From positions 1-10,648 of the forward strand of contig JBDRLP010000030.1 of NCBI GenBank assembly GCA_043812975.1: a stretch of DNA of 10,648 bases. The letters are read 5' to 3'. Every line of letters starts with the position of its first letter. The first letter of the stretch is position 1. The notes beneath the pieces were generated by a model. It made no database searches. It saw nothing but the letters and a program-made list of their open reading frames with translations, and was not told where the DNA came from. Positions 1 through 10,648 of this stretch are shown piece by piece. Made by a program: the position numbers and the translations under genes. The stretch comes from Candidatus Iainarchaeum sp. Lineage in GTDB: Archaea; Iainarchaeota; Iainarchaeia; Iainarchaeales; Iainarchaeaceae.

Positions 1-16
1 TTCTTTTTTTCCTCAT
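1..16 (-). CDS. Possible 5' end of a divergent gene running off the window (MRKKR...)
   Basis: CAT at 14-16 gives ATG AGG AAA AAA AGA on the - strand, a basic N-terminus like that of a signal or anchor peptide, with TATA-like AT tracts upstream (35-80). Only 5 codons are visible. Confidence 0.35.
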
Positions 17-70
17 TTCAAGCTTTTTTAGACCTTAAAAATAGATACTTTTAAATACTTCTAAAGCAGC

Positions 71-80
71 TATATATAAA
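71..80. promoter_or_regulatory. Archaeal-type TATA box, potentially bidirectional
   Basis: TATATATAAA on + and TTTATATATA on -, matching the TTTAWAWA consensus, in a divergent intergenic region. Confidence 0.5.
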
Positions 81-98
81 GTGGAAATTTTTTTCCAC
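81..98. promoter_or_regulatory. Inverted repeat, candidate transcription-factor operator
   Basis: GTGGAAA-tttt-TTTCCAC has perfect 7-bp arms and directly abuts the TATA box. Confidence 0.5.
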
Positions 99-144
99 GT
101 GAGCCTAATCCCAATTTCTCACAGAATAAATCTTAGCAGGACTT

Positions 145-190
145 GGCCCTTCAAAAGAAGGGCTCGATTTCTTTTATTCTATTTATTTTC
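145..190 (+). terminator. GC-rich hairpin followed by a T-rich tract
   Basis: GCCCTTC(146-152)-AAAA-GAAGGGC(157-163) forms a 7-bp stem, extendable by G145:U164, followed by TTTCTTTTATTCTATTTATTTT. Confidence 0.5.
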
Positions 191-234
191 TAGCTTTGAT
201 TGCAATTCAGTCGCAATAATGCTTATGGTTAGAA

Positions 235-242
235 TTAAATAA
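235..242 (+). promoter_or_regulatory. Putative TATA box for a leaderless transcript of the 264 ORF
   Basis: TTAAATAA is centred ~26 nt upstream of ATG 264, and no Shine-Dalgarno precedes that ATG. Confidence 0.35.
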
Positions 243-263
243 TCGGATATAGTTACTTTTATT

Positions 264-968
264 ATGGGATTAATTAGAAAGAAAAAACACAAGCCGAATA
301 AAGCCGCTAGCAGAAGAATCCGAAGATTAGTTTCTGGTACACGCAGACTTGCGTTAAAACCAATAACTCTTCCGGTTAGGGCTATGGTAGGTACTTTGAG
401 GGTTGTTCCAGGTGCTGTTAGAGGAACATATAAGTATGTTTTGAGACCGCCTGGCAGAGCTATTTCTTTTACTGGTAGAAAAATTCTTTGGCCGTCTGCA
501 CAATTTGCAGGCAAAGAAATTATATGGCCGGCTTCAAGCGAAGTTGTTAGAACTGTTTGGGGTGCTGGAAAAGGGGTTGTAGGTGCAGGTTTTGAAGCCG
601 GAAAAGGTGTTGTTTCAACAATGTGGAAAACTCCTGCTGGAAGATGGGCTCTTGGGGGAGCGGCATTGTTTTTTGTTCCAGGAGTAGGGCAGTTGCTTTT
701 CTCAAAACTTGGGGCTGGTTTAGCAGTTGGATTATTAACAAAGAAGGGCTGGGAAGTAGCCAATGTAAAATGGCAGATGAAAGATGCTGAAGCAACAGGC
801 AGGCTTGGAAGATTATATTATGGTGTTAAAACAATTGGCGGTGACGAACTCACAGGAGAAGGAGGACAAAGATTCTTAGTTACTCTTGATCCAAAAACAG
901 GAGAGGTAAGTCATTCTCCATTTGATTCACCAGAAGCAGAATCCGAACCACTTCCATTGCCAACTTGA
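264..968 (+). CDS. Hypothetical basic, amphipathic membrane-associated protein (234 aa)
   Basis: ATG-started ORF with the same G/T-skewed codon style as its neighbours. It has 22 K/R and no D/E in the first 84 aa, quasi-repeats (ILWP/IIWP, GAGKGVV/EAGKGVV), a Gly-rich hydrophobic hairpin (WALGGAALFFVPGVGQLLFSKLGAGLAVGLL) and an acidic Pro-rich tail. Confidence 0.8.
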   Translation: MGLIRKKKHKPNKAASRRIRRLVSGTRRLALKPITLPVRAMVGTLRVVPGAVRGTYKYVLRPPGRAISFTGRKILWPSAQFAGKEIIWPASSEVVRTVWGAGKGVVGAGFEAGKGVVSTMWKTPAGRWALGGAALFFVPGVGQLLFSKLGAGLAVGLLTKKGWEVANVKWQMKDAEATGRLGRLYYGVKTIGGDELTGEGGQRFLVTLDPKTGEVSHSPFDSPEAESEPLPLPT

Positions 969-994
969 TATTAATCCCTGAAAACCCAGCGCAA

Positions 995-1075
995 CCTTAT
1001 TATATAACTTTTTTATTATATATAGTTAATATATCAGTTATTTGATAATTTGATATAATCAATATATATTGGTGC
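995..1075 (+). promoter_or_regulatory. Operon promoter region with tandem TATA-like boxes and a GGTG ribosome-binding site
   Basis: TTATTATATA at 997-1006 and 1013-1022, ATTTGATA tandem at 1040-1055, palindrome CAATATATATTG at 1060-1071, and GGTG at 1071-1074, 6 nt before ATG 1081. Confidence 0.5.
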
Positions 1076-1080
1076 TTTTC

Positions 1081-1683
1081 ATGTCACAGACCAGAACAAT
1101 TGGTTTAGTAGTAATTGCAGTCATAATCCTTGCCGGAGCGTATTTTTTCTTAGGTTTTGATGGGTCTGATTTTGAAGAAGCAAGAGAAGAAATAAATGAA
1201 GTATGGGTTGCGGAAGGTATTAATATTGAAAAAATAGATTTTGATACTTCTGAACAACTTTCTCTAACTAATAATGAACTTGCAGAAATGAAAATCAAGA
1301 TTAATAGGATTAAAAGTAAATACTCTTCTTCTGATGATTCTGAAGCAATAAGTGCTTTTGTAGAAGTGCACTTGAGTTCAGTGCAGATTATTGAAAATAT
1401 TAATTTATTTGTAGAAGCAAGTTATGATTTTGATATTGATACAACAGATGGTGAATCGTTATGTGTAGTTTCCCTTTCTTCCTTTGATGATTTGACTTCT
1501 CTTGGAGATTCAACTGTTTCCAATATAAAAAACCATAATGAAAAAATAACTAGCTTTTCAAGAAATTATTCTAAGGATTATTCAATCAGTGTTTCAAATC
1601 TTTTTATTGAACAAGAATCTTTTGAAGTATCTTTAAAAAATTTAAAAAGCACTAGGAAAAACATTGAGGAGTTGTGTGAATGA
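1081..1683 (+). CDS. A1: N-terminally membrane-anchored acidic helical protein (200 aa), paralog of 4635-5285
   Basis: ATG 1081 with a GGTG SD is preferred over the track's TTG 1069. One TM segment (IGLVVIAVIILAGAYFFL) precedes amphipathic helices and two Cys (SLCVV, terminal EELCE). The stop overlaps the next start (ATGA). Confidence 0.9.
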   Translation: MSQTRTIGLVVIAVIILAGAYFFLGFDGSDFEEAREEINEVWVAEGINIEKIDFDTSEQLSLTNNELAEMKIKINRIKSKYSSSDDSEAISAFVEVHLSSVQIIENINLFVEASYDFDIDTTDGESLCVVSLSSFDDLTSLGDSTVSNIKNHNEKITSFSRNYSKDYSISVSNLFIEQESFEVSLKNLKSTRKNIEELCE

Positions 1684-4622
1684 TAAAAAAAGTTTTTGTG
1701 CTGATTTTTATTCTTTTGATGCTGGCAAATTTTTCTTTTGCTGAAAGGCCTAATCAGGAAGTTTTGAAAAAAATAGATGTTTATAACAGGCCTGGACTTG
1801 CAAAGGACGACTTTATTTTTGTTTTTGAAATTCAGGCTTATATAGATGAGACTGAAACAGGCAATATTTATTTCCTTGATCTTGATGAGGAAAGAGATGA
1901 AGGAATATGGGCAAATGTAAAAGAAATTCTTGAGGATAATTCCGTTGAATCTCCTAGTGATTTGAGAGATCTTTCTTTTGAACAGCATAAAATTAATTTT
2001 GGAAAGTTGGATTTTGAAATTTTAGATAGGGAAAGTGACGGAGATCTTGATGTTCTTTATGAGTTTGACGGAGACAACATTGATTGCTTTAGCCTTTGGG
2101 GTTACGCTGCTTTTAACTTGTATACAACAAAATTCTCTTATTGTGATGATAAGGAAATTCCAGATAATAAAGGTCTGGCAATGGCAAAGCACACCAAAAT
2201 GACAAGTTACACCGGTACTGAAACATTTACTGTTGTTTATGGTACTAAATCAAAAGTAGAAAAGCTTGAAGGAAAAGATTTATCTGAGATTACAACTATT
2301 CTTACCGGGCCTCAACTTGGTTTAAAAAAACTTGAAAAAAAACCAGATCCAGCTCCAGCTCCAGGATTGATAGAAAGGGGTACTGGAGCTGCTTCCGATG
2401 CCGGAGCTTTTGTTGTTGGTGCTGCTGGTGATATAAAAGATTCTGTAGTAAACCGTTATTATGATTGGAAATATGGTCCTACTAATTTTTCATGGGACAA
2501 TCCTGATGAGAAAGATACTATTCTTCTTTCATGGGAACCAATTAGTAATGACGCGGTAAAAGGTTATGTGGTAAAGAGAGAGGATATTTCGAAAGCCCCT
2601 ACAGAAATTAAGTATTATGGTGTTGAGTCAACCAAAAATCTTTACATCTTAAATTCCGGGGAATTTGAGCAGGATGTAATTTATGACTTTACTCTTTTTT
2701 CCTCTATTGTTAATCTTCCAGGAACAGGAGAACTTCCTGAAGCAGCAATTCGCAGTTTAGGTGAAGATCTTAAACAAGGAAAGCCCCAAGTAAGAGTTAA
2801 GGTTACTTCTGAGGAAACAGATGTTGTTCTTGAAAATTTGAAAATTAGGGTGATTGTTGAAGGAAACACCTATATTCCGGATGCTGCTACTAGAGAAATA
2901 TATTTGCCGTATAAAGAGAATATTGCTGTCAGCTTTGAAAATCCAATGGATGGAGTTCCTTATACTATTTCTAAAGAAGATTGCAGGTCAGCTTCAGTTG
3001 GGCCTTCAAGTGCAAAAGTTCTTTTTGTTAACGAATTAACTTCAGATGGCCAGACTTTTTATGCATGTCAGGATAAAGCAAACTTAGTAAACCCTTCTAA
3101 TGCAGGGCTTCAAATAGTTGGTGGAGGTGCAATTCCTGATGGAAAGATTTATTCTGCAACAGATCCTTCTCCTGAGTTTGCATCAGTTGCTTTAAAATTC
3201 AAGCCGCCGATAAGCCACAAACAGCCTTTGTTTGTGAATGAACAACTTCTTAAAGTTGAATTGGAAAACATTAATCCATTGAAAAATATTTTCTTTTCCT
3301 CAGGAAAAACCTGTGAAGTAATCAGACAGGAACTGGATGAAGCATCTATAAAAGCCATTGATGCGAAAAGAAGAGAAACTAGTGCTGATAGAAAAACAAG
3401 GTGGGAGAAGGCGCAGGAAACACTTTCAGCAGGGGTCTCTGTAGTTGGCAATTTCCTTGATTCTGGTTTGGATTGGTTCCATAGAGAAGCGGTTTTATTG
3501 GGTGAAGAAGCTGAAACCGCTACTGTTGGAGAAATACTAGGTTCGAGAGCTGGAAGATCAGGAGCTTTTGTTGTTATAAGTGGAGAGGCTTTTTGGGATA
3601 AGCTGAAGCAAGGGTATGATGCTGCTTTGGATAGTTATGAAGAGGCAAAAGTTGCTGCAAAGGAAAGTTATGCTAACTCGAAAGTTGAGATTCCTGACGA
3701 TGCAATTCCTCTTCCTTTTGATATTTCGATTGAAAAAGTTTATACTCTTGCTCCAAAAGTTTTCAAAGATAGAACAATTTTTTACTTTGGAAAAGTTGAC
3801 GGAACTCCAGTGAAAGCATTAGTTGAGGCTGATACAATTCCTACGATTCATGTTTGTCAGTTTGATGCAGGCTCAATAATTACTATTGAACAGCTTGCAA
3901 TTTTAATAAATCAATCAACATTAGGTTCGGTTGAGACCGATTCTGGCTCTTCTGAACCTGGCTCTCCGAAACTTGATAGCCTCAAAATAAAAAAGGACGG
4001 TGCTTGGGAAGAATATTTAACCAGTCCGCCAAAAGACAGGTGGCTTAACACTTTCGATTACAATCCTAACGATGAAATTTCAGTGCAATTCAAATCAGGG
4101 GATGATTCAAGTGAGATTTATCAGTGGACTCTTGAATTATGGAAACAAAAACCCAGTTCAGTTGAGGAATGTGATGGTGATAAAGAATGTGTTAGGGTTC
4201 AGGTTGAATCTGGAGGCCTAATTGATTCTGCCGGCAAAAAAATAAAGCTCACTAATGCTGATGGTACTCAAATAACAGGGGATGCTCGTAGTACTCTTTT
4301 GGCAACTGCTTCTCCGCACAGCCAGCCAATTCAAAGTGCATTTGTTTTCAAGGGAGACGAACCTGCATGGTATAAGAACAAAAATACTAATCTTAAAGAA
4401 GCAATTGGGGATGCAAAAACTGTTTGGTTAAGGGTTGAGACCTGTCGTTTGCCTGGAGGAGAGGCTGAGTGTAAAAATAATTGGTTGGACTCAACAGCTT
4501 ATGAAATTACTATAGGAGAACCTGAGGAAGAACCAGAACCAGTAATTACAGGATGTAAAACAGTTGCTGAGTGTAAAGCAATATTAGATTTAAAGTTGAT
4601 TAAACAGGTGTTTGGAAAATAA
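1680..4622 (+). CDS. B1: large secreted multidomain surface protein (980 aa) with an FN3-like domain and a C-terminal domain shared with B2
   Basis: Signal peptide MIKKVFVLIFILLMLANFSFA and SD GAGGAG at 1666-1671. FN3-like pattern PTNFSW...TILLSWEP...VKGYVVKR...IYDFTLFS (~2478-2703). aa ~763-980 align by eye with B2 aa ~362-568. The protein ends in GCKTVAECKAILDLKLIKQVFGK. Confidence 0.92.
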   Translation: MIKKVFVLIFILLMLANFSFAERPNQEVLKKIDVYNRPGLAKDDFIFVFEIQAYIDETETGNIYFLDLDEERDEGIWANVKEILEDNSVESPSDLRDLSFEQHKINFGKLDFEILDRESDGDLDVLYEFDGDNIDCFSLWGYAAFNLYTTKFSYCDDKEIPDNKGLAMAKHTKMTSYTGTETFTVVYGTKSKVEKLEGKDLSEITTILTGPQLGLKKLEKKPDPAPAPGLIERGTGAASDAGAFVVGAAGDIKDSVVNRYYDWKYGPTNFSWDNPDEKDTILLSWEPISNDAVKGYVVKREDISKAPTEIKYYGVESTKNLYILNSGEFEQDVIYDFTLFSSIVNLPGTGELPEAAIRSLGEDLKQGKPQVRVKVTSEETDVVLENLKIRVIVEGNTYIPDAATREIYLPYKENIAVSFENPMDGVPYTISKEDCRSASVGPSSAKVLFVNELTSDGQTFYACQDKANLVNPSNAGLQIVGGGAIPDGKIYSATDPSPEFASVALKFKPPISHKQPLFVNEQLLKVELENINPLKNIFFSSGKTCEVIRQELDEASIKAIDAKRRETSADRKTRWEKAQETLSAGVSVVGNFLDSGLDWFHREAVLLGEEAETATVGEILGSRAGRSGAFVVISGEAFWDKLKQGYDAALDSYEEAKVAAKESYANSKVEIPDDAIPLPFDISIEKVYTLAPKVFKDRTIFYFGKVDGTPVKALVEADTIPTIHVCQFDAGSIITIEQLAILINQSTLGSVETDSGSSEPGSPKLDSLKIKKDGAWEEYLTSPPKDRWLNTFDYNPNDEISVQFKSGDDSSEIYQWTLELWKQKPSSVEECDGDKECVRVQVESGGLIDSAGKKIKLTNADGTQITGDARSTLLATASPHSQPIQSAFVFKGDEPAWYKNKNTNLKEAIGDAKTVWLRVETCRLPGGEAECKNNWLDSTAYEITIGEPEEEPEPVITGCKTVAECKAILDLKLIKQVFGK
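3966..4619 (+). repeat. Shared domain copy 1 (protein-level repeat, B1 C-terminus)
   Basis: Colinear motif matches with copy 2: PKLDSLK/PRLNYLK, KDRW/KDRY, DYNPND/DANPNE, QWTLELWK/QYTVELWK, RVQVESG/RIQVASG, VWLRVETC/VWLRIETC, WLDSTAY/WLDSEAY, GCKTVAECKAILDL/GCKTIAECKAILDL. Confidence 0.9.
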
Positions 4623-4634
4623 GGAGGTTTTTGT

Positions 4635-5285
4635 ATGGATAAGAGATTTAAAAATTTGGGAGTAATCATAGCAGTTATTGTTATTATTGCAGTGGTTTAT
4701 GTTTTTGTTCTTCCCGCTTTAGACTCAGGAGTTTCTGGAGGAATGAATTTCAAGGAAGGTGTAACAAAATTAAATCAAATTGTTGAGTCAAAAGGTGTTA
4801 CTATTGAAAGGTTTCAGGAGGGAAAACTTTTTTATTTGAATGATGATGGAACAGTCAAGGATAATTTTTCCGACCCGCAATTTTTGTCTCTAAAAAATTC
4901 TTTTGTTTCCTTCAAGGAAACTTTACCAGCACCAACTTCTTCAATCGATGCTAATGCTTTGAACCAGCTAACGGATCTTTACATTGAACAGATCGAATTA
5001 AACCAAAATAAAAAAAGTATTTTTGATGATTTTCTGGAAATTGATGCTAGCAAGGATTCTCCATGTTCTGTTGTTGTGGATTTGAGAGTTCTTAATGAAA
5101 AAAGAAAATCCTATGAGGCTGATTCGCATATCTTTTTTCTTGATACCTTGATTTTCCTCGGGGACTTTCAGGATTTGGACGGGATAGAACTTTATTACCT
5201 TGATTTTGATTCACAGCAAACATTAGATGAAATTGTCCAGTTGGATGAGGCAATCATTTTGCTTGAGGATTCTTGTCAGGGTTGA
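4635..5285 (+). CDS. A2: N-terminally membrane-anchored acidic helical protein (216 aa), paralog of A1
   Basis: SD GGAGGT at 4623-4628 and TM segment LGVIIAVIVIIAVVYVFVL. Shares the FxE....[IL]N.....G[IV]xIE pattern and two equivalently placed Cys (SPCSVV, terminal EDSCQG) with A1. Confidence 0.9.
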   Translation: MDKRFKNLGVIIAVIVIIAVVYVFVLPALDSGVSGGMNFKEGVTKLNQIVESKGVTIERFQEGKLFYLNDDGTVKDNFSDPQFLSLKNSFVSFKETLPAPTSSIDANALNQLTDLYIEQIELNQNKKSIFDDFLEIDASKDSPCSVVVDLRVLNEKRKSYEADSHIFFLDTLIFLGDFQDLDGIELYYLDFDSQQTLDEIVQLDEAIILLEDSCQG

Positions 5286-5290
5286 TTTGC

Positions 5291-7393
5291 GTGCTGAAAA
5301 AAATATTTATTCTTACTTTACTTTTTGTTTTCATAATTCCAGGTGCTTTTGCTCAGGCTGCAGCACCAGATCCTGCTATATTGAATGCTGCTCTACCAAT
5401 GCTAGATAATTTTCTAAATAATCCAGGAATTCTTAATCCCGCAGCTCCTGATTTTGCTACACAATCTCATGAAATAGGTAAGGCTCTTGGGCAGGTTGTT
5501 GAGGTAGCTGCGGATACTAGTACATCTGTGTCTGAGAGAGGCAGAGCTATGCAAATGCTTTCTCGCTTTAAACAATCAACAAATCCGGCTGTGCAAGGTA
5601 AGTATGGAGAAACTGCCAGGTGGTTTCAAGCCCAATATTCAAATTCTATAAAAGACTTGTCTTCAAGTGCACAGAATCTGGCTAGGCAGGCAGGTAAGCT
5701 TGATGCAAAAACCCTTGCTGCACAGCAGAGAGCTACAGCTATTGCTCCAAACACCCGGCTTTGGGGGACTCAATGGGCTTATAGGATGAGGGAAGCAAAG
5801 GCATTGGGGCAGGCTGCTAATTATAAAGCTCAGGCTGATGCATTAAAAGCAATGTCCGAGGAATCTTCCAAACAGGCTGCAAATGCAAGGTCACAATTAC
5901 AGATTCTTAAAAATTTTGCTCCTGGTAGAGGATTGATGAATTACTTTCGTAGCACAAGGGATTGGACGGTACAAGCATATCAATACAATAAGAATCTTGT
6001 CCAAGGATTCTTTGCCGGTATTCCAGCGTGGTGGGTTGCTTTCAAAGGTTATACTAGTCAGTATGTGTTGACACCTGCAAAAGCAGCGGTTAGTTATACA
6101 GGAGGAGCAATTAGTAGTGGAGCTGCCTATTGGACTACTTATGAGGGGGTAGGACTTGGAGCTGGTTCTGCTTTCGGTGCAGCACAAGTTGCCGGTACAG
6201 CCTTAATAGGACACGTAATAGTTTACAATTCTCTGAAAGCGGTTTTGATTTCTTCGACTGCAGACAAGATACTTTATCCTCCTGATGTTATTGTAGGGAC
6301 CATAATTTACAATCCTGTTTCAAAAAATTACACTTTCAAATACTTGATTGAGCCAAACAGAGAGCTCAATATTGAGCGTTGGGATTATGTGAGAAAATAT
6401 GCTTTTGATTTCAGCGACAAAACAGGTTGGTGGGGCTGGGTTCAGCAGAAGTGGCTTTGGGTTTCTGAATTTTCAAGTTTAAATTTAATTGACATTGGAG
6501 CAGGGGTTGAAACTTGGATGGATGAAACTGAAAGCCTGACTGATTCTGAATTAATTTGGGGTTGCAGGCTCATGGTTTACAAAGTTCAGGAAGGAGCTGA
6601 AGGTCAATTTAAGGAAAGAGATTCGAGTTTTGAACCTGTAATAGTTCCGGTAAAAAATTGTGCTGCCGGCTACAACACTGAGGATGTTGATTTAATGGCT
6701 GCATTGCAAAATCAAACAGGGGAATTTGAAGCAATTATGTTTGTCAACTTTGATCCACGAATAATTTTGTTCTCAGCGGACGTGATTAATGGAAAGGGAG
6801 AATACCAAAATTATGAACGTGAAGTAACATTCCTTCCGATTCCCGGGGCAGGCTCTTCCAGGTCATTTAAAACGAGTTTCAAAGTTAATGCACGTGTATG
6901 GGAGCATGCACTTGATGATTATGCAAGGCAAAGTAACTTGCCGCCTATTGATTTGGCTATAGCAGCACCAACTGATTTTGAGAATGATTACCAAAAAGCA
7001 ATTGATGATTATGAGGGCACGAGAGCGGATGTAATGGCTATTGTTGGAATGCCTTCTTTGCCTCATTACTTTAATGTTAATCGTGGGAATGCTATAATTG
7101 ATTTTCGTAGGTCTCTGAGTGGCGTTGATTATTTTGATACAAAGTTAAATGCTACAAGAAGAGCTACTGCAGGTTCGTTGAAGAGTGGTTTAGTTAGTAT
7201 TGTGAATGTAAATACTGGTGAAGAATATGATATTACTAAAATTAGTTCTAGTATGGGTAACAAGTTTTATCTTATAATGGATGATATTTCTCCGGGAGAA
7301 TACATACTTACCTCTGTCCTTGGGGGGTATAAAGAAGTTAGTTTTAAGTTTACTGTTGAGGAAAAGAATTATGTGAACTGGTTAACTGGGTGA
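5291..7393 (+). CDS. C: secreted protein (~700 aa) with an Ala/Gln-rich helical region, a Gly/Ala-rich hydrophobic segment and a C-terminal Ig-like domain
   Basis: GTG 5291, preceded by GGTTGA, is preferred over TTG 5273 because it gives a clean signal peptide MLKKIFILTLLFVFIIPGAFA|QA. Hydrophobic Gly-rich stretch at ~6005-6250. The C-terminal DISPGEYILTSVLGGYKEVSFKFTVEE resembles the last strands of an Ig-like beta-sandwich. Confidence 0.9.
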   Translation: MLKKIFILTLLFVFIIPGAFAQAAAPDPAILNAALPMLDNFLNNPGILNPAAPDFATQSHEIGKALGQVVEVAADTSTSVSERGRAMQMLSRFKQSTNPAVQGKYGETARWFQAQYSNSIKDLSSSAQNLARQAGKLDAKTLAAQQRATAIAPNTRLWGTQWAYRMREAKALGQAANYKAQADALKAMSEESSKQAANARSQLQILKNFAPGRGLMNYFRSTRDWTVQAYQYNKNLVQGFFAGIPAWWVAFKGYTSQYVLTPAKAAVSYTGGAISSGAAYWTTYEGVGLGAGSAFGAAQVAGTALIGHVIVYNSLKAVLISSTADKILYPPDVIVGTIIYNPVSKNYTFKYLIEPNRELNIERWDYVRKYAFDFSDKTGWWGWVQQKWLWVSEFSSLNLIDIGAGVETWMDETESLTDSELIWGCRLMVYKVQEGAEGQFKERDSSFEPVIVPVKNCAAGYNTEDVDLMAALQNQTGEFEAIMFVNFDPRIILFSADVINGKGEYQNYEREVTFLPIPGAGSSRSFKTSFKVNARVWEHALDDYARQSNLPPIDLAIAAPTDFENDYQKAIDDYEGTRADVMAIVGMPSLPHYFNVNRGNAIIDFRRSLSGVDYFDTKLNATRRATAGSLKSGLVSIVNVNTGEEYDITKISSSMGNKFYLIMDDISPGEYILTSVLGGYKEVSFKFTVEEKNYVNWLTG

Positions 7394-7397
7394 AACA

Positions 7398-10300
7398 ATG
7401 GATAAAAAAAATCTTACACTATTCTTGGTTTTGCTTCTTGCCGTTCCTGCCTATGCTTTCTTGGATATGACTGCAATCACAAGTATTTTGCAGGCTGTTC
7501 AGGCACAGATTACAAGTATTGATTCTGAGGAAGTAAATTCTCTGACCCTTGTTTTTCCTGAAAGTATAAGTGATTCTGATTTACAGGAGATAAATTCTTC
7601 AATTTCTTTTAAGAACAGGGTTCTTGACGAAACTGCAAACAAGGTTGTATTGAATGATGTTTCTCCAAAACCTAATGGCACAATAAACGGCAAGAAAATT
7701 GTTTTCAATCTTAAAATTGGAAGTTACCAAGTTTCTTCTGTAAATTTCAAGCAGCCTTTGGATGTATCTATGACATCTGATCAAACGGTCACGATTAATT
7801 CTGATAATCTTGCTGCAGTAATTGTTGAACCAGGGCTGGAACCGCCTGTTCAGATAGACCCTCCTGAGGTTCCCGTATCTGTTGGAAATATGCCGAGGGA
7901 GATTAAGGTTGAGGATTTTACTTCTCTTTCAGATGGTGTTTTGATTTTTGATCCGAATAATCCGATTGAGTTGGTTAGGGATAAGTATTCTTATCTTCCA
8001 GAAAGCGGTTATGTTGTAACTCAAGAAGGAAAAATAGTAGTAGCCCAGTATGTGTTTTATAAAGAATCAGAAGACAAATATTTTTACACTACCAGTTACC
8101 CGTTTTACCGAGAGCCTTTTCTTTCTAATTTTTTTAGCTGGTCAGACTTAGTTGCTGATGCTCGGAGTGCTACTGAAAAAAATGGACGCTGGAAATATTC
8201 TGTTTCTAATGAACTTTCTGATACTGTTGCTAGTTCGCTTGGTTTGCCAACCAAGGAAGATTATTTTGGCAAGTTTGTTCAATTATTAGATGAGGATTAT
8301 ACCTTTGTTTTTTCTATGAAGAGTGGTACAGATGATACTGTTTACATTGACATTGATTATGTTGCTCTTGTCCCCAGTGATTTAATTGAAGATGATTCAA
8401 GTACAGAGGTTGAGCCTGTTCAGCCTGATGTACCTGAAGAAGATCCTGCTGCGGAAACAGAAGAGTTAAACGTCTGCAAGCCAAGATTAAATTATTTAAA
8501 ATTTGGGCCTAAGGCAACTCCGAGGGATTCTTTAGAAGAAAAGGATCGTTACATTGTTCTTGATGCGAACCCGAACGAGTTTGTTGATTTGGAGTTTAAA
8601 GTTACGAAGTTTGAAGTAACCGGGGTTGCATCTCCTGATATTGAGGAATTTGACTGCCCAATAAAACAATATACTGTAGAGCTCTGGAAGAAGAATCCTG
8701 CTGATGTTGACGATGCGGAAAAAGAAGAAATGAGAATCCAGGTTGCCTCGGGTCAGTCTGGAAGTGCAGGGGAAGAAGATCCTATTAAACAGCCAAAGCA
8801 AAAAGATTTTCCTTTTATTTCAAGTTTTAAAGTAAAATGGCAGAATTCTTATGAAAAAACATTAGGTGAAGCAGTAAAAGACCTTGAATATGTTTGGCTT
8901 AGGATTGAAACCTGTGATGAAAGTGATCCTGCTGCTGATGATGAGTGTGATGGAAAATGGTTGGATTCAGAAGCTTATAAGATTAAAATTGTTGCTCCTA
9001 AGCCAAAGCCTAAACCTGAAGTAGTTGAAGTTAAGGGCTGCAAAACAATAGCAGAGTGCAAAGCAATTCTTGATTTGAGAATGGTTGAACAGGTTTTTGG
9101 GGATATTCCTAGTGGAATTGTTACTGGTACATTAAGTGCTTCATGTAACTTGCCTAGAGAATTGACTCAGGCAGATGTTCAAAATGCTTTTGGTCCTACC
9201 TGTGCGCAATACTTTGGTTTTGTTCAGGACTCTGTTGAACAAACAGGCTTGATAAACAAAGGCTTTGATTCGCTTATGCTTTTCTCGTTGATGCAGGCGG
9301 AAAGTAATTGTAAAATAAATGCCGAAGGGGCATCTGGAAATCCTTATTGTGGTCTTATGCAATTACATTGCACAAATAATTCCAATCTTGAGTGTCCTAA
9401 TGCTTTGAGTCGTTTTGGTAATAATATAGATCGCTTTAATGCCCAGCAAAACATTGCTTGTGGAACTGAACATTTATTGGGGAAATATAGTTATGTTGAG
9501 CCTAAAATATCTGGAAACGCTCTCGAACAAATAATTCCACTCAGCTTTTTATCATATAATCGTGGTCAAGTAGCAGGAGTAAACGCTGCAAGATATTATA
9601 ATAGCGGAGACCCCTTGCATGATGCTATGGTTCAAGGTTGTGTTGATTTACCTAATGAATGGGCGAAAAGACCTGGATTTTGTGGCCAAGGACCTGTGTG
9701 GACACTAGGACAATCCGATACAACTGCTCTTGGTGCTAGATATGCGGAGAAAATAATGTATAATTACATAGCTGCCTGTGAAAAGATTGGTGTAATTTAT
9801 GGTGAGAATTCAAATGAAGTTTCTAGCACAGTTTCTTCTTTGAATTTAGCATGGCCAACCCAAAGCAAAGATGTTATTACTTGCGTTGCAAATTCCAATA
9901 ATCATTCCGGAATTGATATTGGCGGTTCAAAGGTCTTTGATGGAAGTCAACAATCATCAAGAACTGAAGGAGCAATAGGAATGCCAATATTTGCAATTGC
10001 AGATGGAACTGTTGTTGATATTAAAGATGGTTGTCCTCCTAGTGGATTTGGAACCAATTGTGGTCCAAGACCTTCAGCGAGTTATGGAAATACTGCTGTG
10101 ATTAAGTTTGATGGTTTGGAAGGGTATTTTGTTTACGCTCACTTGAAGAATAATATTTCAAAATCAAAAAACCAAAAAGTTATAAGTGGAGAACAGATAG
10201 CTGAAATGGGTACAAGTGGTTATGCAGGAGAACCACATTTGCATATTACTTGGGTAAAAGACGAATCATTTTATTCTAATAATACTTTCAATTACAATTT

Positions 10301-10403
10301 TTCATTAGCTAACACAGAAAATCCGCTTTCTCTTTTTGATGCAAGTCAGTACAATTTGATTTCATCAAGAGGTGGCGTCAGCTCAGGAACTTGTACAACC
10401 TAA
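7398..10403 (+). CDS. B2: secreted modular peptidoglycan hydrolase (1001 aa) with an SLT/GH23 lytic transglycosylase and an M23 zinc metallopeptidase
   Basis: Signal peptide MDKKNLTLFLVLLLAVPAYA, with SD GGTGA overlapping the previous stop. SLT motifs: QAES (Glu635, 9300), GLMQ (9351), NIACGTEHL, SYNRG (9552), RYAEKI (9738). M23 motifs: WP, HSGID (9903), PIFAIADGTV, YGN, YAHL (10134), MGTSG...PHLH (10236), NPL. Confidence 0.93.
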   Translation: MDKKNLTLFLVLLLAVPAYAFLDMTAITSILQAVQAQITSIDSEEVNSLTLVFPESISDSDLQEINSSISFKNRVLDETANKVVLNDVSPKPNGTINGKKIVFNLKIGSYQVSSVNFKQPLDVSMTSDQTVTINSDNLAAVIVEPGLEPPVQIDPPEVPVSVGNMPREIKVEDFTSLSDGVLIFDPNNPIELVRDKYSYLPESGYVVTQEGKIVVAQYVFYKESEDKYFYTTSYPFYREPFLSNFFSWSDLVADARSATEKNGRWKYSVSNELSDTVASSLGLPTKEDYFGKFVQLLDEDYTFVFSMKSGTDDTVYIDIDYVALVPSDLIEDDSSTEVEPVQPDVPEEDPAAETEELNVCKPRLNYLKFGPKATPRDSLEEKDRYIVLDANPNEFVDLEFKVTKFEVTGVASPDIEEFDCPIKQYTVELWKKNPADVDDAEKEEMRIQVASGQSGSAGEEDPIKQPKQKDFPFISSFKVKWQNSYEKTLGEAVKDLEYVWLRIETCDESDPAADDECDGKWLDSEAYKIKIVAPKPKPKPEVVEVKGCKTIAECKAILDLRMVEQVFGDIPSGIVTGTLSASCNLPRELTQADVQNAFGPTCAQYFGFVQDSVEQTGLINKGFDSLMLFSLMQAESNCKINAEGASGNPYCGLMQLHCTNNSNLECPNALSRFGNNIDRFNAQQNIACGTEHLLGKYSYVEPKISGNALEQIIPLSFLSYNRGQVAGVNAARYYNSGDPLHDAMVQGCVDLPNEWAKRPGFCGQGPVWTLGQSDTTALGARYAEKIMYNYIAACEKIGVIYGENSNEVSSTVSSLNLAWPTQSKDVITCVANSNNHSGIDIGGSKVFDGSQQSSRTEGAIGMPIFAIADGTVVDIKDGCPPSGFGTNCGPRPSASYGNTAVIKFDGLEGYFVYAHLKNNISKSKNQKVISGEQIAEMGTSGYAGEPHLHITWVKDESFYSNNTFNYNFSLANTENPLSLFDASQYNLISSRGGVSSGTCTT
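8481..9101 (+). repeat. Shared domain copy 2 (protein-level repeat, B2 middle)
   Basis: Same colinear motifs as 3966-4619, located immediately before the SLT domain. Confidence 0.9.
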
Positions 10404-10436
10404 ATCCCTTGTTTTAAGCAGACATTTTTTCACTAG

Positions 10437-10523
10437 CTTATGGAAAAGATGAATAAACAGCTTTCCAAAAGCACTCTCTCAGATAAAGAAACAACAGAAT
10501 TGGGTAAGAAGGTTAAGCAAGCA
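10437..10523 (+). pseudogene. Probable remnant (C-terminal half) of a small archaeal ribbon-helix-helix/VapB-like antitoxin
   Basis: Translates LMEKMNKQLSKSTLSDKETTELGKKVKQA, resembling from memory the '..M.KLLSKS.LT..DA.ELG.K.K' tail of archaeal CopG-type antitoxins. An in-frame TAG at 10434-10436 removes any N-terminal DNA-binding part. Confidence 0.4.
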
Positions 10524-10648
10524 TTTTTTCAATTTTTGTTCTTGTTTGTTTGTTAGTTTGTTTCAAATATTTTTCCAGCTTTTTTTTGTCAATAATTTTT
10601 TTCATTTCTTCAATTGTTTCTTTTCCAATCGGCTCATCATAATATGCA
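10513..10648 (-). CDS. 3' end of a convergent gene, possibly an AbiEi-like (type IV TA antitoxin) transcriptional regulator
   Basis: Open frame AYYDEPIGKETIEEMKKIIDKKKLEKYLKQTNKQTRTKIEKMLA* with the stop at 10513-10515. The 'ID.KKL..YL' tail recalls AbiEi-like C-termini. The CDS is likely real but the family call is weak. Confidence 0.6.
   Translation of the reverse strand, partial: AYYDEPIGKETIEEMKKIIDKKKLEKYLKQTNKQTRTKIEKMLA

Follow-up and report, generated by a model that had tools for sequence, protein, structure and literature searches.

A fast-evolving locus of Iainarchaeota that may encode an exported cell-surface protein set built around a murein hydrolase

The dependence of DPANN archaea on other cells, and the way in which they contact their partners, are largely unknown, and wall hydrolases encoded by an organism that has no murein of its own are a rare genomic hint of a bacterial partner. 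The locus described here raises the question of what an archaeon might do with such an enzyme and with the exported proteins encoded around it. The window, i.e. the whole stretch of DNA analysed (10,648 nucleotides), is one entire contig of the 1.24 Mb genome of a Candidatus Iainarchaeum species. It carries a densely spaced gene cluster in the order A1-B1-A2-C-B2, with a sixth conserved gene, X, at its head. The features are as follows.

264..968 (+): X, 234 aa, very basic (net +22), hydrophobic and Gly/Ala-rich in its centre, without a signal peptide
969..1080 (+): intergenic, AT-rich, with TATA-like runs and GGTG 5' of A1, as read from the sequence
1081..1683 (+): A1, 200 aa, predicted membrane anchor (single-pass), ectodomain all-helical (family profile E 1.6e-53; AF2 model)
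1680..4622 (+): B1, 980 aa, predicted to be secreted, non-catalytic, beta-rich
3942..4619 (+): C-terminal shared module of B1 (beta-sandwich, Pro/Glu linker, Cys-helix motif)
4551..4619 (+): Cys-helix motif of B1, GCKTVAECKAILDLKLIKQVFGK, which terminates the protein
4635..5285 (+): A2, 216 aa, paralogue of A1, predicted membrane anchor (family profile E 8.5e-57)
5282(TTG)..7393 (+): C, 703 aa, predicted to be secreted; alternative starts TTG 5273 and GTG 5291
7398..10403 (+): B2, 1001 aa, predicted to be secreted (N-terminal region, shared module, SLT, M23)
8475..9104 (+): shared module of B2, residues 360-569, with an internal Cys-helix motif at nt 9033-9101
9261..9587 (+): SLT (GH23-type lytic transglycosylase) of B2, residues 622-730 (Pfam PF01464, E 6.6e-5)
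9969..10262 (+): M23 metallopeptidase of B2 (Pfam PF01551, E 1e-11)

The gene calls agree with an initial annotation in which A1 to B2 were five co-directional genes with a 4-nt overlap or gaps of 4-12 nt. A1 and B1 overlap by 4 nt (ATGA) and so do A2 and C, while A2 starts 12 nt past the end of B1 and B2 starts 4 nt past the end of C. The SD sequence claimed for each gene could be recognised as a motif (GGTG, GAGGAG, AGGAGG, GAGGA and GGGTG) 5-11 nt upstream of the start, and the intergenic stretch before A1 is probably the promoter of the operon. Downstream of B2, a T-rich spacer is followed by a convergent AbiE pair; an Rfam scan of the window matched no family. All five products carry an N-terminal hydrophobic segment by hydropathy, in line with the signal or anchor peptides originally assigned to them; these segments resemble uncleaved anchors in A1 and A2 and Sec signal peptides in the other three. 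Upstream of A1, the product of X, here termed a basic membrane protein, matched no family in Pfam, PHROGs or NCBIfam. No secretion or pilus ATPases or pilins are encoded within the window, and a HerA/DUF87-TrmB ATPase gene lies about 6 kb upstream on contig C21, past GMP synthase and Fic.

The suspicion that the host is an archaeon was well founded. The genome carries TBP and an archaeal 16S (SSU) rRNA, and both ends of the contig have exact 141-nt overlaps with other contigs, C21 and C58, the latter of which encodes the proteasome ATPase PAN and FtsZ. A search for a PBP transpeptidase in this 94%-complete genome found none, and the family of its sole Mur-ligase-type gene was also matched in methanogen and haloarchaeon controls.

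On the evidence of its sequence, B2 is a dual murein hydrolase, as first annotated, in which both domains score over their Pfam cut-offs and the SLT and M23 catalytic motifs are intact. Enzymes of the SLT type are recognised by a catalytic Glu in an E-S pair, together with GLMQ and YNxG, and B2 has A-E635-S636, GLMQ at 652-655 and YNRG at 720-723, although the Pfam score is marginal (22.9 bits against a cut-off of 21.3) and the domain is not listed by the whole-genome scan. The M23 domain scores 45.3 bits against a cut-off of 28.7, and 49.5 bits in the whole-genome scan, and aligns with PDB 9gy1 (E 1.5e-5). The zinc ligands of this family are HxxxD and HxH, and the corresponding residues of B2 are H836-x3-D840 (H836-SGI-D840) and H947-L-H949, in addition to H915.

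The large partner B1 was sought for enzyme domains in Pfam, PHROGs and NCBIfam and has none, in keeping with its description as non-catalytic. Its residues at about 285-354 are weakly FN3-like, with weak FN3-type PDB matches (E 0.029), and its Atlas results, all below 0.9, are only leads to adhesin-type beta-sandwiches. The domain said to be common to B1 and B2 is real: residues 763-979 of B1 and 362-568 of B2 are 36% identical (E 1e-31) and define a module of about 220 residues, at the end of which stands a Cys-containing helix of the form GCKTIAECKAILDL..VF. This motif is internal in B2 and thus serves as a junction to the enzymes. An AF2 model of the B2 module (pLDDT 78.7) consists of a beta-sandwich and a C-terminal helix. 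Foldseek against the PDB found nothing at E <= 0.001 for the module, and the best match of a structure search (VIA-wide), to the FN3-like domain of a chitinase (Z 7.0, rmsd 2.7, 91 aligned residues), is tied with many Ig, FN3 and CBM rows; as modelled, the fold is a generic beta-sandwich. At the DNA level, the stretch of about 200 nt around the motif is 77% identical between B1 and B2, with no long exact repeats in the motif-coding DNA, so that recent exchange of the cassette within the genome is not evident; gene conversion between the two regions was ruled out on the same two observations.

The A proteins could be shown to belong together only through a family profile, which matches both (E 1e-53 to 1e-57), their pairwise likeness being faint (E 0.006). 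In the AF2 model of A1 (pLDDT 90.7), a TM helix at residues 3-24 is followed by a helical bundle, which fits the original view of A1 and A2 as membrane anchors, and C128 and C199 are invariant in an alignment of 24 sequences. No PDB structure was matched by A1 in Foldseek at E <= 0.001, and a candidate resemblance to spectrin repeats (VIA-wide, Z 9.3) was rejected as below the noise bar for helical proteins. The family has no Pfam entry. It is phylum-wide, with members in 110 of 215 genomes, and consists of helical proteins that cross the membrane once; their genes stand directly upstream of those for large secreted proteins. Elsewhere they also precede proteins of 330-770 aa without the Cys-helix motif, as A2 here precedes the motif-less C, and the motif may therefore not be what A recognises. 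A complex prediction for the A1 ectodomain and the C-terminal module of B1 scored 0.02 against a mark of 0.32, which is evidence neither way.

The module is rare in databases at large. A profile of B1 found only 15 proteins among 1.84 billion representatives, of which five extend at least 100 residues beyond the motif; four of these five have SLT, Amidase_3 (with or without Glucosaminidase) or M23 in the extension. Within the phylum, the Cys-helix motif is present in 38 of 215 genomes. Among the 21 motif-bearing ORFs retrieved, the motif is terminal in 12 and continued in nine; a Pfam murein hydrolase is found in seven, whereas 12 have no recognisable domain and some carry non-murein domains (Lon_C, sub-threshold CAP), so that the module is not exclusive to wall hydrolases. 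The murein-specific families that recur on it are SLT, M23, Amidase_3, Amidase_2 and GH73-like. By a hand tally, at least 26 of 43 motif sites have an A match no more than 5 kb away on the same contig, and in one genome (G026) an A gene overlaps a gene whose 2291-aa product combines Amidase_2 and SLT with the module. Cassettes of A plus a hydrolase are found across the phylum without C. In the genome studied here, the two A genes and the two module genes are confined to the window.

The operon is also syntenic in close relatives. Together with X, it occupies the equivalent chromosomal site, between GMP synthase and PAN/M50, in two congeneric archaeal genomes, G003 and G005, in which the X homologues (269 aa and 318 aa, respectively) keep their position. 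The operon proteins are 30-48% identical to those of G003, with flanking genes at 74% and 89%, and 27-36% identical to those of G005, with PAN and M50 at 60-74%; the locus diverges much faster than its flanks. For B1, the identities of the orthologues are 48% (G003) and 34% (G005). The enzymes tied to the shared module vary as well. In place of SLT plus M23, G005 has a 646-aa protein in which the motif is followed by Amidase_3 (E 3.5e-16) and a GH73-like tail, and in G003 the protein measures at least 1766 aa and combines CBM4_9, the shared module and Amidase_3 with M23 and GH3, both of which precede the module. The G003 enzyme gene is followed by an AbiE pair, as in the window; the two G003 contigs involved, C8 and C4, have no end overlap, and their adjacency is thus taken from synteny only. 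The case for tying this gene set to peptidoglycan hydrolysis is stronger than on first reading, since in relatives the module carries other murein hydrolases. A fourth genome, G004, has at this locus an X-like protein (210 aa, probably a homologue), an A-like protein, a protein of 1282 aa and one of 411 aa that has the module, with no hydrolase. A metagenome scan yielded one locus, which matches the G005 contig at 99.99% identity and is hence not independent.

Taken together, these observations favour, with a probability of about 0.55, the reading that a fast-evolving chromosomal locus of a DPANN archaeon encodes an exported cell-surface protein set built around a murein hydrolase. The A proteins would hold the large proteins at the membrane or hand them over there, a contact suggested by gene order only, and the shared module could be a common handle, for docking or for wall binding. 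B1 may be a non-catalytic adhesin or spacer, and C a genus-specific accessory protein. B2 would cleave both the glycan strands and the peptide cross-links of a bacterium that is touched, and such wall cutting might lead to attachment, make wall fragments or cell contents available, or do both. Fast divergence and domain swapping would fit an arms race with bacterial targets, or a shifting range of them. More tentatively, and rather less probably, the Iainarchaeota as a lineage might possess a hitherto undescribed surface display system in which the A anchor presents Cys-helix-docked secreted proteins, mainly interchangeable bacteriolytic enzymes, and might live on or off bacteria and not archaea. 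If true, this would amount to cross-domain episymbiosis or predation, with a hypervariable locus that tracks the wall chemistry of the prey.

Other explanations differ in what they take the enzymes to act on, and how. The notion that the contig is mis-binned bacterial or phage DNA, whose hydrolase would serve self-remodelling or lysis, draws on the match of the M23 part of B2 to phage endolysin and tape-measure PHROGs and on the contig breaks at both ends. It is hardly credible in view of the overlaps that connect those ends to contigs with PAN and FtsZ and of the recurrence of the operon, with its flanks, in two further archaeal MAGs, each time on a single contig; moreover, the PHROG matches cover only the M23 part, no other phage family was matched, and a search of 2.9 million viral contigs found no relative of B1. 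That the substrate is not bacterial murein at all but, for instance, the envelope of the archaeon itself or of an archaeal host is very improbable. The DPANN hosts known to date are mostly archaea, and SLT genes occur widely in the phylum (62 of 215 genomes, including a small conserved one in the same genus), but pseudomurein-cleaving enzymes belong to other families, and neither the recurrence of five murein-specific families on one module nor the lack of a PBP in the genome search suits such a role. The initial annotation went further and proposed a physical complex that, once the wall is digested, contacts or perforates the exposed bacterial membrane; in its full form, C, described as membrane-inserting-like, would insert into that membrane and perforate it. 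C is predicted to be secreted; its N-terminal half is rich in Ala and Gln and looks helical, residues 290-327 form a semi-hydrophobic stretch rich in Gly and Ala, and its C-terminal half is beta-rich. Within the genus its gene invariably lies between A2 and the hydrolase gene. The stretch at 290-327 is, however, its only internal hydrophobic one; it peaks at 1.46 on the Kyte-Doolittle scale (below 1.6) and is not retained in the G005 homologue. No family was found for C in Pfam, PHROGs or NCBIfam, no match in a PDB profile search, and no usable feature match or cluster in Atlas, whose model of it has a pLDDT of 0.47; a search of 5.8 billion proteins returned C itself only. It occurs in three of six genomes of one genus and was found nowhere else, against the C-less cassettes that are spread over the phylum. 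A pore-forming toxin was accordingly rejected as an identity for C, which has neither a family or PDB match nor a conserved membrane-spanning segment; the description as membrane-inserting found no support, perforation is improbable, and both it and the physical complex stay conjectural.

Two further readings retain murein as the substrate. As scavengers of detritus, the enzymes, whether released or surface-bound, would attack free fragments of peptidoglycan and dead cells and so provide an auxotrophic archaeon of small genome with amino sugars and peptides, leaving live bacteria unharmed. This is unlikely, but is the most serious of the competing explanations: the GH3 (NagZ-type) domain and the amidases of relatives would together degrade murein to monomers, the genome has a gene of the Glucosamine_iso family, and Iainarchaeota are possibly free-living according to the part of PMC10936187 considered here. 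Nonetheless, AnmK, which would mark the use of anhydro-muropeptides, was not found in the genome, N-terminal anchors and very large beta-sandwich proteins suit surface display better than they suit diffusing enzymes, and fast divergence would not be expected of enzymes whose substrate is chemically uniform. A secreted, bacteriocin-like weapon, by which released B2 would kill competitor bacteria at a distance, is more doubtful. It has a precedent in the haloarchaeal Woldo and Danwoldo, modular M23 hydrolases that kill bacteria without partner proteins (PMC12352652, as far as its relevant part goes), but these are small, stand-alone and bear PG_binding_1, whereas B2 is encoded by the last gene of a conserved six-gene operon with anchors and a non-catalytic paralogue.

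The locus matters because it makes the hint of a bacterial partner testable, through the enzyme B2, the carrier module and the anchor family. The natural variants, in which the enzyme at this one site differs, may predict different targets. The Cys-helix module and the A proteins, two unannotated protein families, also mark such loci across the phylum.

Several known systems invite comparison. Polymorphic toxins of the CdiA, Rhs and LXG types have a conserved N-terminal part, a short junction motif and a variable C-terminal enzyme. The present locus likewise has a variable C-terminal enzyme past a conserved junction motif, plus a paralogue that ends at the junction, but it differs from them in having neither dedicated secretion machinery nor an immunity gene: no cognate immunity gene lies directly 3' of B2, where no small co-directional gene follows, and a producer without a murein substrate would not need one. 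The encoding of an anchored partner beside enzymes with a common short module recalls cohesin-dockerin or SLH-type display, as a functional analogy; there is no sequence or fold relation, and binding between A and the module is putative here. By its description in the part of PMC8080830 considered, Vampirococcus lugosii is similar in being ultrasmall, with a reduced genome and peptidoglycan-degrading enzymes for epibiotic feeding, and different in being a bacterium with its own wall. Woldo and Danwoldo of Halogranum salarium, for which bactericidal peptidoglycan hydrolysis was shown experimentally, share with B2 an archaeal producer, secretion, an M23 domain of bacterial origin, a modular build with replaced catalytic domains and a patchy spread (PMC12352652, in the part considered); B2 differs in its unrelated beta-sandwich and Cys-helix module, its added SLT and its operon. 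As first stated, the operon itself corresponds to no named system in the literature searched; the idea that large extracellular murein hydrolases of DPANN archaea act against bacteria had, however, been published (2021, PMC8204110; Vigneron et al. 2022, PMC9723730; PMC10936187). In the parts of these sources considered, the proteins (fam00969 in PMC8204110) are single ones, mostly from Woesearchaeota and Pacearchaeota, with proposed roles in wall binding or degradation and possibly in episymbiosis or predation. B2 resembles fam00969 in its DPANN origin, large size, export signal and SLT domain. What sets the present case apart from proteins of that type, so far as those sources describe them, is that a dual SLT and M23 enzyme lies in a defined operon with an anchor family and a non-catalytic paralogue, that its carrier module has a Cys-helix as the junction, and that enzyme types are swapped at one locus. 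New, then, are the conserved X-to-B2 locus with its exchanged enzymes, the Cys-helix module and the Pfam-less A family.

The window is contig C30 in its entirety, one of 68 contigs in a genome (G000) of 1.24 Mb that is 94% complete, and the following genes were called on it:

264-968, plus strand, upstream gene X
1081-1683, plus strand, A1, putative membrane anchor
1680-4622, plus strand, B1, non-catalytic protein
4635-5285, plus strand, A2, putative membrane anchor
5282-7393, plus strand, C
7398-10403, plus strand, B2, predicted hydrolase

Junctions between the operon genes are 4-nt overlaps or gaps of 4 nt and 12 nt, each gene start is preceded by a purine-rich Shine-Dalgarno-like site, and all products from A1 to B2 are predicted exported proteins with an N-terminal hydrophobic segment; judged by their N-termini, A1 and A2 resemble uncleaved anchors, and B1, C and B2 appear to bear Sec signal peptides. 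A 194-aa minus-strand ORF (179-763) overlaps X and is probably no gene, since X has homologues in the congeneric genomes G003 and G005. Pfam recognises two enzymatic domains in B2, SLT at 22.9 bits (cut-off 21.3) and M23 at 45.3 bits (cut-off 28.7). The defining motifs of both are intact (E635-S636, GLMQ and YNRG in SLT; H836-x3-D840 and H947-x-H949 in M23), and by these B2 is predicted to be a dual murein hydrolase. Residues 763-979 of B1 align with 362-568 of B2 at 36% identity (E 1e-31). The initial annotation, which had described an exported operon with a domain common to B1 and B2 and with SLT and M23 in B2, was therefore accurate in view of the gene layout, the N-terminal segments, the Pfam matches and this alignment.

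The source organism is confirmed as a small-genome archaeon, the host already suspected: the genome contains TBP and an archaeal SSU rRNA, and both ends of C30 (1-141 and 10508-10648) share exact 141-nt overlaps with contigs C21 (upstream) and C58 (downstream), as found at 37 of the 136 contig ends of the bin. The proposed gene set also has synteny in relatives, the order X-A1-B1-A2-C being kept on single contigs in G003, where it adjoins GMP synthase, and in G005, where it adjoins the proteasome ATPase PAN and an M50 peptidase. No PBP transpeptidase was found in the genome, and the family of its single Mur-ligase-type gene (Mur_ligase_M, G000:C42:8425-9075) also matches in archaeal control genomes. 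No relatives of B1 were found on viral contigs, and PHROG matches are limited to the M23 part of B2. Origin from phage or mis-binned DNA is therefore very unlikely, and mis-binning is scarcely credible. Branching of the assembly graph on both sides of the locus would fit strain-level variants.

On the C21 side lie a Cys-rich protein, GMP synthase, Fic and a HerA-like ATPase; on the C58 side lie an AbiE pair, PAN, a HEPN/MNT pair, the M50 peptidase and FtsZ. The Cys-rich protein (G000:C21:438-2549, directly upstream on the opposite strand) is 703 aa long and contains 45 Cys; its N-terminus is lipobox-like (LLSTSGC), and it belongs to no Pfam family. About 6 kb upstream, past GMP synthase and Fic, the HerA/DUF87 ATPase (G000:C21:6085-9186, 1033 aa) ends in a TrmB-like stretch. 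Directly 3' of B2 are two pairs of toxin-antitoxin-type genes (G000:C58:6-1219 and 2605-3281): AbiEii, which is convergent with the operon, and HEPN/nucleotidyltransferase; an AbiE pair also lies 3' of the G003 hydrolase gene. Elsewhere in the genome, a Glucosamine_iso-family domain was seen within a 557-aa ORF (G000:C13:6288-6920).

The operon diverges fast at a fixed chromosomal site, its proteins being far more diverged within the genus than those of neighbouring genes. Identities with G003 are 38% (A1), 48% (B1), 36% (A2) and 30% (C), against 74% for the flanking 703-aa protein and 89% for GMP synthase; with G005 they are 31%, 34%, 36% and 27%, against 74% for PAN and 60% for M50. C was found solely in G000, G003 and G005 (3 of 61 relatives in a single-protein search; by profile, 3 of 215 genomes and a further match of 16 bits). 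The 3' end of the operon varies. In G005, the genes after C encode a protein of 506 aa, a third A protein, a protein of 670 aa and a terminal protein of 646 aa, in which the end of the shared module precedes Amidase_3 (E 3.5e-16) and, below threshold, a Glucosaminidase tail. G003 encodes, on a contig with the same downstream AbiE pair, a protein at least 1766 aa long that combines CBM4_9, M23, GH3, the module and Amidase_3. At the G004 locus, X-like and A-like genes are accompanied by proteins of 1282 aa and of 411 aa, the latter with a terminal module, and no hydrolase was detected there.

The module shared by B1 and B2 is a carrier with interchangeable enzymes. A B1 profile matched 15 of 1.84 billion representative proteins, five of which extend at least 100 residues past the module; in four of these five the extension contains a murein hydrolase (SLT, M23, or Amidase_3 with or without Glucosaminidase), and one also has GH3 ahead of the module. 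Proteins other than these five end a few residues past the motif, in many cases with a tail rich in Lys. In the alignment, a beta core bracketed by Cys is followed by a linker rich in Pro and Glu and by the motif GCKT(I/V)AECKAxLDLKFIxxVF, and AlphaFold2 models a beta-sandwich followed by a helix across the motif (pLDDT 78.7, pTM 0.72). Foldseek gave no match to this model at E <= 0.001, and a wide structural search gave only tied, generic Ig/FN3/CBM-like rows (best Z 7.0); the fold is thus ordinary, and docking or wall-binding are candidate roles. In the phylum, the module profile matched 38 of 215 genomes, or 18 of 58 when only high-quality genomes are counted, mostly over the motif alone, with the form CxxCxT(I/V)xxCLAC(I/V)DxKFVxGVF elsewhere. 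Twenty loci were fetched, with 21 motif-bearing ORFs: the motif is terminal in 12 and the ORF continues in nine; Pfam assigns a murein hydrolase to seven, Lon_C is present in one and a sub-threshold CAP in one, and no recognised domain was found in 12. In one genome family, proteins of 1150-1540 aa carry SLT immediately ahead of a terminal motif, and in G026 an A gene overlaps the gene of a protein that has 2291 aa and combines the module with Amidase_2 and SLT. The post-motif parts in L066, L067 and L070 (G016, G015 and G012) end CAP/SCP-like (20.9 bits in L066, cut-off 21.1), so the module also bears non-murein cargo. Of the 215 genomes, 62 encode SLT domains. G000 itself has a second, small SLT protein (G000:C26:16667-16963; L023 1057-1890; 277 aa), whose N-terminus is basic and which contains a single hydrophobic segment as well as a Pro/Lys-rich linker, and similar genes of about 250-320 aa are present in G002-G005.

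The anchors form a family linked to this module. A1 and A2 hardly resemble each other in pairwise comparison, and one profile unites them with 24 other ORFs of about 200 aa in the fetched loci, with two invariant Cys, one at the extreme C-terminus. A confident model (pLDDT 90.7) consists of a TM helix and a helical bundle; structure searches gave no informative match, and no Pfam family was assigned (best, A2 against DUF4179, E 0.058, below cut-off). The family is represented in 110 of 215 genomes by 1-5 copies, directly 5' of genes for large secreted proteins. Two layouts recur: A, a protein of about 340 aa, A, and an SLT/motif protein; and A, a protein of about 650-770 aa, and a motif protein, as in A2-C-B2. 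By hand tally, at least 26 of 43 motif sites have an A match no more than 5 kb away on the same contig, and several of the others lie on short contigs (2-3 kb). Within G000, the two A genes and the two module genes were found nowhere outside the window. In loci L059-L061, L063, L065 and L068 (family f2 genomes), a recurrent secreted trio (about 190-270, 590-740 and 830 aa, with Ig-like Cep192-type matches) adjoins the A/SLT cassettes on the opposite strand, and a TrmB-family regulator gene adjoins the SLT gene.

From these sequence features, a surface-associated system directed at bacteria appears the most probable reading (roughly 0.55). In such a system, the A proteins would retain the large proteins at the membrane or hand them over there, B1 would act as a non-catalytic adhesin or spacer, and B2 would open the wall of a bacterium touching the archaeal cell. 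Scavenging of free murein is possible, if doubtful, and release of a bacteriocin-like enzyme is unlikely. Less likely still is the perforation of the exposed membrane by C, with which the initial annotation had completed the process: it is without support, the hydrophobic stretch of C being weak and unconserved and no relatives of C being known. A substrate other than murein is more improbable again.

Large extracellular SLT proteins of DPANN archaea have been read as tools against bacterial walls (PMC8204110, PMC9723730, PMC10936187), and archaeal M23 proteins were bactericidal by experiment (PMC12352652). A literature search, supplements aside, gave no description of the operon, the A family, the Cys-helix module or enzyme swapping at one locus.

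Follow-up and report, generated by a model that had tools for sequence, protein, structure and literature searches.

Judged from its sequence pattern, a short motif that occurs twice in a 10,648-nucleotide stretch of DNA from Candidatus Iainarchaeum sp. (the whole stretch is called the window below) is a small extracellular module of about 25 residues that behaves autonomously. It has been shuffled among the Sec-secreted proteins of one DPANN-type archaeal phylum, many of which are peptidoglycan-cutting enzymes. It is new to both Pfam and NCBIfam, and it is probably a common handle that holds secreted proteins in place.

Genes and domains of the window

All window features given here are on the forward strand. 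The gene B1 (positions 1680..4622) encodes 980 aa with a signal-peptide-like N-terminus and the motif at the very end, and no Pfam family was matched in it. Upstream lies A1 (1069..1683), which encodes a protein of ~200 aa with an N-terminal membrane helix and a helical ectodomain; its 3' end overlaps the B1 start. Only 12 bases lie between the B1 stop and the next start, and the second A-family member, A2 (4635..5285), heads a cassette that continues with a 706-aa secreted protein (5273..7393) and B2 (7398..10403). The 706-aa protein is lineage-specific, with relatives in two other loci only. The contig ends 245 bases past B2.

The 1001-aa product of B2 combines a signal-peptide-like N-terminus, a beta-sandwich, the motif and two enzymatic domains. 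Its SLT (lytic transglycosylase) domain (9261..9587, residues 622-730) matches Pfam PF01464 with 22.9 bits against a cut-off of 21.3 and contains a Glu-Ser pair, in ...MQAESNC..., which we take to be the catalytic motif. Its Peptidase M23 domain (9969..10262, residues 858-955) matches PF01551 with 45.3 bits against a cut-off of 28.7, and the HSGID and HLH segments present in it presumably provide the metal ligands.

The beta-sandwich is common to B1 (3945..4514, from the B1/B2 alignment and an AF2 model) and B2 (8463..8993, from the alignment). In the AF2 model of the C-terminal part of B1, which has a mean pLDDT of 81, the sandwich strands lie at model residues 8 to 190, and the structural matches are generic Ig/fn3/CBM-like ones only (VIA-align; best Z 7.9, rmsd 2.9, 102 aligned). 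The A-family alignment contains two invariant Cys. The AF2 model of A2 (pLDDT 89) shows a helical bundle besides a membrane helix at 3-24, with generic three-helix-bundle/spectrin-like matches (VIA-align; best Z 8.8, rmsd 3.3, 114 aligned) that fall in the background range of helical bundles. Neither of the two AF2 models had a PDB match in Foldseek at E up to 0.001.

The two copies of the motif

The first copy (4551..4619) makes up the last 23 residues of B1, GCKTVAECKAILDLKLIKQVFGK, and reads in translation as Cys959-x5-Cys965, a helix from V to F, and then Gly-Lys and the stop. Positions 4551-4616 translate to GCKTVAECKAILDLKLIKQVFG; after them come K and the stop codon at 4620-4622, and B1 thus ends one residue past the motif, as had been claimed. 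The second copy (9036..9101, residues 547-568 of B2), GCKTIAECKAILDLRMVEQVFG, is internal, with the reading frame continuing past it, and is the top match of the motif profile search (69.6 bits). The original prediction had B2 switch to its enzymes right after this copy, which is roughly correct: the Pfam SLT match starts 53 residues on (622 versus 569).

That B1 and B2 have a motif in common, and that it is conserved at the protein level, is borne out by the letters themselves: 17 of the 22 residues are identical, and many of the changes among the 17 of 66 bases that differ are synonymous (by codon, 9 synonymous, 5 non-synonymous and 8 identical). The full alignment of B1 with B2 has 85/236 identical residues (36%, E 1e-31), or 32% when the motif is left out; the binomial chance of at least 17 identities in 22 is 1e-4 at the former rate and 1.5e-5 at the latter.

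Both copies follow a linker. The one before the first copy (4515..4550) is Pro/Glu-rich, GEPEEEPEPVIT, includes EPEEEPEPVIT and has lower pLDDT in the AF2 model (blocks 64-75), and the one before the second copy (8994..9035) is Pro/Lys-rich, APKPKPKPEVVEVK. In 55 carriers of the motif, the 15 residues N-terminal of the motif are enriched in Pro, Thr and Glu. The sequence pattern and the AF2 helix together agree with the earlier description of a Cys loop and a helix after a Pro-rich linker.

Helix, cysteines and conserved face

The AF2 model and the sequence agree that the motif is a 17-residue helix with a Thr N-cap: the predicted helix, at model residues 207-223, is exactly the V..F part. Its T/S-x-x-E/Q start, conserved at 3.07 and 2.25 bits, is presumably a helix capping box. 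On a helical wheel, the conserved positions fall within one 180-degree arc, with the Cys on the opposite side. This conserved face is mainly aliphatic and includes a small Ala (47/54) and a near-invariant Asp (53/54 copies), which lies on average 24 degrees from the direction of the hydrophobic moment. Mean hydrophobicity is 0.26 and the mean moment 0.34, net charge, whose median is close to 0, lies between -4 and +3, and the tails past terminal copies are Lys-rich (32/132 residues). A cationic membrane-active peptide was rejected on the charge and the position of the Asp. In three close relatives, a Trp-rich segment of the DWFIW type is found 10-12 residues upstream of the motif.

The Cys-x5-Cys pair would form a disulfide that clamps the start of the helix to the preceding segment, and in many relatives a second, nested disulfide would extend the arrangement to C-x2-C-x5-C-x2-C. 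We infer these disulfides because the cysteines co-vary, in sequences that are related and therefore not independent: among the 55 proteins, 26 have both outer Cys, 27 have neither, 2 have only C4 and none has only C1, and in the wide set described below (n=92) the corresponding counts are 49, 38, 5 and 0. Loss of the outer Cys as a pair, with the inner ones invariant, fits nested disulfides. A zinc knuckle or treble-clef CxxC...CxxC site was considered and rejected for the motif in general, since the window copies have the inner two Cys only and 38/92 copies are without the outer pair; the carriers are also exported.

A widespread module with varied partners

A profile of the motif was built and searched, and the neighboring domains were tabulated. 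Matches occur in 65/215 genomes of the phylum and, out of 1.84 billion proteins searched, in 93 protein clusters (the wide set), far beyond an oddity of two paralogs. There is no Pfam or NCBIfam model for the motif, and Pfam returned nothing for 12 motif segments at E up to 10. The content beside it varies among carriers: SLT, M23, Amidase_3, glucosaminidase, CAP, Lon-like, PKD-only or none. The motif is also much more conserved than the domain shared by B1 and B2, with 50 proteins found by jackhmmer in 50 loci versus ~8 to 10 for the sandwich. These three results each run counter to a condition that, in the original prediction, would have refuted it. A homologue search with the B2 sandwich-plus-motif region found one protein only, P0001; with the motif region alone, it gave 2 word candidates, none scoring. 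The ESM Atlas gave no usable look-alike of the motif region, and a single-protein pattern search of the genome contigs gave 600 pattern matches, 0 of them confirmed. Literature searches led to papers on DPANN lytic transglycosylases and archaeal peptidoglycan hydrolases, and no description of the motif turned up among them.

In the wide set the motif is terminal in 67/92 proteins and internal or near the N-terminus in 25/92; among the 55 proteins from 50 loci, 35 copies are terminal, 19 are internal and 1 is cut by a contig end. It is flanked by Pro/Thr-rich linkers. A catalytic domain (SLT, M23, Amidase_3, glucosaminidase, CAP or Lon_C) comes before the motif in 12 proteins, all of the wide set and all ending with the motif, and after it in 11. 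The motif is also found on PKD-only proteins and on stand-alone carriers of 75-113 aa that have a Pro/Thr linker between signal peptide and motif and nothing more. One relative has its protein stop at the motif, with an SLT-like domain encoded by the following gene; P0001 carries this domain as a downstream fusion.

Peptidoglycan-hydrolase-type Pfam domains occur on only 21/93 carriers of the wide set and 16/55 of the smaller one, so the motif is tied to more than wall cutting; 60/93 carriers have no Pfam family at all, and SLT is detectable in 26/65 motif genomes (hand count).

A possible docking handle

Our best reading, a tentative one, is that the motif serves anchor-less secreted proteins as a docking handle. 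Of the four roles offered in the original prediction, a strict sorting signal and a pre-toxin junction disagree with the distribution, which leaves docking or oligomerisation as the better ones. A need for a tether is suggested because the carriers have no membrane anchor of their own: a signal-like segment is present in 43/47 carriers with a complete N-terminus, and another membrane-type segment in 0/55. By contrast, neighboring multi-Ig proteins have C-terminal anchors in 27/35 cases. The conserved hydrophobic face of the helix, presumably exposed and with the Asp at its center, would plug into a conserved partner on the archaeon's own surface. Interchangeable enzymes and adhesins would in this way stay tethered at the cell surface or at a contact site, an action like that of a dockerin with a much smaller module. 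The cell-wall-targeting domains of bacterial lysins are likewise small modules that can precede or follow a catalytic domain, which counts against docking.

The candidate partner is A, the membrane-anchored helical-bundle protein that heads the same gene cassettes; we infer both the binding by the helix and the identity of this partner. An A gene is found upstream of 23/33 assessable motif genes, 11 directly and 12 one gene further up, counts that are biased upward by loci having been fetched around motif matches, and 10/33 have no A within 3.2 kb upstream. The proteins in the middle of the cassettes share no relationship with one another, which leaves A and the motif as the sole conserved parts. 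Iterative searches with the N-terminal part of B1, the 706-aa protein, the N-terminal part of B2 and five other middle proteins found orthologues in one or two loci only.

Across the genomes, A is present in 113/215 versus 65/215 for the motif; 49 have both, 16 the motif only and 64 A only (hand count, n=215). In one family A is present in 26/38 genomes and the motif in 0/38, and its cassettes end in other proteins. These tallies weaken the idea of A as a dedicated receptor of the motif.

Other readings of the motif

Part of the same evidence could be read as a target-binding module, in which the helix guides its carriers, enzymes and adhesins alike, to peptidoglycan, peptidoglycan precursors or some other wall polymer of the bacterial envelope and takes the role that LysM, SH3b and PG_binding_1 have in bacterial and haloarchaeal hydrolases. 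We regard this as unlikely. The motif does stand beside SLT, M23, Amidase_3 and glucosaminidase, on either side and via linkers, the 55 and 93 carriers gave no match to a canonical wall-binding Pfam domain, and archaeal hydrolases combine catalytic and binding modules with domain shuffling, according to the part of PMC12352652 drawn on here. But 72/93 and 39/55 carriers have no recognisable hydrolase, SLT went undetected in 39/65 motif genomes, one family combines SLT in 7/7 genomes with the motif in 0/7, and the aliphatic character of the conserved face also speaks against it. To our knowledge, a single helix of 17 residues is far below the size of any glycan-binding module. Oligomerisation has a slimmer chance still. 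Here two to four chains would pack their stapled helices together as a mini foldon or coiled coil, making the secreted proteins multivalent or joining B1-type with B2-type chains; the wide hydrophobic face with its small Ala and a buried polar Asp recalls helical-bundle cores, most copies are terminal, and the window has two carriers in one operon. Against this, many genomes have a single carrier at E up to 0.001, among them two that are complete in one contig, so pairing between two different carriers cannot be the general rule; the stand-alone proteins of signal peptide and motif would have nothing to assemble, and 17 residues are short for a stable coiled coil.

It is improbable that the helix is an in-plane membrane anchor, lying in the outer leaflet of the archaeon's own or a host membrane. 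Secreted, anchor-less carriers, the Lys-rich tails and the Trp-rich segment of the three close relatives would suit such an anchor, but the hydrophobic moment is modest, the net charge centers near 0, the Asp sits inside the hydrophobic face, and the strict conservation of Cys, Ala and Asp exceeds what lipid binding needs. We give very little credence to the sorting or pre-toxin role put forward in the original prediction; on this reading a dedicated machine would recognise or cut the motif, or recombination there would swap C-terminal effectors. The terminal majority of copies, the varied enzymatic domains after the motif in 11 proteins and the relative whose SLT-like domain is a separate gene are in its favor. 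A strict C-terminal sorting signal is contradicted by the copies internal or near the N-terminus (25/92 and 19/55) and by the lack of a hydrophobic anchor, with a membrane-type segment after the motif in 0/55 carriers; the motif also has no match in NCBIfam, which holds the models of known C-terminal sorting signals. A pre-toxin junction describes only the 11 proteins that include the B2 type, and fails for the 67/92 copies that end their proteins and for the 12 proteins in which the enzyme precedes the motif. With 17/66 bases different and 9 synonymous codon changes between the window copies, there is no conserved DNA for recombination.

Meaning and use

Archaea make no bacterial-type peptidoglycan, and secreted SLT, M23 and amidase domains in tiny archaea are taken to signal attack on or attachment to bacteria (as stated in parts of PMC8204110 and PMC12352652). 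The motif is the one conserved element common to the otherwise fast-evolving secreted proteins of the lineage, and thus offers a short, synthesisable probe for their docking targets. Its profile also recognises members of the surface arsenal that domain libraries miss, such as the carriers without a Pfam family. A broader proposal, which we consider rather doubtful, is that the stapled helix and the membrane-anchored A are the constant parts of an undescribed archaeal surface-display system, a minimal cohesin-dockerin analogue that would arm a DPANN-type surface with fast-evolving, exchangeable adhesins and wall-cutting enzymes; if so, bacteria would be the hosts or prey. If confirmed, a 25-residue disulfide-stapled docking helix would be a compact natural tag for protein display.

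Comparison with known systems

C-terminal sorting signals such as PGF-CTERM/archaeosortase and LPXTG are strictly C-terminal and consist of a signature, then a hydrophobic transmembrane helix, then a basic tail. A signal of this type was rejected: 0/55 carriers have a membrane-type segment after residue 60, the low mean hydrophobicity of the helix and its Asp do not fit, and NCBIfam gave no match. PBP5 and PBP6 of E. coli are Sec-exported wall enzymes with no transmembrane segment, held by a short C-terminal amphipathic helix. The motif is likewise a short, mostly C-terminal helix on Sec-exported proteins without a transmembrane segment, but it has an acidic residue in its hydrophobic face, invariant Cys, a variable net charge and internal copies.

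The pre-toxin (PT) modules of polymorphic toxin systems, as described in part of PMC3482391, resemble the motif as constant short elements beside variable enzymatic domains; unlike them, the motif is most often the protein end and can follow an enzyme, and no immunity genes or toxin cassettes were seen, in the window up to the contig end 245 bases past B2. Known DPANN SLT proteins, in the excerpts of the literature used here, are also secreted, of ~1000 aa or more, with SLT and from small genomes, and are thought to bind or degrade bacterial walls, whereas the motif, the A-led cassettes and the other enzyme partners are not mentioned in those excerpts. Wall-targeting domains (SH3b of lysostaphin, LysM and PG_binding_1, and the archaeal Woldo and Danwoldo, from the part of PMC12352652 covered here) are similarly connected through linkers with M23, glucosaminidase, amidase or SLT domains, in either order and with domain shuffling. 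The motif is several times smaller, and most of its carriers have no recognisable hydrolase. LysM, SH3b, PG_binding_1 and SPOR were each rejected as its identity, with none of them among the Pfam matches of the 55 and 93 carriers at E up to 0.001, nor among those of the motif alone.

Dockerins, found on cellulosomal enzymes, have ~70 residues with two Ca-binding repeats and no disulfide clamp, and bind the cohesins of a scaffold. The motif differs in having ~25 residues and one helix, with no cohesin-like partner identified, and it is not itself a dockerin (PF00404), given the Pfam result for the 12 segments and a conserved block of ~22 residues in one helix. Its likeness is to the dockerin way of working: the module is small and non-catalytic, hangs on a flexible linker, is C-terminal in most cases and sometimes internal, is common to many different secreted enzymes of one organism and has the proposed role of tethering them to a surface complex.

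Motif copies in the window

The window is a whole contig of 10,648 bases from a genome of 1.24 Mb (35% G+C), identified as archaeal because ribosomal protein L21e is present and L21p was not found there. It carries a single string of genes on the plus strand: a basic protein of 234 aa (264-968), A1 (1069-1683), B1 (980 aa, 1680-4622), A2 (4635-5285), a 706-aa protein (5273-7393) and B2 (1001 aa, 7398-10403). The basic protein is Gly-rich, and its relatives stand first in the locus in two other genomes. An antisense frame of 194 aa (179-763, minus strand) overlaps its gene, probably by chance.

The motif forms the very end of B1 (4551-4619; ...EPEEEPEPVIT-GCKTVAECKAILDLKLIKQVFGK-stop) and is internal in B2 (9036-9101; ...APKPKPKPEVVEVK-GCKTIAECKAILDLRMVEQVFG-DIPSG...), where an SLT domain (residues 622-730) and an M23 domain (858-955) follow; a Pfam search of B1 returned no domain. 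The original observation of a motif terminal in one protein, ahead of enzymes in the other and conserved at the protein level thus holds: 17 of 22 residues are identical, while 9 of the 22 codons differ synonymously and 5 non-synonymously. Given 36% identity in the surrounding alignment (B1 763-979 with B2 362-568) and a binomial chance of 1e-4 to 1.5e-5 for the motif identity in that context, the motif is conserved well beyond its surroundings. The genome holds only these two copies.

Distribution

Searching genomes with a motif profile took it beyond the two paralogs, as had been proposed. A 12-copy profile (E up to 0.1) finds it in 71 of 196 genomes of the order; a 54-copy profile (E up to 0.001) finds it in 65 of 215 genomes of the phylum, in 30 of the 58 that are at least 90% complete, and in 93 of 1.84 billion representative proteins, a set that is not independent of our 55 motif proteins from 50 loci, since many proteins are common to both. 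One of the 93 (P0090) looks like a chance match and one lacks a regular-expression match. Ten were looked up; where named, they are 'archaeon' MAG proteins labelled by their catalytic domain or as 'hypothetical'. The motif is covered by no domain-library model (Pfam, NCBIfam), and our literature search found no account of it, its Cys pattern, its range of partners or the A-led cassettes described below.

Anatomy of the motif

The consensus of 54 copies is C-x-[TS]-[IV]-x-[EQ]-C-L-A-x-[ILV]-D-x-K-[FLM]-[VI]-x-x-[VIL]-F, with both inner Cys invariant, Asp in 53 copies and Ala in 47. AlphaFold2 was run on the last 225 residues of B1 with a 12-row alignment (mean pLDDT 81), and the model consists of a beta-sandwich, a lower-confidence linker and a helix. 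The predicted helix (model residues 207-223) coincides with V..F of the motif, a Thr preceding it and a Gly following it; the conserved T/S-x-x-E/Q at its start is the pattern of a helix capping box. The 15 residues before the motif are enriched in Pro, Thr and Glu. Sequence and model agree with the original description of a Cys loop and a helix after a Pro-rich linker.

Many relatives have two extra outer Cys, C-x2-C-x5-C-x2-C. Both are present in 26 of the 55 proteins, neither in 27, only the fourth in 2 and only the first in none; the corresponding counts in 92 proteins are 49, 38, 5 and 0. The outer pair is present or missing jointly, and the inner pair never varies. Judged from sequence, two nested disulfides, of which the window copies would keep the inner one, match this pattern better than a four-ligand metal site does; related sequences do not count as independent cases, so the match is suggestive rather than proof. 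A helical-wheel plot puts the conserved aliphatic and aromatic residues on one half and the Cys on the other; the invariant Asp belongs to the conserved side, at a mean of 24 degrees from the direction of the hydrophobic moment.

Position and partners

A signal-peptide-like start is present in 43 of 47 carriers with a complete N-terminus, and other membrane-type segments in none of 55. With 19 or fewer residues after the motif counted as terminal, 35 of the 55 copies are terminal, 19 internal and 1 cut by a contig end; among 92 proteins, 67 are terminal and 25 internal. Some copies lie directly behind the signal peptide (residue 44 of 248, 55 of 555), and three proteins of 75-113 aa consist of a signal peptide, a Pro/Thr linker and the motif, with nothing else.

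Pfam partners in the 93 proteins are SLT (15), PKD (7), Amidase_3 (3), M23 and CAP (2 each), Glucosaminidase (2, below cut-off), GH3, Lon_C, fn3 and Big_7 (1 each) and GDSL (1, weak); 60 match no Pfam family at all. In the 55 locus proteins we count SLT in 12, M23 in 3 and Amidase_3 in 2, and a wall-hydrolase-type domain of some kind in 16. The neighbouring enzymes are varied; they precede the motif (12 proteins, the motif then being the protein end) as well as follow it (11), and in 2 they do both. The sandwich domain of B1 and B2 occurs in only about 8 to 10 close proteins and the motif in 50; in one relative the order is reversed, with the motif ahead of the sandwich. Its freedom of position, the linkers around it, its many unrelated partners and its stand-alone forms mark the motif as an autonomous module.

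Several carriers merit separate mention. In L023 (G004:C7, 7102-8990) a 411-aa protein stops at the motif, and the gene after it codes for an SLT-like domain (194 aa) that in the 943-aa protein P0001 is fused downstream of the motif; a gene appears to have been split, or two to have been fused, where the motif ends. In L022 (G003:C4, 1278-6578) one open frame, longer than 1766 aa, joins M23, glycoside hydrolase family 3, sandwich, motif, Amidase_3 and another domain at the C-terminus, so that a single secreted archaeal protein would unite several wall-degrading activities. Three relatives (L020 3849-5789, L022 1278-6578, L023 7755-8990) have another short element, [DE]W[FI][IL]W then Lys, 10-12 residues ahead of the motif; B1 and B2 lack it. 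Two small signal-peptide-plus-motif proteins (L076 3859-4161, L080 1165-1506) share an N-terminal PTIEGP.FDTL.P segment and GPVLN..(3)NPF.G, with low-complexity stretches of Pro, Thr and Ser in between, and might serve as two-ended adaptors.

Genomic neighbourhood

Proteins of the A family (about 200 aa) have an N-terminal membrane helix and two invariant Cys, one of them at the extreme C-terminus; AlphaFold2 confidently models the ectodomain as a helical bundle (pLDDT 89), and no Pfam family matches. In every case the A gene sits immediately upstream of a large gene for a secreted protein, and the two often overlap; A genes head cassettes of fast-evolving secreted proteins whose middle members are unrelated to one another. 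Among 33 motif genes with enough upstream sequence, A is directly upstream of 11 (as in A1-B1), one gene further up from 12 (as in A2, 706-aa protein, B2) and absent within 3.2 kb upstream of 10, counts that are biased because loci were chosen around motif matches. The family is wider than the motif, occurring in 113 of 215 phylum genomes (by hand count both 49, motif only 16, A only 64, neither 86). In one taxonomic family, 26 of 38 genomes have A but none has the motif, and its cassettes end differently. In two (L101 and L102) of four loci from this family, L099-L102, the last small protein of the A-led cassette ends in a different Cys pair, ...IP[QT]SC...(16-17 residues)...SC, which may be another kind of C-terminal element.

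Pairs of multi-Ig proteins occur in 21 of 50 loci, with C-terminal membrane anchors in 27 of 35; of the 55 motif proteins, 22 are encoded in a locus that also has one. These pairs (FixG_C, NPCBM_assoc, CARDB-like) have basic tails and adjoin the motif gene, often convergent with it (L059 628-4911, L064 3-4149, L083 1-3290). SLT is found in 62 of 215 phylum genomes and in only 26 of 65 motif genomes; one family has SLT in 7 of 7 genomes and neither motif nor A. A further SLT-domain gene without the motif lies on another contig of the window's genome (G000:C26:16667-16963; 277-aa frame, 57.6 bits), and many phylum genomes encode similar SLT proteins about 250-350 aa long.

Possible roles

Two roles raised at the outset fit poorly. 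Internal copies (25 of 92) and the lack of a hydrophobic anchor (0 of 55) exclude a strictly C-terminal sorting signal, and a pre-toxin junction as the general role is excluded by the motif usually being the protein end (67 of 92), often after an enzyme; sorting, processing or a pre-toxin junction we hold very improbable. A cationic membrane-active helix fits poorly with a variable charge (-4 to +3) and an Asp inside the apolar face, and in-plane membrane anchoring we hold improbable.

A clamped helix on a linker, with a conserved apolar face and a central invariant acidic residue, would have the look of a protein-binding handle, and the carriers themselves lack an anchor. On these grounds we tentatively favour a putative docking module by which exchangeable secreted proteins would be tethered to some conserved partner at the surface, for which A is one candidate. 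A putative module binding the wall of a target is an unlikely alternative to docking, and putative self-association of the motif is somewhat less likely again. The motif would gain in interest if a docking partner were found.

Comparison with known systems

DPANN archaea are already known to have large secreted SLT proteins (PMC8204110, PMC10936187), and archaeal peptidoglycan hydrolases that are secreted and kill bacteria are known as well (PMC12352652). We rate the motif as one of a broader kind, the short non-catalytic handles on secreted enzymes. In its proposed working it most resembles a dockerin or a wall-targeting module, yet it is a member of neither family.

Follow-up and report, generated by a model that had tools for sequence, protein, structure and literature searches.

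A putative exported peptidoglycan hydrolase with SLT and M23 domains encoded by the last gene of an archaeal operon

The operon and its genome

The window, that is, the whole 10,648-nt stretch of DNA under analysis, carries a six-gene operon on the + strand, and the contig on which it lies (C30) holds this operon alone. The five upstream genes (264..7393, +) were assigned to the operon from gene order, and no Pfam family was found for any of them. They encode a basic protein (P0005; 264-968), a single-pass membrane protein (P0006; 1069-1683), a secreted paralogue of 980 aa whose sequence stops at the junction motif described below (P0002; 1680-4622), a second single-pass membrane protein that is a paralogue of P0006 (P0004; 4635-5285), and a 706-aa secreted protein (P0003; 5273-7393). 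From P0006 onward, the genes overlap or are separated by gaps of 4-13 nt. The last gene (7398-10403, +) encodes the 1001-aa protein P0001, whose residues 579-1001 together with the stop codon correspond to 9132-10403. A Shine-Dalgarno-like GGGTGA lies 5 nt upstream of this gene and overlaps the stop codon of the preceding one, and P0001 is probably a translationally coupled member of this operon of exported and membrane proteins. A protein atlas search with P0003 gave TM-scores of at most 0.27 (mean pLDDT of the atlas model, 0.47). Both P0004 and P0006 have a basic residue, x-x-G, and then a long hydrophobic run; a pilin-like nature of the two stays speculation, with no pilin family match in Pfam at E <= 0.1.

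Is the contig archaeal? The source genome is a 1.24-Mb archaeal MAG that is 94.5% complete and contains archaeal SSU (945.7 bits) and LSU (624.2 bits) rRNA as identified with Rfam. The tetranucleotide composition of C30 falls on the atypical side of this genome: its correlation with the remainder of the assembly is 0.965 (median, 0.988; the sixth lowest of 50 contigs of at least 5 kb), and its GC content is 37.3% as compared to ~35%. Furthermore, no paralogues of the window proteins were found elsewhere in the source genome. A contig that holds the operon alone, and whose last protein finds phage proteins as its two-domain Foldseek matches (phi29 gp13, 3csq_D, and the cyanophage A4 pre-ejectosome, 9k2v_A), could come from a mis-binned bacterium, a phage or a mobile element and encode an ordinary bacterial or phage lysin. 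Because the composition is atypical and paralogues are missing elsewhere, the archaeal assignment depends on the synteny seen in two further MAGs. The same gene order is found in two genomes of the same genus (G003:C8 and G005:C3), with the five upstream genes 28-48% identical, and these contigs also carry housekeeping genes of archaeal type, namely GMP-synthase-type and proteasome-activating-nucleotidase-type AAA genes. A phage origin is also opposed by the PHROGs search, in which P0001 matched M23-type families only, the other five window proteins had 0 matches, and no virion genes were seen in the window. Only one of 50,697 phage records matched (21% of the query, 40% identity), and the nearest named relative of the SLT domain is a Pacearchaeota MAG protein (P0014; E 2.4e-9). 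Mis-binning is thus highly improbable.

Neither Rfam families nor tRNAs were found within the window, and a scan of it for bacterial promoters and terminators showed no enrichment over shuffled sequences (26 vs 27.8 and 9 vs 8.0, respectively). Three groundwater metatranscriptome contigs of 167-234 nt are identical to window positions 379-611, 4288-4454, and 8513-8740. Five short identical contigs were obtained in all from sequencing runs, leaving most of the window without cover, and two runs share sampled window words at fractions of 0.15 and 0.07. The three metatranscriptome matches are a weak hint that the operon is expressed, or they reflect DNA carry-over.

Layout of P0001 and its N-terminal part

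P0001 starts with a signal-type N-terminus, MDKKNLTLFLVLLLAVPAYA (residues 1-20; 7398..7457, +), for which cleavage after AYA was assigned by eye. In a Kyte-Doolittle scan, residues 4-31 formed the sole hydrophobic segment; neither a second one nor a C-terminal anchor was detected. The signal-type segment and the presence of 20 Cys support the prediction that P0001 is exported, presumably by the Sec pathway.

The signal is followed by an acidic region with Pro-rich linkers (residues 21-361; 7458..8480, +) that was delimited by composition and belongs to no Pfam family. An earlier reading of the sequence by itself (hereafter the sequence-only reading) had described ~570 residues of acidic domains separated by Pro linkers. 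The counts bear this out: residues 23-575 contain 102 D+E as compared to 55 K+R (net -47) and 38 Pro, with Pro-rich linkers visible at about 146-160, 335-350, and 533-541. Residues 24-118 are 26% identical to the N-terminus of a giant hydrolase in G003. A model of residues 23-580 based on an eight-sequence alignment had a mean pLDDT of 48.9 and fell below 50 over residues 111-356, which may be a linker, globular domains or something else. A protein atlas search with residues 23-575 gave no usable match. The sequence-only reading had further proposed that this part projects the enzyme away from the cell to attack a foreign wall. The stalk-like projection stays conjectural, as the only hydrophobic segment is the signal peptide and the N-terminal part is poorly modelled. 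The foreign wall, on the other hand, fits an archaeon for which the searches gave neither a PBP transpeptidase nor FtsW/RodA.

The catalytic domains

The C-terminal 427 residues of P0001 carry both predicted catalytic domains. The first is an SLT/GH23 lysozyme-like domain (residues 591-801; 9168..9800, +), recognized by Pfam, fold and motifs. In family-1 lytic transglycosylases, the catalytic Glu lies in an E-S motif that is followed by GLMQ and [AS]YNxG motifs. In P0001, the E-S motif is at residues 635-636 (E635 codon, 9300-9302, +), GLMQ at 652-655, and SYNRG at 719-723. The dipeptide ES is present six times in the protein and alone means little; GLMQ and SYNRG each occur once. The match to Pfam SLT (PF01464) covers residues 622-730 and is a narrow pass (E 6.6e-5; 22.9 bits, 1.6 bits above the cut-off of 21.3), and this copy was missed by a whole-genome SLT search. 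A subfamily alignment of seven SLT sequences shows E-S, G.MQ, YNRG, and six Cys as invariant. When the genome contigs were searched with patterns from a four-sequence SLT alignment, 22 matches were obtained and none was confirmed.

An AlphaFold2 model of residues 575-1001 has a mean pLDDT of 79.4. Its residues 17-227 (model numbering) aligned in VIA-align with MltF (5aa2_B; Z 14.7, rmsd 3.7 A over 170 residues), MltC (4cfo_A; Z 14.1), and Slt70 (1sly; Z 13.7), the three alignments spanning 155-171 residues. Because Z-scores of ~13 can be unspecific in helical folds, it is the SLT motifs that carry the weight. Profile, motifs and predicted fold together place the domain in the family-1 SLT/GH23 group. 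Acting as a lytic transglycosylase or a muramidase, it would cut the glycan bond between MurNAc and GlcNAc; the sequence is compatible with either product type. The SLT domain of PrgK, for example, is a muramidase (PMC11323569).

The second domain is a Peptidase M23 domain (residues 803-984; 9804..10349, +), identified by Pfam, fold, a PDB match and motifs. The match to Pfam Peptidase_M23 (PF01551) covers residues 858-955 with E 1e-11 and 45.3 bits, well above the cut-off of 28.7. Two predicted zinc ligands, H836 (9903-9905, +) and D840 (9915-9917, +), lie in HSGID at residues 836-840, the sole H...D of P0001; they are outside the Pfam envelope because an 18-residue insertion follows the HxxxD motif. 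H947 (10236-10238, +) and H949 (10242-10244, +) lie in HLH at residues 947-949, the sole H.H of the protein. All the SLT and M23 motifs listed in the sequence-only reading were thus found where it had put them. A further residue absent from its list, H915 in YAHL (10140-10142, +), is 32 residues before H947. In an alignment of 88 sequences, H915, H947, and H949 were at least 90% conserved and H915 was nearly invariant, and the H, G, and D of HSGID were invariant in six related archaeal M23 domains.

Residues 229-410 of the model (model numbering) superimposed in VIA-align on lysostaphin (4qpb_B; Z 16.5) and LytM (2b13_A; Z 16.0), each with an rmsd of 2.1 A over 127 residues; the fold scores to DipM, lysostaphin, and LytM were Z 16-16.7. 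The Pfam check that the earlier reading had called for came out in its favor for both domains, as did the structural comparison. A PDB sequence match was to StM23 (9gy1; E 4e-6). With the H(x)nD motif as defined for family M23 (PMC9662197), HxH and the upstream His, the profile match, and the predicted beta-sheet fold, the domain fits PF01551/MEROPS M23B, and it would act as a zinc endopeptidase that cuts peptide stems or cross-links. The short C-terminal tail (10350..10403, +) carries Cys999 before the stop. C829 and C999 are invariant in six of six aligned M23 domains of the archaeal group, including one decayed relic, and probably form a disulfide. Outside this archaeal group, the nearest M23 relatives gave only E 1e-9 to 1e-11. 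Ten M23 relatives were looked up, which yielded four named clusters: one organism name (Aenigmatarchaeota), two function names and one uninformative code. These relatives pointed to no donor.

Do these domains cut the wall, or do they only hold on to it? P0001 could be an adhesin whose SLT and M23 domains bind bacterial peptidoglycan for docking on a host with little or no cutting, similar to EnvC or the LytM domain of PrgK. Attachment was proposed as one role of the large transglycosylase proteins of DPANN archaea (Castelle et al., PMC8204110), and the PrgK LytM domain is described as inert and regulatory (PMC11323569). The catalytic domains would also have to supply the binding, as no separate wall-binding domain is present. 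However, inert LytM factors typically lose active-site residues (PMC9662197), whereas P0001 keeps all five M23 residues (H836, D840, H915, H947, and H949) as well as the SLT E-S, GLMQ, and YNxG motifs. An adhesin is therefore unlikely, and cutting by both domains is the preferred reading. More generally, a domain with the SLT fold may prove to be a muramidase and a LytM domain an inert regulator, both of which are documented for PrgK (PMC11323569); this counts against the overall explanation given below.

The likely substrate

Which wall would be cut? Searches of the source genome (94.5% complete) found no PBP transpeptidase, FtsW/RodA, or Amidase_3, and the archaeon appears to be without peptidoglycan synthesis of its own. 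Given that the transpeptidase and FtsW/RodA searches came back empty, the enzyme probably acts on a foreign bacterial wall, which would belong to a contacted bacterium that is a host, prey or competitor. Alternatively, the target could be an archaeal envelope polymer made by the archaeon itself or by a host that is also an archaeon, for instance pseudomurein or some other layer of glycan and peptide. Those DPANN archaea that have been cultivated live as episymbionts on other archaea (PMC8204110), and one Mur_ligase_M gene is present in the source genome; this family also matches in the control archaea Methanocaldococcus jannaschii and Haloferax volcanii. Nevertheless, characterized members of both hydrolase families act on bacterial murein, the genome searches turned up neither a transpeptidase nor a SEDS gene, and Strock et al. 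report that archaeal homologues of peptidoglycan hydrolases are nearly absent from pseudomurein-making classes (PMC12352652). An archaeal envelope is a very unlikely target, and the bacterial wall is retained as the putative substrate.

The junction module and an exchangeable hydrolase end

The catalytic domains are preceded by a module (residues 362-568; 8481..9101, +) that consists of a beta-rich domain, a Pro linker and a junction helix and is conserved in relatives. It was modelled with pLDDT of ~60-88, mostly as strands with a final helix. The junction motif, GCKTIAECKAILDLRMVEQVFG (residues 547-568; 9036..9101, +), was defined in an alignment of seven sequences (alignment A2) in which C, T, E, C, K, A, D, and F are invariant; in other words, the ~200-aa module that carries the P0001 enzymes ends in GCKT[IV]AECKAILDL..QVF. 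The module is 35% identical to the C-terminus of P0002 (residues 763-979; E 3e-28) and is also present in G003, G005, G004, and the metagenomic protein P0007. The beta-rich domain and the Cys-bracketed helix may tie the enzymes to the fast-evolving acidic N-terminal part.

What follows the junction differs among these close relatives. Three of the seven aligned proteins (P0002, a 968-aa protein of G003, and a 1002-aa protein of G005) stop 0-2 residues past the motif. The other four run on, into SLT and M23 in one case, SLT alone in one (P0007, which terminates after SLT), and Amidase_3 in two. One of the latter is the terminal open frame of G003 (1766 aa), which contains M23, GH3, the module and Amidase_3; the other is a 646-aa protein of G005 with Amidase_3 after the junction. 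Directly downstream of the G005 Amidase_3 gene is an ~80-aa relic of the same M23 domain from which the catalytic His region is deleted. Among proteins of similar length, a homologue search with residues 575-1001 of P0001 gave one match (P0007) among 5652 candidates, and a module search among longer proteins gave three matches, two of which were G003 proteins that had already been identified. Between the window paralogues, no DNA repeat exceeded 30 nt, and the window DNA showed no signal of recent recombination. A conserved junction joined to unrelated C-terminal domains suggests that the enzymatic end is an exchangeable cassette within the genus, with hydrolases that differ at, or were lost from, the same junction.

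The operon also bears on how the enzyme would be presented. P0001 could be a free bacteriolysin that is released and diffusible, like lysostaphin, zoocin A or the haloarchaeal Woldo, rather than held on the cell or an apparatus. Its Sec-type signal and the lack of an anchor fit this, as does the finding that secreted archaeal M23 enzymes in the supernatant kill bacteria (PMC12352652). On the other side are its 570 non-catalytic residues and its strict linkage in the operon to the genes of five proteins that are exported or sit in the membrane. The ~200-aa module recurs in one of these five, and this points to an assembly. Bacteriocins of this type also usually have a wall-targeting domain, and P0001 has none in Pfam. 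A free bacteriolysin is thus doubtful. The best explanation as a whole, to which we give a probability of roughly 0.7, is that P0001 is an exported bifunctional enzyme of a small-genome (DPANN-type) archaeon, with SLT and M23 domains directed against the bacterial wall and a cassette-like catalytic end. As the sequence-only reading had noted by eye, P0001 shows no LysM: searches of Pfam and NCBIfam at E <= 0.1 gave neither this nor any other wall-binding family, which tells against the explanation.

Comparison with known systems

In Woese- and Pacearchaeota, large extracellular proteins of the lytic transglycosylase type were proposed in 2021 to act against bacterial walls (PMC8204110). As described, they resemble P0001 in that they are large and exported, come from DPANN archaea with small genomes, have SLT in their C-terminal part and contain long stretches that lack annotation. 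P0001, at 1001 aa, differs in that it has an intact M23 domain and that members of the described family reach up to 3000 aa. The sole sequence link to these fam00969-type proteins is P0014 (E 2.4e-9), the likeness being otherwise one of description, and the genome class of P0001 appears to lie outside the lineages named by Castelle et al. As a predicted large exported SLT protein of a small-genome archaeon, P0001 is a further, well-resolved representative of a class known from earlier work on DPANN archaea. It adds a catalytically intact case to growing evidence that genome-reduced archaea target bacterial walls.

The enzymes of Strock et al. (2025) are likewise archaeal, secreted M23 proteins aimed at bacteria (PMC12352652). 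Woldo of Halogranum salarium has an M23 domain and two PG_binding_1 domains; the authors describe a patchy distribution with domain shuffling, and killing was shown for two haloarchaeal enzymes. Both catalytic domains of P0001 are on their list (S10 Table), but the screen demands a Pfam wall-binding domain, so P0001 falls outside the catalogue. P0001 has two catalytic domains and carries a lineage-specific module where those enzymes have a known targeting domain, although the archaeal architectures of that study could include SLT and M23 proteins with a binding domain. Screens that demand a known wall-binding domain miss enzymes like P0001.

Two phage proteins, phi29 gp13 (PDB 3CSQ) and the cyanophage A4 ejection protein (PDB 9K2V), also have a lysozyme-like domain followed by M23 in one chain, and both breach the wall from outside. 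Foldseek aligned P0001 across both domains with 3csq_D (382 columns; E 1.9e-5) and 9k2v_A (455 columns; E 1.7e-6), though at 14% identity and low TM-scores (0.20); gp13 has H(x)7D (PMC9662197) in place of the H(x)3D of P0001. PrgK of the Enterococcus faecalis pCF10 type IV secretion system (LytM, SLT, and CHAP; PMC11323569) similarly unites M23-type and SLT-type domains in a single extracellular chain and belongs to an envelope-crossing operon of many proteins. However, its domain order is reversed, and its LytM domain is degenerate and metal-free whereas P0001 keeps all ligands. PrgK opens the producer's own wall; the archaeon appears to have none.

In polymorphic toxin loci such as CdiA-CT and Rhs, a conserved delivery part and a short junction motif are followed by exchangeable C-terminal effectors, with truncated or decayed copies nearby. 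The P0001 locus differs in that its effectors would be wall hydrolases acting outside the target, and an immunity gene is neither expected nor seen. A tentative extension of this comparison is that the six-gene operon forms a surface apparatus with a polymorphic-toxin-like last gene. Here, the module and junction would be a universal adaptor for SLT, M23, GH3, and Amidase_3 cassettes that could be joined to it by recombination, be lost or persist as relics, each species thereby being tuned to the wall chemistry of its bacterial host or prey, and P0002 would be a structural partner with the same docking module. Binding between P0001 and P0002 is a hypothesis that belongs to this proposal. The junction with differing hydrolases in sister species is a natural experiment on the retuning of archaeal enzymes, and the hydrolases found there offer a handle for predicting a bacterial as opposed to an archaeal partner of an uncultured DPANN archaeon. 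New antibacterial enzymes might also be sought among the disulfide-rich SLT and M23 subfamilies. Such domains are common across the class: among its 215 species representatives in the collection, M23 is present in 23 genomes and SLT in 62, and a small SLT gene of ~250-320 aa occurs in five of six genomes of the genus, including the source genome (G000).

A predicted glycan-cleaving domain and a predicted zinc endopeptidase in one chain

P0001 is a 1001-aa protein encoded at 7398-10403 on the + strand. The sequence-only reading had placed in its last 423 residues a tandem of an SLT domain (GH23 lysozyme-like, glycan-cleaving) and an M23 domain (zinc endopeptidase), and this observation is confirmed. 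All of the motif positions that had been read by eye are correct: E635-S636, GLMQ at 652-655, SYNRG at 719-723, HSGID at 836-840, and HLH at 947-949. Pfam assigns both domains, with 45.3 bits for Peptidase_M23 (cut-off 28.7) and 22.9 bits for SLT (cut-off 21.3). Judged by the Pfam score, the SLT assignment is a narrow one. NCBIfam returned weak M23-type matches and nothing else.

Further evidence comes from residue conservation and structure prediction. Across seven aligned members of the SLT subfamily of P0001, E-S, G.MQ, and YNRG do not vary, and six cysteines are likewise strictly conserved. An AlphaFold2 model of residues 575-1001, built on an 88-sequence alignment, had a mean pLDDT of 79.4. 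Its SLT part (model residues 17-227) superposed on MltF with a Z of 14.7 (rmsd 3.7 A over 170 residues), on MltC with a Z of 14.1, and on Slt70 with a Z of 13.7. The predicted SLT identity is supported because the subfamily motifs are invariant and the model fits these three enzymes. The M23 part (model residues 229-410) matched DipM, lysostaphin, and LytM with Z of 16.0-16.7, the rmsd being 2.1 A over 127 residues for lysostaphin and for LytM. A profile built from the alignment of the SLT+M23 pair matched 44 M23 sequences of solved structure (E ≤ 1e-5).

A review of the M23 family (PMC9662197) defines it by H(x)nD, HxH, and a further His ~30 residues before HxH. All of these residues are kept in P0001 (H836/D840, H915, and H947/H949). 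The Pfam M23 envelope begins only at residue 858 because an 18-residue insertion follows HxxxD; P0001 has this insertion in common only with the orthologue in G003 and with an M23 relic in G005, two other genomes of the genus. Two cysteines, C829 (window 9882-9884) just before HxxxD and C999 (10392-10394) three residues from the C-terminus, are invariant in six of six aligned archaeal M23 domains; a disulfide between them is likely and would clamp this M23 subfamily in particular.

A conserved module and apparently exchangeable hydrolase ends

Residues 362-568 of P0001 (the module) have a paralogous counterpart at the C-terminal end of P0002, a secreted 980-aa protein encoded at 1680-4622 (+), with 35% identity and E 3e-28. 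An alignment of seven such modules resolves three elements. The first is a beta-rich domain with the conserved pattern ..YQWT.ELWKK.P..VWLRVETC..WLDS.AY.., the second is a Pro-rich linker, and the third is a junction motif, GCKT[IV]AECKAILDL..QVF, which is a helix in the predicted model. Three of the seven proteins stop no more than two residues past the junction motif, namely P0002 and two orthologues of it, a 968-aa protein of G003 and a 1002-aa protein of G005. P0002 looks like a paralogue of P0001 that lacks the hydrolase pair. Its C-terminus is exactly the junction motif, GCKTVAECKAILDLKLIKQVFGK (window 4554-4619).

The other four proteins run on past the motif, and what follows it differs. 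P0001 continues into SLT+M23 and the metagenomic protein P0007 into SLT alone. A 646-aa protein of G005 continues into Amidase_3, another hydrolase domain. A 1766-aa open frame of G003 also continues into Amidase_3, and it carries M23 and the hydrolase domain GH3 before the module. This giant G003 gene is annotated in its source record as the 902-aa P0174, with a start after M23, although the open frame spans 1752-1766 aa. Right next to the gene lies a toxin-antitoxin pair, AbiEii and AbiEi (L016:31-1247, contig C4).

Immediately after the stop of the 646-aa Amidase_3 gene in G005 lies an M23 relic of ~80 aa (L018:3564-3806, minus strand). The relic aligns with residues 819-875 of P0001 at 59% identity and resumes only in the tail, where identity is 71%, with an in-frame deletion of the stretch that holds H915, H947, and H949. 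The metagenomic protein P0010 is the same relic at 99% identity. Because the ends after the junction motif differ and G005 retains this relic, the module comparison suggests that the hydrolase end of the operon has been rebuilt, moved, or lost within one genus. No recent DNA-level repeat between the window paralogues was seen in the window, so exchanges there would not be recent.

Relatives of the hydrolase pair

With the SLT+M23 pair of P0001 as query, an all-against-all HMMER search collected 1068 proteins (E ≤ 1e-3), almost every one of them via M23. Only P0007 and P0008 reached E ≤ 1e-30. P0008, a 413-aa metagenomic protein, has the same SLT+M23 pair and is 33% identical over its whole length. 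The module itself appears to be rare in these comparisons.

G029, a genome from elsewhere in the order, also encodes an SLT+M23 pair, within a protein of 787 aa. This pair is probably an independent fusion because its likeness to P0001 is confined to M23 (28% identity). G026, also from elsewhere in the order, may hold another such protein: a 1747-aa frame gave a strong M23 and a weak SLT signal, and Pfam on the called ORF gave M23 only. The M23 domains of G029 (L040:3287-3730) and G026 (L020:6325-6792, minus strand) read PHLDI and PHLDV at the HxH site, the second His, a zinc ligand, being swapped for Asp. The SLT subfamily of P0001 has other partners as well, being fused to a GH73 glucosaminidase in P0049 and to an M15 peptidase in P0074.

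Genomic setting of the operon

The window is a complete contig of 10,648 bp from a 1.24-Mb genome in 68 contigs (completeness 94.5%, contamination 2.2%), in which Rfam detected archaeal SSU and LSU rRNA. All six genes lie on the + strand; P0001 and P0002 are accompanied by P0005 (264-968), P0006 (1069-1683), P0004 (4635-5285), and P0003 (5273-7393). The tetranucleotide fit of the contig is lowish (r 0.965, sixth lowest of 50 contigs, median 0.988), and its genes have no paralogues elsewhere in the genome. Homologues of P0005-P0006-P0002-P0004-P0003 occur in identical order in G003:C8 and G005:C3 at 28-48% identity, and these contigs also hold a gene of GMP-synthase type and an AAA gene of proteasome-activating-nucleotidase type. 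Against PHROGs, the M23 domain was the sole match of the window proteins, and only one of 50,697 phage records gave a match, a partial one. Given the synteny beside the GMP-synthase and AAA genes and the near-absence of phage matches, this archaeal genus is taken to carry the operon on its chromosome. Three short contigs of one groundwater metatranscriptome are identical to stretches of the window, which only hints at expression.

P0006 and P0004 are acidic single-pass membrane proteins and weak paralogues (E 5e-5), each encoded immediately before the gene of a large secreted protein. Their N-termini (a basic residue, x-x-G, and a long hydrophobic run) resemble archaeal pilin signals, and neither matched a pilin family in Pfam. 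Two separate archaeal SSU rRNA matches are present in the genome. One, on contig C53 (6244-7061), is only 818 nt long yet covers model positions 1-1478; the other, on C12 (1-994), lacks its 5' end and stands ahead of a tRNA and the LSU rRNA.

Presentation and likely target

The N-terminal part of P0001 is an acidic, Pro-containing stalk, as had been proposed: over residues 23-575 the net charge is -47, and 38 prolines lie in this stretch. The model of this part is poor (mean pLDDT 48.9). The absence of a wall-binding motif by eye was borne out in Pfam and NCBIfam, which found no wall-binding family in P0001. The earlier interpretation, an enzyme projected from the cell to attack a foreign wall, is reasonable but only partly supported. 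A foreign bacterial wall is the most likely target. A search for an anchor found nothing besides the N-terminal signal-type segment, and P0001 may be held on the cell, docked to other operon products, or released.

The idea of attack on bacterial walls is already published for this protein class. Castelle et al. (PMC8204110) propose that large DPANN transglycosylase proteins attach to the walls of bacteria or break them down. For Woesearchaeota, GH23 genes and a "vampiristic" reading were reported by Vigneron et al. 2022 (PMC9723730), and PMC8561730 mentions a DPANN M23B peptidase. Killing of bacteria by archaeal M23 enzymes was demonstrated by Strock et al. 2025 (PMC12352652). Their definition demands that Pfam detect a wall-binding domain, and P0001 has none. 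Among non-archaeal proteins, the two activities predicted for P0001 are known in one chain from gp13 of phi29, from an ejection protein of a cyanophage, and from PrgK. A literature search yielded no account of SLT joined to M23 within a single archaeal protein, and none of the junction module; supplementary tables may list such architectures. The worthwhile addition is a conserved adaptor and junction that appear to bear exchangeable hydrolase cassettes.

Is a bacterial wall the substrate? No PBP transpeptidase, FtsW/RodA, or Amidase_3 was found in the P0001 genome, which has one Mur_ligase_M gene, a family also matched in control archaea. Among the 215 species genomes of the class in the collection searched, M23 occurs in 23 (21 above the cut-off) and SLT in 62 (60 above the cut-off), the weak SLT copy of P0001 being left out of the SLT count. 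Peptidoglycan-cutting genes are thus frequent across the class. Because such genes are frequent and PBP transpeptidase and FtsW/RodA were not found, a bacterial wall is most likely the substrate of P0001. A small SLT gene (250-320 aa) is likewise present in five of the genus's six genomes. The copy in the P0001 genome (contig C26, L005:1057-1890) encodes a membrane-anchored protein of 277 aa with the motifs ES, GQLMP, and SYNAGRG.
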